Shown here piece after piece: positions 1-64,000 of a DNA stretch of 64,000 nt (positions within the stretch are counted from its first letter, which is position 1; each line of letters begins with the position of its first letter). Under the pieces are notes generated by a model. That model was not told the DNA's origin. It did not search any database and saw nothing but the letters and a program-made list of their open reading frames with translations. This stretch comes from a virus (taxonomy: Duplodnaviria > Caudoviricetes), in the IMG/VR virus record IMGVR_UViG_3300028591_000129, positions 1-64,000 of that record. The stretch is one strand, 5' to 3'. The translations under genes were made by a program, and so were the position numbers.

Positions 1-216
1 CCATACAAATGTCTTTATCAAGAATCCCATTATGATATGCCTTGATAGCGTTCTTGTCTCCGTCGTAGAGAAACACGCCACGCTTATTCGTGACCTTAAC
101 AGTCTCCCCGCCGATACAACCTAAAAATGTCTCTAATGTCATTTGATTTCCCCTCTCTATGAGTTTTTAATGTACCTTTACAATAACATTGTAAGTATAT
201 ATTGTCAAGCACTAAT

Positions 217-495
217 TTACGTGTTTTCGTCGGTCATTTCTGCACCGCACTCGGGACAGAATGCGCTCAACTGTTCAATCACACGCCCGCCAACTGTTAG
301 CACCCTGTCGGCTATATGCCCACAATTCGAGCACCTGTATCTCTTACGGTCTTTCACCCACTCTGCATTCACCCACGCACCCTGTTCCTCGCAGATACCC
401 TTGGCGCTCATTGTATCCTTGAAGTATAAGCGAACTTCTTCGCCTATCTGATATTCAGGCACGCGTACGTGGATTACACCGTTAACCTCTTTCAT
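217..495 (-). CDS. Zn-ribbon hypothetical protein
   Basis: CSNCG...FCPECGAEM; start set at ATG 495 after GGAGG. Confidence 0.6.
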   Translation of the reverse strand: MKEVNGVIHVRVPEYQIGEEVRLYFKDTMSAKGICEEQGAWVNAEWVKDRKRYRCSNCGHIADRVLTVGGRVIEQLSAFCPECGAEMTDENT

Positions 496-1427
496 TCTCT
501 GCCTCCTCATAACCGTCATATTCAAATACACGGCAAGTTCCTTCAGGATTAAGACAGGTTTCTCCATAATCTTTATCATAATGCTTACAAGAGGAACATT
601 TATCTTTTTCAAGAGCCTTGATAGCAAGGTCAAAAGCAACGTCTGCTCCATTTGTCCAAGTTATCTGTGGTGTGTTTTTAATATGAGTTAATATCTCAAT
701 GGCTTCTTTGTTAGTCATTTCTGTATCTCCTTTAACTCTGTTCCGTCATACTCGCAATAGACAACATCTCGATAATGCCTACCACATTCAGGGCAGAACA
801 TATTAGCGGAATAGTACTTTTTACTTGCAGATACCCCAAAACAAAAACCAATAAGGATAGCAAGTATAATAGTAATAATTCTTTCAACGTGGTCACTCAT
901 TCTCTGCCTCCTCCTGTTTGGGATAATATACAACCATATCACCGTTTTTTAGCCATATAGTCATTCCTTCTTTATCTGCTTGAAACACCTCATTAGATTT
1001 ATTCGTATAAGTAAATCCTAAAATATCAGTTTCTTTGGTAGGCTTACTTGGTTCAAATTCTTTGTTTTTGGAATACTTATATAAATCCAAAAACTCGTCA
1101 CGATGACTTAATATACTCATTCTCTGCCTCCTTATCAAAACACTTTTCTTTTGCCACATTCTTTGCATACCCACATAGCACGAGCTAAAGAACCATACTT
1201 CATTACTGTTGGGATATGTCTATTTCCTCTAATCCATTGATGTTCAATGCACTTCCTCATTCTCTTCCGCCTCCTCCTGTTTGGGATAATATACAACCAT
1301 ATCACCGTTTTTTAGCCATATAGTCATACCCCACTTTTTGTCCTTTTCAAATAACTCGTGGCATACAGGTCTATAATCGTCTACCTCTGCTAAAGGGAAA
1401 GACTCGTGAAACTTATTCAAACATTCT

Positions 1428-1769
1428 TTAAATGTCATTCTCTGCCTCCTTCTTCATCTTTGCTCCGCAATTGGGGCAGTAATTCATATCATTATCAGCG
1501 GGTGTGCCTTCCATCAAACTCCAAGGATTACCACAATTCGAACATTCATATGTACCCTCTCCAAAAATATTAGTATTCTCTATCCACTCGCCTTGCGGTC
1601 TATCTTCATAAGGTGTACCGTTCTTGATAGAACCAAGTGTCTTAAATAACAACATTGTCTTTAATCTATCTTCGGGTGTCTGTAAGAACATTGTTTCCTC
1701 ACATTCGGTAAAAGTAGTGTCCATAATCATCGAATAAGCGTCCATAGGAATATCAATTATCAGCTTCAT
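1428..1769 (-). CDS. Zn-ribbon hypothetical protein
   Basis: GEWIE...YECSNCG...NYCPNCGAKM. Confidence 0.7.
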   Translation of the reverse strand: MKLIIDIPMDAYSMIMDTTFTECEETMFLQTPEDRLKTMLLFKTLGSIKNGTPYEDRPQGEWIENTNIFGEGTYECSNCGNPWSLMEGTPADNDMNYCPNCGAKMKKEAENDI

Positions 1770-1915
1770 TAGTCACCTCCTGTAAAGGGCAATCTGATAA
1801 TTTTGTGGTATATTGATTTGTTATATTTTTAAATAGATAATAGCAGTAGGGCTGTGCGGTAAAATTTTTAATTGCGATGAATGGACAACAATCACAACAA
1901 TCCGGCATTTCCATA

Positions 1916-2254
1916 TCAATTTGTACCATCTGATATACCTCGCATATATGCACCACAGTTAGGGCAGAAGTTATCTATCAAGTGTAATTCATAAGGCTGT
2001 CCGTCTATCCAAGGCAAATCGGAATGTCTGATACCTCTTTCGTACCTGTGGAAACCTGCCTTACACTTCGAGCATTTTACAAAGCCAAGTTTAGACATTT
2101 CTTCGCTTGTATGTTCTATCCACTCGCCTTGCGGTCTTTCCTCATAAGGTGTGCCATTTGCGATAAGGCTCTGCTCAACCGTTGCCACCATATTTTTATT
2201 CCATTCCTTATAAGCCTCGTAAGCTATTTCAGGAATATCAATTATTAGTTTCAT
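1916..2254 (-). CDS. Zn-ribbon hypothetical protein, paralog of 1428..1769
   Basis: MKLIIDIP...GTPYEERPQGEWIE...CSKC...CPNCGA. Confidence 0.7.
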   Translation of the reverse strand: MKLIIDIPEIAYEAYKEWNKNMVATVEQSLIANGTPYEERPQGEWIEHTSEEMSKLGFVKCSKCKAGFHRYERGIRHSDLPWIDGQPYELHLIDNFCPNCGAYMRGISDGTN

Positions 2255-4305
2255 TCTCTACCTCCTTATCAATTTCCCAATCGCAAGGGTTCTTATCAAC
2301 TAACATACAACTAACATAGTGTTCGTCATAATCTACGGTTCTACCAAACACACACCGCCTGCATTGTGTTTTCTCGCAATACTTCTTTATTGCCGTTATT
2401 GCTTTAATCGGTGGTCTGCTCATTAATATCCTCCTCTAACTCGTTCTCTTTAATCGCCTTGATAATATCCGTAACAGGCATATCGCTTGCGTCAATGACC
2501 GCCTGTATTGCGTCATTCCAACCTCGCTTGTAAATATCAAAATGAGCAACTTCGTGTTCTCTTAAAAGCACCTCGGTAGTCACATACTTGAACCCATAAA
2601 GCCTCGACACCAAATTAAGAGCCTTGATAGCAAGGTTAAGTGCTTCAATATGTTTAAAGGTAACATTCCTTCCATCTTCTTCTATTTCTTGAATTAGTTT
2701 AATAGCGTCTTTATTAGTCATTCTTCTCACCCCCCTTTACCAAGCCCAAATCAGCTCTTCATAAAAACTATCATATTCAGAATGAGCCCTATTTAGCTTA
2801 TAAGTATCGGTATCTTTACTTGATTGTATCGAGTGAGGTTCGTAATAAATATCAGGAGTTTCCATTCTGATACTCTGTATATCTGCTAAAAGTTTAATAG
2901 CTTCTTTATTAGTCATTCTTCTTCTCCTTTATTCTTATTTATGAACTCCCAGTATGCCTGCTTCGTGTATGCAATATTGAGTTCCTTATTCTTATCCTTA
3001 GCGATAGATTTAGCATACTCAATCTGTTTTTCTGTCGGTGCGTCATACTGATTATCAGTAGTTTCTAACGGGCAATCTCCTGACCGTTCTAAAGCAGTCC
3101 CCCAAAGACTGATTTGATATGGGGTAAGTAAGCACCCACAATCTTCTTCCCAATCTCCACCATAGTAGTAAGGGCATTCCACACAACTTCTTGGTAAGGG
3201 TGACATCGTAATATGTACGTTATACCCATTAAAATCCATCATTCTTCTCCTTCGTCATCTTTGCTCCGCATTTCGGGCAAAAAAGTTCCGTGAATATGCA
3301 ACCAACTTCCTACCGAATTGTCACTCATTTCTCAAGTCCTCGGTCTTTCATATACTCGTCAATAGCGGACACAAACTCTGTTCGATTTTTCCACACACCA
3401 CAATACTTGATTACCTTGAGGTCGTTCCCGTGAGTATTAACCTTATACCATAGTTCAAAGTCCTCAAGTATCTTTCTGATAAGTGCAGGCGGTATCTTAA
3501 TGCGTGGTCTCATTTCATATCCAATCATATTCGCTCTCCTTACATTAACTCGTCAGGAATGTCCGATATAGCGTCCCATTCCCACTCTCTGTACTTATCC
3601 TGTATCTCTTCGTATCTTTCCTCAATCTCTTCGTCAGAAAGCTTTTCCAAGATATTTCTATCCATTGCGCCCCAAAGAGCATTTTCTATGAAGTCCTTTT
3701 TCTCCTGAATGGTCATACCGCTTCCCCCTTGATACCAAAGTACGCCATAACCACGTCAGTCGTTAAAAACCAACGCTCCACGTCGTCTGCAAACTCCCAC
3801 ATAAGATACCAATTATCCTTAACGCGCTTGAGATAGTATTCTCCGTAACGGTGCTCGATAACCCTGCCCCAACCCAAGTCGTACCAATGGTTTCCATTAC
3901 GATACTGATGGAATACGTAGAACATATTGTAATTGGGTGTTCCTGCAAGCGCCTCAGTCATAGCGTTGAAACGCTGAATGTCTTCTTTTGTAACGATTAC
4001 TCTTGCCATACTTGCACCCCCTTAAATAAGATAGTCAGGCTCAAGCCCGAGCATTTCTGCAAATACGTCCTCCGCCTCAAGGAATTCACCACGGGCAATG
4101 CAAGCGCGTACCTCTGCCATTGTCTCCTTGAGCTCCGCTCTTGCTTCTTCCCTTGTAAGCCCGTCGCGCTCCATAAGGATATTAATGATTTCTCTCTTCT
4201 GCATTTGTTAACCACCTCTCTATGAGTTATTTGAGTTTTCTTGGGGTCTTCCCCCGTTTCTGTCAATAGATTATCACAGTGGTAATTACTTGTCAAGCAC
4301 TAAAA

Positions 4306-5613
4306 TCAGAATACGTCGGTATTACTCTTCTTGGGCTTACCGACACTGACATTATTATCACCGCTACTCTTTCTCCTGCCTGTTCTTCCTCTGTCACTGT
4401 CAAGGAATGTCCATACACCCGTGTTAATATCGCACGAGTAATGCAGATTGACGTTGAACTCACCGTCTCTGTGCTTCTTGACACCCATTTCAAAGACGCC
4501 GTTCATTTTCTGTCCTAAAGCTATCGCTTTACTTGCGTTATACACAATACCGTCACTGTCTCGTATGCTGTCCAATTCAGGTGTACCGTCTTCGTCTGCA
4601 CCTATGACACCTGTTCTGTTAACCTGTACAACAGCGACAACGGGTATTCCCATTTCTACGGAAAGCTCCATAAGGTCTTCGCTGATATTCGTGAGTGACG
4701 TTGTCTTGTTATCTCCCTTACGCCCACGCTCGTCAGACAAATATGAGATACCGTCAATCGCTATCATATCAAGCTTATTCTGCTTAACCCAATTACGTAT
4801 CCTGCTGACCGTGACTTTCCTGTCAAAGTCAATAGGCGTTGAGACTATAAACGGGTGATTTTTATTGTTCTTTGTAAGCTCTTCGATATGCTCTCTGTAC
4901 TTATCTTCGTCCAAGTCACCGTTACCGTATAACAAACCCTTGTTACTGAAATTACGAAGCACCGTATCAAATCGGAAGCCTACCTTATTCGCTGACATTT
5001 CAGGTGAGATATAACCAACGTTAAATCCTGTCTTCCATACGTGTGCACATATCTTTGCGAGCATCCAAGATTTACCGACACCCGTACGCGCAAAGATAAC
5101 CAAGAATTCCTCACCACGCTGTAATCCGTGAATGACCTCGTCCAACTCGGGGAAGCCTGTCTCAAAATACCACTTCTTTTGATTTTCCTTACGCTCGATA
5201 TGCTCTGTAAGTCTGTCTGACGCCTGCGCGATAATGTCCGTACCGCCGATATAGTAGTTAGGCTGTAAGACGTGCTTTTGGCTCTCCAAATACTCATTGG
5301 CGGCGTTACTGTCCACTCTTAACAAGCGCTCGAATTCCTGCAACACAGGGACGGACACGGAATACAGATATTCCTCTTTGATTGTCTCTATGAGATACTT
5401 GTCACTCTCAAAAACGTCAAATAACTCAATAGTCGGAAAGTGTGCCAAGAATGTCTCTTTGTCGGGCACATTACCGTATTTATCCTTGTGCTCTTCAATG
5501 AACTTGAACTCTTCCCTATACTCACTAAAATGGTCTTCCGTGAGTAAATTATCGGTGATTATACTATCGTCTCGCGTTTGCAAGACCTTGGATAAAATCT
5601 GAAGTTGCACCAT
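4306..5613 (-). CDS. DnaB-like replicative helicase
   Basis: TGFPELD, Walker A ARTGVGKS, ISPEM, Walker B IAIDG, VQVNR, SIRDSDG, KHRDG motifs. Confidence 0.92.
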   Translation of the reverse strand: MVQLQILSKVLQTRDDSIITDNLLTEDHFSEYREEFKFIEEHKDKYGNVPDKETFLAHFPTIELFDVFESDKYLIETIKEEYLYSVSVPVLQEFERLLRVDSNAANEYLESQKHVLQPNYYIGGTDIIAQASDRLTEHIERKENQKKWYFETGFPELDEVIHGLQRGEEFLVIFARTGVGKSWMLAKICAHVWKTGFNVGYISPEMSANKVGFRFDTVLRNFSNKGLLYGNGDLDEDKYREHIEELTKNNKNHPFIVSTPIDFDRKVTVSRIRNWVKQNKLDMIAIDGISYLSDERGRKGDNKTTSLTNISEDLMELSVEMGIPVVAVVQVNRTGVIGADEDGTPELDSIRDSDGIVYNASKAIALGQKMNGVFEMGVKKHRDGEFNVNLHYSCDINTGVWTFLDSDRGRTGRRKSSGDNNVSVGKPKKSNTDVF

Positions 5614-5636
5614 AATTTATGTCCTCTGTTGCTATA

Positions 5637-6317
5637 TTATCTACGCTCCGAGCCCTTGAACTCGATTACCTCTGTCTTACTGTTCCACATACGGCTTGCT
5701 ATCTTTGCCCCCAACGCTTTCTCAACGTCTTCCCTGCTTACAAGGTTGCCTGTGAATATGTTAGACAGTCCGTTAAAGTCTCGTGCGTCTAACACGGCTA
5801 ATAACTGCGAATAATCGTATTGTGTCATAGACGCACCTGCAATGTCGTCCCATACGACCAAGTCAAGGTCAAGCAACTGTCTCTTAATCTCTTCGAACTC
5901 GGGGTCGTCATTCTTAAAGTCCTTACACTTCAACAAGAATGTAGGAACGTGCACAATCCTCGCCGTCGGCTTGAACGTGTTGAACTCCCAAGTTTTCTCG
6001 AAGTACTTCATTAAAAGCTTCAGCGACCAGCTCGTCTTACCGTTTCCCACTTGAGCACTTGTGATATACAGGCTCTTACCCTCTTCAACGAAAATATCAA
6101 TACTGTCCTTAATCTCTGCAAGCCTCTTAAATGCCTCGTAATCACATACTTCAGGCTGTAAGAGTAATGGCTTACGCTTGTTAATAGGAATACCGCTGTT
6201 CTCCATTAAATAGCTCATTTTAATGTACTTGGCACAATGCATACGGCAGTCTTGGTCAGCGTCAACTTCCCAATAATCACTGCATACATTCTTGTACCAA
6301 CATTCAGAATTGCTCAT
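5637..6317 (-). CDS. DnaC/IstB-like helicase loader ATPase
   Basis: Walker A VGNGKTS, Walker B LVVWDD, IFTGNL, IASRM; between initiator and helicase. Confidence 0.88.
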   Translation of the reverse strand: MSNSECWYKNVCSDYWEVDADQDCRMHCAKYIKMSYLMENSGIPINKRKPLLLQPEVCDYEAFKRLAEIKDSIDIFVEEGKSLYITSAQVGNGKTSWSLKLLMKYFEKTWEFNTFKPTARIVHVPTFLLKCKDFKNDDPEFEEIKRQLLDLDLVVWDDIAGASMTQYDYSQLLAVLDARDFNGLSNIFTGNLVSREDVEKALGAKIASRMWNSKTEVIEFKGSERR

Positions 6318-7149
6318 TTACTAACTCACCTCTTGTCCCACCTGTATGGACGTGTCCATACTCACTGAATATATCCTTACCGCCGTTAAATGTCCCTGAC
6401 GGTTTATTGTTATCGTACTTTCCCTCAAGAATTGATACGAACTTGTTCTCCCTTAAGATAAAATCTATGTCAGCTTTCCAACCTCTGTCATTTCTACCTG
6501 TACAAAAGTCAGACGCCTCTGCTTTATTGAACACCTGCAATATGTCTTCATTAGAATATTTCTTGAGTATCTTGGCAATAGATTTTCTCCTGCTGTTCGT
6601 AACCTTTGCACACTTGGGTAATGACTTGCAAATCTCGTTATAGTCATTAACAAAATTGTCAATATCTTTTGACTGAATGGGGTTACTCTTAATATTAGTA
6701 TTTATACTAATATTCTCTAATTTATTATAGGTATCTAATGTATTATTAGACGTCACTTCAGAATGACGTGGGCACGTCACTTCAGAATGACCTGCAATCT
6801 CGTTTTCTTGCCTTGGCACGTCATTTGTGAGTGACGTGGCGTCTACCGTAAGAGAATAATAAGACATAGTCCCTGTATGCAGTTTTACACTCGTGGACAT
6901 TATCATTCCTTTCTTCTTAAGATTAAGTAATCGGTTTTTAAGTGTTCCCTCTGAAATATCCAATATTGGCAAGTCTTCGTGTATCTTCTTATGTGACAGC
7001 CATACGTAGGATACGTCGTCAACGATAACGTGCTTCATATCAGGTGTTCCGTTCGCACGTTGAATATAGTCAAGTAATATGAGGTCGGTGACGTCTAAAC
7101 CTAACTCTATTGCGTCCTGTTGTTTAAACCCAATTAGTGTGTATCGCAT
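6304..7149 (-). CDS. Phage replication initiator (N-terminal wHTH, internal iterons)
   Basis: N-terminal HTH-like region, low-complexity linker with DNA repeats, C-terminal GWKADIDFIL...ILEGKYD motif; upstream of loader and helicase. Confidence 0.8.
   Translation of the reverse strand: MRYTLIGFKQQDAIELGLDVTDLILLDYIQRANGTPDMKHVIVDDVSYVWLSHKKIHEDLPILDISEGTLKNRLLNLKKKGMIMSTSVKLHTGTMSYYSLTVDATSLTNDVPRQENEIAGHSEVTCPRHSEVTSNNTLDTYNKLENISINTNIKSNPIQSKDIDNFVNDYNEICKSLPKCAKVTNSRRKSIAKILKKYSNEDILQVFNKAEASDFCTGRNDRGWKADIDFILRENKFVSILEGKYDNNKPSGTFNGGKDIFSEYGHVHTGGTRGELVNEQF
6680..6838. repeat. Putative replication origin: iterons plus AT-rich tract
   Basis: ACGTCACTTCAGAATGAC at 6750-6767 and 6774-6791; related palindrome CACGTCA..TGACGTG at 6817-6838; AT-rich 6680-6750. 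Confidence 0.65.
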
Positions 7150-7199
7150 TGTCTCATACCCCTCTTAATTTATTTAATCAAAGCATATTTTGTGGTAGT

Positions 7200-7250
7200 A
7201 AAAAGCTCGACACAGATAGTTGTGTGAGAACTATCCGCACCGAGCTTTTT
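7200..7250 (-). terminator. Intrinsic terminator/attenuator in the leader of the replication operon
   Basis: Stem AAAAGCTCGGTGCGGATAGTT / AACTATCTGTGTCGAGCTTTT with loop CTCACAC and a U-tract on the minus strand. Confidence 0.7.
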
Positions 7251-7405
7251 GTTTTGCTTTTACCGTATTCGGTTACACGGTATACGATTATACACCTCAC
7301 ACCTGCATAACCGATACGGCTGAAGACTACTTTACACGAACGGTGTCGTTAGCGAGCCTCGGTTGAGGGCTATTGACACAAGTAATGTTGTCTCACAGCA
7401 ATTTT

Positions 7406-7434
7406 ATGATAGCACGCTCACGCGTGATTATCAA
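7406..7434 (-). promoter_or_regulatory. sigma-A-type promoter for the replication operon
   Basis: TTGATA-17 bp-TATCAT with TG extension. Confidence 0.55.
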
Positions 7435-7640
7435 CCCTCGTTCTTTGTGTTTACCGCGATAATATCGTCAACCTGATTTTCTATCTCGGTAATTACAGTC
7501 TCCCAAAGCTTTGCTCTCTCGTCTTCGATATTATCGTCCTTTTCTACGGCTCTCTCTTCCGTATATTCTACGGTAAAGAAGTCGTTCTTAATCTTGGTAG
7601 ACATACGATAAGTCGCTTTGATAGTTGTTGTTTTTGCCAC
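7431..7640 (-). CDS. Hypothetical protein
   Basis: ORF with SD, coupled to the upstream gene. Confidence 0.65.
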   Translation of the reverse strand: MAKTTTIKATYRMSTKIKNDFFTVEYTEERAVEKDDNIEDERAKLWETVITEIENQVDDIIAVNTKNEG

Positions 7641-7643
7641 GTC

Positions 7644-7952
7644 TTACTCCCCCTTTCTGTCTCTGTAAATGTACCTCTTGGAATTAGTGGCATATTTCTG
7701 TGTCTCTGCCCCCATAATCCCATATCTTCCGTGTGGGATACGGTTCTTGAACTCAATTATCTTCCACACGTCAGAGTACTTCCAATACCTTGTTCGCCTG
7801 CCACCCTCTTGCAGTATGAAGTCAGGCAATAACTGCGCTAACTCATTGTCAGGGTTAGCGTCACGCCACCTGTACCACGTGGTGATTGTCTGTATGCTCG
7901 CGTCAACCAACATTGATAATTCAGGCGCTTTTATAAGTCTGTCCTCTGCCAT
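7644..7952 (-). CDS. Putative HTH DNA-binding protein (MerR/excisionase-like)
   Basis: ELSMLVDASIQTITTW...GRRTRYWKYSDV resembles wHTH with an RYW wing. Confidence 0.55.
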   Translation of the reverse strand: MAEDRLIKAPELSMLVDASIQTITTWYRWRDANPDNELAQLLPDFILQEGGRRTRYWKYSDVWKIIEFKNRIPHGRYGIMGAETQKYATNSKRYIYRDRKGE

Positions 7953-8069
7953 TGTGTACCCCCTTTCCTACTTGGTAAACATTTGCAATATCCGTTCCAT
8001 ATAGTGATAACAACATAGTATCGAATATGTAAACATTATATACTGCGTTAAAAACATTGTCAATAATGT

Positions 8070-8546
8070 TTATGCGACCTGTGTGTCGTTAAGCTTCCAC
8101 ACAATGCTCACATTTCTGTCACAGTGATACCCCTCGGTACGTCTGAAACGCGGGAATTTTGCACCACATTTAGGGCATATACCAATGTACTTGTACGGGA
8201 TTGTATTTACGTCGCCACCTCTTTTTATGGACGTGTAACAACGCTCACCGTCGCCACCAAGTCTGATACATTCACGTCTCCACACTCTGTCGTGGTGGTG
8301 TGACGGCGTGTTAGCGTGCGCTATCTCGTGAATTACGGTTTTTCTTACCGTCTCCCAATCGTTTTGCATTGCGAGTGGCTTACTAATGCTGATAATGAAC
8401 CCGCCATATCTTCCTGTGTCTCGATTGTATTTATATGCGCAGTGTCCGAACGCACTTCGCGCGTTGCTCCACTTAAACTTTGTGCCTCTCGGGGCGTGCT
8501 CTGCAATGAGTGCTCTGATTTCTTTTTCCATTTGCTCAATAGTCAT
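8070..8546 (-). CDS. SprT-like zinc metalloprotease
   Basis: TVIHEIAH, HDRVW, C-terminal CPKC; own TTGACA promoter. Confidence 0.85.
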   Translation of the reverse strand: MTIEQMEKEIRALIAEHAPRGTKFKWSNARSAFGHCAYKYNRDTGRYGGFIISISKPLAMQNDWETVRKTVIHEIAHANTPSHHHDRVWRRECIRLGGDGERCYTSIKRGGDVNTIPYKYIGICPKCGAKFPRFRRTEGYHCDRNVSIVWKLNDTQVA

Positions 8547-8618
8547 ATGCTTTCTCCTTTTATGAGTTTGATTTACTCTTTTATGATAACATAGTAAGTA
8601 CAATTTGTCAAGCAGAGG

Positions 8619-8646
8619 TTAGGGGGCTGTGTGACCAACCCCCTAA
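8619..8646. terminator. Hairpin/terminator downstream of 8681..9100
   Basis: TTAGGGGG...CCCCCTAA inverted repeat. Confidence 0.5.
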
Positions 8647-8680
8647 AAGATAAGGAAAAATATGATATGAGTAGAGTGAC

Positions 8681-9100
8681 TTATGAATTGTTCTCGGGCG
8701 GGAATTTAGACTGTGCAACTCTTGCGGGTGCTGAAGCTACCAAGTTACAGGAAAGCCCCTTTGCCCTGTATCGTCTTCCGTTGTCGTCGTATACATAGAA
8801 TATCTCGTCTTGTACGCTTCCGAAGTATCCCTCAAAAGTAACGCCGTCGTGAGGAAGTTGTACCATATGGCTTGGCACGGGCGCGGTAAGCACCCACCAT
8901 AAATCTTCATACTCTTTAGCGTCTCTGCACTGTCCGATATTAAGCGTATAGTTATAATACGTTCCGATAACTTCACGGTGCAATACGCCGTCTTGAGTAC
9001 GCGTAGCCTCAAGGTCGAGAATATCGCCCTTACGTTTAAGCTGTACAATCGGTACGTCAAACTCTCTGCCGTCTATAATCAATTTCTTTGAAGTAGGCAT
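8681..9100 (-). CDS. Probable distal-tail (Dit-like) protein, displaced from the tail module
   Basis: 139 aa, LIIDG...ATRTQDGVLHREVIGTYYNY...TFEGYFG pattern resembles the small protein usually encoded right after the tape measure. Confidence 0.5.
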   Translation of the reverse strand: MPTSKKLIIDGREFDVPIVQLKRKGDILDLEATRTQDGVLHREVIGTYYNYTLNIGQCRDAKEYEDLWWVLTAPVPSHMVQLPHDGVTFEGYFGSVQDEIFYVYDDNGRRYRAKGLSCNLVASAPARVAQSKFPPENNS

Positions 9101-9128
9101 AGTCTGTCCCCCTCTTTACGATTATAAC

Positions 9129-9159
9129 AAAAAGCGGATAGCTTTTACACTATCCGCTT
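9129..9159 (-). terminator. Intrinsic terminator ending the CCC cassette
   Basis: AAGCGGATAG / CTATCCGCTT stem followed by a T-run on the minus strand. Confidence 0.7.
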
Positions 9160-9215
9160 CTCGCTTGTTAAGAAGTAGATACCCATATGGATATATGGAC
9201 ACCATAATTATACTA

Positions 9216-9689
9216 TCAACGCCTCATATGCTCAAGTGTCTTGCGGTATGCCTCACGTTCTTCGTCAGTACGTGCATTTCGCATAAGCTCTTCCATCTGC
9301 TCAATCATTTCGTCACGTCCGTGCTGACTATAACCGCCGTCACGACTTGTATAACGACCCATACTGTCACGACCTCTGCGATAAGCGCTGTCTTCACTGT
9401 ATCTGCCGTCGCTGTCACCGTCCCTGCCACGTCTACCGTCATAAGAAGTACGATAAGAGCCGTAAGCATTTGCATAATCCTCTGAATAGCCACGTGAATA
9501 GTCTCTCGCGTAATCACGGAAGTAGCCCTCGCTTTCTGCCTTATGCATTGCGTCAACAGTCGTAATGTCTTTGACTATGTCGACCATTTTGTAAATGTTC
9601 TCCAAGTCCATTGAGGTAATGTCGTCTTTCTTGGCAATGGTCTTAAGCTCGTCCTCAAGAATGTCCTGAATTTCATATAGAACTTTCAT
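9216..9689 (-). CDS. Hypothetical protein with Arg/Gly/Tyr/Ser-rich low-complexity centre
   Basis: Helical ends; RRGRDGDSDGRYS and RRGRDSMGRYTSRD repeats. Confidence 0.8.
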   Translation of the reverse strand: MKVLYEIQDILEDELKTIAKKDDITSMDLENIYKMVDIVKDITTVDAMHKAESEGYFRDYARDYSRGYSEDYANAYGSYRTSYDGRRGRDGDSDGRYSEDSAYRRGRDSMGRYTSRDGGYSQHGRDEMIEQMEELMRNARTDEEREAYRKTLEHMRR

Positions 9690-9705
9690 TTGCGTCTCTC
9701 CTTTC

Positions 9706-10158
9706 TCAAGCCACGCGAGTAATCACAAGGTTTGCGTTCTCCACTTCGATAGTGGGCGTGGGTGTTGTTGCAGGGTCGTCAACCGTCGCGTCTACGTATT
9801 CGACTGCCAACGAGAAGCAACAGCCCTTGGGCACTGTAACGATTGCTGTGCTCGTTACGTTTCCGAAAGTATCAACCGCCGACGGCACAAAGATAGCTCT
9901 GCTCGTCGGTCTCTGTTCGCCATTCACGGTAAGTGCGATAGCAATAGGTGTTACTGCACCGCCCGTAGGAATTGCGATATTTCCGTTAAACGTAATCTGA
10001 TAGCGTGCGAAGCAATTGTTAGTGATACCACGGAGAATAAAAATACCTGTTTCGTCCTCGTGATATACGCAACCACGAGTACACGGTATAGAAGCGGCAA
10101 AGATTACAGGTGCATTGAGTGCGACAAGCTGATTAGTGTTCGCTAAATATTCCGCCAT
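9706..10158 (-). CDS. Hypothetical beta-sandwich protein (BclA-CTD/C1q-like, tentative)
   Basis: Alternating hydrophobic beta pattern, ends NANLVITRVA. Confidence 0.7.
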   Translation of the reverse strand: MAEYLANTNQLVALNAPVIFAASIPCTRGCVYHEDETGIFILRGITNNCFARYQITFNGNIAIPTGGAVTPIAIALTVNGEQRPTSRAIFVPSAVDTFGNVTSTAIVTVPKGCCFSLAVEYVDATVDDPATTPTPTIEVENANLVITRVA

Positions 10159-10173
10159 AAGTATCACCTCACA

Positions 10174-11022
10174 TTACATTCCGCAACCGCAGGTGTTCTG
10201 ATTGCACTGAAAAATCGGGGTGCGTCCGAAGACCGGCGTACTGGGCACGGGGCAATTGGAAAGTCTGTTATACAGCGCGTCAACTTCGTCACTAAAGCCT
10301 TTCTGAATAAAGGCGTTCTGTGCCGTCTGTGAAGCGGAAAGACTTGCCATATTGAGTTGTGTTCTGAGGTTATCGTTTTCCCTCTTATAGCCGTCAAGCT
10401 CAAGCTGACAAAGCTTATCAAGGATAGCCTGCGTGTTTGCTGTGCTGTTCTGACGTGTAGCACAAGCCTCGGAAGCGATAGTGTACTTAACGTCGGATAC
10501 TGCTGATTTTTGGTCGCAACAACATTGTGCGAGCTGTGCCTGAATAGCCTGCATACCCTGTGTGCTTGCTGTCTGTGCGTTAAAGCTTCTCTCAAGGTCT
10601 GCAAGCTGATTAGCATACATTTGCTGTGCAAGTGCATTCTGTGCACCTGTCACGCTTGCTGTGACACCTGCGAAACCTGAACAGAGCTGTTGAGAAATAT
10701 TCCCACCAAGTCCGCAAAGTTGAGTTGAGAGCCCTGACACACCGTCACGAATAGAGGTAACATTGTCGTTAAGAAGAGCGTTTTGGAATCCGTTATTGGT
10801 GTTGTTGTTGATAGCAGACTGTCCATTAAGAAGCCAAGGAAAGTCGTAACCAACCATAGCGTTGCCAAAGCCACCGCCGAAGCCGTTACCCCAACCGCCA
10901 CCTGCGCACAAGAGCAGTAAGATAATCCAGCCCCAATCTCCGCCAAAGCCGAAACCGCCATTACCGTAACCTGCGTATGCGGGTGCGACAGGCATTGTTG
11001 TTACTACGTTTGAATCTGTCAT
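10174..11022 (-). CDS. Gly-rich membrane-anchored coiled-coil protein with CCC motif
   Basis: GGDWGWIILLLLCAGGGWG hydrophobic segment, Q/A-rich heptads, QLAQCCCD, C-terminal CGCG. Confidence 0.85.
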   Translation of the reverse strand: MTDSNVVTTMPVAPAYAGYGNGGFGFGGDWGWIILLLLCAGGGWGNGFGGGFGNAMVGYDFPWLLNGQSAINNNTNNGFQNALLNDNVTSIRDGVSGLSTQLCGLGGNISQQLCSGFAGVTASVTGAQNALAQQMYANQLADLERSFNAQTASTQGMQAIQAQLAQCCCDQKSAVSDVKYTIASEACATRQNSTANTQAILDKLCQLELDGYKRENDNLRTQLNMASLSASQTAQNAFIQKGFSDEVDALYNRLSNCPVPSTPVFGRTPIFQCNQNTCGCGM

Positions 11023-11336
11023 AGTGTTTCTCCTTTACTGTGTTTTTATTTCCTATCGTTGCAACTAATAGAAATCGAGTTAACTAATTCGTTTAACTCA
11101 CGTACACGAGTTAAACTTGAGTTAAAGTGTCAGTTGGAAATAAAAGAGTGAAAGTGATACACTGTAATTGCCACGACTTATGGACAGACAATGTCCCACT
11201 TTCTTCCCCGTAGTTATTTGCCTATGACTACGGGGTCTTTATTTCAGTTAATTTTGTGTTAATTTGCGTTTAATTAAAGAAAATCGTCAGAAATTTTAAT
11301 TAATTTCAGTCTTTTTTGGTTTAATTAAAGCGTATT

Positions 11337-11573
11337 TTACTTAAGCAGATTTTGTATCTGCGGGTCATTCTTCATCTGCATTACCCTGTTAACGTCAGCC
11401 TGCGACACCTGATTAGTGTTAAGTAAGTGCTGAAGTATCTCGTTAGGGTCATTCATATTCTGCGGAATGTTAAACCGTTGTGATAAGACCGCCATAGGGT
11501 TTTGCTTGAACTGTGCAAGCATATTGACCATAGGATTAGGTTGTTGGAACTGTTGATACATTGGACTTGCCAT
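11337..11573 (-). CDS. Gln/Asn/Met-rich small protein
   Basis: QNPM/NDPNEILQHL repeats, operonic. Confidence 0.75.
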   Translation of the reverse strand: MASPMYQQFQQPNPMVNMLAQFKQNPMAVLSQRFNIPQNMNDPNEILQHLLNTNQVSQADVNRVMQMKNDPQIQNLLK

Positions 11574-11576
11574 ACA

Positions 11577-11990
11577 TTATTCCCCCTTTGTCGTCTTCCT
11601 TATGGGTGTCGGTTTGTTAGCTTGCTCTATTTCCGCCCTGACAGCCTCTTTAAATGCGTTGAACTCGTCACGAGATACATAATCCGTTTTAGGCTGTACC
11701 GCGTTATTTGGGGCTGTATTCTCGCTCTTACGCTCCGTGTAATCGAATACCCTTAACGGTAAGGGCATACCGCTTTGGTCAGTTGATTTGATATACATAA
11801 CAGGGTTCTCACTGTCCATAAGCAAGATAGACTGTCCTGCCATTACAGGATACGACTTTGCGCTCGCCTCACCTTGTACCCACGTTATCCCGTTGCTCTG
11901 TGTGGGCTGTGGCGTCGTCGGTGCTGTCGGTTGAGTGCCATAAAGTGACGTTTGTGGATAGAACGGTGAATAATAGTTAGGATAAGCCAT
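11577..11990 (-). CDS. Hypothetical protein of the CCC cassette
   Basis: Y/P/Q-rich N-terminus, WVQGEASAKSYPV...LLMDSE...YIKSTD core. Confidence 0.8.
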   Translation of the reverse strand: MAYPNYYSPFYPQTSLYGTQPTAPTTPQPTQSNGITWVQGEASAKSYPVMAGQSILLMDSENPVMYIKSTDQSGMPLPLRVFDYTERKSENTAPNNAVQPKTDYVSRDEFNAFKEAVRAEIEQANKPTPIRKTTKGE

Positions 11991-11992
11991 AA

Positions 11993-12373
11993 TTAAAACT
12001 CCTTCTCAAAGTAATACAAAACGACTTCGTCTCCGCTGTTCCAAGTATCGTAGTAGTCTCCGTCTACGACGGTGACAACGTGACTTTGACAGGTGAGAAC
12101 GTAAATACCCTCGGGGTGCTCGTCAGCAAATTGGGCAACGGTGGTACATTTAGGGCATACTGAAGCAATCATCTTTTGGACATATCCGTACTTTCTCAAG
12201 TACATTCCCCACACGTAATTTGCTGACGGCATATCTGCGTATATCAGTCCCTCACTGCATAATCCAAGATACGCCTCTTCCCAACTTTTGCCTGTTGCCT
12301 TGCTGACCGCTCTTACCGAGCAGTCCCCTACTAAAGAGTTACGTGGATTAGGATTGAAGTAGATAAAGGACAT
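11993..12373 (-). CDS. Putative small papain-fold Cys protein
   Basis: NPNP...GDCSVRA...SHVVTVVDG.YYDTW gives a Cys-His-Asp arrangement. Confidence 0.65.
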   Translation of the reverse strand: MSFIYFNPNPRNSLVGDCSVRAVSKATGKSWEEAYLGLCSEGLIYADMPSANYVWGMYLRKYGYVQKMIASVCPKCTTVAQFADEHPEGIYVLTCQSHVVTVVDGDYYDTWNSGDEVVLYYFEKEF

Positions 12374-12522
12374 ATACGAGACCCCCTGTAAGTCTCATTC
12401 TGTCAGAGCGTGCCTGCGTATAAAATGAAGTATGCGTGCAGTTTTCAGGCAACATAAAACCCCCACGTCTCCGTGAGGGCTCTATGTGTTTAAGAAAGGA
12501 ATTAAAATATGTCCGAAAACCG

Positions 12523-12798
12523 TCAAATGTGTTTAAACAGTATCCATTCGCATTTTGATATGACGTCTTTTATCTGTCTTACCGACATTCGCATTTCGTC
12601 TGCAAGAGGCTCATAGCAGATACCGTCTATCAGTCTGCGTTTCATTATCTTCCTGTCGCGTTCCGAGTGTATCCATTGGTCGATTGCGTTTGATACCTCG
12701 TCTGTCTCATACTCACGGAAAACATTCTCAATGTCCGTGTTCGTGAAACCGCTTAAGTCGATATGAAGTACGCTGTTGAGAATATCATACAGTCTCAT
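12523..12798 (-). CDS. Sigma-region-4-like HTH protein
   Basis: ERDRKIMKRRLIDGICYEPLADEMRMSVRQIK. Confidence 0.7.
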   Translation of the reverse strand: MRLYDILNSVLHIDLSGFTNTDIENVFREYETDEVSNAIDQWIHSERDRKIMKRRLIDGICYEPLADEMRMSVRQIKDVISKCEWILFKHI

Positions 12799-12831
12799 TA
12801 ACTTCGTCTGCGACGAGTTCCGTTACTTCCG

Positions 12832-13140
12832 TTACGGCGTACTCTCGATACTCTCCGTCTCCTGCGTACTGTTACTGTCTGTGCCATAGTCAATGTCTCC
12901 TGCACCGACGATATTAACTCCATTGCCGTCCTGTGAAGCTTCAACCTCTACCGTGTCTTCGTATACGTAGTCATAAGAATTCCACGCGATAAGCCACGCC
13001 AAGTTTGTGCCCACAAGCATTACTATCAGAACGAGGATAGTAACATTACGCCAAGTGTCGTTTCTTTCGTCTTTCGCCTGCATACGCTCGAAAGCTATAC
13101 GGCTCATTGTTATGTTATCATTATTCTCGTCCATAGTCAC
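12832..13140 (-). CDS. Single-pass membrane protein
   Basis: VTILVLIVMLVGTNLAWLIAW hydrophobic segment, acidic tail. Confidence 0.7.
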   Translation of the reverse strand: MTMDENNDNITMSRIAFERMQAKDERNDTWRNVTILVLIVMLVGTNLAWLIAWNSYDYVYEDTVEVEASQDGNGVNIVGAGDIDYGTDSNSTQETESIESTP

Positions 13141-13295
13141 TCCTGTTCTCTTACAGTTTGCCTTCGATAGCTTTATCTATGGCATAACGTAAGAACGCTG
13201 TCTTGTTCTCACAGTTATCAAGGAAGTCCAAATACTTCTTGTCAGAGTCCTTCCTAAATCTGAAATGAACAAATCTGCACTTTTCATTGTACCTC

Positions 13296-13526
13296 TTAAA
13301 CTTCTCTTCCATTACCGTTTTCCTCCTTTTTCATTACTGCATTCCAATAGAGTGACGCTTCCATTGAAGTTGTGCCTATGTCTGTGCTTACCTTGCACAC
13401 GTCACACGACATATAACTGCCACTTGGTGTTATATACTCTGAAATCTTCGTGTTACCACATATGCGACACGGATTACAGTAGTTATCTCGTCTTGGCATT
13501 GCCTTTTCACTCTGCATTCTCCCCAC
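13296..13526 (-). CDS. Lar-like Zn-finger small protein
   Basis: PCRICG...CDVC...EASLYWN pattern. Confidence 0.45.
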   Translation of the reverse strand: MGRMQSEKAMPRRDNYCNPCRICGNTKISEYITPSGSYMSCDVCKVSTDIGTTSMEASLYWNAVMKKEENGNGREV

Positions 13527-13776
13527 TCCTCTCCAAGGTGTACTTTGTCACGTATGTCTGCATTTTGTTCTTGCAGGTATACCGTTCTTTGCTCCGTCGG
13601 ATTACTGCTCCGTTCTGTTCTATCTGTTTGATAATCTTGCCTACCCCTGCACACCCATATAAGTCGAATGCTTCCCTCGTGGTTATGCTTCCGTGTTCTA
13701 TCAGGTGCGTATAGATAGTGTAATACTGTGCTGTCATTTGTTCTCTCCAAACAGCTCCGAATGACACCTTGTGCAA
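13507..13776 (-). CDS. Winged-HTH protein
   Basis: HLIEHGSITTREAFDLYG...VTKYTL. Confidence 0.6.
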   Translation of the reverse strand: MHKVSFGAVWREQMTAQYYTIYTHLIEHGSITTREAFDLYGCAGVGKIIKQIEQNGAVIRRSKERYTCKNKMQTYVTKYTLERSGENAE

Positions 13777-13932
13777 ACATACCCGTTACCGAGTGCGACC
13801 ATTTTAAGTGTCCTTTGATTGACACTATGCCTGCCACACCGCCAACAGCGTCTCTTCGCCCAATTCTGTATCATTTGTTCCGTAGCCTTATCCATTATTC
13901 TTGCCTCTCTCGTGCCCTTTGCACCACTCTAC

Positions 13933-14875
13933 TCATTCCTCTTCCTCGTCTTCCTCATAAGATAGCCTTGCCAAGTCTACCGCTCTTTGCAACGCGTCGA
14001 GACCGTCGCGTGAAGTAAACTTGAGAATGACAGGTGCGATTGACTTGTTTATCATTTCGTCAGTGACCGTGTCAAACCGCCCACAACGCTCGTTAAGAGC
14101 CTCTATCATAATGACAGGGCAATTCTCATACTCTGCCACGGTCAGCGATATTTCGCCGTTTCCGAACGGAATAACGCTTGCACAATGCAACCTATATCTC
14201 TCGATATTCTTGTCTGACCGTCTCTTACCCATATCACTCTACCTCATTAGTCTTTAATGACCCTTTACAATTATTACAATATCTATAATCATTAATAGAA
14301 CGACCATATGGAACAAACAACTCATTCTTACACTTCGGGCAACGATAAAGTGAACCACCTATCGTCAATTTCGGATTAAGACGTACTTGTTCCCAAGCAG
14401 GTATATTTTTAGTAAGTAAAAAATCTGACATATCAATCTACCTCAAACAAACACTCTTCTCGATAGTTGTTATTTGCCCACGCTGAAATCAACGCAAGGT
14501 TCTTGTACATACCTGTCGAACGGCACTCTATCTGCGTGCCCCACTCGTTGATAAACCTTTGGTCTTTAGACTGAAGCACCACATAGCTGTTATTGCTTCC
14601 CTCTGAAATTGTAACTATCATTCGTTCTCCCCTCTTGTCTTTATCTCTTTTGACATATTCACCTGAATGTCCGCCATTGCCTTATTGACCGCCATACGCT
14701 GTCTAACCCAAGTGTCAGCCGTTCTACGGTTAACATAGTGCCCGTTTTCACCCGTACAGGCTTCGCAGTCGCATACACCGTAACTCGGACAACTTGGGTA
14801 TGTGCAAGTCTTCACGGTGTACCCTTGTACGTAATCCTCGTTAAAGAAATAACAGTCAGTCCTGTACTTGCTCAT
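13933..14875 (-). other. Four small hypothetical ORFs (13933..14232, 14234..14431, 14433..14621, 14618..14875)
   Basis: Contiguous minus-strand ORFs with SD sites, two Cys-rich. Confidence 0.6.
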
Positions 14876-15044
14876 TTTCCGTCCCCGTCAGCTTTTCTGC
14901 AATGCCTAACAGACCGCCGACAACGCGTGTCAGTCCGTCTATCTGCTTCTGTTGGTGTTCGACTAAAGTGACCACGCCATCGATAAGCTTGAGCAGGTCG
15001 TCATATTCTGAATTCGTCATATTTTCCCTCTCTTTCTATGAGTT

Positions 15045-15310
15045 ATTAACATCTTTGCCGTGTCCTGCCGTCCCCTTTCCAACGGCTTGCTATCCACGCG
15101 AGATAGTCAGGGTTGCCTCACTTAAGGGCTTGGCTCACATTTCTATACCGCACAACAGGACTCCGTGCGGTCGAGGACTTTATCGTCAGAGGCTTACACG
15201 GTCACACTGCGACCTAATCGCTCCATTTTCTGCTCTGCTTCCACTCCGTCGAGGGTTTTAATGACTTGTCCTTGTCTTTGTACTTGTCAAGCTTCGTTGC
15301 TTGTGAGTAT
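15045..15310 (-). ncRNA. Candidate structured leader/ncRNA
   Basis: ~260 nt without a credible ORF after a TTGACA promoter; at least four short hairpins. Confidence 0.35.
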
Positions 15311-15493
15311 AAGGTAACACAGTTCATAATCTTTGTCAATACCACTTGGAAAGAAATTTTTGTGGGCAACATAAAAGCCCCGTGACGCGGAACGAGGCTC
15401 TTATGCTGAACTGATGTGCCTGTTGAGTTATCGTGAGTACTAACTATATGGAGGATAGTTACCTATGTCAAACCGCGTCTATACCCAACTGTA

Positions 15494-16264
15494 TCAACCC
15501 TTGAGCAAGCGTGACCAAGATTTTTGTCCGCATATGCCATCGGGGTTCATATTCCACGCCTGCTGTGCCTGCTTGAGAGCGTGAACGCTGTTACTGCCGA
15601 ACTGCCCGTCCACGGTCAACTGCTTGTTGTTCGCGCCCTTGAAGCCCTTGGAATTGAGCATAATCTGCATTGTCTTTACCTGCTCGCCTACCGAGCCAAA
15701 ACTTAATACTTGCATTTCAATCATACACGTTTCTCCTGTCGGTGTTGGTGTGGGTGTCGGCTGTGGCTTGTCTGCCACTAATGACCAATTTGGTCTTCCA
15801 TAGCCTGCTATATGTCCGTCTGCAATGGAATAATAATTCTTCCTTACAGCGTTGTTACTGTTTCCCTCTATTGTTACTACCTGTGAGCCTGATACTGCAA
15901 CTACCATTCCTGTATGATTTATCTCGCCCCCAACGTAAAAGAAGATTTGGTCGCCTGTCTGTGGCTTTGAATAGAACGCCTTATTCTGCTTGTAATATCC
16001 CGCCGAGAACTTGCAACCTGCACCTGCTGACTTTACAGGCTGATACAACATACGCCTTGCGGTCTCTTCTCCGAATGACGTAACGTGTGTCCAATCATAC
16101 CATAAATCACACCATTCCGCGCCTTGCTTCTTGGTATTGTAGAACGTGGGGTATTTGGTATCAAAGTCGTGAGCGTACTTGGTAATGTTCTTACCTTGCT
16201 CTGTGTACCCTATCTCTTTAGTAGCTGTTTCTATCAGCTTGTTTCTTGCTTCCAATTCAGTCAT
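15494..16264 (-). CDS. Endolysin: CHAP domain plus peptidoglycan-binding domain
   Basis: EWCD, NHTGMV, TIEGNS; PTPTPT linker; VDGQFG and PDGICG PG-binding repeats. Confidence 0.92.
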   Translation of the reverse strand: MTELEARNKLIETATKEIGYTEQGKNITKYAHDFDTKYPTFYNTKKQGAEWCDLWYDWTHVTSFGEETARRMLYQPVKSAGAGCKFSAGYYKQNKAFYSKPQTGDQIFFYVGGEINHTGMVVAVSGSQVVTIEGNSNNAVRKNYYSIADGHIAGYGRPNWSLVADKPQPTPTPTPTGETCMIEMQVLSFGSVGEQVKTMQIMLNSKGFKGANNKQLTVDGQFGSNSVHALKQAQQAWNMNPDGICGQKSWSRLLKG

Positions 16265-16348
16265 TCTTACTTATCTCCCTGAAATAGATTGCAACCACTA
16301 CGACAATTGTCACACACGCTAATACGAACGCGATAAAGTCCGCCTTGC

Positions 16349-16696
16349 TCATTGCTTTGCGTCTCTCTCTTCTCTGCTCTTAACGTACTCTCTGACTTCG
16401 TCAATACGATTGAACGCAGTCTTGAGGTCACGCTTGATAACCGCTATCTCTTCACCGTGTTCGGCAAGTGTCTTGTTCATAGCCTTTATGTCCGCTCGTG
16501 TCTCGTTAGTCGTGGCACATACTTGGTCTAACTTCATATTAGCCTTGAACACGCCTGACTGTAATTCAGCGTATTCTTTCTCGTATTCTTTTACGCTTGC
16601 CTTGCTGTTACGCACTTGAGCGATAATGAAAGTAGACACACCAACTATCATCATAACGGCGGATATGGCTGTCTTGATAAACTCGTTAACGTCCAC
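16349..16696 (-). CDS. Membrane-anchored coiled-coil lysis-region protein (holin/XhlA-like)
   Basis: N-terminal TM segment then heptads; next to endolysin. Confidence 0.65.
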   Translation of the reverse strand: MDVNEFIKTAISAVMMIVGVSTFIIAQVRNSKASVKEYEKEYAELQSGVFKANMKLDQVCATTNETRADIKAMNKTLAEHGEEIAVIKRDLKTAFNRIDEVREYVKSREERDAKQ

Positions 16697-16699
16697 TTC

Positions 16700-16903
16700 T
16701 TATTCTCCTATGTGTCCGCCGTCAGCAAGTCCCTCGCCTACTATATATGCCACAACTACTGCCCCAGCCATAATGATTGCGGATACCTTTTCTGCTTTCT
16801 CGGTGTCGCCTGTGAAGTAAATGATAAGCATAGATACGAAAGTGGCAATAGCAAACCAAAACTTTCTACTCGTAAGCTTTCTCTTCCAATCAATCTTATT
16901 CAT
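16700..16903 (-). CDS. Holin
   Basis: DWKRKLTSRKFW plus two TM segments, AYIVGEGLAD. Confidence 0.85.
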   Translation of the reverse strand: MNKIDWKRKLTSRKFWFAIATFVSMLIIYFTGDTEKAEKVSAIIMAGAVVVAYIVGEGLADGGHIGE

Positions 16904-17275
16904 AGTATCGTCCCCCTTAAGTTGAGTATAACACACCTACGGTTATGACGCAGGGATAAATAGCAATGTAATCTCAAAAGTGCCACTGCCTGTTCCCACG
17001 CGTCACACTCTACCTGTGTACAGGTATTAGTGTTATCACCGTTTCCGTACGGTATACCGTTCTTCATTATTATGCCTGACATTCTATCTTACCTCTCACG
17101 TCGCCCACGATAGTTCCACCGCCTTACTCACCTCGTAAATATCTGCAACGATTACCTCTAAAAATGCACCCTTCATAAATGAAATCGTGATAAATACATT
17201 CGGGACAATTATAGCCGTGAAGTTTGCACATTCTTCGCTTTTTAATTGCTTTGATAATCTTGTTCAGCATAGTTT

Positions 17276-17473
17276 TTACCGCCTTATAAACACGCTTCGC
17301 TGTATAGCCTTCGCCCTTTCTTTAATATCATCACAAAGATAGCCGTCAGCTTTTTCGATAGCAAATACAATTTCGCTTATTGCGTCATCAGTCCTGCCGT
17401 CAAAAATAAATCGAATTGCGTTGTTTAACATATCGCAACTCGGATATTGCCCTATTAAATTCTTTTTACTCAT
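17276..17473 (-). CDS. Hypothetical protein
   Basis: ORF with SD, overlaps upstream stop. Confidence 0.5.
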   Translation of the reverse strand: MSKKNLIGQYPSCDMLNNAIRFIFDGRTDDAISEIVFAIEKADGYLCDDIKERAKAIQRSVFIRR

Positions 17474-17645
17474 TATCAGCCTCCCCTCGTATCTGCCATA
17501 GTTTTACCTTCCTAAACTTATAAAGCCTGTTATCTCGACACCAAACGCAACTGCCGTGATTTCGGCAAGTACAATCTACCGCTTTACTTCCTCTGTATTG
17601 CTTACGATATTCCTTGCCGTGTTGTATAGCTTTATCAAGGCTCAT
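17466..17645 (-). CDS. 59-aa Cys/His-rich small protein (not in ORF track)
   Basis: Hand-translated MSLDKAIQHGKEYRKQY...DCTCRNHGSCVWCRDNR; SD AAGGCGG. Confidence 0.6.
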   Translation of the reverse strand: MSLDKAIQHGKEYRKQYRGSKAVDCTCRNHGSCVWCRDNRLYKFRKVKLWQIRGEADNE

Positions 17646-17658
17646 AGTGTTTACCGCC

Positions 17659-18246
17659 TTAATTCTTTATATATGTAATACCGCCGTGTATTTGGTCATT
17701 ATTTGTATTAGGTAATACTTGCCAAGTAGATGCGTCAATTACATATACTGTATTTTCACCAATGGATATAACAACAGGCTTTGAAGAAGTGAAATTCCAA
17801 GCAACGAAACGTAAAAACTTACTTGTAGTGTAATTAGCCATTACTTGATATATGGAAGAAACAGGACAACCTTTCATACCTAATGTATATATGTTATCAA
17901 TATGACTAATTGTAATGGTTGTACCATCTACATCAACTATTGGTGTTGACAAACTGTCCAACTTATCCGCCACACTAACACCGCTTGAATACTCGATGTC
18001 ATCTGCGGTCAAAGCAGAGATAATCTCGTCAATTGTTGCACTATCCCACTTTGTACTATCCCAAGTACCTGTAACGTTATCGTCATTACAGACATATAGC
18101 ACATCATTGTATATACGTCTATCGCCTGTATTATAAGTCTGCGTGGGGTCATATACGTCGGCAATATTTGGATTAGCCACATCGCCGCCCTCTCCTAAAT
18201 GCACATTCCCGAATATCTGTCGTCCATTGATTATCGCTTTTCCCAT
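17659..18246 (-). CDS. Tail fibre/adhesin-like protein with CBM5/12-like motif
   Basis: YDPTQTYNTGDRRIYNDVLYVC...WDSTKW. Confidence 0.65.
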   Translation of the reverse strand: MGKAIINGRQIFGNVHLGEGGDVANPNIADVYDPTQTYNTGDRRIYNDVLYVCNDDNVTGTWDSTKWDSATIDEIISALTADDIEYSSGVSVADKLDSLSTPIVDVDGTTITISHIDNIYTLGMKGCPVSSIYQVMANYTTSKFLRFVAWNFTSSKPVVISIGENTVYVIDASTWQVLPNTNNDQIHGGITYIKN

Positions 18247-18259
18247 AGTTTTTACCACC

Positions 18260-18907
18260 TTAATTGCCGTGCATAAAGATAAATATTTCAACATCCGTTG
18301 CCGTGCTTGATTGACCAGCCGCAAACGCAAATTGAAACGATGTTGCCGTTATACTTTGTGCTAAAACTAACACACCTATCGGATATGCGTTTTCTGATAA
18401 AGGTTGCATAAATATTTTTGGTGGATTAGTAAATCCGTATGATGATATATCAACTGTAATAAAAGCACTTCTATAAAATGCACCCATCGTGGTATTGATA
18501 GCTGTATTAAAAGTTAATTTATCAACTTTTATCTCACTCAACTTATCCGCCACACTAACACCTTGAGAATATGGAATATCCTCTGCTGTCGTTTCAACAT
18601 CGGTTTCAACGTAGATAGTCCCATTATTCTTCTCTGCGGAAGTTAAGGCTTCGTATTCTGCGTGTTCTAATTCCTTAACTGCGTGATATTCTTCGTCAAG
18701 GCAATATATAAGAGCCTTATCGGTTATCTTATATATCGAGCCATTCATCTTTTCAGAAGAAGGCAAGGCTGTGTATTCTGCCATTGTTTTCTGTATTACA
18801 GAAGCACCTCCACCACCGCCTTGAGCAATAGCTTCAAGAGCAGTAGCCATTCGCTTACCTACATCATTTCTTAATACTTTTGCACTATCAGGTAATTCTG
18901 TCGGCAT
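18260..18907 (-). CDS. Tail fibre-associated protein
   Basis: Two AEYxAL...EKxNGxIY repeats, C-terminal beta domain. Confidence 0.65.
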   Translation of the reverse strand: MPTELPDSAKVLRNDVGKRMATALEAIAQGGGGGASVIQKTMAEYTALPSSEKMNGSIYKITDKALIYCLDEEYHAVKELEHAEYEALTSAEKNNGTIYVETDVETTAEDIPYSQGVSVADKLSEIKVDKLTFNTAINTTMGAFYRSAFITVDISSYGFTNPPKIFMQPLSENAYPIGVLVLAQSITATSFQFAFAAGQSSTATDVEIFIFMHGN

Positions 18908-18919
18908 ATCGTATTCTCC

Positions 18920-19093
18920 TTACACACTGTCTACTTGGCACAAGCCACCGTCTTCGTCAAGATAAAAACCAAGGTGATATATTGAACCTAAATTCGATGT
19001 ATCAAGTTGATTAGTTCTTGCGGTTTTGTCTTTAATATAATAATTGTTATTATCATTCGGTAACTTGAATGACGAAACGTCAATATCTGCCAT
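18920..19093 (-). CDS. 57-aa tail-region protein (not in ORF track)
   Basis: Hand-translated MADIDVSSFKLPNDNNNYYIKDKTAR..., resembles N-terminus of 19106..19933; SD AAGGAG. Confidence 0.55.
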   Translation of the reverse strand: MADIDVSSFKLPNDNNNYYIKDKTARTNQLDTSNLGSIYHLGFYLDEDGGLCQVDSV

Positions 19094-19105
19094 AAAGTCT
19101 CCTTA

Positions 19106-19933
19106 TCAAGCGTTAGACTTCGGTGTGACTGTGATAGTCGTGCTGTTGGAAGTGAACGACTGTCCTGAAGCCGTTGCCGTTCCTACGCCTGTGACTGCCG
19201 TTACAGGGTCATTGCTTCCTACTGTGATTGTCTGTGCACTTGCTGTGTTTCCTGTGGAAGGAAGAGCCGTTACAACCTCGACTGCCGTGCCCGCTGTCGG
19301 CACTGTACCTGCGTCCCAACCGATAGTAAGCTCTTCGTTTGCAACCGTGCCTGTCCAAGACGGTGCTGAACCTGCCGAACCGAACGGTGTGACACTTGCC
19401 GTCGTCGGTGTGCCGAGTGTGACAGCAGAGTCAGCAGTCGTGAATGTTGTATCTGCACCAAGGACACTGTCTGTCGTGCCACCGCTGAATGATACAGAGC
19501 TTGAGTTAGCCGTTCCTGACACGGTGAATGTACTCTCACCCTCGTCAGCGTATGCGAAGTTACCGAGTGTACCTACGGAAGAGCCAAGCTGTTGCCAAGC
19601 AGGCGTTGCAAGGTTACCATTAAAGATATACTCAACGTGGTTAGCGTCCTGTACAATGTCACCGTTAACAGCCGTTACTGACGAACTGCCAATAGTGATA
19701 GGGTTTGTCGTTGCACCGTCGGAAAGTGTCGTGCTCGTAACACCTAACCAATGCGTAGCGTTTGCAAGCGATTCGATAGCTGTCTCAACGTCGGTCAGTC
19801 GCTTTTCTGCACCGCTTGTTGTACCGTCACCAACCCAATCTCTGACGTCCGCGTCTTTGAAGTAATATGAATTACCGCTCGGAAGCGTCATCTTTGCTAA
19901 TACAGGTACTTTTGTCCAAGAAATCGAAGCCAT
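19106..19933 (-). CDS. Thr/Ser/Gly-rich virion fibre protein
   Basis: Composition and position in tail module. Confidence 0.65.
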   Translation of the reverse strand: MASISWTKVPVLAKMTLPSGNSYYFKDADVRDWVGDGTTSGAEKRLTDVETAIESLANATHWLGVTSTTLSDGATTNPITIGSSSVTAVNGDIVQDANHVEYIFNGNLATPAWQQLGSSVGTLGNFAYADEGESTFTVSGTANSSSVSFSGGTTDSVLGADTTFTTADSAVTLGTPTTASVTPFGSAGSAPSWTGTVANEELTIGWDAGTVPTAGTAVEVVTALPSTGNTASAQTITVGSNDPVTAVTGVGTATASGQSFTSNSTTITVTPKSNA

Positions 19934-19946
19934 ATTTTTTTCTCCT

Positions 19947-20384
19947 TTACTTCGTTGTGAATATTACTTCCTCTGACCCTTGTACTTCAGAGATATAACA
20001 CCTAACCTTGTTGTTCCAAAACTCACGCTCTGTCTGCGTGATATGTCTGACTTGGTCTTCAATATGCGCATATATCAGCTCGTCTGTGAACGGCATATCA
20101 ATGAGGTACGCCGTACCGTCACCGACTTTCATACTTGGTATGTTATTGCCGTGCTCGTCCTGCCTGTAATCCGAGTAGATATAGATATATCCCTTGGCAG
20201 AAAGAAGCTGTGGCTGACTGTTCCAAGTTGCCGTGGAAGCATACAGGACACGACAATCACCGCCGACAACATACACGTCTCCAAAGTCTGCATTTACAGG
20301 CGTGTCAGAGTTGAAATCAACGTCCAAGTTGTTGATTACGTTGAATGATACGGATAGTCTCTGTACCAAATCAGGTTCAGCCAT
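19947..20384 (-). CDS. Tail fibre-related protein
   Basis: KVGDG...DMPF motif and HITQTEREFWNNK motif typical of fibre proteins. Confidence 0.65.
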   Translation of the reverse strand: MAEPDLVQRLSVSFNVINNLDVDFNSDTPVNADFGDVYVVGGDCRVLYASTATWNSQPQLLSAKGYIYIYSDYRQDEHGNNIPSMKVGDGTAYLIDMPFTDELIYAHIEDQVRHITQTEREFWNNKVRCYISEVQGSEEVIFTTK

Positions 20385-20718
20385 TGTCGCCGTCTCCCTC
20401 TGTGATTACGCCACCCTTGTATACTTCGTTGACGGTAATCTTACTTGCAAGCGTAGCAAGTGCTGTGTCGTCCTGAAGCAACATTCTTATCTGAAACAGG
20501 GCGTCGCCTGCCTTGAGGGCAAGCGTGTCTTCCTGTGATAATGTGAGCGTGATATTCATATGCTCATAGTCAAAGGTGACGTCGGAGATAAGCTTGTCCA
20601 CTTTGACCTTGTTCATTTGAGAGATATACACCCAAATTTGAGTGACTTGGTGTAAGTCAATCTCTGTCTTAACGTGTATAACAATGGTTGGTGTCGTACC
20701 ACGTGTTAACTGCACCAT
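20377..20718 (-). CDS. Baseplate upper/adaptor-like protein
   Basis: RGTTPT...LTLSQEDTLAL...QIR pattern. Confidence 0.6.
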   Translation of the reverse strand: MVQLTRGTTPTIVIHVKTEIDLHQVTQIWVYISQMNKVKVDKLISDVTFDYEHMNITLTLSQEDTLALKAGDALFQIRMLLQDDTALATLASKITVNEVYKGGVITEGDGDNG

Positions 20719-20749
20719 AGCTCTTTCCCCTCTCCCTCGATTATAACAA

Positions 20750-22165
20750 TTACTGCTCGGTTATGCTATACGTCAAACGCATAGTCAAATCAGGGCTCTT
20801 GATTATCGGTTCAGAGAGGTTATTGACCGTGCTGATATTACCGAACAAAGTAGACAATAACATCGTGTTCGAATTGTATCGAGCGAACCTTACACACGTG
20901 CCAAAGTTGTTTGGATTATACCCTTGACTTGCCGCGTAGGTACTACCGCCACGCTTTGCTTTTACAATGTAAGGTTTGTCGTTATGGAAGTAGATTGCAT
21001 AACTGTTATCACTGAAGCTACCGTCGTATGTACCAAACTTATACCAATCTCCGTTAGGCATAAGCATACCACCGCCGTTTTGGTCATATGTCGTAACCCC
21101 CACGTACTTGTACGCAGGATTATCCCAAATGTCCATAACAAGACTTGTAACAAGGTTACACTTAACTATCTTGTGGCACTCGTTTGCGAGAGCATAAACA
21201 TAGTCACCGTTTGTACTGTCTTCTATGTACACCATTCCGTCTCTTGTCCACGCTCGTACATTGTTAGACAGCCTTGGGAATGTAACGTCGTTAAATGTCT
21301 TCGAACGTGCGGTTACTGTCCAATCCGACAAACTGATTGCATAGTCATTAATCGTAGAACCGCCGTTAGACCAAGTGAGCAAGTGTATCGCAGTGCTCGT
21401 AAGGCTCATTGAACTTGTTGTTGAAGCGTAATTGTCAATTGCCTGTGAGATAGTGTGCACCGTGGGGTCACCGATAATATCAGTTGCACTTCCAAGTAAG
21501 TGCAATCTTTTGGTGTTAAGGTCATATACATTTACCGTGATAACACCGTTAGAGTAAGATACCTTGTATCCCTTTTCATTCTCGTAGTCAATGAACATAT
21601 CATATAAGTTATCTGTACAGTTTACATAGCCCAAGTAATCGTCAACAGGGAAGTTATCAGCCGACTCAATTGCCTCGTCTTCTGTGAAGTTTATCTTGCC
21701 AAGATTGTTCCTGCACAATCCCACACTCTCGATAATTCCATTGCCCTGTGAGTTTGACCAAGTCCATACATATTGGTAGCCGCCTGCTATCGTTCCGCTG
21801 TCTACGGTATCAAATGAACCTCTTCTCAAGTTTGCACCTGAATAACCGCCCTGTCCTTGGCTGTCAACACCGCCTGCCATAGCCGTGATATTCGCGTCAT
21901 ATGCTATCATTCCGCAAAAGCCCGGCTCGATTACTGTGCCGTCAGGCAATGTCTCGGGGTTCTTTTTATCAGTAAGTAAGCAACCGCTAAACCATTGGCT
22001 GATAGGCATTATATATCCACGCTCTGCTGTGTAATGGAAGTTACCCTGTCCGATAGCATTCTGCACATACGGCGTGATAGTGTTATGCTTCTCTACGCGT
22101 TTAACTATATTCCTAAAGTTGTCGTCTCTTGCAAGCTCAAGTCTTGTGTGTCCTACTAATGCCAT
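20750..22165 (-). CDS. Tail/baseplate (possible receptor-binding) protein
   Basis: 471 aa beta-rich; YVWTWSNSQGNGIIESVGL and NNLSEPIIKS...LTYSITE termini. Confidence 0.7.
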   Translation of the reverse strand: MALVGHTRLELARDDNFRNIVKRVEKHNTITPYVQNAIGQGNFHYTAERGYIMPISQWFSGCLLTDKKNPETLPDGTVIEPGFCGMIAYDANITAMAGGVDSQGQGGYSGANLRRGSFDTVDSGTIAGGYQYVWTWSNSQGNGIIESVGLCRNNLGKINFTEDEAIESADNFPVDDYLGYVNCTDNLYDMFIDYENEKGYKVSYSNGVITVNVYDLNTKRLHLLGSATDIIGDPTVHTISQAIDNYASTTSSMSLTSTAIHLLTWSNGGSTINDYAISLSDWTVTARSKTFNDVTFPRLSNNVRAWTRDGMVYIEDSTNGDYVYALANECHKIVKCNLVTSLVMDIWDNPAYKYVGVTTYDQNGGGMLMPNGDWYKFGTYDGSFSDNSYAIYFHNDKPYIVKAKRGGSTYAASQGYNPNNFGTCVRFARYNSNTMLLSTLFGNISTVNNLSEPIIKSPDLTMRLTYSITEQ

Positions 22166-22177
22166 ATCAACTCTCCT

Positions 22178-22819
22178 TTATTCTAATGTTATCCCACATA
22201 CATAGTAATACTTACTTGCGGTCATTGTCGTGTCTGAAATCTGTATACTCTCTGCTCTTCCGTATGGCGTTATGACAGCGGGGCGTCTTGTATTTGCGTC
22301 CTCACCTAAAGTTTTAACAATAGGTACGACATTAGGTTGAACACCGTCATACGAACACGATACAAATATCATATCGTAATCAAGTAGCCCTGTGCTCGTT
22401 ATCGTTACATTACCCGTACTATAACTTCCTCGATTATATATCTCAGTTTCCGTAATGGTCTTATTCGTACAGGTTAATCCGTTAACACTTGATATATAGA
22501 TATTTCTATATCCCTGCCTTGTCCACGTAGTTGCCGACGTGATTTTATATGTCGCATACTGATTATTCGCGTATTCGTTAAATACCATTTCATTCTGTTG
22601 CGAAAAGACCGTAGATAAAAGCGTTGGTGTCGTAAGTATTTCCGTAACAGTCGCATTACTATAATTGGTAAGATAAAGCTTTATCAGGTCGTAATCAGCT
22701 ATATCCCCTGTGAAAGTGAGAGTGCCCGTGTTGTTTGTATCCGTAGCAATCTCGGTCTCTCTAAATTCAGGTGACCCGCCCCCTGTCTGTGCAATACCTA
22801 CTCTGTAATATGCCGACAT
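22178..22819 (-). CDS. Tail-region protein with internal duplication
   Basis: ETEI...T.T...DYD repeated twice. Confidence 0.6.
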   Translation of the reverse strand: MSAYYRVGIAQTGGGSPEFRETEIATDTNNTGTLTFTGDIADYDLIKLYLTNYSNATVTEILTTPTLLSTVFSQQNEMVFNEYANNQYATYKITSATTWTRQGYRNIYISSVNGLTCTNKTITETEIYNRGSYSTGNVTITSTGLLDYDMIFVSCSYDGVQPNVVPIVKTLGEDANTRRPAVITPYGRAESIQISDTTMTASKYYYVCGITLE

Positions 22820-23253
22820 TACTTAATCACCACCTTTACACCCAACGGGTTCTCTTGTGCAATGAACGTGAATGTGACGGTATGATTTGTACCGTCTACG
22901 ACAACATTCGTAGGTGCAACCTGTGCATTACTCGTATACCAATCAATAGTGCTGTCAGACGTGATTGAATTGTCCGTGAACACAAGCGTGGTAGAACCGA
23001 TAGTAAGGTTGCCTGTAAGCTCCGTATACGCACCCGAACTTGCCTTAAGCTCGTTAATAGCACCAAAGACCGTGTCCGCCGTTGTATCAAGATATGTGGC
23101 GAACTCCATTGTATTCAGCATATGCGTGGCAAGTGACGTTCTTGAGATATGCCTTGTTACCCACACATTACCGCTCTGTATCTGTATTGCAAATACGTCG
23201 CTGTCTTTCTGAAGCTCTGCTAATGTCAATTCGTGTATCTCTACGTTAGCCAT
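22819..23253 (-). CDS. Tail-region protein
   Basis: LDTTADTVFGAINEL fibre motif. Confidence 0.65.
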   Translation of the reverse strand: MANVEIHELTLAELQKDSDVFAIQIQSGNVWVTRHISRTSLATHMLNTMEFATYLDTTADTVFGAINELKASSGAYTELTGNLTIGSTTLVFTDNSITSDSTIDWYTSNAQVAPTNVVVDGTNHTVTFTFIAQENPLGVKVVIK

Positions 23254-23264
23254 ATTCTTCCCCC

Positions 23265-25121
23265 TTATGTGATAAGCGTATCGTCGTCTTCCGTCGCGAT
23301 ATTATCGCCACCCTCGGTAACAATATAATTGTGCTCTTTCTCCTGTACAATACCCAAAGTACCCGTAAGTCCGACAATATTCTGTCCGATAGGATACGCA
23401 CCGTGTGTATCCGCAAATGCACTCGGTACGGGTAACTTGAATGTGAGAAACGGGTCGTCGTCCGCTGTGTATGCACCCCACTCGTCAGCAGGCGTAGCGT
23501 CAACAGGTCTGTTAACAAAATGGTCTGCAACGCTCTCAATGAAGTCTCCAAGAGGTTCTCCGAGTACAAACGGTGAATATACCTCTTCAAAGACAAGCTC
23601 GCCGTTAAACTTATCCTGTACTTCAAGGTTCTGACCCTGAAGCAAGACGTGCAAGTCGCCTCTGTCTATAAAAGCTGTACCGCTATTTGTCTTCGCATAT
23701 ACTTCCCATATGTGCGTTCTGCTCGTGTCAAGGTCTTGTAACCAAAACTGCGTGCCGAACGTGTGATAACCATTCTCTCCGTATGTGTGTACAGGTGAGT
23801 ATGAAAACTCGTCACCGTCAAGATAATACTTAAGTGTTATCTCCTGTGTATCAACGGCAAAAGTATTAAGCCACTTGAACTCGTGCCACAAGGTGACCGT
23901 CGTATCACTGTTTGCCTTGAACGGAAGTCTTACAATTCTATCAAATGTCGTGTTTATCTCGTATACACGTCCGTTAACGTATGTATAGTATGTGAACTTA
24001 CTGCTCTGTTGGTCTTTTCCAAGCAGTCTTGCACTCGCTATGTCTGACGTACTTACGCCCTGTACATAAGGGTTAACACCCTTACTCGTCAGCGTCATTT
24101 TCGAGAAGTGCCAATCATAGCTCGTGATTATAGTTTCTATCTCTTCGCCGTCGTCAGTAACAACCGTTACCCTGTCTCCGCAATCAAACACAGGGTCAGA
24201 GGGCATATCAATGGTCGTAGGCGTGTATACGATATTCTGCAACACACTAAACAACGCGTCAGTCTGATTTTGCAGGGTAACGTCAATACCGTTATCCCAA
24301 GCGGGTGCGTCGGGTATCTTCATTACAAGTCCCTGCACCTCACTGCCTAATTGAGACGTATATGTGCCTCGTGCACTCGTGACAGCAAGTCCGACATAAG
24401 TACAGGTATAATCAGCCACGGTAACGGTATAAAAGTTAGCTGTTGTTAACTCCGTATCACTTACCGTGTGATACTTAACAAGCTCCATTGCACCGTTTCT
24501 GTTATCTCTTGCAAAGCAACCGAGTAACTGACAAACAGTCTTGACCAAGTCACGCCAAGTCTTGAGACCGCTCGTGCTGTCAATGTACATATTAATATGC
24601 GTGTTGATAAAGTTACTCGTAACATATGCTTCGTCAAACGCCAAAGGATAACCCGTGCTTTGTGACGCTAACACGAGCATATCGTACGGCGTGCCTATCA
24701 AGCTTTCAGCAGGCAGGTTCTTATCAAGCTTACGCATATCGTCATATGCAGTAAACTTAATCTTCGTCTTATCCGTTCTCTCTGCGTCAGTGACAGTGAA
24801 CTCACCAAGCTTTATGTCTTCAAACACGTCGTCGTGAATGTTGATACTGTACTTCAGCACAACCCTTGCACCAAAGAACTTATACCGTGAAGTATCCGTG
24901 TCTCTGATAGACATTTCAAGCAGGCTCGAAGATACGCTTCCGAACTGCAAGTCTTCACCGTCGGTACACTGTCTTGATATGCCTATCTCGTCCTGAAGCA
25001 CATTCTCGTGAGATATGTCCAAAGTTGTTGTGTCTGTAAACGTGACTTTACCGCTAACCCGAGCTACGGGTCTTGAGTGTAAGCGTATCGCAGTCTCGTA
25101 GTATTTAGAATGACTTTGCAT
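23265..25121 (-). CDS. Baseplate hub/Tal-like minor tail protein
   Basis: Directly after tape measure; LQFGSV, LGEFTV, TAYDDM, DCGDRV motifs. Confidence 0.75.
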   Translation of the reverse strand: MQSHSKYYETAIRLHSRPVARVSGKVTFTDTTTLDISHENVLQDEIGISRQCTDGEDLQFGSVSSSLLEMSIRDTDTSRYKFFGARVVLKYSINIHDDVFEDIKLGEFTVTDAERTDKTKIKFTAYDDMRKLDKNLPAESLIGTPYDMLVLASQSTGYPLAFDEAYVTSNFINTHINMYIDSTSGLKTWRDLVKTVCQLLGCFARDNRNGAMELVKYHTVSDTELTTANFYTVTVADYTCTYVGLAVTSARGTYTSQLGSEVQGLVMKIPDAPAWDNGIDVTLQNQTDALFSVLQNIVYTPTTIDMPSDPVFDCGDRVTVVTDDGEEIETIITSYDWHFSKMTLTSKGVNPYVQGVSTSDIASARLLGKDQQSSKFTYYTYVNGRVYEINTTFDRIVRLPFKANSDTTVTLWHEFKWLNTFAVDTQEITLKYYLDGDEFSYSPVHTYGENGYHTFGTQFWLQDLDTSRTHIWEVYAKTNSGTAFIDRGDLHVLLQGQNLEVQDKFNGELVFEEVYSPFVLGEPLGDFIESVADHFVNRPVDATPADEWGAYTADDDPFLTFKLPVPSAFADTHGAYPIGQNIVGLTGTLGIVQEKEHNYIVTEGGDNIATEDDDTLIT

Positions 25122-25128
25122 AGCTCAA

Positions 25129-28100
25129 TTATACCATAGTGCCTCTTATCACTTTTTGCTGTTGCGTGTAATTCGCATTCGCTCTTCCTATGTCGCTCTG
25201 ACTGATTACAGGCTTTGCATTGATAGCCTGAATAACCTGCCTGTTTACCTCAATCAACTGCTCAAGATAAGGTGTAAGCTCGTCGCCTACTGCCTGTCTG
25301 ATAGTATCAAGAGGTGCTTCGATATTCGTACCGTTCTTTTGGTCACCAAGGACAGCCATAAATTCCTTGTTAGGCGGAATGACTGCACCCTGTGCCAAGT
25401 GAGGTATCGTAGGCACAACAAGATAAGGAATACCCGCAAAAGGCTTGTTTCCGTCAACGTCCAAATTACGTATACTGTTAAGCGCCTTTGTAAGGTCTTG
25501 CAACGGCTGTGTAATTGACCTGTTAAGACCGTCGATAAGACCGTTCAACAACGACTTCATTGTGCTGTTCATACCGTCAGAGAATGCAACGAACATATCA
25601 CCCCCCTCGCTCAAGGTTTCCTTAATCGAGTTCCACGTGTCTGTTGCATTTTGGTCAATGCTCTCAAAGGCTAATCCGAAGTTTTCGGAAACTGCCATTG
25701 CACCCTGCTTACTTGCTTCGCCGACAGCTATAAAGGACGTAGAGAACTTATCCGTAACTGTCGTTGCTACGGGTACTGCCTTGTCCTGTATCTCTGACGT
25801 GAACGCACTACCGATAGACGCAAACTTGTCTGCGCTTTCACGCTCCATTGTCTCGGCGGCAGACGTAACGGAAACAGACGCCTCATTAAAGCTATTAGCA
25901 ATTGCCGTTGACGTTTCCTGTGACTGTCTTGCAGTCTCGGCGGCACGCTCTGCCATTTCACGGTAACTGTCATTCATAGACGCTATCAGGTTCTCGCGCT
26001 GTGCCAAATCCTGATAACGCTCTGCCATTTCACGGTAGCCTTGATTTATCATATCTACGCGCTCTTGCAGTAATTCAGCTTCACCAAGCATTTGATAGTA
26101 CTCTGCGATAGAACGCTGACCCTCATTGATTGAATTCTTTGTCAGTATCGCTTGAACACGTGATTGTCTTTCCTGTTCACGCTGTGCTTCATTGTCCGCA
26201 AGGGTCTGATATGCGAAGTCAATACTTTGTGCTATGCCGACAGCTTCACGTCCCATTTGACCATAATAGTTAGCATAGTCTTCCTGCATACCATTAAGCA
26301 TATTACGTACGCGCTCCTGACGAGCTTCTTCAATACCGTCCCAATCCGTGTACGAATCATAGAGTTGCTCATTAGCGCCTATCATACGGGAAGCCCATTC
26401 AACACCGTCGTCCGCCGCATCAGGATTAGCAATCTCTTGCCAAGCGATACGTGCGCCCTCTGCCAAATCACTGAAGGACAAATCGAGTTCGTTTATCTCA
26501 CTAATAGTGCTTGGAATTGACGCAACATTGCTCAACAACTCGCGTGTACCGCCACCAAGTGCGTCAAGTGCAATACCTGCACGCTCAAGTGGTGTTGCGT
26601 CCATACTGTTTATCTCGTATGCAATGTCACCAAGTCGGTTACCAAGACCTTGAACACCCTGTACAATAGTTGCAATACCGAGTGCGCCTGCACCAACGTC
26701 AAGTACGCCCGCAAGTCCCGAGCCGATACCCAAATTACCTAATGCCGACGTCTCCAATCCTGCTTGACCAAAACCGCCAAACAACCATTCACCAACTCCA
26801 CTCAACGCCTTTGCAATTCCTGCCTTTGCGCCAACAAAGCCTGCTCTAATGGAAGCACCAAATCCCGTAGAGACTGCGGTACTTCCCGCCGCCTCTGCCA
26901 TTGCCTGACCTGCGGTATTTGTCATAGCTGTTGTAACTGCCTGTCCGCCAAGTGCTCCTGCAATTCCCTTTGAGAAAATACCTGTGATTGCACCCTGCAA
27001 TGCGAATGAGCCTACTGTACCCAAAACGGAAGCGCCTGTACTTATTGCAAGTGCACCCGCACCGATACCGATAGCACCTGTAAGTCCCTTTTGTATCTCG
27101 GGGCTGTTTGCTACTATCTCCTTTATCGTCTCCCATATCTTATGTACAAGTACCTCGAAGACAGGCTTAAGCGAGCTTAAGTCAAGCCCGTCAAAGAACT
27201 CTGCAATTGCGTCAACGATTTCCTGTGTATCCAACTCGTTCAATGCAGATATAGCAAATATCATTGCACCACGTAAACCGTCGTGAAGACTTGCGCCAAG
27301 TGTCTCCCACCCTGTCTTGCCCGTCTCCGCGTTGACCTTGCCCATTTCCTTAAAGAAGTTGTTAATAGCCTCACCAAAAGACTTACCCCAACTTACGAAG
27401 TCCGCGGTGCTGATAAAGCCGTATATTCCATTGATAGCACTCGACAAGAGATTGCCCAAAGTCTTACCTAACTTGGGAACAATCATAGGTATCGCCGCAT
27501 TAAGCGCTTCCGCGATACGTACACCAACCTTATACAACCTCTCGGGCGTGATTACCTTATTGATAAAATCAAGTCCCAAGACAATCGCCGCACCGAACAT
27601 CTTACCGAAGTTAGTGCCAAGGTCGTCAACGTCCAAGAAACCGTCAATGAACGTTCCGATAAGGTTAGCTATCTTCATTGCTTTCTGATAGCCCTCACCT
27701 GTAAGCCACTGATATGCCTTATCAAATCCCTCGCTCAAGGACGTTGCAATTGTCTTACCAAGCTCAAATCCGTCACCCGTCTCCCAAGCTTCTCTTAGCA
27801 TTTCTGCGAGCCTGTTCATAGGTGTCTCAATACGCTCGAACATTTCATTGACTGACGGGGTGTTAAGTCCACCGCCACCACCGCCACCCGACGGTGATTC
27901 GTCTTCGTCGTCCTTGTCTTTTCCAAGTACGTTAAGGTCGTCGAACGCCGCCAACCTGTCGTTCAACTTCTTTTGTTCGTCCGCCGCCTTTTTAGCACTT
28001 CCACCTGCGCCCGCAAGACTGTCAGCATAATCGCCCACGCTAACACGAAGCGCCTGAATGACAGTAGATTGTCCCGTGAGCGCCGCAAAGAACCTCGCAA

Positions 28101-30402
28101 CGGCATTACCTACCGTAGCAAGCGCGTCCATTAACGCAGTCAGTATCGGCATTACAACGTTGATTACAGGTGCAAATGCCGCCGCCCACGCATTCTTGAG
28201 ATACAGCATAGACGTCTTGAACTCTGTCATTTGGTGATTGGTCTCATTCGTAGCACTTTGGAACTGCACAAGGTTGTCGATACCCTCTTTTAATGCAGAC
28301 CTTAATCTACGGAATGCAAAATACAAACTACGTACACCGAGGGTATACTTAAGCAACGTGGTCAAGTTACGCTTAAGGGTTTTAGTCGAGAACGCTTTTT
28401 CAGCAGACCCGCCGATATTATCAAATCCACGCTTGATTTTAGACATCAATCCGCCCGCAAGTGACTTTAATGCGGACACTAACTTCATTACCGCGTTATA
28501 TCCTCGCTTTGCACCGCTTGTAACGCTGTTGAATATATCACCAACGGTAAGCCCTGCTTTAGAATTTCCAACAGAGCGTACTGCTGAAGCAAGTCTTTCC
28601 GTAGCATTCGTTACACCATTAGTAGTCCTTGTGGCATTATTAAGCTCACTGTAATACTGACGAATACCCGCTTCCGCATTGTTTATCTGACGCTCGATAT
28701 TCTGATATTCTTGCGAAGACTTGTCCGTTCCCGCCTTATCCATTGCAGACCTTTGTGTCTTCAACTCATTAAGCCTCTGAATAAGCTGAATGATAGAGAA
28801 CTCTGCTGTTTGCGCGGACTTTCCAAATACAGAAATCTCCTGCTCAACACTCTTTATTCTATTAGCCGTTTCAGAGATTGCGGTGTTCGTGTTAGTAATC
28901 TCTTGATTAAGCTTTGCAAAATCGTCGTTAGATATGGTAACTTCGCCACTTAATACGCGCTGTTTTATCTGCTCTAACTCGGCTAATTTAGCCTTAAGCT
29001 CTTCAGACTTCGCCTTAAGGTTATTTAACTGCGCGACCATACCGTTGACGTCTTCACCCATTTGAATATCGCCCACGGAAGACCTTGCACGGTTAGTCTC
29101 ATTAATCGTCTTAAGCTTCTGTTCGAGAGTTTCAATTGTATGTGATACACCCTCTAACTGCCCTTGTAACGCCCCTTGAATAGACTGTGGCGCGTTTGCA
29201 ATAACACGTCCTAACTCGTCACGCCACGTCTTTAATTGTTCTATTTGCTGTCCAAGTGCGTCGTCCGTACCTACGGAAAACTGCATTTGAGGAAGCTTCT
29301 CAAGCTCTTGAAATAAGTAAACAAAAGCCTGATTAGCCTCTTCCGCTTTTGATATATACGCGTCAAGAGCGTCTCCTGACAGCCCCTTTGACGTCTCGTT
29401 AAATATCTTCTGCCAAGTGTTTACAATACCAAGCAAGCGCTCTTTTGTGTTATCTGCAACTTCTGCAATACCCATTAACTCCGAGGTAAACTCGGGTGCG
29501 GGTAAATTGCTTAAGTTTTCATACATCTGAGCCAAGCCTTGAATGGTTTGCTTAACACCTATAAGCTCGGGCTGTAACTCCTTAAACTGCTCAATGCCAA
29601 GGTATGACCTTATATCCATTGAGGCTTGCTCTTCTTTGGCTTTTGCCTCTGCCTCGGTAACTTCTCTCAAAGAACCTACAAGACCGTCAAGTGCACTTTG
29701 CAACTCGCCCGTCTTGCTAACCAATATTGTCGTCCTGTCCGCCGACTCCATCTGTGCCTGAAGCACTTTGGCGTTCTCTTGTGCTGTTTCGTCTAACTTA
29801 TCTTTGTATTGTGAATAAACCTCAAGAGCGCGCTGAATAAGCTCAACACTCTCGGGTTGTATTGTCGTAGTTTCTGTTGCTCTTTTATTTGCGATTTGAG
29901 CGTCAAGTGTTGCTAATACCTGCTTTTCACGCTCAACAGCTTCCGTGCGCTCGTTAGTTAACTGAATTACGCGTTCAAGTCGTGCCTCTGCATTCTGATA
30001 AGCACGGCTGTCCGTACCGCGCTCAAATGCTGTCTTATCCCTTGCGGTCTCTAATCGACCAACGGAAGCTTTAGCGTCGTCACGTTGCTTCTCTAACTCT
30101 GTAATGCGATTAGCAACACGCTCACGCTCTTGCTCTAACTCTAATAGTGTCTTGCTTTGCGCTACGGCATTGCTAATAGCAGTAGCTTCCTGCTCTACCG
30201 CTTTAGCTGTGTCTTGTGCGCTTTTTGCAGTCTTATCTAACCCTAAATCGTCAAAGACTGACTTTACGCGTTTCCCGTCGGATTCTATCTGCTTGACCGC
30301 GTCGTCTACTATTTTAGTAGCAGACTTAAGCGCGCTATCAAGGTCTTTCTTATCGACCTTTATTTCGGTATTGCCTTTAAGGGTAAAATCGTGGTCTGCC
30401 AT
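25129..30402 (-). CDS. Tail tape measure protein
   Basis: 1757 aa, helical/coiled-coil, C-terminal IPHLAQGAVIP...AVLGD...EAP. Confidence 0.93.
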   Translation of the reverse strand: MADHDFTLKGNTEIKVDKKDLDSALKSATKIVDDAVKQIESDGKRVKSVFDDLGLDKTAKSAQDTAKAVEQEATAISNAVAQSKTLLELEQERERVANRITELEKQRDDAKASVGRLETARDKTAFERGTDSRAYQNAEARLERVIQLTNERTEAVEREKQVLATLDAQIANKRATETTTIQPESVELIQRALEVYSQYKDKLDETAQENAKVLQAQMESADRTTILVSKTGELQSALDGLVGSLREVTEAEAKAKEEQASMDIRSYLGIEQFKELQPELIGVKQTIQGLAQMYENLSNLPAPEFTSELMGIAEVADNTKERLLGIVNTWQKIFNETSKGLSGDALDAYISKAEEANQAFVYLFQELEKLPQMQFSVGTDDALGQQIEQLKTWRDELGRVIANAPQSIQGALQGQLEGVSHTIETLEQKLKTINETNRARSSVGDIQMGEDVNGMVAQLNNLKAKSEELKAKLAELEQIKQRVLSGEVTISNDDFAKLNQEITNTNTAISETANRIKSVEQEISVFGKSAQTAEFSIIQLIQRLNELKTQRSAMDKAGTDKSSQEYQNIERQINNAEAGIRQYYSELNNATRTTNGVTNATERLASAVRSVGNSKAGLTVGDIFNSVTSGAKRGYNAVMKLVSALKSLAGGLMSKIKRGFDNIGGSAEKAFSTKTLKRNLTTLLKYTLGVRSLYFAFRRLRSALKEGIDNLVQFQSATNETNHQMTEFKTSMLYLKNAWAAAFAPVINVVMPILTALMDALATVGNAVARFFAALTGQSTVIQALRVSVGDYADSLAGAGGSAKKAADEQKKLNDRLAAFDDLNVLGKDKDDEDESPSGGGGGGGLNTPSVNEMFERIETPMNRLAEMLREAWETGDGFELGKTIATSLSEGFDKAYQWLTGEGYQKAMKIANLIGTFIDGFLDVDDLGTNFGKMFGAAIVLGLDFINKVITPERLYKVGVRIAEALNAAIPMIVPKLGKTLGNLLSSAINGIYGFISTADFVSWGKSFGEAINNFFKEMGKVNAETGKTGWETLGASLHDGLRGAMIFAISALNELDTQEIVDAIAEFFDGLDLSSLKPVFEVLVHKIWETIKEIVANSPEIQKGLTGAIGIGAGALAISTGASVLGTVGSFALQGAITGIFSKGIAGALGGQAVTTAMTNTAGQAMAEAAGSTAVSTGFGASIRAGFVGAKAGIAKALSGVGEWLFGGFGQAGLETSALGNLGIGSGLAGVLDVGAGALGIATIVQGVQGLGNRLGDIAYEINSMDATPLERAGIALDALGGGTRELLSNVASIPSTISEINELDLSFSDLAEGARIAWQEIANPDAADDGVEWASRMIGANEQLYDSYTDWDGIEEARQERVRNMLNGMQEDYANYYGQMGREAVGIAQSIDFAYQTLADNEAQREQERQSRVQAILTKNSINEGQRSIAEYYQMLGEAELLQERVDMINQGYREMAERYQDLAQRENLIASMNDSYREMAERAAETARQSQETSTAIANSFNEASVSVTSAAETMERESADKFASIGSAFTSEIQDKAVPVATTVTDKFSTSFIAVGEASKQGAMAVSENFGLAFESIDQNATDTWNSIKETLSEGGDMFVAFSDGMNSTMKSLLNGLIDGLNRSITQPLQDLTKALNSIRNLDVDGNKPFAGIPYLVVPTIPHLAQGAVIPPNKEFMAVLGDQKNGTNIEAPLDTIRQAVGDELTPYLEQLIEVNRQVIQAINAKPVISQSDIGRANANYTQQQKVIRGTMV

Positions 30403-30418
30403 AGCACTATCCCCCTAA

Positions 30419-31003
30419 TTATTCCTTATTCCACAACTCAAGGATATACGCGTCGTCTTCCACTTGTGACGCTGTCCTGCTATCCCACGTAAAGTACTGC
30501 GGATTACTTTGCCTAAACTCACGCTCGTACTTTTCCAACTTCTTCCCCTTCATCATCTTACTACGGATACTTACCACCGTAGCAAGAACAGACTCGCCTA
30601 TCTCCATAAAGTATCCCATAAACGTCCACCAATGCATATAGTCCACCGCACGGACTTCTTGGTGAGATACCTTGTTAATCGCAGAACAGATAAGGTGCGA
30701 GTCTGACGTCCAATCAATGACCTTATACGGTGTCTTCATACCGCTGTTCTGCTCTCCGCAATCAAAGAACTTGTACATTTCTTCGACGAGTGTCTGTAAG
30801 TCTTCCTTACTTACGGCAAGCACGTCCTCAAGCTCATTAAAATCTTCGTAAAAGATTATGAGACAGGCGAATAACTTCTCCTGCTCGTCTAATTCCGTGT
30901 CAGCTAAGCAAGAAAAACAGTCAAGTACAACCCTATAATCTCCACGATTACGTATTGTAAATGACTGTTCTCTTACCGTTACCGTTGTCGGTACTTCGTA
31001 CAT
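30419..31003 (-). CDS. A118 Gp15-like tail assembly protein
   Basis: IRNRGDYRVVL...DWTSD...YMHWWTF...VVSIR; precedes tape measure. Confidence 0.8.
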   Translation of the reverse strand: MYEVPTTVTVREQSFTIRNRGDYRVVLDCFSCLADTELDEQEKLFACLIIFYEDFNELEDVLAVSKEDLQTLVEEMYKFFDCGEQNSGMKTPYKVIDWTSDSHLICSAINKVSHQEVRAVDYMHWWTFMGYFMEIGESVLATVVSIRSKMMKGKKLEKYEREFRQSNPQYFTWDSRTASQVEDDAYILELWNKE

Positions 31004-31608
31004 TACTTCTTACGCTTCGTGTACTTTGCCGTCTTCGCACTAACCTTCGCTTTCATCTTGTTGAACTCGGTAGACAGGTTGTTAGCATACAGCGTCGAGA
31101 GAACGTCAATGATATGCTCAAACCTAAACTGACCGTTGTACGGGTCGTACATTGTACCCTTGGGTACGCACGCGTCAGATACAGGTGCGTCGAACACATA
31201 ATCAATCTGCTCTCTCATACCCGTATCAATGCCCTTAAGTGCTTTTGCAAGCTCTTCCAAGACGTCTGCACCCTCACTATCGTCAATACCTGCAAGTCTG
31301 TCGCTTGCCTCAATTGCCGAAGCTCTCATTTTAGGGTACGCCTCATTAAGACGTGTGATTACGTTCATATCAGAAATGTCGAGATAAATACGTCTGTCAT
31401 TATCCCCATCAATCCTGAATTGACGGCGTTGTGATACGTGAATATCTGTAATGGCTACGTCAGCAGGCTCTTCCTCGTTTACAGGAAGCTCTGTCTTGAC
31501 GGCTTCCTCTCCCTTTACAGGAGTTTCCGTCTTAACACTGTCTGCTGACTTTGTGGCTGACCTGCGAATAACCGTAGGGTTTTCGTTAGCCGTGTTGTCT
31601 TCTTTCAT
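31003..31608 (-). CDS. Tail assembly chaperone
   Basis: Between tail tube and Gp15-like gene; IDYVFDA motif. Confidence 0.7.
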   Translation of the reverse strand: MKEDNTANENPTVIRRSATKSADSVKTETPVKGEEAVKTELPVNEEEPADVAITDIHVSQRRQFRIDGDNDRRIYLDISDMNVITRLNEAYPKMRASAIEASDRLAGIDDSEGADVLEELAKALKGIDTGMREQIDYVFDAPVSDACVPKGTMYDPYNGQFRFEHIIDVLSTLYANNLSTEFNKMKAKVSAKTAKYTKRKK

Positions 31609-31626
31609 ACCGTACCTCCGATAGGA

Positions 31627-32289
31627 TTACAGGTTAACGTCTGCTGTAAATGTGAAGTCCTCAGACAGCTTATCAACCGTACCGTTTGTGAGAATGTTGG
31701 AGTAGTTAACTGTGAACGGGAAGTTTACGTTACTCTCTCCACCGAAGCTGTCATAAGATACTGTGCAGTTTACGTGACGCTCTGCCTCATAACCACTGCT
31801 TGAATCACCAACGAATGCTGTGATTACATAGACTGTGAACTGTGAAAGCTCTGTGATAGCATTTCTCTTACGAATGTCGTTGAGCTTCTCACCGAACTTA
31901 TCACCACCAAGAATGAGGTGAGGGTCAAAGGATTGTGAGGGCTGTGTCTTGTTAACGTCAGTATAGTTGAAACCTCTGATGTCTGTGGAAGTCTCAATAT
32001 CTGCGTTGTACTCGATAGAGGAGTCGGGTGTTCTTGTACCAAGGATAGTACGATTTACACGTGTGTAATATGTACCCGTTGTCCAAGTAGGTGCAGAACC
32101 GCCTGTTACAGGGGTGTAAGAACCGCTGGACTCTGTGTAATAAGCGGTATAGTTAGTGTCCCAATCCAAGGGCTCTGAATCCTGAAGTACATAGGACTTA
32201 CCGTCTTCTGCCTGCCACTCGATTACGTGTACGAGAAGCTTTCTTTCGGCTCTTTGGTCGGGCTTTAAGTTGAACTTACTGATTGCCAT
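31627..32289 (-). CDS. Major tail (tube) protein
   Basis: Position; SSIEYNADIETSTDIRG, SFGG, FTVNY, FTAD. Confidence 0.75.
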   Translation of the reverse strand: MAISKFNLKPDQRAERKLLVHVIEWQAEDGKSYVLQDSEPLDWDTNYTAYYTESSGSYTPVTGGSAPTWTTGTYYTRVNRTILGTRTPDSSIEYNADIETSTDIRGFNYTDVNKTQPSQSFDPHLILGGDKFGEKLNDIRKRNAITELSQFTVYVITAFVGDSSSGYEAERHVNCTVSYDSFGGESNVNFPFTVNYSNILTNGTVDKLSEDFTFTADVNL

Positions 32290-32291
32290 TG

Positions 32292-32774
32292 TCAATCTCC
32301 TTTCACGTTCCAAATTACTTCGGAAGTATCTATATATTCTATTCTAATAGAAATGCTGTATTTCGCAAGTGCGGGCGTTGAGGAATTGTCCACACTGTTA
32401 AGTATTGGTTGGTCGGTAAGCGCTTCCATTTTCTCAATATGACACTTATCTCCAAAGTCAGGGTAGTTCTCGGCTTTGTTCTGCTCTGTTATCCATTCGA
32501 TAATGCTCTGTACGTCGAAAGCATATTCCATATTCTCGTCGTCGGCATTCTCGATAACAGCCCTGTGTGCAACCATTTTGTAAAAGATAAGAATGAACGT
32601 ATATCTTTTCTGCACTGCACCGTCAATGAACGGTACGTTTAAAGCAACTTCAGTTGCACGTGTGTTGAACTGACTATTGTCTGCGCTCGCCTGCGCAAAG
32701 TTAAAGAACAAGGGATTATCCCTGATAGCAGGACAGGTAAGTAAAAAGTTGACAACAGCTTTATTCTTATCCAT
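32292..32774 (-). CDS. Tail terminator/completion protein
   Basis: Position; IIEWITEQN...YPDF...AKYSISIRIEY. Confidence 0.7.
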   Translation of the reverse strand: MDKNKAVVNFLLTCPAIRDNPLFFNFAQASADNSQFNTRATEVALNVPFIDGAVQKRYTFILIFYKMVAHRAVIENADDENMEYAFDVQSIIEWITEQNKAENYPDFGDKCHIEKMEALTDQPILNSVDNSSTPALAKYSISIRIEYIDTSEVIWNVKGD

Positions 32775-33120
32775 ACTTCTCTCTCGCTCTCTGCTTCAAT
32801 ATCTCTTCAACACGTTTTGCATAGTTATCTTTTTCAGATACCATTGCAACCGTATCCCAATGTGACGTCGCAAGAGGGTGCTTGTCCTTGTGGTGCTTAA
32901 TGTCGTCTCCGTAGTAGTTTTTCTCGGCATATGGCGCTCTGTAATGAACACCTTCAGCGTCTACTCGAATATCGTGTGCAAGTCTACCTGTATCATACGG
33001 AACGTATGGATTGATAGTGCTTGCAAATGCACCCTGTATCTTTGACTGCGTAATGTCGTCCAACAGACTATCAAGTTTGGCTTGTATTGCCTCTTCGTTA
33101 ACATAGACTGTTACCGACAT
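32767..33120 (-). CDS. Neck protein (A118 'minor capsid'-type)
   Basis: PYVPYDTGRL...YRAPYAEKNYYG...HPLATSHW. Confidence 0.8.
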   Translation of the reverse strand: MSVTVYVNEEAIQAKLDSLLDDITQSKIQGAFASTINPYVPYDTGRLAHDIRVDAEGVHYRAPYAEKNYYGDDIKHHKDKHPLATSHWDTVAMVSEKDNYAKRVEEILKQRAREKYG

Positions 33121-33121
33121 A

Positions 33122-33565
33122 TCAGATACCTCTTACTAAATAGTGCTCGTCAACTCTGCCTGCACCTGTGTTGTCTCGGTACTCGTTAATCTCGATACAC
33201 CCACGGTCACGATACTTATTGAGTAAGTCCGTAGACCGTTCTCCGCGAGTATACTCGCTTATCGTATCCTCAACTTCCCCAAGTACAAGAATATCTCCAC
33301 GTCCAAGTGTGAAGTATGTATCCTTGCTGTCCGACGCGTCCCATTCGTCTTTCGGTAGATAATCTAACGGCTGACCAACGGGAATACGACAGGTCGTGTC
33401 CTTTGTTGCAAGCACTGCGTCATTCACTCTGACTTCGTCGCCTGTGTACTTCCAAAAGCAGTTGTTAAGGGTCGTACGATACCAAGTAACTTCTCCGTTA
33501 CTCTCTGTATGCTTGTTATACAGGGTGAGCGTCTTATCCCACCAAATCGGGTATACATTACTCAT
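33122..33565 (-). CDS. Head closure/stopper protein
   Basis: TLTLYNK...WYRT...FTLGRGDILVLG...HYLVRG; position. Confidence 0.7.
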   Translation of the reverse strand: MSNVYPIWWDKTLTLYNKHTESNGEVTWYRTTLNNCFWKYTGDEVRVNDAVLATKDTTCRIPVGQPLDYLPKDEWDASDSKDTYFTLGRGDILVLGEVEDTISEYTRGERSTDLLNKYRDRGCIEINEYRDNTGAGRVDEHYLVRGI

Positions 33566-33998
33566 TCGGGTAAAGTCCTCTAAACAGTATCTTTCTGCCA
33601 AGCTCGTTTACAACCCCGATAAGCCTGCGCTGTATGACGTCCTTAATCTCGTCATTCAATGACTTGATAGCGTCGTGCGCCGCAAGGTGGTTGTATTGTA
33701 CGGACACTCCGTCGTTAGACTGTCCTGCGAGTATGGCGTCCCCGTAACCGCCTTGTGAAGTTGACGTGTCTACTCCACCAACACCGAGTGCGTTACACCT
33801 TGTCTGAATAAGTCGAATAAGGTAGAACTCCATATCCTTGACTTTCTTCATTATGTCTTCCGTCTGCCATTCTTCCTTCTGAAGTCTGTTGAACGTGTAC
33901 CAATCAATGTAACTCTCGGCTTCATAGCCGTAAAAATCAAAGTCGAGTTCGGACAATGTACCGCCCATATCCGTATACTCTTCATATGTTAAGTACAT
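33558..33998 (-). CDS. Head-tail adaptor protein
   Basis: MYLTYEEY...IDWYTFNR...SNDGVSVQY...LFRG. Confidence 0.8.
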   Translation of the reverse strand: MYLTYEEYTDMGGTLSELDFDFYGYEAESYIDWYTFNRLQKEEWQTEDIMKKVKDMEFYLIRLIQTRCNALGVGGVDTSTSQGGYGDAILAGQSNDGVSVQYNHLAAHDAIKSLNDEIKDVIQRRLIGVVNELGRKILFRGLYPNE

Positions 33999-34018
33999 TG
34001 TCGAACCCTCCTTTAATC

Positions 34019-34411
34019 TTATTCCTCTGTCGGCTCTGTGGTAGCCTGCTTGCGCTTACGTGTGGGCTTCGGCTCACTTGCAGGCTCGTCTGCCTTTGCA
34101 CTGATAGGCATTGACTTGAACTTATCAAGCTCTGCCTTTGCGTCCTTAAGCTTGCCCTTGAGTGAAGCAACTTCGTCATTAAGCTTGCCGATAGTTGCGT
34201 CCTTTGCCTCAAGCTCGCTCTTAAGGCTTGCGATTTCTACGTCCTGCTTCTTTACCTCTGCTGTAAGAGCATTAGTATCGTGAGGTACGCCCTTTTTGAT
34301 AAGGTTGCCGTTCATATCAGTGATTGAATATCCCTGACCAAGATAACGGTCAATATAGTCCTCGCTTATCTTAAGAAGCTTGTTTCCACGTCTTGCGTAA
34401 TATGTTGCCAT
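34019..34411 (-). CDS. Coiled-coil hypothetical protein of head module
   Basis: YLGQGY N-terminus and heptad repeats. Confidence 0.65.
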   Translation of the reverse strand: MATYYARRGNKLLKISEDYIDRYLGQGYSITDMNGNLIKKGVPHDTNALTAEVKKQDVEIASLKSELEAKDATIGKLNDEVASLKGKLKDAKAELDKFKSMPISAKADEPASEPKPTRKRKQATTEPTEE

Positions 34412-34429
34412 ACTGCTTACCCCCAAATA

Positions 34430-34843
34430 TTAAGAATCAAGACAAACAAGCTCACTCAAGAAGTATGTCTTTGTAACAGTGCTCACACCGTCAGTAGCAA
34501 CAATCTTGAACTTCTGATTGCCCTTGTCAGCAATCTTAAAGACGCTGTCAAGGTCGTCAAGGTGTCCAATAAGCTCTACGAGACCTGTACCCTGTGAATT
34601 CTCAAGACCAACCTTAACGGAAGTATAGGCTGTCCAATCGTCTGCCTCAAACGTTACTGCAAGGAAGTTGCCCTCGCCCCAAACGTCTGTGATAGGATTA
34701 GAACCGCTCAAGAACTTAAGAGTACCTGTGAAAGAACCGTCAAGGATAGAACTCTCACCGAGCTCTACGTCTGTCTGAATATCGCTAACGGCTACTCCGT
34801 AAACGCTCCCATCAGTCATAGCCTTTACTGTGGGAGCTGTCAA
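34430..34843 (-). CDS. Capsid C-terminal extension domain, probably reached by -1 frameshift
   Basis: -1 frame relative to capsid, overlaps its stop; slippery heptamer and hairpin at junction. Confidence 0.7.
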   Translation of the reverse strand: MTAPTVKAMTDGSVYGVAVSDIQTDVELGESSILDGSFTGTLKFLSGSNPITDVWGEGNFLAVTFEADDWTAYTSVKVGLENSQGTGLVELIGHLDDLDSVFKIADKGNQKFKIVATDGVSTVTKTYFLSELVCLDS

Positions 34844-34849
34844 AAATTT
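34805..34849 (-). promoter_or_regulatory. Programmed -1 ribosomal frameshift signal
   Basis: A AAT TTT heptamer, 5-nt spacer, hairpin GCTCCCA-CAGT...ACTG-A-TGGGAGC. Confidence 0.75.
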
Positions 34850-35739
34850 CCGTCAGAAATGTTGAACTGAATAGCGTCAGCCTTGTTATTGAGAATGAAT
34901 ACGTCCTCGAAGGACTCCTCGTAGTAAACCCACTTACCCTCTGAACCTGCGGAAGGCTCGTCAAGTCTTGAGAATGTGTAAGATACAGGTGTCAAGACTG
35001 CGGTGGGGTGAACAAGGAACATATTAATCTGCTTTGCACCGTCGGCTACTGCCCAACCTGTTGTGAAGTCATACAGTGTTCTCATAAGAGTTGCAGGAAC
35101 GCCAACAATCTCAACCTCGTCAAGACGAGAGACGATACGATTAAGTCTGTTCTCACCGCCCTCAAGGTCGATAGAACGAGAAATCTTATCAGCGTTCTTG
35201 AGCATTGTCCTTACTTCGTTTGTGCAGTAAAGAATTCTGCCCTGTACAGGTACTCTTTCGTTATCCATATTAAGCATAAGCTTATCAAAGATAGGGAGTA
35301 CAGTAGACTCGGAAACAGCAGTTGTGTCGGCTGTCTTACCAAGTCCTGTCCAATCACTGTAAATCTTGGAAATGCAGTAAGCGTCCATTTCAGGGAACTT
35401 CTGCTCTTCGTTCATTACACGTGTAATGTTAGCGATAGTAGCTGTGAGGTTTGTCTGCTCAATGTCCATAGGGTGTACAAGAGTAGACCACTTTCTCTCG
35501 TTCTCAAGAACCTTGGGTTCCCAGCTATTTGTGAAGTTTCTCTGTGCTGTTGCGATTGTGTCTCTGTCAGCATCAACACGACCTGTTGTCTGAATAGAAG
35601 GAATCTCGATTGTTCTTGCGTTAATCCATCTGTACAGTCTGTTGTTGGGTGTGCTGTAAAGTGCACCGAAGTTCAGGGCATAAGGGAATGCCTGTGCAAG
35701 TGCTCTTTGATACTGCTTTGCGTAATTAAGAGGTGGCAT
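34840..35739 (-). CDS. Major capsid protein
   Basis: ~299 aa after scaffold; LNYAKQY, TIEIPSI, EEQKFPEMDAY, QINMFLVHP, YYEESFEDVFIL. Confidence 0.9.
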   Translation of the reverse strand: MPPLNYAKQYQRALAQAFPYALNFGALYSTPNNRLYRWINARTIEIPSIQTTGRVDADRDTIATAQRNFTNSWEPKVLENERKWSTLVHPMDIEQTNLTATIANITRVMNEEQKFPEMDAYCISKIYSDWTGLGKTADTTAVSESTVLPIFDKLMLNMDNERVPVQGRILYCTNEVRTMLKNADKISRSIDLEGGENRLNRIVSRLDEVEIVGVPATLMRTLYDFTTGWAVADGAKQINMFLVHPTAVLTPVSYTFSRLDEPSAGSEGKWVYYEESFEDVFILNNKADAIQFNISDGNF

Positions 35740-35766
35740 AATGTTTCTCTCCTTCAAAATAAATGT

Positions 35767-36492
35767 TTATTCGTGTGCTCTAACACCTACGAAGCCAAAA
35801 TCAAAGACGTCTCCGCCGTCGTCATTTGACGCGCCGGGTGTTGATGCAACCATTGTGGGTAACGGCTCTTGCTTTGCGGGCTCTGCGGGTGCAGGCTCGG
35901 GTGCAGGTGTCGGTTCGGGTACGGGTGCAGGGGCAGGCTCAACATAGAATGCGTCGTCATTTTCCTCTGCATACTTCGCTCTGAAGTCGTCACCGCCGAT
36001 AAGCTTATCGCCGTCCATTTGGAGACCGCGTTCAATCATTGCTTTAACGAAGTCTCTCTTTGCCGCCTTGGACGAGAACTTTTGTGTGTTCGCGTATTCC
36101 TTAACAGCAAATTCATAAGATTGCTGACGCAACTTGTCCTCTTGTGCCTTAATATCAGCCTCGTACTTTGCCTGCAAGTCAGTCATACTTGTGCTCAATT
36201 GCTCAAGCTTTACCTTGTCCTCGCCTGCCTGTTCCAACTGCTTCTTCAAGCCCTCAAGGTCTGCGTCACGTGTTGTGATAGTCCCATTCAGGTCGTTAAT
36301 CTGTGCGTTGAGTGTCTCAACCTGCTGATTAACTTTCTCAATGTCGGACTCGTACTTTGACTTGCTTACATAGTTACCGTCTTTCAGGTTAACGAACTTT
36401 ACGTCGTTTTCCTTGACGAGTGCTTCAAACTGCTCGTAAGTCAATGTACCGTTCTCTGCCTTTTCGAACAAATCCTTAATGGTTGTGCTCAT
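35767..36492 (-). CDS. Capsid scaffold protein (Gp20-like)
   Basis: GNYVSKSKY, long coiled coil, Pro-rich tail; upstream of capsid. Confidence 0.85.
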   Translation of the reverse strand: MSTTIKDLFEKAENGTLTYEQFEALVKENDVKFVNLKDGNYVSKSKYESDIEKVNQQVETLNAQINDLNGTITTRDADLEGLKKQLEQAGEDKVKLEQLSTSMTDLQAKYEADIKAQEDKLRQQSYEFAVKEYANTQKFSSKAAKRDFVKAMIERGLQMDGDKLIGGDDFRAKYAEENDDAFYVEPAPAPVPEPTPAPEPAPAEPAKQEPLPTMVASTPGASNDDGGDVFDFGFVGVRAHE

Positions 36493-36846
36493 TGTGTTTT
36501 ACCTCCAAAAAACAATCTTTTATATCCGCTGTATTTGTAATTCCGCAGTTGCGGGTCTGCGCTGATTGTGCAACGTTTAAACGTCCGTTGCGCGACAAAA
36601 ACACCCTGATAGTATTACTACTGCCACGGTGTCTGATATAGGTTATAAAGTTGTATAGCGAATGTCATACCCGCTCTATCCCCTATGACGCGGTTAACTG
36701 TCGTTCCTGTAAGCACCCCGAGGTGGTACTTTGTGTGTACCCCCCTCGAAGCACTTAGGAGGTACGGCAGAAAACAACACTACCACAATGTCATTATATA
36801 GTAAGAATAGTTTCGTGTAAAGAGTATGAGTACCATTAATAGGACA

Positions 36847-38721
36847 TTAACTGTTCTCCGACACCTGTTCAGGTGCTTGCTCTTGAGTATCCTCACTTTG
36901 GGAAGCCTGTTGAGCTATCTTCTGAAGATTAACGGGTTGTGCCTGCTCTTGAGGATTTTCACCCTGCCCCTGTCCTTGCTCTTGTCCCTGACCGTCACGA
37001 ACCTGCTGTCCGAGTGCGGAAGACATCATCATATTGTTCTCGATAGCCTCACGCTTCTCTTCAGCAATCTTATTAAGTGCGTCCTGTGCCTGTGCTTCAG
37101 TCTCACCGAAGTACCACATACGAAGAGCAATACGGCTCTCAAGCCCCTTGTCATACAGCGCCATTCTTGTTGCAAGCTCGCTCTCTTGGTCAATGAGAAT
37201 ACTGTCGTCCCACTCAAAGGATACGTTGTACTTACCCATTTTAGAGGTATCCGCAACTCTCTTGCCGTCTTTATCCACATACTTAATATCGTCTACGATA
37301 TTGTACAGCGTGCAGTAAACGTTCATTGCGTATACAACGTCTTCAAGGGCAACCTGCAATGCGTTCTGTATCTCTCTGTTAGCCGAGAATGAACGCTGTC
37401 TTAATATCTTAATCTCCGTAGCCGTACGCGCCTCGTGTGCCACGTCAGAGATAGTACCACGGCTCATTGCACATACGTCCTCAATACGCATAAGAATGTT
37501 ATTGAGACCATTGATAAGTGACGTATCACGAAGAGACGGGGAGAACGGTCTGTATGTGTCAGATTCACCAAGGTCGATTTGTCTGTAAAGTCTCTTTTGG
37601 TGCTTCGGCATTACAGAGTTTCCACCGCCGTTATCGTTGTTCATAAACTCAAGCGCGTCACGGTCAATATCAATTGCAAGCTCACCGCCCTCAAACTCCC
37701 ATATAAGTCTTGAGTACTGTTCGTCAGCGTCTCTGATAAGGTCTCTTGCACGACCAAAACCGCTCATACCAAGCGGGGAATGAGGGTCAATGATATTTGC
37801 TTCGGGCATTTTGAAGTAACCGAAGAGCAGTCTGTCTACGTTCTTGATAGTTACCGCCTGCGGTATATCTTTCCACTCGGGGACTTCCGTTAACGGTATC
37901 TGTGCGCCCAAAGAAACATTTCCGATACTCTGATTGTCAGGCGCGTTTTTCTGCTTAAATGCGTAGTTCTCGATATGCACATTTCCACCTGTAAGCTTAT
38001 GTCTCTCAAGGCGCGTAAATGTCGTATCTCCGTCTACCTTTGTCTGTATAAATGCAACGTCACTCAAGTTGCCCGAACCGTCAAATGAGATAGGGTAGAA
38101 ACAGTCTGCCTGAATGAAATCAAACTCCATAAAGTACTTGTATGTCTCTTCCGTCTCGGTTTGTTGGTCTTTTGCGACGCCTGCTACACCGCTTACCTTG
38201 GTGCGGACAACATACGGCTTGATAATCAGGCTTCCCTTTGCGATACCATACTCAAGCTGTGCACGTATCTTTGATATGAGCTTCTTTTGATACTGCTCGT
38301 TCATATAGTCAGCACGCTTTGTGTCGCCGTCTACGGTCTCCTGCACGACGGTCTTGGACTGTCCGCTTACACGAATATTGCCGAACGCGTCAGCTTGAGG
38401 CGGGAAGTAATTAGGATTTTCCACTCTCTCGGAAGACGTAGGTGCTGTAATCTCAGATTTAAGTTCAAGCACCGCCATACGAGCTTTCTCACTCGCAATA
38501 AACGCGGGAAGTCCCATAGAAACTACTCGCGTCGGGTCGTCTAACGTAGGCTCTCTTAACCATTCAGCCTCATTTCGATACATTGCATCCCATTCTTCAA
38601 TGGCATTGACCATCTTGTCACTTACAGCAGGTGTAACGTGCAAGGTTTCCTCGATTTTTTGATTATATCCAAGCATTCTTGAGAAAAACTCCTTTATCTT
38701 ATCCCAAACAGAAGAGAACAT
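36847..38721 (-). CDS. Portal protein (A118/SPP1-like)
   Basis: SPLGMSGF, YSRLIWEFEGG, TATEIK, SFEWDDSI. Confidence 0.9.
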   Translation of the reverse strand: MFSSVWDKIKEFFSRMLGYNQKIEETLHVTPAVSDKMVNAIEEWDAMYRNEAEWLREPTLDDPTRVVSMGLPAFIASEKARMAVLELKSEITAPTSSERVENPNYFPPQADAFGNIRVSGQSKTVVQETVDGDTKRADYMNEQYQKKLISKIRAQLEYGIAKGSLIIKPYVVRTKVSGVAGVAKDQQTETEETYKYFMEFDFIQADCFYPISFDGSGNLSDVAFIQTKVDGDTTFTRLERHKLTGGNVHIENYAFKQKNAPDNQSIGNVSLGAQIPLTEVPEWKDIPQAVTIKNVDRLLFGYFKMPEANIIDPHSPLGMSGFGRARDLIRDADEQYSRLIWEFEGGELAIDIDRDALEFMNNDNGGGNSVMPKHQKRLYRQIDLGESDTYRPFSPSLRDTSLINGLNNILMRIEDVCAMSRGTISDVAHEARTATEIKILRQRSFSANREIQNALQVALEDVVYAMNVYCTLYNIVDDIKYVDKDGKRVADTSKMGKYNVSFEWDDSILIDQESELATRMALYDKGLESRIALRMWYFGETEAQAQDALNKIAEEKREAIENNMMMSSALGQQVRDGQGQEQGQGQGENPQEQAQPVNLQKIAQQASQSEDTQEQAPEQVSENS

Positions 38722-38862
38722 TTAAGCGCTCCTATCAATAAAATTGACTGTTATACGAGTGACGTCGTTGTTCATACGGAGAAACCCCCTATAAATAACA
38801 TTTTACACAATGTTTATAGGGGTTGCAACCGACCATATTGGAAGTTTTCTCGTCTCCCTGCG

Positions 38863-39099
38863 TCAATAATCGACTATCATTATCCGTATGAACGGTTCTC
38901 CTTTGTCGTCCTTGTCTGACGATATACCAAAGACTTTCTTATCCATAAGGGCTTCGATAACGGTAGCGTCATACGCGTTAGCACCGTCCACGTATGTCAC
39001 AAAGGTTAACGTGTCCCCTGACCGTGCACTCACTAACTGTATACGCTCAAACTGACTGATTACTTTCGGAATTAGGTTCTTCAGTTTCATTGTGCTCAC
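38863..39099 (-). CDS. Hypothetical protein
   Basis: ORF with SD in minus-strand operon. Confidence 0.55.
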   Translation of the reverse strand: MSTMKLKNLIPKVISQFERIQLVSARSGDTLTFVTYVDGANAYDATVIEALMDKKVFGISSDKDDKGEPFIRIMIVDY

Positions 39100-39108
39100 C
39101 GCCTACCC

Positions 39109-39735
39109 TCAACGTCTTATCGGCAGGCACATAGCGTGTCTGTCGTCTTTACCGTGAAAAAACAGTGGCTTGGTATTGTCCGCTAAGTCAATGACTATTT
39201 CCGTAGCTCCTGTGAAATCAAGACACACTTTGAGATACTTGGGATTGATTAACTCAACAAAGCCGTTCTCTCCTGTAAGCTTAAACGGCTCACGAAGATA
39301 CTTGGGCTTGCCCGCTTCCGTCTTAATAAACAGCATAAGCTCCTTTTTGAACTCGTCAGTTACAGGGATAGTACCCCTGTTCTGATAATTAACTTCGATA
39401 ATCTTACGCCAATTCAATGTGCAACTCTCGTCAGCAACGTCAAACCCAAAATCAATAGGTGACCACGCAAGCTTGTATCCGTCGCAATAACCATAATACT
39501 TGACCCCGTCAATCTCCTGCACATTAGCCTTGGTAAGATTAGGGCGTACAAGGTCTTTACGGATAAACTGCTTAACAGCGTTTCTGATAACGGGCTTTCT
39601 TCCTGCTTCCTTTTCCGCTTCCTTGGCAAGTTCTTCCTTGACCATTCCAAGCAACTCTGAATAGACAGGTTCGAGAATAGCGCCCTTGTTTTCCGTGATA
39701 ATCTGATAAAGTTTTCTCGTATTCATATCATTCAT
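39109..39735 (-). CDS. Possible truncated beta-sliding-clamp-like protein
   Basis: CDGYKL, INPKYL, KPL, MCLPIRR echo DnaN TDGHRL, FNxxYL and LxMPxR. Confidence 0.45.
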   Translation of the reverse strand: MNDMNTRKLYQIITENKGAILEPVYSELLGMVKEELAKEAEKEAGRKPVIRNAVKQFIRKDLVRPNLTKANVQEIDGVKYYGYCDGYKLAWSPIDFGFDVADESCTLNWRKIIEVNYQNRGTIPVTDEFKKELMLFIKTEAGKPKYLREPFKLTGENGFVELINPKYLKVCLDFTGATEIVIDLADNTKPLFFHGKDDRHAMCLPIRR

Positions 39736-41321
39736 TCTCCTTGATTAAAATGTCATACTCTCTCGGGTGCACGTTGATAGCTTCTCTTACGCAATGCACC
39801 ACGTATACCGCAGGACGGTCAACTCTTGTGAGTGTCTCAACTGACACAACCTTGTCCCTTCCCATATCATTTGACCCGCGAATTAACTGATTTACGAATT
39901 CAAGTACTGTCGGATTTTCCATATCAGTCTTCCCCCTTTTATGATTATTCCTTGACAAACTGCTTACCGTTGATTGTAACTATAAGCCCGTCTTCCCGCA
40001 TTGCGTTGATATACGCATTAACCCAATCTTTAGGTGTCTCTCCGTCTTCCAAATCGACTACGGTCTTTGCATATACAAGCATTTCCTTTTTGAATTGTGT
40101 CAATGTCTGCATTTTCAGTCTTCCCCCTGTGCTAACGCTTCAAGTATTCCCTCACAGAACTCGTCAATGAAGTGGATGCCCTCTTCAGTGCCCTCTCCAT
40201 ACTTCGTGACGTTCGGGAAGTCTCCTGTACCCTCAAGGTACATAATGACCAAGCCGTCCTCGTCAAAGATAATGCTGTCCTTGGACTTTGCAGTCGTGTT
40301 CTGAAGAGCCCAAAGGCGCAACATAGCATTTCCAAGACCACTCAATGTCTTGTCAATTTTGCCTGTCTTTCTGTTAAACCTTACGCAATAAGTCTTCTTA
40401 AGTTCCATTTTAGTTTCTCCTTTGTATGAGTTTTTGATTTGTACCCTTATGGTATCACGGTAGTAATTACTTGTCAAGCGACATTTTCTACCCACTTGAA
40501 TTCACCCCGCTCGTAGAAATATGGCTGATGGGTAAGCTCCCATTTCATTGTGACCATATAGGCGGTATATCCGTTAGCCATAAGCCCGATAGCCACGTCC
40601 TCTGCCATATCCTTGCTGAATGCCTTGGGGCTCTTTTCCTTATCCCACTCGGCGTTATGCTTGGGCAGAATATCTGTTACGAACACTGCACCGTATGCGG
40701 TGCAAACCAACACGTAATAATAGTTCTTCTTTGCCATTGTCTTACTCTCCTTTATGTGTACTTACATTCCTTAAGCTGTCTGATATTCCAACGGATATTC
40801 TTGGCTTCGTTCTTGGCGTACTTAAGCTCACGCTTCCAATACACTTTCCACTCTTCGTCAGTCTCGACAGCAAGCACTTCCTCGTACCTCTTAATGTCTC
40901 TCTTCCAAATGGCAAGGATTTCTTTCTGCTTGTCAATCTGTCTGTCGACGTCTTCGTTCCAAATAACCTGCGCTTCAGTCAGGTCGTTATTTACGAGCTT
41001 CTTACCGTACTCGTAAATCTTATCCTTGGGTATGTCAGAATTCATATACATAACCTCAAGGTCTTTGAATACCTGAAAATTCTGTGCAGTGTCTCTGCAA
41101 CCCGTACCTGCAATAAATTCTTCGTATAACATTGATTACACCCCCTCACGTTTAACTGAAATTACCTTGTACTTGTCTTCGTGCTCGTGCAAAATCCGCA
41201 CGACACGGTGATAATCCTCATATGTGTATGACGTGTGCTCTCGCGCATATCCGCCAAAGGGCTCTTTGTACAGCCACACATATCTAATCGTGATAGGCTT
41301 GCGCATTTTCTTTTCTTCCAT
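39728..41321 (-). other. Run of small hypothetical ORFs behind two TTGACA promoters
   Basis: ORFs 39728.., 40115.., 40474..40737, 40752..41132, 41136..41321 with SD sites and ACTCATA leaders. Confidence 0.6.
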
Positions 41322-41427
41322 ATCTGTTTCTCCTTTCTATGAGTTTCTATTTGCACTTATAAGGTAACATAGTAAGTATAGTTTGTCAAGCATAAATTTA
41401 GGACAGCTTTTGACTGCCCTAAAAGTC

Positions 41428-41544
41428 TTACTTTTTCTTTTTGCTTTCCTTGTACTTCTTAATCTCGCTCGGCTTGGGCGCAGGGCGCTTCTTTACGAGT
41501 TTTACAGGGTTAAGCAGGTCTCGATTTTCGATTCTCTTTGTCAT
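41428..41544 (-). CDS. 38-aa Lys-rich peptide E (follows the JAB-like gene)
   Basis: MTKRIENRDLLNPVKLVKKRPAPK...; SD GAGGTG at upstream stop. Confidence 0.65.
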   Translation of the reverse strand: MTKRIENRDLLNPVKLVKKRPAPKPSEIKKYKESKKKK

Positions 41545-41549
41545 TTTAA

Positions 41550-42299
41550 TCACCTCTCTAATCCGTATGTGTATCCGTACTTGCCTTGGTTCTCTAACAG
41601 CCAATTGTGAGCATTTATATGTGCCACATTGTTTATCCTGTTCAACTGTGCCACGCAATTGTTATATGCTTGGTCGTTCTGTGTGGCGTACTCGGCGCGA
41701 CTTATCTCACCTCGCACGCACCTATTCCACAACTCCCTTGATAACGCCCTATATTCTCGTGTTATCGGTGACGCTTGTGCACTTGCTGACCTGCTATTCT
41801 CACGTATAAAGTGTGCATAGTCATTAGCAAACGCAACTGCACTTGCGCGGTCAGCAATCATTGCGGGCGACTTGGTTATGCTGTAAGTGCCCTCGGAAGC
41901 AACTGCACGAAATGAAGATATATTGAACCTTGCCCAATTGTTAATATCTGCGTCGCTGAATGTGCCACCAAGTTCGTCACTTGAGTAGCCTGACCTCGGG
42001 TGGATATGTGAAAAATAATCACCATTGATAAATGCTCGTACAGACGACTTAACAGCGCCCTTACCGCCTCTACGTTCCTCAAGCACCGTTCCGTCAGCAG
42101 TTACTACCATACCAAATTCTATCTTGGCGTTCTTACGCTTACTCTCAAACTCTTGTATGCTCCTTGGCATTACGGGGCTTCCGCTATCCGCACTGTATAC
42201 GAGCGGAATATCAACGGTAATCTGACCTCTTGCGCCAAGGTCAACGTCCGTTACGCCTATCGAACGGCTGTTATTATTGTCACTTCCCGAGCTTCCCAT
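41550..42299 (-). CDS. JAB/MPN-like metalloenzyme effector
   Basis: KIEFGMVV...SHIHP...GTFSDAD matches E...HxH...SxxD; starts MGSSG. Confidence 0.7.
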   Translation of the reverse strand: MGSSGSDNNNSRSIGVTDVDLGARGQITVDIPLVYSADSGSPVMPRSIQEFESKRKNAKIEFGMVVTADGTVLEERRGGKGAVKSSVRAFINGDYFSHIHPRSGYSSDELGGTFSDADINNWARFNISSFRAVASEGTYSITKSPAMIADRASAVAFANDYAHFIRENSRSASAQASPITREYRALSRELWNRCVRGEISRAEYATQNDQAYNNCVAQLNRINNVAHINAHNWLLENQGKYGYTYGLER

Positions 42300-42314
42300 T
42301 AGCTTCTTCTCCTG

Positions 42315-42452
42315 TCACTTCTTACTGTTAAGCTTCTTCTTAAGTGCATTGACTGCCTTTGTATTCTTTGTGTTCTTAACAGGATTGTTTGTGTCATTGT
42401 CCGTAGCGACAAACCTCATTTTTGCGTTGTTGTCTCTCTTTGTTCTCGGCAC
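42315..42452 (-). CDS. 45-aa Lys-rich peptide D (RFVAT type)
   Basis: GTG start after AAAGGGGGG; MPRTKRDNNAKMRFVATD... Confidence 0.65.
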   Translation of the reverse strand: MPRTKRDNNAKMRFVATDNDTNNPVKNTKNTKAVNALKKKLNSKK

Positions 42453-42469
42453 TTTCAATTCCCCCCTTT

Positions 42470-43207
42470 TTATAAGATTACGTCTATCTCCAAGTACGCC
42501 GCGTTCTCGCCTCTTGCTGTTGACCACTCACGTACTATCCTCGCGTCACCCGTGAAGTTATAGTGCTGATTTCTCTGCACAAGTACCTCGTGTTCTGCGT
42601 GATTGTTCGTCATTATCGCACCCGTACCCTGTTGGACTACTACCCTAAATCGTACAGGGTATGCGTCGAATGTTCCGTGCCCCTTTGTGTATGTCAGTGA
42701 CGTATATGCACGCTGTGTATAGTCCGTTGACTGCAACACATCTCGAAGTGCACTGCTCATACTCGGGTCTGACGCCATTGCCACTTTAAGCCTGCCAAGC
42801 TCGCTCTCGCTTAATCCGAGTATACGAGAAGCTGACCTCAATGACACGTACCTGTACGCTAACAAGTCCTCTGACATAGGCTTCATACCGTTGTCTATCT
42901 GTGCTATGTCCCGCTTAATGTCGCTCTCGCTGTACCCCAAACGTGTCCAATCACTGTCAGGACTTCCGACCTTGCCTGTGTTCAGATAATAGTTAATATC
43001 GAATGCCTTTGAGGTCTTTACATACACCTTTTTACGGGACGGTGCGTCAGGGTCACCTGCTTCATAGCCTGTCTGACCCATATCATTCTGCAACCTGCGC
43101 ACTTCCTCACGCTGTTCCGACCTTGTAAGCCCCTCTAAATTGGTAGCTTCCTCGAACGGGTCGCGCTCCGAAGCGGTGTTTGTTATACGTTCCCCTCGAC
43201 TGCCCAT
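42470..43207 (-). CDS. ADP-ribosyltransferase-like effector ART4 (ExE)
   Basis: AYR, AYTSLT, EHEVLVQRN; starts MGSRG. Confidence 0.8.
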   Translation of the reverse strand: MGSRGERITNTASERDPFEEATNLEGLTRSEQREEVRRLQNDMGQTGYEAGDPDAPSRKKVYVKTSKAFDINYYLNTGKVGSPDSDWTRLGYSESDIKRDIAQIDNGMKPMSEDLLAYRYVSLRSASRILGLSESELGRLKVAMASDPSMSSALRDVLQSTDYTQRAYTSLTYTKGHGTFDAYPVRFRVVVQQGTGAIMTNNHAEHEVLVQRNQHYNFTGDARIVREWSTARGENAAYLEIDVIL

Positions 43208-43211
43208 TCGA

Positions 43212-43349
43212 TTACTTCTTCACAATCTTAAGCAGACCGTTAGGCATTTTCTCGAACTTCTCGTCAGGCTTAAGCATTCTGCCATATGCAGGTGCGTCAA
43301 ATCCCGACTTCTTTTTTGCGTTCTTCTTCGCTGTCTTCTTGTTAGCCAT
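43212..43349 (-). CDS. 45-aa Lys-rich peptide C (SGFDAPAYG type)
   Basis: MANKKTAKKNAKKKSGFDAPAYG...; own promoter and SD. Confidence 0.75.
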   Translation of the reverse strand: MANKKTAKKNAKKKSGFDAPAYGRMLKPDEKFEKMPNGLLKIVKK

Positions 43350-43380
43350 TACCTTAACCCCTTTCGTGTTGTTTGAGTAT

Positions 43381-43409
43381 ATACTAACATAGTAAGTATA
43401 ATTTGTCAA
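43381..43409 (-). promoter_or_regulatory. sigma-A promoter for peptide C
   Basis: TTGACA-17 bp-TAGTAT with TG extension. Confidence 0.7.
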
Positions 43410-43411
43410 CA

Positions 43412-44170
43412 TTAGCTATAATCGTGCTCGATACGTCTGACGACTTCAAGTACAACACGATACTCGGCGCGTCCGTGTGCTCTTCCGCTACCGCCTACGC
43501 GCTCATATGATACAGGCATAAGAATAAGGTCTCTGTTTAACATAAACTCGCGTTGTCTGTCGCCGTAGTAAGAATTAACGTCGTCGTTACCTAACCACAT
43601 ACCGTAGCCTGTGCCCGACGGAACTCTAATCTCGTACTCAATCTGCTTGTTACTTCCGATTGTGAGACCCTCACGTGCCGCACCCGTAGACATATTACCT
43701 CTTGAATATATTTCCTGTCCTATCATACGCTGTATATCCTCTTCCGTTGCTGTCCTGTTTCCTTTTCCCAACAATAACTCAGCCGTTGCACGACGGTGTA
43801 CCACAAAAGGGGTATTAATCGTTGAACGGTCAAGGTACTTATCGTATATCCGAGTGGCGTCTTGGTCTTCCTTGTCCATTTTACTGAAACCCTCGTACTG
43901 CTGTCCGTCCATAAAATGACCATATACCCAAGTGTGGTCAAATGCTAACCACTCGTCACGGTCTTTATTTATCTCGTCATAAAGCTCTTGGGCATTACTA
44001 TGCTCCAAGAACCAACGATTAGTCGCGCCCCCGTCACGCTCATAATTATGCGTATCCGAGTGCCGACTATCGAATGTTTTATATTCGTCCTTGTCCTTGC
44101 GTCTTACAGGCAGTTCACCGCCCGATACTGCGCCTGTGCTCCCCGCAGAAACTCTTCCTGTACTTCCCAC
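43412..44170 (-). CDS. ADP-ribosyltransferase-like effector ART3 (QxE)
   Basis: VHRR, GNMSTG, QREFMLNRD; starts MGSTG. Confidence 0.8.
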   Translation of the reverse strand: MGSTGRVSAGSTGAVSGGELPVRRKDKDEYKTFDSRHSDTHNYERDGGATNRWFLEHSNAQELYDEINKDRDEWLAFDHTWVYGHFMDGQQYEGFSKMDKEDQDATRIYDKYLDRSTINTPFVVHRRATAELLLGKGNRTATEEDIQRMIGQEIYSRGNMSTGAAREGLTIGSNKQIEYEIRVPSGTGYGMWLGNDDVNSYYGDRQREFMLNRDLILMPVSYERVGGSGRAHGRAEYRVVLEVVRRIEHDYS

Positions 44171-44195
44171 GGCTAATTCTCCTTACACCAAATGC

Positions 44196-44357
44196 TTATT
44201 TCTTTGCTCCCTTGGGTGGTATCATTCTGTATGTTCCGTCGGGAAGCTTCTTGTATGTTGTTCCCTTGGGTACGATTTCACCGTAAGCGGGTGCGTCGAA
44301 ACCGCTCTTTCTCTCTGTTGCCTTTGTGTTCTTCTTTGTTGTTTTCTTATTTGCCAT
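44196..44357 (-). CDS. 53-aa Lys-rich peptide B (SGFDAPAYG type; not in ORF track)
   Basis: Hand-translated MANKKTTKKNTKATERKSGFDAPAYGEIVPKGTTYKKLPDGTYRMIPPKGAKK; SD AAGGAGG. Confidence 0.75.
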   Translation of the reverse strand: MANKKTTKKNTKATERKSGFDAPAYGEIVPKGTTYKKLPDGTYRMIPPKGAKK

Positions 44358-44387
44358 TTTTAGTTCCTCCTTGTATTGTTTGAGTAT

Positions 44388-44416
44388 ATACTAACATAGT
44401 AAGTATAGTTTGTCAA
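44388..44416 (-). promoter_or_regulatory. sigma-A promoter for peptide B
   Basis: TTGACA-17 bp-TAGTAT, nearly identical to the promoter at 43381. Confidence 0.7.
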
Positions 44417-44419
44417 CTA

Positions 44420-45175
44420 TTAATCGTAATTATGTGGCTGTCTGCCTATATACTCAAGAATTACACGATATTCAGGCGCGGTATCCCACGTCCTATCTTC
44501 AATATCTTGCCTCTCACTTTGTGATATACGCTCATAACCAACTATACGATATGCAGTGTCTCTATTCAGCATAAATTCACGTTGTTGGTCTCCCCAAGTA
44601 GGGTTTACACTATTGTGTCCTATATACATTCCTGCACCAACAGAGCCCGCAGGGATACGGATAGTATAGTCAATAGGCTTGGAAGCGCCTCTTCCGATAG
44701 TAAGTCCGTCTGCCGCTGCTCCCGTAGACATATTACCGAGAGATATGACCTCATTACCTACTGCATTACGCAACATTTCTTCAGTAACACTGCGTCTGCC
44801 CTCTCCGAATAATAACTCGGGCGTAGCTCGTCTATGTACTTCAACGCCCTCATTAATGACGGAACGGTCAAGAATATTATCGTAAATACGCGTGTATGTC
44901 TGTCTTGTGTCGTCCATATCAGAGAACTTGCCATACTGTTGACCGCCCATAAAATGACCACGTTCCCAATAGTCAAACGCGTTCAAATGCGCCCTCACCT
45001 CGGGGTATAACTCTTCAACATTAGAATTTTGTTCAAACCAACGGTAGGTTGCACCTCGGTCACTTTCATAATTATGTGTGCCCTCTGCTTCCCACTTAAA
45101 TTGGTGGTACTTGCCGTCACTTGCACCCGCAAGCATTCGACTTCCCTTATTTTCGTTACCCCCTGTGCTTCCCAC
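44420..45175 (-). CDS. ADP-ribosyltransferase-like effector ART2 (QxE), paralog of ART3
   Basis: VHRR, GNMSTG, QREFMLNRD; starts MGSTG. Confidence 0.8.
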   Translation of the reverse strand: MGSTGGNENKGSRMLAGASDGKYHQFKWEAEGTHNYESDRGATYRWFEQNSNVEELYPEVRAHLNAFDYWERGHFMGGQQYGKFSDMDDTRQTYTRIYDNILDRSVINEGVEVHRRATPELLFGEGRRSVTEEMLRNAVGNEVISLGNMSTGAAADGLTIGRGASKPIDYTIRIPAGSVGAGMYIGHNSVNPTWGDQQREFMLNRDTAYRIVGYERISQSERQDIEDRTWDTAPEYRVILEYIGRQPHNYD

Positions 45176-45200
45176 GGCTAATTCTCCTTATCCTGACTAA

Positions 45201-45305
45201 TTACTTCTTCTCGGGCTTCTTCTTTCCCTTGGTAATTGTCATTCCTTTGCCTGTTGCAACAAAGCGAGCTTTTGCTTTCTTTGTATCTTCCTTGATATTT
45301 GCCAT
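45201..45305 (-). CDS. 34-aa Lys-rich peptide A (RFVAT type; not in ORF track)
   Basis: Hand-translated MANIKEDTKKAKARFVATGKGMTITKGKKKPEKK; SD AAAGGGG. Confidence 0.7.
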   Translation of the reverse strand: MANIKEDTKKAKARFVATGKGMTITKGKKKPEKK

Positions 45306-45334
45306 TTCCGACTTCCCCTTTCTCGTTTTCTTAC

Positions 45335-45362
45335 ATTATATCACGGTAATTACTACTGTCAA
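45335..45362 (-). promoter_or_regulatory. sigma-A promoter for peptide A
   Basis: TTGACA-16 bp-TATAAT with TG extension; -35 overlaps the ART1 stop codon. Confidence 0.7.
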
Positions 45363-46057
45363 GGCACTGTCTCTACGGATATAATCAACTGTCTTCCGTC
45401 GGCGGACACTTGTATATCATTAATGCCATAACCGACATTACGGGACAGCACGCACTCCGATTCCATTCCTGTCGGACTGAATATGGCGGGTGTACCCGCT
45501 TTTGCGTCGATATTTATGCGTACTCTACGATACGAGAACTCCGAATCGGTCAAGGACGTGTCATATGTTGTTGACATATATGCGTGCTCACGCACAAAGT
45601 CACCAAGAAGCACCCTGCGAAGCTCTGCTACGTCATTTTCGTCGAACTTTCTAAAGCCTTTTGAGGCGTCCATAAGGCGTCCTCTCACGTCGTCGTCCAA
45701 CTCTGCCCCACCGTTCGTTATCAAATTCTCTAAATAGCCATTATCCGCCATTCGGACTAACTCAATATCTTTGTTGAGTGGAAGCATACTTTTGTCCATT
45801 GCGTCTATCGTCCTGTATGCCTCTGCAAGCTCGTCCTCGTCACCATATTCAAGCTCAAGTGACGCGCGTACGCTTATTCCGTCGGCTACCGCGTCTCGTA
45901 ATGCGCCGTTAATCTTCCACGAGTTTGCAGACTGAAAATAGCCCGAGTTATATATGCCTGACCTGTGCACCATATGTGTAAAGTCGTCGGGGTTTATCTT
46001 CGTATAATGTGTATCTACGTCCGAGTAGTTATCTTTGCTACCGCCTGAACTGCCCAT
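45359..46057 (-). CDS. ADP-ribosyltransferase-like effector ART1 (ExE)
   Basis: LVR, AYMSTT, ESECVLSRN; start reassigned to MGSSG (TAATG overlap with upstream ORF). Confidence 0.82.
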   Translation of the reverse strand: MGSSGGSKDNYSDVDTHYTKINPDDFTHMVHRSGIYNSGYFQSANSWKINGALRDAVADGISVRASLELEYGDEDELAEAYRTIDAMDKSMLPLNKDIELVRMADNGYLENLITNGGAELDDDVRGRLMDASKGFRKFDENDVAELRRVLLGDFVREHAYMSTTYDTSLTDSEFSYRRVRINIDAKAGTPAIFSPTGMESECVLSRNVGYGINDIQVSADGRQLIISVETVP

Positions 46058-46206
46058 TATCTCTTTTTCCTTTTTCGCTCTGTCCAACCGCTCTCTTCGA
46101 TAGCCTTGCCTTGCGCTTCAGCTTTCCTACGGGCATTTTTGGCGCGATAGACTTTGCCCGTCGTACCCCATTGGTATCCGTCTTTACCGACCTTATGAAC
46201 AGGCAT
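46057..46206 (-). CDS. 49-aa basic protein (not in ORF track)
   Basis: Hand-translated MPVHKVGKDGYQWGTTGKVYRAKNARRKAEAQGKAIEESGWTERKRKKR; SD GAGGT. Confidence 0.7.
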   Translation of the reverse strand: MPVHKVGKDGYQWGTTGKVYRAKNARRKAEAQGKAIEESGWTERKRKKR

Positions 46207-46211
46207 AGCGA

Positions 46212-46361
46212 TTACCTCTTCTTATCCTTGACAATCATATGACGTCCGTTGACCGTTACCCAACGCTCGCCTTTCTTAAGCTGACTGTCAATCTTGTCGA
46301 AGCTTGCTCTCTCCTTGGCTGTGACCTTATGCGGTCTCGGTGCGCTCTTCTTCTTCGCCAT
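46212..46361 (-). CDS. 49-aa basic protein (not in ORF track)
   Basis: Hand-translated MAKKKSAPRPHKVTAKERASFDKIDSQLKKGERWVTVNGRHMIVKDKKR; SD GGGAG. Confidence 0.65.
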   Translation of the reverse strand: MAKKKSAPRPHKVTAKERASFDKIDSQLKKGERWVTVNGRHMIVKDKKR

Positions 46362-46416
46362 AATGTTCTATCTCCCATTATCCTGTCGAGGGCTTATTCA
46401 CTTATCAGTATAACAT

Positions 46417-46448
46417 AAAAGTGCCTCAAGCGAACTCAAGGCACTTTA
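46417..46448 (-). terminator. Intrinsic terminator after the TROVE-like gene
   Basis: AAAGTGCCT / AGGCACTTT inverted repeat with T-run. Confidence 0.65.
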
Positions 46449-46452
46449 TATC

Positions 46453-47925
46453 TCACGCTGTTATGTCCTTATACCTGTCAGACGCAAGAATTTCATTCAT
46501 AACGTCCAACGGTGTCTTCCCCAAGTTATCCATTACCTGCTTCATAATGTTCGGTGAGTATCCTGACACGAGGGACACGCAACTGTCCGACATAGACGCG
46601 TGGTAAGTAGGGTTGACCGCATTCACGTTCCAATAGATAACGTGAGGCAGTCTGTACCCTGCACGCTCGTACTCACCGCGTACGACGTCAGTGAACGTCA
46701 TAAAGCCGTCACTATCACAGCCACGGACACAGTCTACCTGCATATCGGATATGACACAGATAGCTTCAGGCATTTCGTCAGGGTCGATATGATACTTAAC
46801 GCCTATCTCAAGTATCCTGTCAAAGACAGCCTTGAGGTTAGTGGAATTACCCCACTCGGAACGATGTACGTCTTCGTACATTTGCCCAAGCGTCTCACCT
46901 TTAATCTCTTTGAGCGTAGGTGTGCTTGAGAAAGTAAAGAACTTGTCCTTGAACTCACCGACGTTGTTCTGTGCGAAGTAGATACCAAGAGAGATAGCAA
47001 CCGTGAGCGGTGACATACCGCCACGCCCCCAAGTCATTGAGCCTGAAGTATCCACGACGGCAAGGGCTCTTGTCGTGACCTTGGGTAACTGTGCCCACAT
47101 AGTGTTTATCTCGACAGAGTTATCACCCTTGACCACTTTCTGCATAATGTCACACGGATTAGCCGTCGCCATATTCATTTTGGCGTCACCTGTCTTGACC
47201 TTGGAAATGTACGCGGTGTATCTTTCCCCGTCGTGCCTCTTGAACGCTTCCCTGTTCTGCACGTTACACTTTGAGGGGACTGTCTCGTAGTCAATCTCGC
47301 CCCAACGGTTCGTGGACATTTTAGCTTCAGGGGTGTCTATCGCTTTTCTCAAGGCAACAAGGGCTTTCCTGTACACTGACATAGTCTTAAAGGAATACCC
47401 TAACTTCTTGGCTGTAAGCTTACCTAACTCTGCTGTCTTCTTTGAGGACGCATTCGGTGTGGCAAGCCACTTCGAGAGCAAGGATACAGGCTTGCCCTCC
47501 GCGAGGTTATGCAAGTCTCTGCGGTACTGACAGGCAATGAAGTCCCACATAGCGTTCTCGGCAGGTGTCCCTATGAGACTGTACAAGTCTTTAGCTCGAC
47601 CAAACTCAAGCACGTTGGGAATGTTCTTGACGACGCTGTCAGTATGCGTCTCCGCCAAGTGAGCGAAAATCTGATTAAAGGCGTCTCTCTCCCCAAGCCC
47701 GCCACGAATGTCACGGGCATAGAACAACAGCTTCATAGCACTGTCCTTATCTTCCTTATACGCCTCGTCGAACAGGTCACATTTAGCGTACGCAGACGCC
47801 CCGCGAAGAGCGCCCACTCTCCCAAGGAAGTCAAGACACCTGTTCGAAGTAGACGTAAGGCAGTCAGCCCCATTCCACGTCTTGCCGTGTGTCAGTTCAA
47901 TGTTAAACGCGTCAGAAAAATTCAT
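46453..47925 (-). CDS. TROVE-like helical domain plus vWA protein (DUF2828-type)
   Basis: TWNGA...CLDF, LFYARDIRGGLGER, SLLSKW, MIDAS DTSGSM, TNL, ISDMQ, YWNV, VSGYSP. Confidence 0.85.
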   Translation of the reverse strand: MNFSDAFNIELTHGKTWNGADCLTSTSNRCLDFLGRVGALRGASAYAKCDLFDEAYKEDKDSAMKLLFYARDIRGGLGERDAFNQIFAHLAETHTDSVVKNIPNVLEFGRAKDLYSLIGTPAENAMWDFIACQYRRDLHNLAEGKPVSLLSKWLATPNASSKKTAELGKLTAKKLGYSFKTMSVYRKALVALRKAIDTPEAKMSTNRWGEIDYETVPSKCNVQNREAFKRHDGERYTAYISKVKTGDAKMNMATANPCDIMQKVVKGDNSVEINTMWAQLPKVTTRALAVVDTSGSMTWGRGGMSPLTVAISLGIYFAQNNVGEFKDKFFTFSSTPTLKEIKGETLGQMYEDVHRSEWGNSTNLKAVFDRILEIGVKYHIDPDEMPEAICVISDMQVDCVRGCDSDGFMTFTDVVRGEYERAGYRLPHVIYWNVNAVNPTYHASMSDSCVSLVSGYSPNIMKQVMDNLGKTPLDVMNEILASDRYKDITA

Positions 47926-48001
47926 AAAAAATACCTCCTACTCTCTAACGTCCTTTGTGTCGCTATCAACCAAGGCAGTTAAATCGTAAAAGGTTTAAGA
48001 C

Positions 48002-48136
48002 AAGACCCCGTGTGGTTTTATTCTGCATATCTGTTTATCATAAGAGTTGCTGTATGGGTCTTTCACCTTATGTTCATAGCAACGAGACACCGTTTCATAT
48101 CCGCATTATGTAAAATCATTTTGCTGTCTGTGTCTC
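48002..48136 (-). ncRNA. Two related stem-loop elements upstream of the TROVE-like gene
   Basis: AAGACCC-ATACAGCAA...GGGTCTT (48002-48062) and GAGACAC-AGACAGCAA...GTGTCTC (48084-48136). Confidence 0.55.
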
Positions 48137-48671
48137 AACTAATCAAACATAGTATATATCTATTCAAGCGCACTGTCAACATCATTTTTCTCTGCCCGCC
48201 GTCAAAATAATACTCACCTGCGCGGGAAATAACTACACACTCTGCACTAATAAAAATCAAGCCACCACTCAACACCTGCTTGACGAAAACGCCGTTTTTT
48301 CAGGTGGGTGGGGGTATCCGTGCTCCCGTATGCTCCCTTATGCTCCGTATCGCTCCTGCTTCCCTTGCCAACACTCGCTCGGAAGGTTTTCCTATCACAC
48401 GTATATGCCCCGCTCGGAAGGTTCTTGCACGGGAAATTAACTACAATCAATGACATTCAAAAAATTAGCAAGCCCCTCTCCCTCTTGCGGTTTCCATATG
48501 GTTTTCTCGGGGCAGGGGGTGGGGTGCGTGGGGCATAAAATTGCGGGCTGATTTTTGGGTGGGGGTTAAGGTCGTTTCAAGGTGTGGGGGCTGTCCCCCT
48601 ATATGAAAAGAAGACAATTAAAAAGTCCCGCCTATTGGCGGGGCTTGTGGCTGTTGGCTGTCGTTGGAAGA

Positions 48672-49352
48672 TTAACGCTTCCAAAAAGCTATAAGCGGTT
48701 CTGTATCTACCTCGGGGAATGTCACGCGCTCGACCTTGCAACCTGTCTTGATTATTGCTTCCCCTATGCTCAACGTTTCCGCGCCTGCAATACCTAAAAT
48801 AACTCTGCTCTCTGATACTGAAGAAACGGGGACGGATACACGTGTATCAAGGTTACACTTCAAACGTGTTGGGATAACCTCTGCATTGATATTCTGTGTT
48901 GCACAGATTAACTGCACCCCTGCCGCACGTGCTATGCGTGCCAAACGCTCTAATAACTCAAAAGCTCTTTTACTTGTAAACGCAATGTCTGCAAGCTCGT
49001 CAACGATTATATAAAGCTTCGTGCCTGTATACTTGCGCGCGCCTGCTTGTTCCATTTCGCGGTAGCGATAGTCTACGAGTGCCAAGCACTTATTAAGCAA
49101 TGCCTCTATGTCCTCGGGCTCTGTCGCGTAGCCTGCGCAATGCGCTGTATGCTTAAAACGGCTCAACTCAACGCGCTTAGGGTCTATCAAAACCATTTGA
49201 CATTCTGCGGGGTTATGAGTGAGAATGTCATATATGATATTCTCAAGAAAAGTTGACTTTCCGCTTCCTGACGCGCCCGCGATTAATGCGTGGTGTGCGC
49301 TTGCTGTGATTGCTGAAAAGACGGGGTTTCTGTTGATTGTCATTGTTGCCAT
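48672..49352 (-). CDS. FtsK/SpoIIIE-family ATPase (motor domain only)
   Basis: HALIAGASGSGKS, LIDPKRVEL, IIVDELAD, ARAAGVQLICATQ, GAETL. Confidence 0.9.
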   Translation of the reverse strand: MATMTINRNPVFSAITASAHHALIAGASGSGKSTFLENIIYDILTHNPAECQMVLIDPKRVELSRFKHTAHCAGYATEPEDIEALLNKCLALVDYRYREMEQAGARKYTGTKLYIIVDELADIAFTSKRAFELLERLARIARAAGVQLICATQNINAEVIPTRLKCNLDTRVSVPVSSVSESRVILGIAGAETLSIGEAIIKTGCKVERVTFPEVDTEPLIAFWKR

Positions 49353-49669
49353 TGCTTACACCCCCTCTCTAATTGCCTTGATAGCCTTAATGTATCCCTC
49401 AACCTGCGAAACTGTCAGATAGTGACCAAAGCGGTTTAACAGCTCTGTTGCCTTGTCTGCGTCCCTAAACAGCTTAATCTGATTGTCGAGTAATACCCTA
49501 ATGTCTGCGGGGTTTATTCTTGTGTCTTTCATAGTGTTTTACCTCTTTGCTTTCTATGAGTTTTCGTGGGGAATTGCTCGGTATCCCCTACTAATAGTAT
49601 ACGCCTCTCTTCCTTATTTGTACATACCACTTTTCTAAACAAAAAGTTCAATATAGCTTAACTTGTATA

Positions 49670-49776
49670 TGTCCCATTAATGGGGCACTTCCGTGCAACG
49701 GTTAGCACTGGCTAACTGATATGTCCTATTATTGGGATACAGAACAAACACGGCAAGCTGTCCCATTATACGGACA
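49670..49776. promoter_or_regulatory. Three copies of an 18-bp palindromic operator-like box TGTCC-N8-GGACA
   Basis: 49670, 49722, 49759; further copies at 56375, 57518, 58442. Confidence 0.65.
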
Positions 49777-50815
49777 CACTGTAATTGTCAAAACGACTTG
49801 ACACCCCTGCCCCTCAAAAATATTTTTCTGTCGGAGCTGACCCCCTGCCCTCGCGCGCACGCCTGCACGGGCGCATTCGCACGCTCGGAACTGCTGACCA
49901 AACCACAGCAAAAAGTTCGTTGCGAACTACACACTCCCCGTGACTGCGTTGGACTGCCCGCCTGCTGTCTGTTCTCTGCTGTCGGATATTCACTGCAAAA
50001 TAAAAGACACCTGCCGTGTTAGCAAGTGCCCTTTACTGCCTGTCTATACTGTCCGTATTACGCGTTATATATCGGTAGGCTTTCCTCTGCGATTACGCGA
50101 TACTTGCCGTGTATAATATCCTCTATTGTCTCTATATCGACGCCCCACGCGTCAGCTACGAAACGACGGCAAGTCTTATAGTTATTCTCTAATATCCTGC
50201 ATATAGCGCCATAGTTGTATTCGTCCTCGGGGCGCTGTTCAAGACGTGTCTCCATATCCTGCCACTGCTCGCGAAGTCTGCGAAGCTCGTTATAGATTGC
50301 TGTCTCTGCGTTATTAAGTACGATAATATCTGTATACATAATTATGTCTCCTGTCAATAATGTTGAGTATCGTTTGGCTCGGAATGTCAGCGCGGTCAGA
50401 CCATACGCCAACCGCACCAATATGCCTCGTTGTATCCGTCCACGAAAGCGTCCTCAAGGCTCTCCTCGCCCATTGCAAGCTCGCGCTCTGTAAAGTCGAG
50501 CACTCTCTGCTGAAAAGCAAGCTGTGCCTCATAGTATCTGTCCATTGCTTCCTCGAATGTAACCTGTGCGAATGTAACCTTTGCCATTGTTCTAATCTCC
50601 TTTATATGAGTTTTATGAGTGTTAGCACCTAACGTGCTTGTAAGTATAGTATATACCACATAGGATAAAATGCAATACATTTTTTCACATTTTCCAAAAA
50701 TTCTTTTTACCCGTCCTGACTGCCTACTCTCCAATCAAAACAAAACACCGATAATCTCGGTATCTTCAGGTGTCAGCTACACCTCTTTTCGTTGGTTTGG
50801 TATTTACAACGAGCA

Positions 50816-50870
50816 AAAATGTCAATCTGAAATTGACGTATCTAAAATGTCAATCTGAAATTGACGTATC
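50816..50870. repeat. 27-bp tandem direct repeat with internal palindrome
   Basis: AAAATGTCAATCTGAAATTGACGTATC at 50816-50842 and 50844-50870. Confidence 0.9.
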
Positions 50871-51799
50871 AGTGCGCGTGCCTGCCTGAAGAGTTCACAA
50901 TAGCCACCAACCGCCGACGAAATGCGGAAGCTACACGTCGTGCTGTGCGCACTCGGCTGTCCTGTCCGCCTGTCACTGAAGCATACAAAAAGGGGCGCTG
51001 TACACGCCCCCTGTCTGCTGTCCTGCGCTGTCCTTAATTCAGATACAGCACACGCCCTGTTACTGTCTTTACTCGTGACGGTTCACCGTGGAAATATCCA
51101 ACGACTGCCACATAGGAATTAACGATACCGTTAACTGTGCCCTCTTCGTAGTACTTGATAAGCTCTTCGTACTGTCTGCGCTTTACTTCCTGAAGTTCCA
51201 TTGCCTTGATAATGCTCGTTGTCATATTACTTCTCTCCTCTCTTCATTCTCTCGATAATTTCTGCCTTAACAAGCTCGTAGTCCTCGCACCTGTCCTCGT
51301 CAACGGGATTGAAATTGTTTACGTACCACAGAAAACGCTCCATAAGCTGTTCTGCCGTGTCTTTCTGAATGATTGCCTTATGTGTTGCTCTTCTCTCGTC
51401 TGTCATATGCTTATACCCCCTTTGTATACTCGCGAATTAAATATGCCTTATGTATCTGAATAGCGATACGCTTTGCCTGACGAAGCTGTGCTTCTGTAAG
51501 CTCGCGTCCTGCCTGTACTCTCTTTGCGAAAGAATGAACGTACTCGTATCCAATATATGTGTATACGGGTGCAACGTTATCAGCGGGAACGTTAACGCCT
51601 GCAAGCTCTGCGAGAAGCTCTGCCTCATTGGCGTAGATAGCTGTCCACTTTACGGGCTTCAAGCCCTCGCCATACTGTGCCTCTGTCTCTCTGCAAATTC
51701 TCTGTGCTTCATTAATAGTCATAATCAAATCTCCTGTCTATGAGTTTTCCGAACTGTGATTATAGATTAACATATCTCGTGGTAAATACAATAGGTTTA

Positions 51800-51827
51800 T
51801 GTTACAGTAATGTTACAAACAGATTAC
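51800..51827 (-). promoter_or_regulatory. 11-bp-period direct-repeat box TGTAAH-N5-TGTAAC (one of 7 sites)
   Basis: Also at 53079, 55441, 59377, 60303 (inverted), 60832, 63847; each just upstream of a promoter. Confidence 0.7.
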
Positions 51828-52402
51828 AAACGAGAGCAACAGGTTGACAACTACTTCAGAAGTCATTCGTCCTTCGCTCGGTCAGCTACATTCATTTTTG
51901 CCTCGAAGCAGACCTCTCGGCTTTCCTCTACTCGGCTCGGAAAACCTGCAAACCCCTGAAAACACTGCATTTGCAGGCAAATCAGCCCTCAAGTCAGCTC
52001 ACAGGCTGTGCGGAAGCTACACTCACGCCTCGTGCCTGCGATTGGCGCGTACCAAGAATGTCTGCAATAGAAAAACGGGAACTGTGCCCCGCTTCTCCTG
52101 TCGTGCTGTATGCTATGTTCTCGGACTTAACTTCTCATAGCACACGCCCAATTGACGGCGTCTCGTGCCATACCGTATTCCTTGCCTGTCAACCACACGA
52201 TACCTCGTGCGTCTCTGCCCATAAAGACGTCGAGCAAGTCTCCAAGGTCATTAATGAGCTTCTCGTACCTCTCGTCCTCTTCAGCAGTAAGCGTGCCGTT
52301 GAACGCCTTGTCAGAACGCTCATTCATAGCACGATTACGTCTGAATATAATGTCGTGCGCGTGCTTCTCTACGTTGAACGGATACCTCTTCTGTGCCATA
52401 AC

Positions 52403-52789
52403 TTATACCCCCTTTACAAGCTCGCAATTAGCAACGTTAATCTTACCGCCCTCTACGAAGTAAGCATATGTTGCTACCCAACGTCCATATCTGTCATTGA
52501 AGTCACAAATCTTACGAACTGTACCTATGAAGCCGTGCTCGATTGTTCTGCCCTTAACAACACGGACTGTATCTCCCTCAAGAATGATACCGCGAGAGTG
52601 CAGGAAAGCTCTGCGTGCTTCCTCGTTAATCTCCATATAGTACAGCTCGTCATTATCGTGTGAACCGTCAGCATAATCATAATCTCTAACACAACAGGAA
52701 TTAACCTCGTTAGTTACAGGATTATAGAAAGTTGCTGTAACGAATGTTCCGCCCTCGTGGGATACCTTATAGAACTTATTCTCTAACAT
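52403..52789 (-). CDS. Hypothetical protein with KOW/SH3-like C-terminus
   Basis: EGDTVRVVKGR...GTV. Confidence 0.55.
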   Translation of the reverse strand: MLENKFYKVSHEGGTFVTATFYNPVTNEVNSCCVRDYDYADGSHDNDELYYMEINEEARRAFLHSRGIILEGDTVRVVKGRTIEHGFIGTVRKICDFNDRYGRWVATYAYFVEGGKINVANCELVKGV

Positions 52790-53289
52790 TTGCTTTACCC
52801 CCTTATGCACGTTTAACACCGACGACTACTCCGTTTACCTCACGCTCGTCCATAACGTCGTCGTAACAGGACGTTGCAACGGCTACTTCCATAGCGGAAA
52901 CCGTAGCATTTCCACAAATAGCTACTGCGAGCCATCTTTCGACCTCAACCTCTTCTACGTAATTGGATACTGTGTACTTGAACATAATCAAAATCTCCTT
53001 TGCTTGTTATGAGTGTTCTGCACTTCCGTGCTTGTGAGTATAGATTATCACATTTCGTAGTGATTACAATGCCCTTTATGTTACAAATATGTTACAAAAC
53101 TGCACCAAATCGACAGCTCCGAGCGCCATTCAAAAGCTACACTCGCCCCAAAAATCACAGAAAATACCAAAAAGTGCCTCGAAAGCGGGCGGTCAGCTAC
53201 ACCTGTTTTTGCTCCGAGACGAATTGATGACAAACAAAAAGACGGAAGTTGTATCCGCCTCTCTGCATATATAGGAGATTTTAGATTGA

Positions 53290-53916
53290 TTACTCTGACT
53301 TTACTCTCTTCGCTGTTGCCTCTCTGTAATAGTTGTTGATATTGTCCTTGTCGCCTGTCTCAAGTTCGTCAGTGAACGGCATTCCTTTAACGTTTGTTCC
53401 GTTAACTCGTCTGTTGTCTCCGAAGCCCTGCACGGTCAATGTCTTGAACTCGCCTTTCCAATTCTGAACGATAATTCTGTCGCCCTTTTTAAGGTCTGCT
53501 GTCGGTACGTCTTCTGCGTGCCAATATTCTGCACCAATAGGGCGTGCCTGTCTCTCGTCGATAGCCTCAAGCATTTCGTTAAGCTCGTATGTATCCTGCT
53601 CTATTCCACGGAAATACTCGCGCCCTGTGATTTTCCACCCCTCGACAATGTATGTTCCGTTGTCGCCGTTGTCAGTGTCAAGTCTGTCCAATGTGTCGAT
53701 ACCTACGGAAAGTCCGTCGTCTCCGAAGAAGTTAGCGATAACCTGTGCAAGTCTTGCGAAGCCGTAGCAGTCTGTATCAGGTGCACGGAAACCTCTTATC
53801 TCGCAATACTTCAGGAAAGCTTCTACGCTGTCCCTGCCACCATTCCAATGAAGATAGATACCAATACCGTTATTCTCGAAGTTCTCACGTGTTGTTATAA
53901 CTGCTCTGTTGCCCAT
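53290..53916 (-). CDS. Hypothetical phage protein
   Basis: MGNRAVIT...IYLHWNGG...DNGTY; SD GAGGAGG. Confidence 0.7.
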   Translation of the reverse strand: MGNRAVITTRENFENNGIGIYLHWNGGRDSVEAFLKYCEIRGFRAPDTDCYGFARLAQVIANFFGDDGLSVGIDTLDRLDTDNGDNGTYIVEGWKITGREYFRGIEQDTYELNEMLEAIDERQARPIGAEYWHAEDVPTADLKKGDRIIVQNWKGEFKTLTVQGFGDNRRVNGTNVKGMPFTDELETGDKDNINNYYREATAKRVKSE

Positions 53917-56900
53917 TATCTTATACCTCCTCAAAGCTTGCTACTCTTGTTAAGTGGTTGTGATTTCCGCCTGTATACACCGTTGCGTGGTGCTCTTTTG
54001 CGTACTTAATAGCTGTATCCTCTTCCCATACATATGCGTGAACTGTCGCGTCCTTTGAGCTTCCTACCAAGAACCAATAACCATACATATAATAGTTATC
54101 GCGCCAGTCCTCAATGGAAAGATAGTGGTGCTTGTGTGTTACCATTCTGTCTGCTGTACTCATTGATAAAATCTCCTTTTGCTTGTTATGAGTTTTCCAA
54201 ATTGTGATTATACAATAGCAAAGTATTTACCACCTGTCAAGCATTATTTTCACATTTTCAGAAAAATAATTAAAAATACTACCGAACTCAACAAAGACGG
54301 GAGCTACAACTGTTTTAGATTGTTTGGTATTTACTGCTCGGCTCACCTGTCAGACAGTACCAAGGAAACCACTGCAAACTCCAACCACTGCCGACATTCA
54401 GCGCTTCCGAGAAGCTACACACTGTCGGTGGTCGGCGGGCTGTGCGCGTTTTCCTGCGCGACAAAAGGGCGGGATTTGTCGTCCCGTCCCTCTGTCATAA
54501 ATATAGGAGATTTCGCGTAGATTGTCTTAATGAATACGAACTAAAAGCTCCGCTTCAATTGCTGTCAGAATTCTATTCAAGTCCTTGTATCTGTCACTGT
54601 CTTGATGGTGAATGTATTCACGTGACGCGCGGGCTGAATAGTCCCTGTGGTAACTTAACAGGCGGGCGCTGTCAAGCTCTCTGCACTTTGCTGTTATCTC
54701 ATTAATATCAGTCAACATATTTTCACCCCTCTCTTAATTGTAATACCAAACGATATACTTGCTTTCTGTAACACGTCCCTGCGCGTCTCTCGCTTCCCAC
54801 GGTGTATAGTGGGCGGGTTTATGTGTCCTGATATATCTCGTGCAATGCGCGTTAATTCTGATAACCTCTGCGCGTGCCTCTCTTTCCGTGTCCGCGAATT
54901 CAAAAGTAAGTCTGTAACGTCCTCTCATTGTCAATCCTCCTCTACTGCCTTTCTGATAAGCTCCTGCTCTTCAAGCGTGATTAAGCCAAGAAGATACAGA
55001 ATATGTGTTGCACCCTTTGCCTGCTCCTGCACTTTAGTGTCGTCCCCAAGTGCGATACAGTTACGCAAATATCTGCGAAGCTCTCTGTTATCCTTACCAA
55101 GTCTCTCAACTGTCTCAAGCGCCTGTAAATACTCGTTCATTGTGTTTGTTCCTTTCTATGAGTGTTTATGCGATAAGCTCTGCGGGTGTTCCTAACAGCT
55201 CTGCTGTTCTTTCCTTGCTATATGTGAAAAGGTCGAAGAAATCTTCACTTGTGATAGCCTTATCATTAGCGATAGCCTGCAAAATGTCCATTACCTGACA
55301 GTTGCTTGTTGCTACTGCGATTAAAACCTTGTACATTCTTGCCTTTGTCATTTCCCCGTCCTGCCTTTCTATGAGTTTTCCTTTGTTAAGTATAGAATAT
55401 CACTTTCGGTGGTAAATACAATACCCCTTTAGCTGTTTTATGTTACAGTTGTGTTACAAACAGATTACACTGTCAATCTGCTCTTGACACCGCAGGCAAC
55501 AGGTGGCACTGTCAGCTACACCCGTTTTTGCTCTGAAACTGCTCCTCTCCGCCTGCTTCTGTCTACCGTCAGCTAACAGCAAAACGGCGGAAATGCCTGA
55601 TATTACTGCGTTTCAGCCTGTCCGTCAGCCCAACCGAACCACAGCAGACCGAGCTCCTCGCGCGAAGCTACACTTCGTGGGTGCGGAATTCGGGCATACA
55701 AAAAGCGGTCTGTGTGACCGCCTCTGCTTATTCTTCCTCGTCGGGAACTGCTATCTGTACCACTCGACCGTTCCACCAAACCTCTTTGCCTGTGACCTCT
55801 TCAAACATAAACACACAAGTCATAAAACGCTCGTGTACACGGTGCGCAATGTCTGTAAGGGATACTTCACACGCCTCAAGATACTCGCTGTAAAGCTCAT
55901 TCAGATAATCCAAAGACTTCTTCTCGTATTCTGTCAACTCTGCCATACTTGCACCCCCTCACTCTACGACAAACCTAACAACTACTCCGTCGTCCTCGTC
56001 TAACCACTCTTCCACAAAACCGTTATCCTCTCCGTCGTACTGCCAAGAATACGTTGTATCTATGACGTCGTCCTCTCTCCAAAGCTCAATCTGCATATCA
56101 GGTGCACTCTCCATATATTCGCTGTACTTCTCATAAAGACGGATTGCTTCCTTTACAGACTTCGCACGAACTACTTCGTCCATAACCTCGGCAAGTGTCA
56201 TAGTATTTGACGCCTCACCGCAGTACTTGTCCCAAGCTCGCTCTACCATTAAATCGTAATTGTCGTAAACGTACATTTTGAAATCTCCTTTGCTTGTTAT
56301 GAGTGTTTAAACTGTACTTACATTATATCACTTCCAATAGTGAATACAACCCCTAATTTACACTTTTTCCAAACTGTCCCATTAATCGGACTTTCTCGCG
56401 GAGCTACACCGTGTCGGTCTGTGCGTGGTTGGTCGGGGCTGTCAGAATTCGGGCATATTAAAAGGGCGGTTACTGTCCGCCCCTTATGTTATCAGTAGTG
56501 ATTGTATCCTGCTTCTGTGTGCTCTCTTGCAATCTGTACAACCTTTCTTGGATAATCGCCGTTAGGATAATATCTCTTAACCTGTGCGGGTCTTGCTATG
56601 AGCTTTGTGATAATGTCGTTTGTTGTGTTGTTGTAAACTATGATAATTCCGTTATCTGTCAGCTCGTGTCTCTCTAATCCGTGCCAATGTCCTCTGTCTA
56701 CGTAGAACTTGCCTATAACGTTTCCCTGTCCGAGGTACTTAATGAGCTCTTCGCGGTACTGTCTATCGTTCATATAGTGTCTGCTAACTGCCATTGTCTT
56801 TTCCCCCTTATGAGTGTTTTGAGCGATACCCTGTATCTGATTATAGAATATCACCTTTGGTGGTATTTACAATAGGTAAATCGTAGTGTTCACAATTCGT

Positions 56901-57038
56901 TAACATTTGCCAACTCTCCCTGTCACCACGGTGCGAAAAGGTCAGCTACACCTGAATTCTGCTGTGGGTTTGCGGGCATAATAAAACGCCCCTGTTAAGG
57001 GACGTCTTACCTCTGCTGTCAATGTGCCGTGTGCCCTA

Positions 57039-57407
57039 TTATGCTACCCCCTCAAGCTTGATAGTTGCGGACAGTTTGCAAAGGTTGTTATAGTTCTTCT
57101 TGGTTACTGTCTCACCAATTACCTCTGAGCTCTCCTGTATTACTCTATAACAGCCCGACTCCAAAGGATAAAGAGTGTTAACAATATGCACGGGCTTGTG
57201 CACCTCTGTGATTGTGCCGTTCTCTCTGACGTACTCAGAGGCATATCTGATTTTGTGCTGTGTATATGTGCCGTCCTCGTGCTTGATATTCTTGATAAGT
57301 GCCTTTTCGCTCCAAAGTACATAATACTCAACGTCAAATCTGAAAGAGCCGTACTTCTTAGCCTCTGTATCCCACTTAATAGCCTTTTCTCTTGTAATGC
57401 TTGCCAT
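57039..57407 (-). CDS. Hypothetical protein
   Basis: Single-gene cassette with promoter, SD and terminator. Confidence 0.7.
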   Translation of the reverse strand: MASITREKAIKWDTEAKKYGSFRFDVEYYVLWSEKALIKNIKHEDGTYTQHKIRYASEYVRENGTITEVHKPVHIVNTLYPLESGCYRVIQESSEVIGETVTKKNYNNLCKLSATIKLEGVA

Positions 57408-58011
57408 TGTTCTAATCTCCTTTATATGAGTTTTATGAGTGTGTACCTATTGGGTACGATATGAGTATATACCACTATGCAATTCAATGCAAGCCCTTTT
57501 TTGAATATTTTTTCAGGTGTCCCATTATTCGGACAGTTTGCGAAGCTACACCGAGGCGGTTAAAAAGCGGGATTGCTCCCGCCTTGTGGTCACGCCTCTT
57601 CGTGCTCGATAAAGGCTCGAAGAATTGTGTCGCCTGCTACCTCTGCGTTCTGCCTTATCTGCTCGTCTGTAAGCTCGTTGTATTCCATTGACAATCTGAT
57701 AAGCTCAACTGCACGTTCTACCAACTGCTCGTGTGTTGCGTTGCGTGTGTCTGTCATACCTTGCACCCCCTTATGCTGTAAGCTCGTTGTATCTGTTCTT
57801 GAGTACGTCTACGCGGTATCTTGCCTGATTTGCGTAGTCCTCGTCGCCGTAATTGTTGATACGGATATTGTATACCTCGGTGTAATAGCGGATTTCTCGC
57901 CTAATCTCGCGTGTGTCTGTCATAGCATTAACACGGGCATTGATTACTTCTCTATATCCTGCGGGTACATAATAGTTAACGTTCATTTTCTTTCGTCCTT
58001 TCTATGAGTGT

Positions 58012-58326
58012 TTATGCAACCTTTTTAGGCTGTGTGCCAAGCTCTACCGTCTGCTCGTATGTGAAGAAAGACGTTGCGAAGTATCCGCGTGCTTTCTTGG
58101 GAGCTAAAAGGTCAATCTGTGCAACGTGTGTCTCGTCGTGTCTTACTTCACGTCCTACGAGTGTCCAACCATACCACGTTCTAACTTCGCCGTATGTGTC
58201 GCGGATTTCTGCTACTGCCTTTGCGTCTACCCAAGCAAGGTGCAGGCAGTTAGCGAATGTGCCATAGCGTCCGCTTCTGTATGCCTCGTGTGCCTTTTTC
58301 ATAATAAGCTTCTTGTCGTATCTCAT
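58012..58326 (-). CDS. ArdC-N-like ssDNA-binding small protein (tentative)
   Basis: TWYGWTLVGREVRHDE...FFTYEQT resembles the T..W...G..V..GE...F...QT signature. Confidence 0.45.
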   Translation of the reverse strand: MRYDKKLIMKKAHEAYRSGRYGTFANCLHLAWVDAKAVAEIRDTYGEVRTWYGWTLVGREVRHDETHVAQIDLLAPKKARGYFATSFFTYEQTVELGTQPKKVA

Positions 58327-58783
58327 TGCTAAAATCTCCGTTCTATGAGTGCGTCAAGTTATCTAACTTGCACCTTAAGTATATCGAAGTACTTACCACT
58401 TGTCAACACTATTTTTAATAATTTTCCAAAGTCGCGCAAAGTGTCCCAATAATCGGACAGTTTTCAGAAGCTACACTGCGTGATATTTCGCAGAAATGGC
58501 TCGGGGAGCTACACCTGTTTTCCTGCTGAAACGGAACTGCATTAGAAAAGGTGGGCTTGTCAACCCACCCTGTATGCAAGGTACTCGGTATTCCCTACCG
58601 TGCCACCGTACATTCCTGTACGTCCTCGTTTTAGCTTGTATCCGACGTATTCTGTGACCTCGTCAAGCCCTTTGCAGTATATCTCAGGCGCGTTCTCTAA
58701 CGCCTGCATATATGCGTCCCTGTCCATTCCTTTAGTAAGCTCAACTTTCTTTACTGCGTAGATATTCATATACTGACACCCCC

Positions 58784-59302
58784 TTATGCTGTCTTTCCAT
58801 TAACGGGCTCTTTAAGGAACTTCTTGAGCTGTCGCGCTGTCTTGAAGCCGTCGAACTTAAGTCCTGCAAGCTCTGTAAGTTTTACGTCTTCCTTATACAG
58901 AATATCCCAATAGGTGTAATCTGTTGTGAATGACCTGTACAAGAAGTCGCAACCCTCGGGAGAATAACCTGTCTCTGTCTCCATTGTATGCGCCCACATA
59001 CCGTTAGCACAACCGCTGACGCCTACCTTGAAGCAGACATAGCCTGTGAAGCCAAGCTCGATAGCTGTCTCCAAGAACTGCCTCATTTGGTAAAGCCTTG
59101 TCAGTGACAGCTTGTCAATCCACCAATCGAAGATTGACAACTCTTTGCACACCTCGCGCATTTCAAAGTACAACGGTGTATAATACTTGCGCTCGCAGTA
59201 AGACATATTGTCCCAATTAGCCTTTCTCTCCTCAAGAATAAAGATACGCTCGTTTACCCTTGCCAATACTTCCTGTGCGTTCTTGTCTGAATACTTACCC
59301 AT
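58784..59302 (-). CDS. Hypothetical protein
   Basis: 172-aa ORF with promoter and SD. Confidence 0.7.
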   Translation of the reverse strand: MGKYSDKNAQEVLARVNERIFILEERKANWDNMSYCERKYYTPLYFEMREVCKELSIFDWWIDKLSLTRLYQMRQFLETAIELGFTGYVCFKVGVSGCANGMWAHTMETETGYSPEGCDFLYRSFTTDYTYWDILYKEDVKLTELAGLKFDGFKTARQLKKFLKEPVNGKTA

Positions 59303-61135
59303 TGATTTAATCTCCTTTACTGTTTATGAGTTTGTTTTACTGTACCCATATTATAGCGCGTACTACCCGCCCTGTGTGTTACAGTTGTGTTACAAACACA
59401 TTACAGCGCGGACAGCCACGGCGAGCCCCAACCCCCGACGGGCACGCACCGCGGAGCGGTTGGTGTAGCCACCTCGCAGGGGCAAAGAAAAACGGGGTGA
59501 ACCCCCGCTTCTCAACCGTCTGCCCACTCTCGGGCTTCCTTTAGATTGTCCTGATACTCGTCAGCAGTAATCGGTAAGCTTACCGTGTAAATCGGGCTTC
59601 CGTCTGTCCAATCGTAAATCGCGGTGACTGTGCACCCGATAGACTGAAAAGCACACGCGACCTCGTCCCCATAGGTAGTCAACCCGTAATCGGACACTAT
59701 TTTGTTAATGTAGGTCGCTACGTTACTCTCGTCTATGCCCCAATCACTCCACTGTACCCTGCCTGCAACTTCCCTGATATTATCCGCTGTCAACATATCG
59801 TCTACCCCCTCAACGCTCTATACCTGCAAGCTCGTCATACCTCGCGTCTGCCAAGCACTGCCAACGCTTGATAGTATGGTCAGAGTGAACGTTCTTAACG
59901 AGCTTCCTGACGTCGTCATAGAATGTATCAACATTAGTAAGCGTATTGAGCTTGTCAATTCTCTTATAGTCGTTTCTTTCCATTGCGTAATCGTATGTCA
60001 TTTTGTTTTACCCCCTTAAATAAGCTTCCAACCGATACCCTGTGTCTTATACGCGATACCGCAGTAATCGAGAACCTTTACAACGTCAGAATTGATTGTC
60101 GTGGTCTGCTCGCCACGGTAAATATCCACTAACTCGTAGATACCATAAGGAGTAATACTGATACCCCTTACAGCGTGACCGTCCATAAGTGCGTTGATAA
60201 CATTTGCTAACTTTTCCATACTGAAATCTCCTTTGTATGAGTTTTAAAATTGTGCCTTTAGTTTATCACGGTGGTATTCACATTGCAAGCGATTTCACGT
60301 TTTGTAACCTGTTTGTAACATTCAGTCAGGGGCGTCGGTGGCTTCTCTGAAGCTACACCTCGCGGGTCGTGTGGTCGGCTGTGCTCGGGGCATAAGAAAA
60401 GGGGCTTCCTGCCCCTTAATCCCACTCAAGATATACGTCAGTGATATGTTCGTTGTCGACCCCCATACATTCTCGACAGTACCGCTTAGCCTGCCTGCTA
60501 CTCACTGCTCTGCACCTGTAATGATAATGAATTCCGCACACGACGTATACGACACAATACGGCTTTAACTGCATACTCACACCCCCTCTATTCTGATAAT
60601 GTCTTCCTTGCCAACAGTCTTATAGTTGTATCTGTCAACCTTGAAGTAATACAAGCTTGTTCCGTCAGGAATGAAATAGCTTATTGCGTGAAGCTTACGC
60701 TCAAAATCAACGCAAGTATAGGGACTTGTGAAGTGTCTTTCTCTGTAAATAACTGTCATACCGATAATCTCCTTTACGTGTTATGAGTTTTCTTAATGTG
60801 CCCACAGTATAGCATATGTGACTGCTCCGTAGGTTACAGCTGTGTTACAAACAGGTTACAAAAGCAAGCTCGAAGTTGACAGCTCCGAATCAACGAGTCG
60901 GCAGAAGCGAGCTTTCAGCTACACCCCAAAAATAGCAAAAGTTGCTCCAAGGTCAGTATTCCGACTGCGGGATTAGCGGTTTCCTGCACGGAAGCAATGG
61001 TTTTATCGGTGCTCGGGTCTCTACTCGCTTATAACACGTCTTACCGTAGCCCAATATCCGTGCTTCCTCGTTCTTCAGCCTGCGCCCACAGCGCAAACAG
61101 TACTTGTACTCTTTCATTCCTGCCTGCCCCTTATA

Positions 61136-62059
61136 TTAGAATATATGCGACAGTGCGTATTCCACTGCCACAGCGTCGTCTACTTCTCCTGTCTTTATCC
61201 CTTTCTCTACTGCCTGCAACACCTTAAGAAACTGCACAAGGTCAGCTCCGCCCCAAAAGCCCAAGTTCTTCTTCGCGCACTTCACGTCCCACTGCGACAG
61301 CCCCGTTGTAGCGCACACGTCACTGCTTGCACACGTCTGCACCTGTAAAACACGCTTCATATTGGTATAAAGTACGCTAATTAGCCTTAAAGACGGCTCT
61401 CCTATCGCCTTGCAGTCCTCTAAAAGCATATATGCTCGATATGGGTCAGCTCTCAACACTGCGTCAGTAAATGCGAAGATAGCGTCAGTCGGTGGTCGGT
61501 GTATCGTACCGTCCTCAACCAATCGGGAAAACGCTTCGTCAGGAGCTACATTCGTTTCTTGTGTGTACTGCTGTACCTTGTCTATCTCTAAAAGAATTCG
61601 TCCGTAGTTTTGCTCGCACAGCATAATTAACTGCTCGGTGTGCTCGTCAGATAGTGAAATCTCCTTTTGCACGTACTTATACAACACGTCAACGTCCATA
61701 TAATTAAATGTAACTACCTTATCCTTGAAGAAATTATAGAATTTTGTACGCTTATCTACCGTGGTTATCTGAAAAATGAGCATTTTATCACCTAAAAGGG
61801 CGTCTATCTCGTCCCACGCGTTCTCTGCCTGCATAAATTCCTTGTCGTCGCGCACAACATACAGTGTCGGTCTCGGTATCAAACCCGTCCTTTTACGTAG
61901 GGCGAAAGCTACACTATCTGTGCGTTCCACGGTGCGACCTGTGACCTCGGCGATTTTGTTAATGTATATACGCTGTGCCTCTATCTCGTCCCCTGTAAAT
62001 ATATAAAATGGGTCAAGATTTTTACCCATAATCTGCTTTTTTACGGCGTTAATCTCCAT
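61136..62059 (-). CDS. DNA polymerase III delta (HolA)-like clamp-loader subunit
   Basis: PFYIFTGDE, DKRTKFY, LEIDK, IFAFTDAV, IKTG; 307 aa. Confidence 0.8.
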   Translation of the reverse strand: MEINAVKKQIMGKNLDPFYIFTGDEIEAQRIYINKIAEVTGRTVERTDSVAFALRKRTGLIPRPTLYVVRDDKEFMQAENAWDEIDALLGDKMLIFQITTVDKRTKFYNFFKDKVVTFNYMDVDVLYKYVQKEISLSDEHTEQLIMLCEQNYGRILLEIDKVQQYTQETNVAPDEAFSRLVEDGTIHRPPTDAIFAFTDAVLRADPYRAYMLLEDCKAIGEPSLRLISVLYTNMKRVLQVQTCASSDVCATTGLSQWDVKCAKKNLGFWGGADLVQFLKVLQAVEKGIKTGEVDDAVAVEYALSHIF

Positions 62060-62069
62060 AGAACTTCTC

Positions 62070-62735
62070 CTACTCGAACTCTTTGTAATTTTTCATTCTC
62101 GAACCACAGAAAGAACAGTACCGCAGATAATATCCCGTTACGAGGCTGTCACTGTTGTACGCCGAATTACGACAGTTAGAACACCTCAAACGGTATCTGT
62201 CACGCCCCACAGCGGTTGTTTTGGACTGCACAAGCCACATACCGTCCCGAGTACCGTCGTCAGCTTTCAACGCTAAAATAGCCCTGTTTACGGCTGTCTC
62301 AAGGTTACTTCCGCGATGTATGCTCCGCTTCAGGTACTTCAAACATACAATTGCTTCTTCATTCGTCATCTCATTCATTGATTCGTCTCCCTGCGTCGGG
62401 CGGGGAGCTACACCCGCTTTTTCACAAAAGTTCTCCTTTGAGGACTTCCTGCTACTTCTTATGTTCGTTCCGCGTATAGTGGATATTGCGTCTGAAAATT
62501 CCCGTACCTCACGGTCAACCTCACCGTCAGCTTCATAATTCTCCTGTCGGTCAGGGCTGTCAGACACCGTATCCTCATTATCTGCCTCAACCTCTGCCAA
62601 TAGCACGTCAGGAATACCTAATGCTTCCTTTGCGTCAGACACGAACTGTCCAAATAGTTCTAATAAACGTCCCCAACTGTCTATTAAGGTACGTAAATCA
62701 AGCTCAACCGAACTCTCTTCTTTCTTATCTGCCAC
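62070..62735 (-). CDS. Hypothetical protein; C-terminal half is a MTNEEAI/Zn-ribbon family member
   Basis: MTNEEAI...AILALK...CSNC...YCSFCGSRM; may start internally. Confidence 0.5.
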   Translation of the reverse strand: MADKKEESSVELDLRTLIDSWGRLLELFGQFVSDAKEALGIPDVLLAEVEADNEDTVSDSPDRQENYEADGEVDREVREFSDAISTIRGTNIRSSRKSSKENFCEKAGVAPRPTQGDESMNEMTNEEAIVCLKYLKRSIHRGSNLETAVNRAILALKADDGTRDGMWLVQSKTTAVGRDRYRLRCSNCRNSAYNSDSLVTGYYLRYCSFCGSRMKNYKEFE

Positions 62736-63052
62736 GTCCTCACTCTCCTCTCCTCGTTATCATATCTTTCCTCGGCTACCCGTCCTCGGCAGTCAGCTTC
62801 TCCTTACTCACGCGCACACGCGTATCCTACGGTCTGCCACCCACAGGGTCAGCTTCCAAAAATTTTTCCTATCCGCACCCCGATTAATGTAGTTTTCCGC
62901 CAACTACTCGTCGGGTACTACCTCATATTCCAAGTACTCGGGGCACAGCCTCGCCATATCAGTGTATGCCTCATAACAGTTATCCCTAAACTGACATGCG
63001 TCACACCCTGAATTCTTGGTGGGGTCGCGTGCACTGTCAGAACTTGCCATAG

Positions 63053-63532
63053 TCAGCTCGCTCTCCTTAATACAAGATTGCCGTCCTCGGACTTCAGGGT
63101 ATACTTCGGATTATTCTCAAGGAACAGCTTGAACTGTCGAAGCAGATTATCCGCACCATTCACGAAAATATCTCTATCCGTAATAGTGAAACCCTCACCG
63201 TCGGCATAATACAGGAAGTCGTCGTATGTGCTATCCATTTTAACACCGCCTGTCTTTGCAAGCCAATAACGGATTACGTACTCCTGTCTGTCTCTGTAAT
63301 TGTCACGCCAAAGGAATTCTGCATTACCGATATGAAGCTCATTCGTCAGCGCACTTGCCTGCTCGGTATACTCTGCAATCTTCTTACTTCCTCGCTCTGT
63401 ATTGATTTCAGGCTCAAGATACAGGTATACTTGATTATTCTCTGCACGCAAAACAGGGAAGAAGCACGCGTCTGTCTTCGCTGTCCACTCGTTTATCTGC
63501 CTATCAAGCTCTCTGCACTCCAATATGGTCAT
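63053..63532 (-). CDS. Hypothetical protein
   Basis: 159-aa ORF coupled to upstream gene. Confidence 0.65.
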   Translation of the reverse strand: MTILECRELDRQINEWTAKTDACFFPVLRAENNQVYLYLEPEINTERGSKKIAEYTEQASALTNELHIGNAEFLWRDNYRDRQEYVIRYWLAKTGGVKMDSTYDDFLYYADGEGFTITDRDIFVNGADNLLRQFKLFLENNPKYTLKSEDGNLVLRRAS

Positions 63533-63777
63533 ACATTCACCCCCTCGGGGATATTCTCGTACATTGCCATACGAAGAATGTCCCTATCCTCAAATGAGAT
63601 TGCTCCTGCATAATAAAGTGCCTGTGTGAAGCCTCTGAAGTACTCCTCGGATAACTTACACGCCTCGTCCTTTGCGTGCGTGCGTACAAGTGCATTTCTG
63701 AATGCCTTACGGTCAAGTGTTGCATTGTCTGCACACGCTCTGTCAATAATCTCAAGTGCTCTCTCAAAATTTGTCAT
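63529..63777 (-). CDS. Hypothetical protein
   Basis: Promoter, ACTCATA leader and SD upstream. Confidence 0.65.
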   Translation of the reverse strand: MTNFERALEIIDRACADNATLDRKAFRNALVRTHAKDEACKLSEEYFRGFTQALYYAGAISFEDRDILRMAMYENIPEGVNV

Positions 63778-64000
63778 AGTTTTAATCTCCTTTGTATGAG
63801 TTTCTAATTTGATAGTTATATACTACCACAGAATTCACCACTGCAATGTTACAGTTATGTTACAAAGTCAGTCGCCCTCGCGACGATACGGATAATGCAC
63901 GTCATAGTAAGTATCAAAGAACGGCTGAAAGTCATAATCATAATATACACGCCTCTTGTGACCCCCGATAGTGTAGCTTCCCGCAAGCTCCGCGTCATAC

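Follow-up and report, generated by a model that had tools for sequence, protein, structure and literature searches.

Does a run of small enzyme genes in a rumen phage encode effectors that are each supplied with a dedicated peptide partner, and what would such a partner do? The question is raised by a locus within the 64,000-nt stretch analysed here (the window), in which all array genes lie on the minus strand of a 104,810-bp genome.

Anatomy of the array

The five tandem enzyme-peptide modules described in the initial annotation were confirmed in silico, and the same gene anatomy recurs in other phages. Five enzyme genes of 232–252 aa, four encoding ADP-ribosyltransferases (ARTs) and one JAB-like, are each directly followed by a Lys-rich ORF of 34–53 aa with a good ribosome-binding site (Table 1). 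The ARTs are numbered from low to high coordinates, and transcription runs in the order ART4, pepC, ART3, pepD, ART2, pepE, ART1, pepF, JAB-like, pepG. Two further small basic ORFs, pepA and pepB, stand ahead of the array. pepA is not an effector partner, and Pfam and PHROG searches with it returned no match; motifs related to its own form N-terminal extensions of some ART4-family proteins (P0173, P0186), and akin motifs are also found in the related loci L015 and L037–L040. pepB is a member of a conserved small phage protein family with homologues near TerS/TerL in L037–L040. Its stop codon shares one nucleotide with the start of ART4, the true start being the ATG of MGSSGG.

Table 1. Features of the array and its flanks, from high to low window coordinates.
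Feature	Position	Strand	Description
Hairpin terminator	46418..46447	-	13-bp stem then T-run; ends upstream DUF2828/TROVE-like gene; upper array boundary
pepA	46212..46361	-	49-aa basic ORF, motif RWVTVNGRHMIV
pepB	46057..46206	-	49-aa basic ORF, phrog_31267 (E 2.1e-6)
ART4	45359..46057	-	232 aa, ExE-type C3/VIP2-like ADP-ribosyltransferase, tag MGSSG
Promoter	45335..45362	-	TTGACA-16-TATAAT with extended TG; 12/12 matches to consensus
pepC	45201..45305	-	34 aa, AKARFVATGKG; cognate peptide of ART4
ART3	44420..45175	-	251 aa, QxE-type ART, GTG start, tag (M)GSTG
Promoter	44388..44416	-	TTGACA-17-TAGTAT with TG
pepD	44196..44357	-	53 aa, KSGFDAPAYG; cognate peptide of ART3 (complex model, family alignment)
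ART2	43412..44170	-	252 aa, QxE-type ART, GTG start
Promoter	43381..43409	-	TTGACA-17-TAGTAT with TG
pepE	43212..43349	-	45 aa, KSGFDAPAYG; cognate peptide of ART2
ART1	42470..43207	-	245 aa, ExE-type ART, tag MGSRG
pepF	42315..42452	-	45 aa, GTG start behind strong SD, NNAKMRFVAT; cognate peptide of ART1
JAB-like	41550..42299	-	249 aa, JAB/MPN-like putative metallohydrolase, tag MGSSG
pepG	41428..41544	-	38 aa, Lys-rich, after JAB-like gene
Hairpin terminator	41397..41423	-	Lower array boundary

The enzymes

The four ARTs are of the C3/VIP2 type, with the R / S-T / (Q/E)xE triad intact, and their sequences assign them to the R-S-E clade as two ExE (ART1, ART4) and two QxE (ART2, ART3) enzymes. 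Both the family and this split had been proposed earlier and are upheld by Pfam, PHROG and PDB-profile matches as well as by conserved catalytic residues. Against Pfam PF03496 (cut-off 23.4 bits), matches were obtained for ART4 (1e-11), ART1 (6.5e-11) and ART2 (2.8e-5; 24.0 bits), with ART3 falling slightly below the cut-off (1.4e-4; 21.7 bits). ART4 also matched phrog_3895 (1.3e-10). Family profiles led from ART4 to C3stau2 (1ojq; 7.4e-15), from ART3 to Certhrax (2.8e-6) and from ART1 to Vip2 (3.2e-6). In the family alignments, the catalytic R115, S150, Q198 and E200 of ART3 are invariant, R102, S162, E199 and E201 of ART4 are invariant or at least 90% conserved, and R119, S170, E205 and E207 of ART1 are conserved to at least 90%, the two glutamates without exception. 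ART2 and ART3 are 48% identical, and ART4 and ART1 share 27% identity over 129 aa (E 7e-6).

The fifth enzyme is, with moderate support from its sequence and modelled fold, a putative JAB/MPN-like metallohydrolase. The motif E61...H98xH100...S115xxD118 is invariant in 40 homologues, and the C-terminal YGYTYGLER is conserved; none of the family's 280 homologues carries a Pfam domain, and no Pfam JAB model matches the family. The structural model (pLDDT 93.5) contains a long inserted helical hairpin. In a Foldseek search of the PDB, its top matches were all JAB/MPN proteins, with PfJAMM1 at the highest probability (0.98; E 0.03), and PfJAMM1 was again the best of 48,161 chains in a structural comparison (Z 5.9, rmsd 3.5, 106 aligned), a modest fold match (Z < 8). 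The original JAB-like call thus holds in its motif and in the identity of its best fold matches, at moderate strength. In BFVD, matches to the fold also include MuF fusions called "minor capsid protein".

Pairing of peptides with enzymes

Across 44 related, de-duplicated viral loci, the type of peptide goes with the family of the enzyme encoded upstream. Of the nine QxE ARTs with a peptide gene behind them, eight are followed by SGFxAP peptides, which occur after no other enzyme family. RF(V/T/I) peptides occur only after ART1-family (7/10) and ART4-family (4/10) genes, ERIT peptides only after distant ART4 relatives, and CGG peptides only after JAB-like genes (7/17). For example, ART4-family genes precede pepC-like AKERFV(A/S)(T/S/N)GxG peptides in L037, L038, L039 and L040, and ART1-family genes precede pepF-like (N)AxxRF(V/T/I) peptides in L026–L031. 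K-rich CGG-motif peptides follow JAB-like genes in seven other distinct loci; pepG lacks this motif, which is typical of most JAB-associated peptides. Mutual information between enzyme family and peptide motif is 0.83, a value reached by none of 200,000 label shuffles, in a test that overstates independence because related loci have common ancestry. The gene 3' of the peptide differs among loci, being another effector, a portal, TerS or a head-tail gene. The co-variation of ART subtype and peptide motif first noticed in the window recurs in dozens of diverged phages with varying downstream genes. In L002, enzyme stop and peptide start share 1 nt. The L003 locus has its SGFEAP peptide ahead of the ART; the pair has therefore been retained despite the reversal.

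Such a distribution bears on the view that the small ORFs encode unspecific basic proteins that bind DNA, or have no functional partnership at all, and that their pairing marks only tandem-duplication boundaries. Within the window, one tandem duplication could yield both ART3-pepD and ART2-pepE, and the peptides are of low complexity, with pepG alone among the five partners having a marginal PHROG match (phrog_288, E 0.068). However, the pairing persists among phages whose enzymes are only 30–45% identical and whose array members differ, no peptide lacks a good SD or a conserved motif, and the ART3-pepD model is strong. This explanation is already disfavoured, and we regard it as highly improbable.

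For ART3-pepD, one of the five pairs, the complex model scored 0.84, and the best of three controls reached 0.01 (range 0.00–0.01). Among solved complexes, 58 of 80 attained this mark, as did 2 of 110 mismatched pairs. The runs had at least 89% of contacts in common, with a partner pLDDT of at least 66. We know of no related ART-peptide complex, and the score may still stem from model memory. In the model, the SGFDAPAYG motif of pepD sits in the catalytic cleft, as had been predicted, and the interface includes R115, S150, Q198 and E200 of ART3 together with pepD residues 16–29. A peptide bound in this way could equally be a substrate or pseudo-substrate.

The pairing and the ART3-pepD model lend support to the core proposal of the initial annotation, i.e., a polymorphic effector array with small basic cognate peptides that are probably inhibitors. 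The peptides probably plug the active site of the upstream enzyme. We consider it moderately probable that the locus consists of five phage effector/micro-immunity cassettes, representing a MuF-less variant of MuF polymorphic toxin-immunity modules. Four effectors would be NAD-dependent ADP-ribosyltransferases (two ExE, two QxE) and the fifth a JAB/MPN-like metallohydrolase, each bearing at its N-terminus a short tag particular to the phage (here MGSxG). The conserved central motif of each peptide would bind the catalytic cleft of its own enzyme, and the peptide would silence that enzyme inside the producing cell. The Lys-rich tails may serve a further function common to all the peptides, for example to bind nucleic acids or to make the peptide unstable. 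Enzyme inhibition, toxicity, targets and packaging are the elements of this scheme that we infer. Immunity proteins of 34–53 aa with low-complexity Lys tails are unusual, which counts against it.

All peptide families, whatever the enzyme, have Lys-rich tails at both ends, and these lie outside the modelled interface, which spans peptide residues 16–45. These features, together with the packaging genes that adjoin the loci, would suit adaptors or chaperones whose motif grips the enzyme and whose tails tether it to DNA or the capsid interior for packaging and ejection, with silencing at most a side effect. We consider this unlikely. In the model, the peptide contacts the catalytic R, S and QxE residues, as an inhibitor but not an adaptor would need to. 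In L004, the same peptide family follows a QxE ART that is joined to MuF without an intervening tag and thus already has a packaging domain. Moreover, Bsi, the analogue that has been tested, acts as an inhibitor (PMC11699363).

Delivery, expression and known systems

All five array enzymes start with MGS[S/T/R]G, and a search with the wider pattern MG[SRGN][STGR][GR] finds no further ORF start in the whole genome; between ART4 and ART3, the tag is the sole shared sequence. Other phages place their own tag on unrelated enzymes, e.g., MGRGSSKAGG on four in L009 and MAKPTRGG in L020. The tag is thus phage-specific and common to unrelated enzymes. An L27/Prp-type propeptide (LNLQFF) immediately precedes it in one homologue in each of three families; Prp processes the capsid and scaffold proteins of 80alpha (PMC5744158). 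Related arrays usually adjoin a TerS, TerL or portal gene. A search of the phage genome for MuF found none, and no partner for the MGSxG tag was identified there. In the effector/immunity reading, the tag probably stands in for MuF as an address by which the enzyme would enter the assembly pathway or the virion and so reach the next host.

Perfect or near-perfect sigma-70-type promoters lie exactly between ART4 and pepC, ART3 and pepD, and ART2 and pepE. The -35 box of the first overlaps the ART4 stop codon, and the second is part of a 25-nt element with five copies in the window. With read-through transcription supplemented by a separate promoter, each of these three peptides would tend to be made in excess of its enzyme. 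Seven small ORFs and a terminator separate the array from the portal gene, which, together with the strong host-type promoters, looks more like early than head-gene co-expression. The enzymes might instead be ARTs for early host takeover, comparable to T4 ModA/ModB, that are produced during infection and left out of the virion. The peptides would then be regulatory or targeting subunits, pseudo-substrates or timers, the last being degraded or titrated so that each enzyme is freed at a set time. This would fit the internal promoters and flanking terminators, the lack of MuF, and the pairing of ExE enzymes with peptides having a conserved basic residue in the RF motif. The initial annotation suggested that this residue, as Arg, could be a decoy substrate; in one relative, L027, the position is occupied by Lys. 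A weak hint comes from RNA-library contigs of an independent sheep-gut study, identical to the window, which cover the peptide genes (pepE partly) and for four of them also reach the start of the next gene. We nevertheless hold such a role to be improbable, as cassettes in most relatives have no promoters of their own and directly precede TerS, TerL or portal genes, homologous domains are fused to MuF, and the shared phage-specific tag would have no obvious role.

The initial annotation knew of no described system with this layout. This stands for the tag, the micro-size peptides, the Lys tails and the multi-cassette array, which are not described in the literature found; in logic, however, MuF toxins (PMC5576092) and Bxa-Bsi/BAH (PMC11699363) come close. 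In MuF polymorphic toxins of temperate phages, a small ORF for immunity lies downstream (Jamet 2017, PMC5576092). Two proteins neutralise the MuF-ART Bxa: the hydrolase BAH and the small Bsi, which binds Bxa and has been modelled in its active site (PMC11699363). Apk2 with Tis1/Aph1 is another tested member. By analogy, Bxa-Bsi appears to be the closest tested case to the array. Likenesses include interchangeable phage-encoded toxin domains, commonly ARTs, a small downstream ORF for a (modelled) active-site-occluding immunity protein and, in related arrays, a place beside portal or terminase genes; the L004 relative is a true MuF-ART fusion. Unlike MuF toxins, the array has stand-alone effector genes of about 240 aa with a 5–15 aa phage-specific tag, up to five cassettes in tandem, and, in three of five cassettes of this phage, a promoter between enzyme and peptide. 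Partners here are of 32–60 aa with Lys-rich tails, whereas those of MuF systems are folded and of roughly 90–150 aa.

Other systems are more distant. The same repertoire of ART, JAB/RadC-like and zincin effector domains, linked to head genes, is known from the polyvalent proteins that phages and conjugative elements encode (Iyer et al., 2017, PMC5512222) and from ARTs associated with phage heads (Iyer et al., 2022, PMC9503650), where these domains have been proposed to be injected with DNA. However, polyvalent proteins are giant single polypeptides of 2–15 domains for which immunity partners are no feature, whereas in the array each domain has its own gene, tag and cognate peptide. T4 Alt, ModA and ModB are likewise phage ARTs against host machinery; the paralogues modA and modB lie side by side, and packaging of Alt relies on an N-terminal capsid-targeting sequence (see also PMC9503650). 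Unlike the array enzymes, the T4 ARTs have no cognate peptides, and membership of the ART superfamily is the only sequence relationship detected between the two groups. In T4, the prohead protease cleaves the targeting sequence; no such protease was identified in the array phage. Type II toxin-antitoxin systems rely on a small, labile-looking partner that binds an enzyme and thereby neutralises it, as would be the case here, and the promoter layout favours partner excess. In contrast, the array partner lies downstream (except in L003) and has no DNA-binding fold for autoregulation, and the enzymes, which share an N-terminal tag, are encoded in a phage morphogenesis region.

In L034–L036, an ART and its peptide are accompanied by a Macro-domain gene. 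This arrangement parallels the two immunities of Bxa (Bsi and BAH), with the Macro-domain gene, like BAH in the MuF system, as an optional second, enzymatic immunity.

Composition of the effector array

Five effector genes lie in tandem between two hairpin terminators: four encode ADP-ribosyltransferases (ARTs, numbered ART1 to ART4 from low to high coordinate) and one a JAB-like protein, and each is followed by a small Lys-rich ORF with a Shine-Dalgarno sequence at normal spacing (see table). All genes of the array and its surroundings are on the minus strand. Upstream are a DUF2828/DUF7788 (TROVE/vWA-like) gene and an FtsK-like gene; downstream, PHROG identifies a siphovirus-like structural module comprising a portal (36847-38721), scaffold, major head protein and 1757-aa tape measure. 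The window comprises the first 64 kb of an IMG/VR virus record of 104,810 bp. Its DNA occurs in full in a sheep-gut metagenome run, a possible source, and partly in bovine-gut runs; in the bovine-gut relative X2, most of ART4 (about 45447-46032) is uncovered at ≥85% likeness. Searches of 50,697 isolated-phage records gave no match to the array region (blastn) or to the ART3 or JAB-like protein (tblastn). Clostridia of the rumen or gut are likely hosts.

Features of the array, its flanks and related elements (window coordinates unless a related locus is named)
Feature	Coordinates	Strand	Remarks
DUF2828 + DUF7788 protein, 490 aa	46453-47925	-	phrog_850 'RNA-binding protein', E 1e-116; directly upstream of array; strong terminator at end
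Hairpin terminator, upper array boundary	46447-46418	-	
pepA, 49 aa, basic	46212-46361	-	carries RWVTVNGRHMIV
pepB, 49 aa, basic	46057-46206	-	phrog_31267
ART4	45359-46057	-	
pepC	45201-45305	-	
ART3	44420-45175	-	
pepD	44196-44357	-	
ART2	43412-44170	-	
pepE	43212-43349	-	
ART1	42470-43207	-	
pepF	42315-42452	-	
JAB-like gene	41550-42299	-	
pepG	41428-41544	-	
Hairpin terminator, lower array boundary	41423-41397	-	
Seven small ORFs, 55-208 aa, between array and portal	38863-41321	-	
25-nt promoter element	184-208, 8587-8611, 41365-41389, 43385-43409, 44392-44416	-	two are the ART3-pepD and ART2-pepE promoters
Macro-domain-like protein, 165 aa, without tag	L034:5815-6312, L035:4710-5207, L036:5814-6311		after ART-plus-peptide cassette; sequence motif only

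None of the seven small ORFs (pepA to pepG) matches a Pfam family, and PHROG gives a solid match for pepB only. Unlike the effector partners, pepA and pepB are conserved small proteins found near TerS/TerL in relatives; they may represent a second kind of N-terminal module or a small virion protein.

Against a cut-off of 23.4 bits, PF03496 (ADP-ribosyltransferase exoenzyme) scores ART4 at 45.0, ART1 at 42.4 and ART2 at 24.0, with ART3 just under at 21.7; the ART3 family profile matches Certhrax (2.8e-6) and C3stau2 (9e-4), and the ART family profiles match solved C3, Vip2, Certhrax, iota and CdtA toxins. The catalytic Arg, S-T motif and (Q/E)xE occur in the right order (R115, S150-T and Q198-R-E200 in ART3; R102, S162-T-T and E199-S-E201 in ART4; R119, S170 and E205-H-E207 in ART1) and are invariant or at least 90% conserved in alignments of metagenomic homologues. 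Identity is 48% within the QxE pair ART2/ART3 and 27% within the ExE pair ART4/ART1, and the sole sequence common to the two groups is a short N-terminal tag. All four enzymes are thus assigned as putative C3/VIP2-type (R-S-E) ADP-ribosyltransferases. The initial annotation, which had described the tandem array of effectors and micro-peptides, is confirmed in that observation, and the profile matches, catalytic residues and pairwise identities show its ART assignment and QxE/ExE split to be correct.

The family of the fifth effector comprises at least 280 metagenomic proteins, all without a Pfam domain. E61, H98-x-H100 and S115-x-x-D118 are invariant in 40 aligned homologues, and a C-terminal YGYTY(G/T)LER is invariant or nearly so. 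From HxH to S the spacing is 14 residues in this protein, as against about 10 in the majority of homologues and 7 in classical JAB/MPN+ (JAMM) proteins. In an AlphaFold model (pLDDT 93.5), residues 151-236 form a long helical hairpin set into an alpha/beta core. Foldseek against the PDB ranks only JAB/MPN proteins at the top (Rpn11, STAMBPL1, PfJAMM1, RadC, BRCC36 and Cap3), but with E values of 0.02-0.6, and a Foldseek-independent search of 48,161 representative chains ranked PfJAMM1 best (rmsd 3.5, 106 aligned) at a Z of 5.9, which is under the level that excludes a common arrangement. Pfam JAB models matched none of 40 family members at E up to 1, a PDB sequence/profile search with the family gave no match, and the nearest named clusters in the protein Atlas include Toxin-JAB1 at 0.84, a lead only. 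On the motif and these modest fold matches, the protein is named JAB/MPN-like, an assignment with moderate support. With 280 homologues outside Pfam in this family alone, annotation would be gained for a sizeable block of phage 'dark matter'. JAB-like domains also occur within larger proteins of 478-819 aa (L017:11-3325, L019:3542-6001, L021:4888-6822, L022 and L023, all related IMG/VR loci), some adjoining MuF genes; after those of L017, L022 and L023 come peptides of another family, which end in (V)KPKYGxPP(K)K.

Enzyme-peptide pairing and a modelled complex

Because duplication history could explain the pairing in the window alone, 44 related IMG/VR loci were gathered through four family alignments, their enzymes were typed by HMMs, and the K-rich ORF directly downstream was read; a locus search with the single ART3 protein found nothing, and the alignment-based search recovered the loci. 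The SGFxAP motif (SGFDAPAYG in pepD and pepE) follows eight of the nine QxE ARTs having a downstream K-rich peptide and no other family. RF(V/T/I), present as RFVAT in pepC and pepF, is found only after the ART1 (7/10) and ART4 (4/10) families. The initial annotation had proposed the conserved Arg of this motif as a possible decoy substrate; one locus, L027, has Lys there. ERIT appears only after distant ART4 relatives, and CGG only after JAB-like genes (7/17); pepG is without it. Enzyme-peptide mutual information is 0.83, a value reached by none of 200,000 label shuffles, although this is not a true probability because the loci share ancestry. D(Y/F)DR(W/F) peptides come after a third effector family (L002, L006 and L009), and the effector repertoire as predicted is much wider than ART and JAB.

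The initial annotation had assigned each peptide to the enzyme upstream, and this pairing holds across the related loci. The gene 3' of the peptide varies freely, the enzyme and peptide genes of L002 overlap by one base, and in L003 an SGFEAP peptide (6563-6721) lies upstream of its own QxE ART, still adjacent, in the sole inversion of order seen; together, these features argue for a functional pair. Within the window, a peptide could instead belong with the next gene, whose start is only 4-25 nt away and with which it shares a position downstream of a promoter. This reading was rejected, since across phages the peptide family tracks the upstream enzyme and the array-final peptide precedes TerS, portal or other unrelated genes. 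Joining of peptide and enzyme by a polyprotein, frameshift or read-through was likewise set aside, as stops, SD-bearing spacers and separate starts are all conserved.

One of the five pairs, ART3 (10-row alignment) with pepD (7-row alignment), was modelled as a complex. It scored 0.84 (0.81-0.86 in three runs) versus 0.01 for the best control; 58 of 80 solved complexes score this high, as do 2 of 110 mismatched pairs, counts that are only a rough guide when custom alignments are used, as here. At least 89% of contacts are common to the runs, and partner pLDDT is at least 66. The confident interface covers pepD residues 16-29 (the SGFDAPAYG block) and 38-45, leaving the Lys-rich ends outside, and on ART3 comprises W70-Y81, R115, A117-G125, N141-S150, Q198 and E200, that is, the catalytic Arg, S-T motif and QxE. 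The protein Atlas was uninformative for pepD (0.77). The model supports binding of pepD in the NAD/substrate cleft of ART3, as a predicted inhibitor or pseudo-substrate, which it does not tell apart. The cleft is where the initial annotation had expected the peptide motif to lie, and its wider interpretation, effectors with cognate peptide partners, is largely supported in silico. On balance, the peptides are probably cognate active-site-binding inhibitors of the phage effectors. If the model is right, few natural protein inhibitors of ADP-ribosyltransferases or of a JAB-like enzyme would be smaller; each peptide would recognise its own enzyme by a motif of ~10 residues, and the set would offer specific tools and a clean system for toxin-immunity co-evolution.

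Promoters, N-terminal tag and a possible virion link

At three enzyme-peptide junctions (ART4 and pepC, ART3 and pepD, and ART2 and pepE), a sigma-70-type promoter with an extended -10 TG sits exactly between the two genes; the first agrees at 12/12 consensus positions, its -35 box overlapping the ART4 stop codon. A 25-nt promoter element, TTGACAAAYTATACTTACTATGTTA, has five copies in the window (≤3 mismatches) against 0 expected, and appears to constitute a phage-specific promoter family reused before several cassettes. Because a promoter sits between enzyme and peptide, pepC, pepD and pepE are transcribed from their own promoter as well as by read-through; the cognate upstream enzyme is not. 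In an independent study's RNA library (run X4, a sheep-gut metatranscriptome), contigs compared over 41000-47000 are 100% identical to the window and cover 41535-41730, 42203-42463, 43070-43281, 44110-44345, 44347-44497 and 44992-45310. The whole of pepC, pepD and pepF lies within them, as does part of pepE and of pepG, and for every peptide gene but pepG they also take in the start of the next gene; the ART gene bodies are without contigs, although an uncovered stretch proves nothing. Since the contigs show neither level nor strand, and DNA carry-over is a possible source of them, they give a weak hint that the array region is transcribed.

The tag shared by the effectors, MG[SRGN][STGR][GR], starts only the five array genes in this genome, and codon usage differs among its five copies, so that the constraint acts on the protein. 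It differs between phages yet is common to unrelated enzymes of one phage: MGRGSSKAGG on four genes of L009, MGGRGSKGAKSMATP in L015, MAKPTRGG in L020, MKQR(I/L)GGKV in L018, MAG(G/S)KGGRGG in L014 and MGATG in L030. Thus, the tag goes with the phage, and the peptide goes with the enzyme. A myristoylation-like MGxxxS signal was considered and rejected, as its presence is inconsistent and the organisms concerned are bacteria. Further tagged effectors, mostly with their own K-rich peptide, occur at L006:8970-9623, L009:3432-7324, L015:4958-8438 and L020:5082-9874; a zincin with HEMGH (L006) is among them, together with several unassigned proteins.

Arrays in relatives normally lie between ParB/DUF4417-type genes and TerS, TerL or portal. 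In L004, a QxE ART forms the C-terminus of a MuF protein, the junction lacking a tag, and an SGFAAP peptide still follows; a BFVD search with the JAB-like model retrieved several MuF 'minor capsid protein' fusions. One homologue each of the JAB-like, ART1 and ART4 families (P0034, P0146 and P0176, respectively) carries an L27/Prp-type propeptide, (M)LNLQFF or LDIQFF, directly before GGRG. This is the motif cut by the host protease Prp in ribosomal protein L27 and, in staphylococcal phage 80alpha, in the capsid and scaffold proteins (PMC5744158). As a lead from three sequences, these homologues may be cut by the Firmicute protease Prp before the tag, which would then be their mature N-terminus; in other effectors, Met removal would expose it. 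The strong host-type promoters point to early expression in this phage, a timing that fits poorly with packaging. A role for the tag as a virion-loading or processing address is placed at slightly less than an even chance; the tag, common to unrelated enzymes of one phage, is a candidate for a very short signal of this kind replacing the roughly 300-aa MuF domain.

A joint reading, which we consider rather unlikely as a whole, would see an undescribed, widespread cassette grammar in gut Firmicutes phages, consisting of an address tag, a plug peptide and an ejection-coupled Lys tail. The phage-specific tag, exposed by Met removal or Prp-type cleavage, would load interchangeable enzymes into virions to be delivered; a micro-immunity peptide of 30-60 aa, one for each enzyme, would plug the active site, and the peptide Lys tail would tie release or degradation to DNA ejection. 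If true, MuF-free, mix-and-match injected effector arrays would represent a weapon system used generally by phages, and the peptides would define a novel class of minimal enzyme inhibitors.

Relation to known toxin-immunity systems

The array follows the logic of MuF polymorphic toxins, in which a variable C-terminal toxin domain is followed by a small cognate ORF, here in five cassettes. There, however, the N-terminus is a MuF domain, whereas here a 5-aa tag leads directly into the enzyme; a search of the whole 104.8-kb genome found no MuF domain (PF04233, PF06152 or related), whether in the effectors or elsewhere. In type II toxin-antitoxin systems the antitoxin comes first, in contrast to the downstream peptide of all loci but L003, and Pfam/PHROG searches detected in the peptides no DNA-binding domain of the kind linked to autoregulation in those systems. 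In Bxa, the tested example of MuF toxins, the ART is neutralised by two proteins: Bsi, a small binding partner modelled in the active site, and the hydrolase BAH (PMC11699363). Similarly, L034-L036 combine an ART, a peptide and a Macro-domain gene, whose product is a candidate for a second, ADP-ribose-removing immunity parallel to BAH. Head-associated ARTs (PMC9503650) and polyvalent ARTs (PMC5512222) have been discussed previously. Not described in the MuF, Bxa, head-associated or polyvalent ART papers are a phage-specific tag in place of MuF, Lys-tailed partners of 32-60 residues, tandem arrays of up to five cassettes and, in this phage, promoters between enzyme and peptide. Viral contigs from rumen and gut commonly carry such cassettes, and the JAB-like enzyme and peptides match no Pfam family.

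MuF toxins are encoded beside portal or terminase genes of (temperate) tailed phages. Here the portal gene lies 2.7 kb downstream of the array, with seven small ORFs between; in relatives the array is directly beside TerS, TerL or portal. PHROG gave no match for six of these seven ORFs and the 78-aa ORF at 38863-39099, and none for the 208-aa ORF. They form a separate promoter-to-portal unit. Some ART4-family proteins (P0173 and P0186) have motifs like that of pepA, W(V/I)T(I/T)xGxH(I/V)FI, as an N-terminal extension, and small proteins adjoining TerS/TerL in L015 and L037-L040, where pepB recurs, carry them as well.

Follow-up and report, generated by a model that had tools for sequence, protein, structure and literature searches.

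A lineage-specific glycine-rich N-terminal label on arrays of unrelated phage effector enzymes, with a possible role in capsid loading

The window analysed here, a stretch of 64,000 nucleotides, belongs to the 104,810-bp genome of an uncultured gut phage and holds five consecutive minus-strand genes that all start with M-G-S-[S/T/R]-G. Their starts lie where the initial annotation of this DNA had placed them, at 46057 (ATG, MGSSGG), 45175 (GTG, MGSTGG), 44170 (GTG, MGSTGR), 43207 (ATG, MGSRGE) and 42299 (ATG, MGSSGS), all on the minus strand. From upstream to downstream, the module comprises:

46418..46447, minus strand: terminator-like hairpin bounding the module upstream
46057..46361, minus strand: a pair of short basic ORFs, 46361-46212 and 46206-46057, preceding effector 1; the latter ends in a stop that overlaps the effector ATG (TAATG)
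45359..46057, minus strand: effector 1, 232-aa ADP-ribosyltransferase (ART); tag MGSSG at 46057-46043; PF03496, E 9e-12
45335..45362, minus strand: sigma-70/sigma-A-type promoter, 12/12 consensus with extended -10, in the gap between effector 1 and its micro-ORF
45201..45305, minus strand: Lys-rich micro-ORF of 34 aa with RFVAT motif, after effector 1
44420..45175, minus strand: effector 2, 251-aa ART-like protein of cargo cluster 2; tag MGSTG at 45175-45161; PF03496, 21.7 bits
44388..44416, minus strand: promoter-like site (10/12, TG) in the gap between effector 2 and its micro-ORF
44196..44357, minus strand: Lys-rich micro-ORF of 53 aa with FDAP motif, after effector 2
43412..44170, minus strand: effector 3, 252-aa ART-like paralog of effector 2; tag MGSTG at 44170-44156; PF03496, 24.0 bits
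43381..43409, minus strand: promoter-like site (10/12, TG) in the gap between effector 3 and its micro-ORF
43212..43349, minus strand: Lys-rich micro-ORF of 45 aa with FDAP motif, after effector 3
42470..43207, minus strand: effector 4, 245-aa ADP-ribosyltransferase; tag MGSRG at 43207-43193; PF03496, E 6.5e-11
42315..42452, minus strand: Lys-rich micro-ORF of about 45 aa with RFVAT motif, after effector 4; probable GTG start at 42452 behind a G-rich ribosome site
41550..42299, minus strand: effector 5, 249-aa putative JAB/MPN-like metallopeptidase with C-terminal helical hairpin; tag MGSSG at 42299-42285
41428..41544, minus strand: Lys-rich micro-ORF of 38 aa, after effector 5
41397..41423, minus strand: terminator-like hairpin bounding the module downstream

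Starts 1, 4 and 5 overlap or closely trail the stop of a small upstream ORF, and AGGAG-type ribosome sites precede starts 2, 3 and 5. With its consensus sigma-A-type promoters and a terminator on either side, the array forms a separate transcription unit, with an early-looking cassette region on one side and the head genes on the other. A class-matched Lys-rich micro-ORF, with a putative role in immunity, follows every effector, in the window as well as in L025-L029: RFV[AS]T-like peptides trail the cluster-1 ARTs of L026 and L029, and an FDAP peptide trails the cluster-2 ART of L027. Tox-PL1 members of other arrays likewise have ORFs of 76-85 aa behind them.

The tag is restricted to these genes. 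A six-frame scan for a start codon followed by G-S-x-G returned six matches in the window and seven in the whole genome, five being the effector starts and the remaining two frames of 7 and 47 codons, and the earlier statement that no other ORF carries the tag holds for the window. By chance, 0.02-0.06 such starts would be expected, judging by how often each residue occurs at positions 2, 3 and 5 of a rough set of 190 ORFs, against five real ORFs in the genome. Outside the window, a 173-aa ORF at genome positions 75192-74671, just upstream of the small terminase, begins with MGAVGVHTGRG.

Two enzyme folds had been proposed for the five genes, and this is borne out. Genes 1 to 4 match PF03496, with effectors 1, 3 and 4 above the cut-off of 23.4 bits and effector 2 just below it. 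Effector 5 lacks a Pfam match; its E...HxHP...S..D motif (E61, H98, H100, P101, S115, D118) is invariant in 42 homologs and recalls the JAMM metal site E...HxH...S..D, with a longer spacing from HxH to S. Its AF2 model (pLDDT 93.7) has disorder confined to residues 1-11, and the top Foldseek matches are all JAB/MPN proteins, at weak E-values of 0.02-0.5. On this motif and these matches, we tentatively assign it as a putative JAB/MPN-like metallopeptidase. The segments that follow the tags, described earlier as flexible and unrelated, broadly fit that description, except within the related pairs: genes 2 and 3 are 48% identical, and genes 1 and 4 share 27% identity over 129 aa.

We then compared the effectors with their relatives. 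The tag is no peculiarity of this phage: in metagenomic homologs of either fold the N-terminus is nearly always Gly-rich and related to it, with forms such as MGSTGK, MGGRGSS, MGRGSSK or MAKxxRGG. The effector 1 orthologs P0002 and P0003 are 59% identical overall and keep MGSSGGSK exactly. A library of 1.8 billion proteins contains 50 representatives of effector 4; almost all of the short ones begin MG..G, MGGRG or MAK..RGG, and two long ones, P0157 and P0161, are MuF fusions of homologous ARTs. The 280 homologs of effector 5 bear Gly-rich tags as well.

Tagged genes were found at 22 phage loci, in tandem arrays of one to nine adjoining packaging or head genes, with the typical order DUF4417 or ParB-DUF4417, array, TerS, TerL, portal, MuF, scaffold and coat. 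The carriers are siphophages of Bacillota (Clostridia, Streptococcus), lytic-type genomes included. Their cargo falls into 18 clusters and spans ARTs, JAB-like peptidases, Tox-PL1 glutamine deamidases (Gln_amidase, in array members of L014 and L046), a domain resembling zinc proteases and a dozen or more unknowns. Every large cluster bears many tag types, congruent with the proposal that the tag sits on interchangeable effectors: clusters 0, 1 and 2 unite the window effectors with GGRG-, GRGSSK- and MAK-tagged members, and in other phages cluster 2 carries MGGRG, MAKPTRGG, MGNGK or MGSVG. Tags track the phage rather than its cargo: over residues 2-9, tags on unrelated cargo of one phage have an identity of 0.65, and tags on the same cargo from different phages one of 0.24, the within-phage value being somewhat inflated by the choice of tagged ORFs through a regular expression and manual curation.

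Orthologs at 59-74% identity retain the tag exactly, while the residues that follow change. Identical tag residues are nonetheless encoded by different codons in 274 of 500 cases (55%), and in 21 of 37 within the window, where the Ser codon is AGY in all five tags; the different codons indicate that selection acts on the protein. Together with the distribution of tags over cargo clusters, this codon scrambling upholds the view of the tag as a protein-level signal independent of the catalytic domain. Judged by these sequence comparisons, M-G-S-x-G is the window lineage's version of a short N-terminal Gly-rich label, which is uniform inside one phage, differs between phages, is maintained by protein-level selection and sits ahead of a low-complexity linker and an effector or toxin domain that is interchangeable. 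A literature search found no paper describing such an N-terminal label, which is widespread and apparently undescribed.

Many relatives carry a leader of the type cut by the host protease Prp (L27-type), NLQFF|GGRG, sited exactly at the Met-1 of leaderless forms. NLQxF-GGRG is encoded in at least 110 viral stretches and lies at the very N-terminus in 82 of 83 matches examined; leader and leaderless forms are neighbours in L037, L040, L088 and L103, and in L040 the leader LKLQFF|AT is present on a scaffold-like ORF. Cleavage by Prp is predicted to leave the same N-terminus as Met removal does on leaderless forms, which would suggest a reason for the use of host Prp by phages. The cleavage motif is used on the coat and scaffold proteins of 80alpha (PMC9405229, PMC5744158), a phage in which Prp has a role described as not yet clear (PMC5744158). 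Pro-L27 of Bacillota and the 80alpha proteins share the xxNLQFF leader with the relatives but differ after the cut, with A(S/H)KK in place of GGRG. The window genome has no xx(D/N)LQ(F/L)F Prp-type leader in any frame; compared with the GGRG arrays its tags are leaderless, and GSxG replaces GGRG. In streptococcal prophages GGRG is internal, behind an N-terminal domain of about 65 aa; a free N-terminus would be universal only if this domain were cut off.

What might such a label do? We consider loading into the capsid, and delivery from it, the best reading of the gene and sequence patterns, with a probability of about one half. Removal of the start Met, or the Prp cut of the L27-like leader in many relatives, would free the Gly-rich end to serve as an address label. 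A phage-specific receptor in the assembling head (coat, scaffold or portal, though not MuF here) would bind it, and the label-bound enzymes would be enclosed in the head and enter the next host with the DNA, with the small, cargo-matched basic peptides keeping them harmless in the producing cell. The label would thus do the job of the MuF fusion in other phages and of the capsid targeting sequence (CTS) in T4.

Both precedents had been raised by the initial annotation, and that background agrees with the literature (PMC9026906, PMC5512222). The 10-residue N-terminal CTS of T4 loads diverse cargo into the head (PMC9026906) and suffices to load foreign cargo for injection (PMC9026906, PMC5512222); Alt is packaged and injected, and MuF is fused to effector domains (PMC5512222). 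Like the window tag, the CTS is a short N-terminal peptide on unrelated, fast-evolving proteins (IPI-III, Alt) that include an ART. It has, however, no sequence similarity to the tag, it belongs to T4-like myophages whereas the tagged arrays occur in Bacillota siphophages, and it is cut off at an L/I-x-E site by gp21, the prohead protease. The complete window genome has no recognisable enzyme of this kind (no S77, S78 or ClpP; no match to PF03420, PF04586 or PF00574), so T4-style processing of the tag does not apply. No cultured relative or virion proteome was found for the window effectors.

The MuF polymorphic toxins of temperate phages share cargo families (ART, Tox-PL1), small downstream partner genes and the head or packaging position with the tagged arrays. 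The cargo of the arrays is of kinds known or predicted to travel in phage heads, which favours capsid loading: ARTs are fused to MuF, with matches named 'minor head protein', Tox-PL1 fusions to MuF have been noted (PMC3482391), and JAB/RadC and ART domains are both present in polyvalent proteins (PMC5512222). MuF toxins carry a MuF domain of about 300 aa, whereas the tagged effectors are standalone proteins with a tag of 5-15 residues, in arrays of up to nine; neither Zhang et al. 2012 (PMC3482391) nor Jamet et al. 2017 (PMC5576092) mentions such standalone forms. A profile search detected no MuF domain (PF04233) in the whole window genome, and Pfam gives the five effectors only PF03496 or nothing. 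With the homologous ARTs fused to MuF elsewhere (P0157, P0161), the idea of effectors delivered without a MuF fusion gains partial support.

Encapsulins offer a further analogy: their cargo-loading peptides are short, terminal, Gly/Ser-containing sequences on a flexible linker that dock diverse enzymes inside an HK97-fold shell. Most of them, however, stand at the C-terminus, their consensus is another one, and the shell that they fill is a compartment of the cell and not a virion. More tentatively, at slightly less than even odds, Bacillota phages may share a general encapsulin-like loading system, in which a lineage-specific, Gly-rich N-terminal label of 5-15 residues, bared by Met excision or by Prp, docks any enzyme bearing it inside the HK97-type procapsid, so that arrays of up to nine swappable toxins or takeover enzymes, each neutralised by a matched micro-peptide, are injected with the DNA, with neither a MuF fusion nor a prohead protease. 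Five conserved residues are very few for specific docking, which counts against capsid loading.

If the tag is a head-loading signal, a large hidden class of injected effectors would exist in gut Bacillota phages; such genes, now annotated as hypothetical, would be findable from their first few residues. It would explain how phages without MuF fusions deliver ARTs and peptidases, and would offer a means, as the T4 CTS does, of packing foreign proteins into capsids, here of siphophages, with a tag that is very short and portable. Whatever the function, an N-terminal code that is specific to the phage and shared by unrelated enzymes calls for a receptor, which is worth finding.

An unlikely alternative is that the tag works in the cell, where it would let a host or phage machine take hold of early takeover enzymes in order to process, activate, localise or restrain them, for example through association with Prp or the ribosome in mimicry of the L27 N-terminus, or by serving as a substrate site of the neighbouring DUF4417 enzyme. 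Many relatives bear an exact copy of the L27-type leader, and there is a loose likeness between the MAK..RGG tags and what we take to be the mature L27 N-terminus; the window genome nonetheless keeps the tag without a Prp-type leader. In the GGRG, GRGSSK and MAK classes the upstream neighbour is always DUF4417 or ParB-DUF4417, which adjoins the arrays of L007, L008, L016, L044, L046, L088 and L103. It also stands ahead of the terminase in hundreds of phages, many mycobacteriophages among them, so that the adjacency may be positional only, and it is missing both from the window genome and from the complete genomes of the relatives G002 and G004, all of which keep the tag. The promoters and terminators of the window array itself are in line with a role in the cell; given these and its position, early expression and action in the current host are possible, as for ModA and ModB of T4, which counts against capsid loading. 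A conserved host target, however, predicts no such divergence of tags among phages that share cargo.

It is improbable that the genes are a polymorphic toxin array against neighbouring bacteria, with the tag as an export or release signal for a non-capsid route. The toxin-like cargo followed by small cognate genes (the 76-85-aa ORFs and class-matched micro-ORFs) and the cassette-like diversity would fit, but no secretion genes lie nearby, the arrays adjoin terminase and head genes in lytic-type genomes too, and the tag is not known to resemble a Sec, Tat, T7SS or double-glycine leader.

We give still less credence to a functionless tag, left over from common descent or cassette recombination or kept as a favourable translation-start context. 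The paralogy of effectors 2/3 and 1/4 and the shared AGY codons point that way. Against this, the fold of effector 5 is unrelated, synonymous sites in the tag are scrambled, homologous recombination would need more than 15 nt, the ribosome-site regions ahead of the tags differ, orthologs at 59% identity retain the tag as the next residues change, and the same pattern recurs on unrelated cargo in 22 loci.

Covalent modification of the N-terminal Gly (acylation or ligation) as the signal, one of the options raised initially, is very improbable: Gly-2 favours Met removal and the predicted Prp cut also yields an N-terminal Gly, but no conserved transferase gene adjoins the window-lineage arrays, members of the same cargo families in other phages have MAK... 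tags, which lack Gly-2, and GGRG is internal in the streptococcal forms.

Five consecutive genes on the minus strand (effectors 1-5, 46057 down to 41550) start with M-G-S-[S/T/R]-G, at exactly the positions given by the initial annotation. Its statement that no other ORF with this tag was noticed in the window holds as well, as a six-frame scan of the whole genome recovered only two further occurrences, both in trivial frames, with a chance expectation for such starts of about 0.02-0.06. The proposed presence of two enzyme folds was likewise borne out: effectors 1-4 are ADP-ribosyltransferases (ARTs; PF03496), with 48% identity between effectors 2 and 3 and 27% over 129 aa between effectors 1 and 4, and effector 5, a putative JAB/MPN-like metallopeptidase, is unrelated to the rest. 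The AF2 model of effector 5 is confident, with disorder only at residues 1-11; its Foldseek matches, statistically weak, are all JAB/MPN proteins (PfJAMM1, RadC, Cap3 and Rpn11), and the E...HxHP...S..D motif is invariant in 42 homologs. The resemblance of the MGSS start to pET vectors does not reflect a cloning artefact, which is ruled out by the native phage flanks and by orthologs in independent metagenomes.

We then searched for the tag among homologs and found related Gly-rich starts on homologs of both folds in many independent metagenomes. Two orthologs of effector 1, at 59% identity, keep MGSSGGSK exactly. An exhaustive profile-free search with effector 4 yielded 50 representatives: two long ones fuse the head protein MuF to an ART, and the short ones start with MG..G, MGGRG or MAK..RGG. 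Among the 120 listed of 280 effector 5 homologs, the commonest starts are MGGRG, MGRGS, MGSTG, MGRGR, MGSRG and MGSSG, followed by MAKGS and similar. Thus, the surveys of effectors 1, 4 and 5 place the same type of N-terminus on two unrelated folds across many metagenomes. Untagged JAB-like homologs (MKTTK...) were also observed on two very large viral contigs, L004 (394 kb) and L005 (332 kb), amid lipoprotein-like genes and far from packaging genes.

Phage loci were next fetched with JAB-like and ART alignments, in which one to nine tagged genes per phage stand in tandem.

Tandem tagged genes in fetched phage loci
L007: four MGRGSSKAGGGG genes
L014: four MGGRG genes
L016: four MAKGxSKAGGGG genes
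L019: four or five MAKPTRGG genes
L031: nine MAKGxSKxGGGG genes
L026: three MGSRGGGG genes
L027: three MGS[V/I]GA genes
L029: MGSSGK plus MGSTGA

The largest array among these loci, L031:2915-7535 (MAG contig JAFYZR010000034.1), comprises nine tandem genes of 104-226 aa with MAKG[NASTx]SK..GGG starts and mostly unrelated bodies; its MAG is assigned to Paludibacteraceae, possibly through mis-binning of a phage contig. Typically, DUF4417 or ParB_N-DUF4417 is followed in order by the array, TerS, TerL, portal, short MuF, scaffold and coat, and no copies of the tag were found within structural proteins of the same loci. The window's own clade includes L026, L027 and L029, with MGSxG-type tags, and the TerL proteins of L027 and L029 are 65-67% identical to that of the window. 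Both DUF4417 and MuF are absent from complete members of this clade. For the window lineage, neither DUF4417, absent from the window genome and its complete relatives, nor ParB, absent from the window genome, is an obligatory partner. Literature searches on tag motifs, MuF toxins, capsid targeting and DUF4417 yielded no description of these tags or arrays; no effector relatives were detected in 50,697 GenBank phage records (megablast of the region; tblastn of effectors 2, 4 and 5), and queries of IMG/VR with effector 1 or the portal likewise returned nothing.

To separate the tag from the bodies behind it, the cargo, 65 tagged ORFs were clustered after removal of the first 30 residues, resulting in 18 cargo clusters. 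The biggest, JAB-like (18 members), ART (11), ART-like (7) and an unknown family (7), each carry many different tags; one further cluster is PF15644, the Tox-PL1 glutamine deamidase, and one matches a PHROG named 'zinc-finger protease'. Identity over residues 2-9 is 0.65 between different cargo in one phage (n=91 pairs), where selection of the ORFs by regular expression and hand curation, which favours Gly-rich starts generally and not within-phage identity, may inflate the similarity somewhat, against 0.24 for the same cargo across phages (n=225 pairs) and 0.22 for unrelated pairs. The tag therefore goes with the phage rather than with the cargo. Different codons underlie 274 of the 500 identical residues found at positions 2-10 within arrays (21 of 37 in the window), and the ribosome-site regions upstream of the tags also differ. 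Because synonymous tag sites vary freely, selection acts on the protein level; the same variation excludes gene conversion, a recombination box, an RNA motif or start-codon context as the cause of the tag.

The parent record, of which the window is the first 64 kb, spans 104,810 bp and is rated complete by CheckV; the genes all lie on the minus strand. The region 3' of the array encodes the portal, which among cultured phages is closest to those of Clostridioides, Faecalibacterium and Ruminococcus (30-37% identity), together with a scaffold protein, the major head protein and a tape measure protein of 1757 aa. No MuF, DUF4417, ParB_N, S77, S78 or ClpP protease was detected in the complete genome, nor was a prohead protease found there.

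Features around the effector array
38721-36847, minus: SPP1-gp6-like portal, downstream of the array
about 74.2-71.7 kb of the genome, beyond the window: TerS and TerL
46447-46418 and 41423-41397, minus: terminator-like hairpins bracketing the whole effector module
45362-45335, 44416-44388 and 43409-43381, minus: sigma-A-type consensus promoters with extended -10, each between an effector and the next micro-ORF (a small Lys-rich ORF after each effector)

Directly upstream of the array, at 46453-47925 (minus), lies a DUF2828/DUF7788 protein (PHROG 850, 'RNA-binding protein'; TROVE/vWA-like).

The cargo belongs to families that are established or predicted passengers of phage heads. ART homologs include MuF-fused forms and 'minor head protein' matches in Enterococcus phages, Tox-PL1 is fused to MuF (PMC3482391), and JAB/RadC and ART occur within polyvalent proteins (PMC5512222). 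Moreover, in T4 a 10-residue N-terminal peptide is able to load diverse cargo into the head (PMC9026906). Considering these families, the T4 precedent, the location of the array next to packaging genes and the phage specificity of the tag, we favour the reading of the tag as a candidate head-loading address label in place of a MuF fusion, to which we assign a probability of about one half. With its own promoters and flanking hairpins, the array may form a transcription unit separate from the head operon; such an arrangement would also be compatible with effectors that are expressed early and act in the current host, which counts against head loading.

In a few homologs, GGRG is immediately preceded by an N-terminal leader (for example MNMNLQLF or MELNLQQF), and the back-translated pattern N-L-Q-x-F-G-G-R-G recovered at least 110 viral stretches, where chance matches for such pattern degeneracy and collection size are estimated, very roughly, at a few tens. 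Of 83 matches examined, 82 have the motif 6-30 residues into an ORF of 16-260 aa. The leader fits the published pro-L27 site of Prp, the host protease cleaving L27-type leaders, MLxx(D/N)LQ(F/L)F↓A(S/H)KK, as well as the leaders of the 80alpha coat and scaffold proteins (PMC9405229, PMC5744158). In L037, L040, L088 and L103, forms with a leader adjoin leaderless MGGRG forms, and L040 holds a scaffold-like ORF with LKLQFF↓AT. A predicted Prp cut would leave a GGRG... end, the same as Met removal on the leaderless forms. A rival reading of the tag, as an intracellular handle for DUF4417, the ribosome or Prp, is weakened, as DUF4417 and leaders are both absent from the window lineage, with no Prp leader in the window genome, and as DUF4417 commonly precedes terminases in hundreds of phages. 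The window form thus carries GSxG and has no leader, and its genome has neither DUF4417 nor MuF.

Modification of the N-terminal Gly as the signal is weakened by the MAK-class tags, which lack Gly-2, and by two cultured-host streptococcal prophages in which GGRG of the JAB-like homolog (PHROG 5057) sits behind a conserved domain of roughly 65 aa at the N-terminus, not at Met-1.

JAB-like homologs right after ParB-DUF4417
L144:6076-6822: Streptococcus phage IPP55
L145:6265-7080: Javan394

Eukaryote-style N-myristoylation, suggested by the resemblance to MGxxxS/T, is rejected given the bacterial host, the same MAK-class tags and the fit of only three of the five tags to its consensus. Finally, a tag without function is contradicted by the exact retention of MGSSGGSK at 59% identity, the many tags per cargo cluster, the 0.65 versus 0.24 split and the scrambled synonymous codons.

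Outside the window, at G000:C1 75192-74671 (minus) of the full genome, a 173-aa ORF with a good AGGAG site starts with MGAVGVHTGRG. It lies between a homolog of a small 'KKLQxAxN' protein and TerS/TerL, the slot of the tagged genes in L027 and L029, and is a possible sixth tagged protein; none of the 18 clusters matches its cargo part. Three long JAB-like relatives (P0176-P0178, 937-1092 aa), with 2H phosphoesterase domains and PF14550, the XkdF-like phage peptidase, look like phage 'polyvalent proteins'.

Behind every effector (within 46361-41428, minus), the micro-ORF encodes 34-53 aa with a motif that fits the cargo class in front of it (FDAP with cluster-2 ARTs, RFVAT with cluster-1 ARTs); L026, L027 and L029 show the same pairing. 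The micro-ORFs are candidate cognate inhibitors of the effectors. Tagged Tox-PL1 (Gln_amidase) toxins are each followed by conserved ORFs of 75-85 aa that start with M(I)TFE(D/E)A.K, and these likely encode immunity proteins.

ORFs after Tox-PL1 toxins
L014:11503-11754 and 12460-12717
L046: 76 aa
L037: 75 aa

Follow-up and report, generated by a model that had tools for sequence, protein, structure and literature searches.

A short oriented box at the cassette junctions of a phage accessory-gene array, tentatively read as a transcription-boundary signal

Results

The junctions between gene cassettes in a phage accessory-gene array carry a short asymmetric box, GTGTAGCT (core TGTAG), with a characteristic position, a common orientation and a conserved sequence; its core is excluded from open reading frames (ORFs), and the same grammar is present in a relative. 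Judged from the sequence, this supports the view that selection maintains the octamer as an oriented recognition site where cassettes meet. The reading that we tentatively prefer, with a probability of about 0.4, is that the box may be a polar transcription-boundary signal, like the stoperators of mycobacteriophages, built into spacers that resemble the promoter-early stem-loops (PeSLs) of other phages.

Copies and polarity of the octamer

The window, that is, the whole stretch of 64,000 nucleotides analysed here, belongs to a virus record of 104,810 bp. The source is an uncultured 105-kb gut phage, from a sheep-gut sample. All of the 17 exact plus-strand copies of AGCTACAC that the earlier note had listed are present in the window, and a per-strand count over the whole record found no others on that strand; in 100 dinucleotide shuffles, with both strands pooled, the octamer turned up 2.41 times on average and at most 7 times. 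Since nearly all the genes are on the minus strand, where the octamer reads GTGTAGCT in the sense of transcription, its apparent strand polarity is co-orientation with transcription. The two near-copies noticed earlier, at 51884 (ATGTAGCT) and 54302 (TTGTAGCT), are real, and a further one was found at 49925 (GTGTAGTT), so that the gene strand carries 17 exact and three near copies. Also as noticed earlier, an inverted copy is present at 63971, the only exact one in the window, and three more lie beyond it (64624, 71654, and 75607). The shorter word TGTAGCT is forward at 50.7–62.4 kb and occurs six times inverted at 63.9–75.6 kb, the arrows diverging from ~63 kb. The interval 62.4–64.0 kb was checked for an origin or terminus at ~63 kb, and neither repeats nor AT-rich features were found. 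The first 126 nt of the contig are repeated near its opposite end (104665–104790).

Organization of the array and its spacers

The octamer copies and the features around them are as follows (the distances to terminators and leader boxes are in the direction of transcription).

50588–62450, minus: array of small-ORFan operons, ~13 operons with composite spacers of 180–450 bp between them
62406–62413, minus: GTGTAGCT in class B-like context aaaagcggGTGTAGCTcccc, 28 nt upstream of the ATG at 62378, no terminator ahead
61907–61914, minus: GTGTAGCT within the clamp-loader delta ORF, codons Ser-Val-Ala
60917–60924, minus: class B box, stop codon 28 nt before, no hairpin terminator, next leader box 135 nt on
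60351–60358, minus: class A box, terminator T-run 33 nt before
59463–59470, plus: inverted 7/8 copy, GTGTAGCC on the plus strand and ggtgGCTACACcaacc on the gene strand
58507–58514, minus: class B box, terminator 27 nt before
58469–58476, minus: class A box, terminator 65 nt before, palindromic operator GTCCGATTATTGGGAC 10 nt after
57544–57551, minus: class A box, terminator 8 nt before
56944–56951, minus: box, upstream boundary of the one-gene cassette 56794–56492, terminator 26 nt before
56402–56409, minus: class A box, downstream boundary of the same cassette, terminator 46 nt before
55666–55673, minus: class A box, terminator 22 nt before
55514–55521, minus: class B box (gcaaaaacggGTGTAGCTgac), leader box 144 nt downstream
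54413–54420, minus: class A box, C-rich tract ccgaccaccgaca just before
54302–54309, minus: near-copy TTGTAGCT, class B context
53195–53202, minus: class B box, terminator 28 nt before
53135–53142, minus: second box in the spacer of 53195, terminator 88 nt before
52015–52022, minus: class A box, terminator 43 nt before
51884–51891, minus: near-copy ATGTAGCT, class B context
50929–50936, minus: class A box, terminator 46 nt before
50775–50782, minus: class B box, GGTGT/ACACC pairing around AGCTG
49925–49932, minus: degenerate copy GTGTAGTT in the last spacer, terminator 66 nt before
63971–63978, plus: inverted copy, first of those to the right of the array
48672–49352, minus: FtsK/SpoIIIE-like ATPase, 226 aa, adjoining the array

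In agreement with the earlier description, most of the exact copies (15 of the 17) are located in spacers, downstream of a stop codon or intrinsic terminator and ahead of the sigma-A-like promoter that follows, and six spacers hold two copies each when the near-copies are included. The order within an array spacer is terminator, box or boxes, operators, sigma-A-like promoter (TTGnnn-17-TATAnT), ACTCATA leader and RBS. The link to terminators is tight: 10 of the 11 sense-strand terminators in the array have a box 8–46 nt past the T-run, against none of the 10–11 other terminator-like sites on the same strand, and the inverted copy at 59463 follows the sole array terminator that has no forward box. 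Two boxes between genes, 60917 and 62406, are not preceded by a hairpin terminator. The latter forms part of the loop of a GCGGG/CCCGC hairpin and has no promoter downstream; it falls either within a longer ORF or in the 5' region of the gene that follows. The copy at 61907, inside the clamp-loader delta ORF, is probably a coding coincidence. A C-rich, G-poor tract resembling a Rho loading site often precedes the box. On the promoter side, the proximal box is 84–161 nt from the next leader box (104–145 nt in 9 of the 11 spacers) and always upstream of the -35 element; the promoters themselves bear other repeats, namely TGTAACA direct repeats and GTCCGATTAATGGGAC palindromes. In the 17 copies the octamer is invariant at all eight positions, whereas its flanks are of two unrelated kinds (context classes A and B), and the octamer itself is thus under selection.

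Some simpler identities were rejected. The octamer fits no -10, extended -10, or -35 spacing of the sigma-A-type promoters found throughout the genome, and is thus not a promoter element. Four of the seven class B copies resemble weak terminators on the plus strand; their stems are not conserved, and an antisense terminator would leave the octamer unexplained. A structured RNA or tRNA-like element was ruled out by Rfam covariance models, which gave no match in 49000–64000 at E<=1, and by the folding of 18 sites, which revealed no common structure and a motif about as unpaired as its flanks.

Exclusion of the core from ORFs

A synonymous-codon shuffle of the 142 genes outside the array was used to evaluate the core within ORFs. 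Sense TGTAG was observed 7 times against 63.1 expected (z -7.8), and its antisense, CTACA, 10 times where 64.6 were expected (z -7.7). In the same shuffle, no depletion was seen for the control words TGTAC, TGTAA, and CGTAG, and TGTAG was not depleted in a Lachnospiraceae MAG or in most of the relative loci tested; these control words and control genomes rule out a generic codon effect. In the genes of a candidate host-type MAG, which may not be that of the host, UGUAG was not avoided (139 vs 136). Over the whole genome, TGTAG occurs 31 times on the gene strand and 22 times on the other, and 25 of these 53 copies are inside the array.

The pentamer is not the only avoided word. GATC, CTAG, and GGCC are absent from the genome, CATG occurs twice, and CCWGG, GCWGC, GGWCC, CTNAG, GANTC, and CCTTC are strongly depleted, TGTAG/CTACA being eighth among the depleted pentamers. 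Unlike TGTAG, the other restriction-like avoided words remain purged within the array and, because every one of them is purged there too, the array is not naive or foreign DNA.

Relatives and encoded proteins

The terminator-then-TGTAG grammar is also found in the nearest relative analysed, G001, whose clamp loader is 58% identical. There, 11 of the 17 sense-strand terminators have TGTAG 4–29 nt on, against none of seven on the other strand. Its spacers cannot be aligned with those of this phage, and only the 5-nt core is kept, with variable flanks. The one-gene cassette 56794–56492 has a homolog in G001 (48% protein identity) with boxes on both sides and unrelated neighbors, the box-to-box length being 542 nt in one phage and 548 nt in the other. 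Sense TGTAG is excluded from ORFs in G001 (16 vs 41 expected) and in a second relative, G002 (11 vs 51), which tolerates 68 antisense copies and has neither spacer copies nor a cassette array. For GTGTAG, the two orientations number 29 vs 2 in G002 and 12 vs 1 in a third relative, G003. Protein relatives at 72–76% identity are P0002–P0007. A megablast of 50–64 kb against GenBank phages gave no match, a single-protein scan of IMG/VR for closer relatives gave nothing, and DNA-pattern scans (class B consensus and leader box; the 21-nt class B pattern in JGI metagenomes) gave only single matches expected by chance. No discussion of the octamer was found in the phage and bacterial papers searched.

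The cassette proteins are ORFans with no family matches; they probably serve in host takeover or anti-defence. Pfam and PHROG scans of ORFs of at least 48 aa found no repressor, HTH, or other DNA-binding family, and proteome scans found neither an integrase or recombinase family nor a phage RNA polymerase or sigma factor. The phage does encode a small NUMOD4+HNH nuclease and a Cas4-like exonuclease. The 226-aa protein adjoining the array (49352–48672) matches only FtsK/SpoIIIE motor families, with no gamma-domain match reported, as the earlier note had described it, and no link between it and the box was shown.

Discussion

A possible polar boundary between cassettes

Under the preferred reading, the box would mark the boundary between successive units of the hyperplastic accessory-gene array. 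A sequence-specific reader of phage or host origin, most likely a DNA-binding protein, would act in the direction of transcription and halt or detain any RNA polymerase that has run past the hairpin terminator, as repressor-bound stoperators do in cluster A mycobacteriophages, and every cassette would thereby be insulated from its neighbors. We propose that the core pentamer has been purged from ORFs because a stop inside genes would be harmful. The boxes at 60917 and 62406, which have no hairpin terminator, would make sense if the box could act as a stop in its own right.

The stoperators of L5 (read by gp71) and TipsytheTRex are asymmetric, intergenic repressor sites oriented with transcription, and in L5 the block of elongation is lost when the site is inverted (PMC9283540). 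The box is similar in its asymmetry, its some 20 copies, its intergenic location, and its orientation. However, stoperators have 13 bp, are spread over the whole genome, and occur in promoters too, whereas the box has 8 bp (core 5 bp) and is confined to one 12-kb array, between terminator and promoter, with its core purged from ORFs. Stoperators may also double as operators of an early promoter, while the box is always outside the promoter, and they are read by the known monomeric immunity repressor of a temperate actinophage, with an HTH and a second domain, whereas neither integrase nor repressor was found in this phage.

Several observations count against a boundary box. One is the absence of a repressor, HTH, or other DNA-binding family from the proteome scans, although an ORFan may be the reader. 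The antisense word is purged as strongly as the sense word, more than a strictly polar stop would require; for recognition by a protein, a core of 5 bp is short; and the six inverted TGTAGCT at 63.9–75.6 kb are not accounted for. Moreover, G002 purges sense TGTAG with no copies in spacers, a finding that speaks against a repressor specific to the phage and for a factor that is conserved or belongs to the host.

Possible exchange of cassettes

Possible, though unlikely, is that the box is a cassette-exchange or nick site, at which a nuclease, nickase, or recombinase would make recombinogenic ends exactly at the junctions; ORF copies would then be purged because breaks there are harmful. This would be an enzymatic version of the shuffling mediated by PeSLs, the composite terminator/promoter cassettes of T4-type phages (PMC2839356, PMC4122927). 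As with PeSLs, the array is a hyperplastic ORFan region with mosaic spacer modules (PMC2839356), its ORFans flanked by a stem-loop terminator and a host-type promoter, and a cassette is common to relatives in different neighborhoods; the homologous cassette is bounded by boxes in both phages. PeSLs, however, lack any further octamer, conserved and oriented, that separates the terminator from the promoter, and they are found in myoviruses of Gram-negative hosts and exchange by homologous recombination anywhere in the motif. An enzyme acting on double-stranded DNA suits the exclusion of the word from both strands of ORFs, and the presence of the NUMOD4+HNH nuclease and Cas4-like exonuclease speaks for it, but the targets of HNH homing nucleases that stand alone are usually long and unique, and the scans detected no integrase or recombinase family. 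G002, which also purges the sense word, has no cassette array, and recombination does not need so tight a link to terminators. Integron attC sites are a poor parallel: in place of inverted repeats with RYYYAAC/GTTRRRY cores and an integrase, the boxes are direct and the cassettes have their own promoters.

A possible signal in RNA

It is unlikely that the box acts as a host signal at the level of RNA or the non-template strand, where UGUAG would be cut by an endoribonuclease or would make host RNA polymerase, or a NusG/Rho-type partner of it, pause or terminate without a hairpin. The phage would keep the word out of its mRNAs and use it to stop or destroy read-through transcripts. In favor of such a signal, exclusion of the sense word is common to all three phages while G002 tolerates its antisense copies, boxes stand past terminators and often behind the Rho-loading-like tract, and the proteome scans found no phage reader. 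The GTAGC core of the box is presumably also part of the ops pause element. The antisense exclusion in this phage (z -7.7) would nevertheless be unaccounted for, the 18 folded sites share no conserved RNA structure, Rfam gave no match, and the genes of the candidate host-type MAG, possibly not the true host, show no avoidance.

Restriction, promoter activation, and Chi-like signals as improbable readings

It is improbable that the pattern is a by-product of restriction evasion, with TGTAG recognised, as an asymmetric site, by a Type III or IIS-like system of the host. Only one orientation would then be tolerated, as T7 does for EcoP15I, and copies in spacers would be passive passengers of spacer duplication. 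The strand bias of the T7 sites documents such an orientation rule for Type III systems (PMC3874151), many restriction-type words are purged from this genome along with the pentamer, and G002 and G003 keep GTGTAG essentially in one orientation, an almost perfect likeness to T7. In this phage, however, both orientations of TGTAG persist genome-wide (31 and 22 copies), and so inverted pairs exist. T7 EcoP15I sites are neither enriched nor positioned and do not belong to a longer conserved word; restriction leaves unexplained the enrichment, the exact 8-mer, and the fixed place after terminators in two phages, and all the other avoided words are still purged in the array.

It is very improbable that the box serves the cassette promoters as an upstream activator or UP-type site. 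The distance of the promoter-proximal copy from the leader box fits such a role, but the spacing is unphased, the class A copies track the terminator rather than the promoter, box 62406 has no promoter downstream, and exclusion of the pentamer from ORFs is not expected of an activator site.

The least probable reading is that of a Chi- or KOPS-like polar signal for AddAB/RecBCD, an FtsK-like ATPase, or terminase: an asymmetric octamer with strand polarity, arrows diverging from ~63 kb, and an adjoining FtsK-like ATPase gene speak for it, but Chi and KOPS/SRS are scattered over whole genomes, lie for the most part within genes, are over-represented in the host chromosome, and are not kept out of ORFs, whereas this octamer is limited to the terminator-linked spacers of one 12-kb array, its core is purged from both strands of ORFs, its polarity is explained by the minus-strand genes, G001 keeps only the 5-nt core, and the motor-only ATPase has no reported equivalent of the gamma winged helix that reads KOPS/SRS along replichores. 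The octamer numbers 62, 8, and 38 in three candidate host-type MAGs against 28, 33, and 42 for controls, with no over-representation, a weak test since the true host may differ. Chi, for its part, attenuates a nuclease that comes from its 3' side. Thus, of the oriented-site interpretation offered in the earlier note, the recognition site at cassette junctions is supported, with the shared box-bounded cassette in its favor, while the Chi/KOPS part is weakly contradicted.

Implications

Composite terminator-promoter spacers around ORFan cassettes and oriented stoperators were already known. The new combination is that of a short oriented word at nearly every cassette junction, a core removed from ORFs as strictly as restriction sites, and a grammar that recurs in a relative with unrelated spacers; together these point to an undescribed reader, which may be a nickase, a stop factor that binds DNA, or an activity of the host that causes pausing or cleavage. 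In a broader and quite unlikely version, TGTAG would be a hairpin-independent, orientation-dependent stop or cleavage signal in phages of rumen and gut Firmicutes, and its reader would be either the host's machinery for transcription or RNA or a conserved factor of the clade. It is just as doubtful that the clade keeps all its genes free of the word and places it past terminators as a fail-safe insulator; if true, bacteria would have a new class of transcription-boundary signals that are short and sequence-specific. With 8 bp and 20 sites, the octamer is a precise handle for finding its reader, and the box offers a way to delimit accessory-gene cassettes in uncultured Firmicutes phages.

Genome and gene order

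The 104,810-bp IMG/VR virus record whose first 64 kb form the window is rated 100% complete. Practically every gene of a crude ORF map lies on the - strand, and the GC skew, negative throughout, agrees with this map. The portal, tape-measure, and tail proteins are similar to their counterparts in siphophages of Clostridia and other Firmicutes, and contigs carrying relatives of the clamp-loader delta gene were binned with Lachnospiraceae and Ruminococcaceae MAGs from sheep and rumen. In the direction of transcription, replication genes, a split PolA, a glucosyltransferase, the sliding clamp, terS, terL, and a Cas4-like exonuclease lie upstream of an array of small operons, which is bordered by two named genes:

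62059-61136, - strand: clamp-loader delta, the last named gene before the array
49352-48672, - strand: FtsK-like ATPase, the first named gene after it

The ATPase gene is followed by those for a Ro/TROVE-like protein, ADP-ribosyltransferases, the portal, and the tail. Nucleotides 1-126 of the contig recur near its other end (104665-104790), followed by 20 divergent bases, which suggests a circular or permuted assembly, though the record is classed as linear.

Distribution and orientation of the octamer

On the + strand, the octamer AGCTACAC has 17 copies between 50775 and 62413, and a single copy lies on the - strand at position 63971, exactly as listed in the earlier note, while dinucleotide shuffles of the window gave a mean of 2.4 copies and a maximum of 7 for both strands together. 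The two near-copies named there are also real, and two more degenerate copies were found. A per-strand count over the whole record added no + strand copy outside the array and brought the - strand copies to four in all (63971, 64624, 71654, and 75607). On the gene strand the octamer reads GTGTAGCT and, since nearly all genes are on that strand, what was reported as strand polarity amounts, in the first place, to pointing the same way as the genes.

The shorter word TGTAGCT is present on the gene strand in 20 copies within 50.7-62.4 kb and one at 67.7 kb, and on the other (+) strand in six copies, every one within 63.9-75.6 kb. Two or three of these six inverted copies sit in spacers, with the gene-strand form AGCTACACCAA. 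This apparent switch of polarity, diverging from about 63 kb, could reflect chance plus context or point to a process at the DNA level with its centre at that position; the stretch from 62.4 to 64.0 kb showed nothing resembling an origin. Separately, the 209-bp terS-terL spacer contains three + strand copies of GTGTAGTTTTYC (73510, 73574, and 73640 of the record), 64-66 bp apart, possibly a pac or TerS-binding array having the TGTAG core in common.

Anatomy of the spacers

The array (62.4-50.6 kb) consists of about 13 mini-operons, each with one to four small ORFs, for which family scans returned no informative match. The inter-operon spacers, of 180-450 bp, follow a fixed grammar: after the stop codon and an intrinsic terminator come one or two GTGTAGCT boxes, then operator-like repeats, which are either direct repeats of TGTAACA or a GTCCGATTAATGGGAC palindrome; a promoter of the TTGnnn-17-TATAnT type, the ACTCATA leader box, AAAGGAGA, and the ATG complete the order. 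Most boxes are placed between a terminator and the next promoter, two of them in some spacers, as the earlier note describes.

Two types of flanking context were distinguished. Class A boxes lie just past the terminator, often preceded by a C-rich, G-poor tract (..ccgaccaccgacaNGTGTAGCTtc), and class B boxes share the 29-nt consensus GTYTCRGAGCAAAAACRGGTGTAGCTGAC; the octamer is the sole sequence common to both and the most widespread spacer-specific word. Ten of the 11 terminator-like sites of the array have TGTAGCT 8-46 nt past the T-run, and the eleventh has an inverted 7/8 copy downstream, while the 10-11 other terminator-like sites on the sense strand all lack a box. The promoter-proximal box precedes the leader box by 84-161 nt. 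Boxes 60917 and 62406 are found between genes without a hairpin terminator, and the copy at 61907, inside the clamp-loader ORF where it encodes Ser-Val-Ala, is probably a coding coincidence.

Three other elements recur near the promoters:

Window 60782-60788, 54187-54193, 41338-41344, and 158-164, - strand: examples of the ACTCATA box, about 40 sites
Window 51796-51852, 53075-53098, 55437-55493, 59373-59429, 60300-60320, and 60828-60884: TGTTACA/TGTAACA repeats
Window 49669-49780, 56374-56396, 57517-57539, and 58441-58463, and about 66.6 and 97.3 kb of the record: GTCCCATTAATCGGAC/GGGAC palindrome

The ACTCATA box (aaaACTCATAgaAAGGAGA) is conserved in 5' leaders: across the genome, almost all sigma-A-like promoters have it between their -10 and the RBS, and it is present in 40 copies on the gene strand vs 7 on the other. 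The TGTTACA/TGTAACA direct repeats are upstream of seven cassette promoters, inverted in one case; their half-site TGTAAC is one base off the box core TGTAGC, yet is not purged from ORFs. The palindromic operator adjoins several promoters, in the array and outside.

Exclusion of the core word from ORFs

Avoidance of restriction-type words is very strong in the whole record: GATC, CTAG, and GGCC are absent, CATG occurs twice, and CCWGG, CCGG, GCWGC, GGWCC, CTNAG, GANTC, CCTTC/GAAGG, GGATG, and GCATC are strongly depleted. This avoidance coexists with a phage-encoded glucosyltransferase and an N6/N4 DNA methyltransferase.

TGTAG/CTACA ranks eighth among the depleted pentamers, with 28 copies observed vs 107 expected outside the array. 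When the 142 ORFs outside the array were shuffled among synonymous codons, keeping protein sequences and codon usage, TGTAG was observed 7 times against 63.1 ± 7.2 expected (z -7.8) and CTACA 10 times against 64.6 ± 7.1 (z -7.7); the control words TGTAC, TGTAA, and CGTAG were at expectation. The null is well behaved outside this phage: a Lachnospiraceae MAG gave 139 observed vs 136 expected, and most tested loci of more distant relatives gave ratios of about 0.9 to 1.6, the exceptions being two loci in which the ratio for CTACA was 0.53 and 2.1, respectively.

The array holds 25 of the 53 copies of TGTAG, but 1/46 of GAAGG, 0/34 of GCGGC, and 0/8 of GGATG. That the array is merely less purged DNA is therefore ruled out, as these three words are still avoided there. 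TGTAG being the only one of the purged words tested that the array keeps, the pentamer is barred from ORFs and retained at cassette junctions, where its form is the perfect octamer in a single orientation.

Conservation in relatives

ENA and Logan assemblies contain clamp-loader delta homologues at 72-76% identity, including one encoded by a 110-kb contig; IMG/VR, GenBank phages, and JGI metagenomes yielded no relative closer than 58%, and none of 54 IMG/VR loci had the octamer above chance. The nearest relative compared, G001 (51 kb, 58% identity), keeps the terminator-box grammar with the core only: (gtcG)TGTAG, its 3' flanks variable, comes 4-29 nt after 11 of the 17 terminators on the sense strand, against 0/7 on the other strand. 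Its ORFs contain 16 TGTAG vs 41 expected (z -4.7) and 24 CTACA vs 45 (z -3.4). A 100-aa ORF (56794-56492) has a homologue in G001 at 48% identity, and in both phages this cassette is a one-gene unit of the form box-promoter ... terminator-box (542 and 548 nt from box to box) between unrelated neighbour genes.

In the 21 kb examined, G002 (70 kb, 50% identity) shows few long spacers and no obvious cassette array, and its spacers contain no copies of the box word. Its ORFs contain 11 sense TGTAG vs 51 expected (z -7.2), with CTACA at or above expectation and CTACAC enriched (24 vs 10.4, z +4.4); over the 70 kb, the strand opposite the genes carries 29 copies of GTGTAG and the gene strand two. 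G003 (22 kb) has the same skew, 12 vs 1. Exclusion from the sense strand is thus what the sub-clade has in common. A locus of a more distant relative (L040, 14219-20911) carries a different post-terminator spacer word, GGCTGGTACCTACC, in both orientations upstream of a GCCTGTTGTATAATGTT promoter.

The observation is therefore confirmed and, given the ORF purge, the conserved grammar, and the box-bounded common cassette, is stronger than first stated.

Possible function of the box

Our preferred though tentative reading, to which we give a probability of about 40%, is that the box is a polar transcription-boundary element. It is based on a conserved, asymmetric word, oriented with transcription and terminator-adjacent in two phages, which occasionally replaces the terminator and whose purge from ORFs is, in the relatives, either most marked on the sense strand or confined to it. 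Scans that covered ORFs as short as 48 aa detected no HTH, repressor, sigma factor, RNA polymerase, RNase, or recombinase, while finding a small NUMOD4+HNH nuclease, the N6/N4 DNA methyltransferase, PARG, radical-SAM, and DnaB-like proteins. Since the word is purged in G002 although no use is made of it there, the putative factor recognising the box may be a host or clade-conserved factor rather than a phage-specific repressor.

One unlikely alternative is that cassettes are exchanged at the box, as the target of a nuclease or nickase or as a recombination site. This fits the junction position, the cassette common to both phages, and the double-strand purge, but does not require the link to terminators, and the scans assigned no enzyme to it. 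Only one candidate site-specific nuclease was found:

86901-87341 of the record, - strand: free-standing NUMOD4 + HNH_3 endonuclease, 146 aa

Somewhat less probable still is a host signal acting at the RNA level or on the non-template strand; the C-rich tracts would suit it, as would the relatives' purge of the sense strand, but the antisense purge in the present phage would not, nor would the candidate host-type MAG in which the word is not avoided. The single-orientation GTGTAG pattern of G002 resembles the orientation-biased restriction evasion documented for EcoP15I sites in T7 (PMC3874151). Such evasion may account for that pattern and for the purge, but leaves the enrichment, the exact octamer, and its position unaccounted for, and we consider it improbable. 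A promoter-upstream activator site, although boxes do lie upstream of promoters, accounts for neither class A nor copy 62406 and is very doubtful. The earlier interpretation is partly supported, in that an oriented recognition site at cassette junctions stands; its suggestion of Chi/KOPS signals is the least credible of all, being contradicted by the restriction of the octamer to spacers, by its purge from ORFs, and by the lack of over-representation in three candidate host-type MAGs.

Among known systems, the stoperators of cluster A mycobacteriophages come closest to such a transcription boundary; these are asymmetric repressor sites with >20 intergenic copies, oriented with transcription and inactive once inverted (PMC9283540). 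The spacers, in turn, have their analogue in the PeSL terminator/promoter cassettes found around ORFans in the hyperplastic regions of T4-type phages (PMC2839356, PMC4122927). The array may combine a stoperator-like box, read by a putative factor, with PeSL-like spacers: a factor bound at the box, or acting on it, would halt RNA polymerase that got past the hairpin, and cassettes with their own regulated promoters would be insulated from each other.
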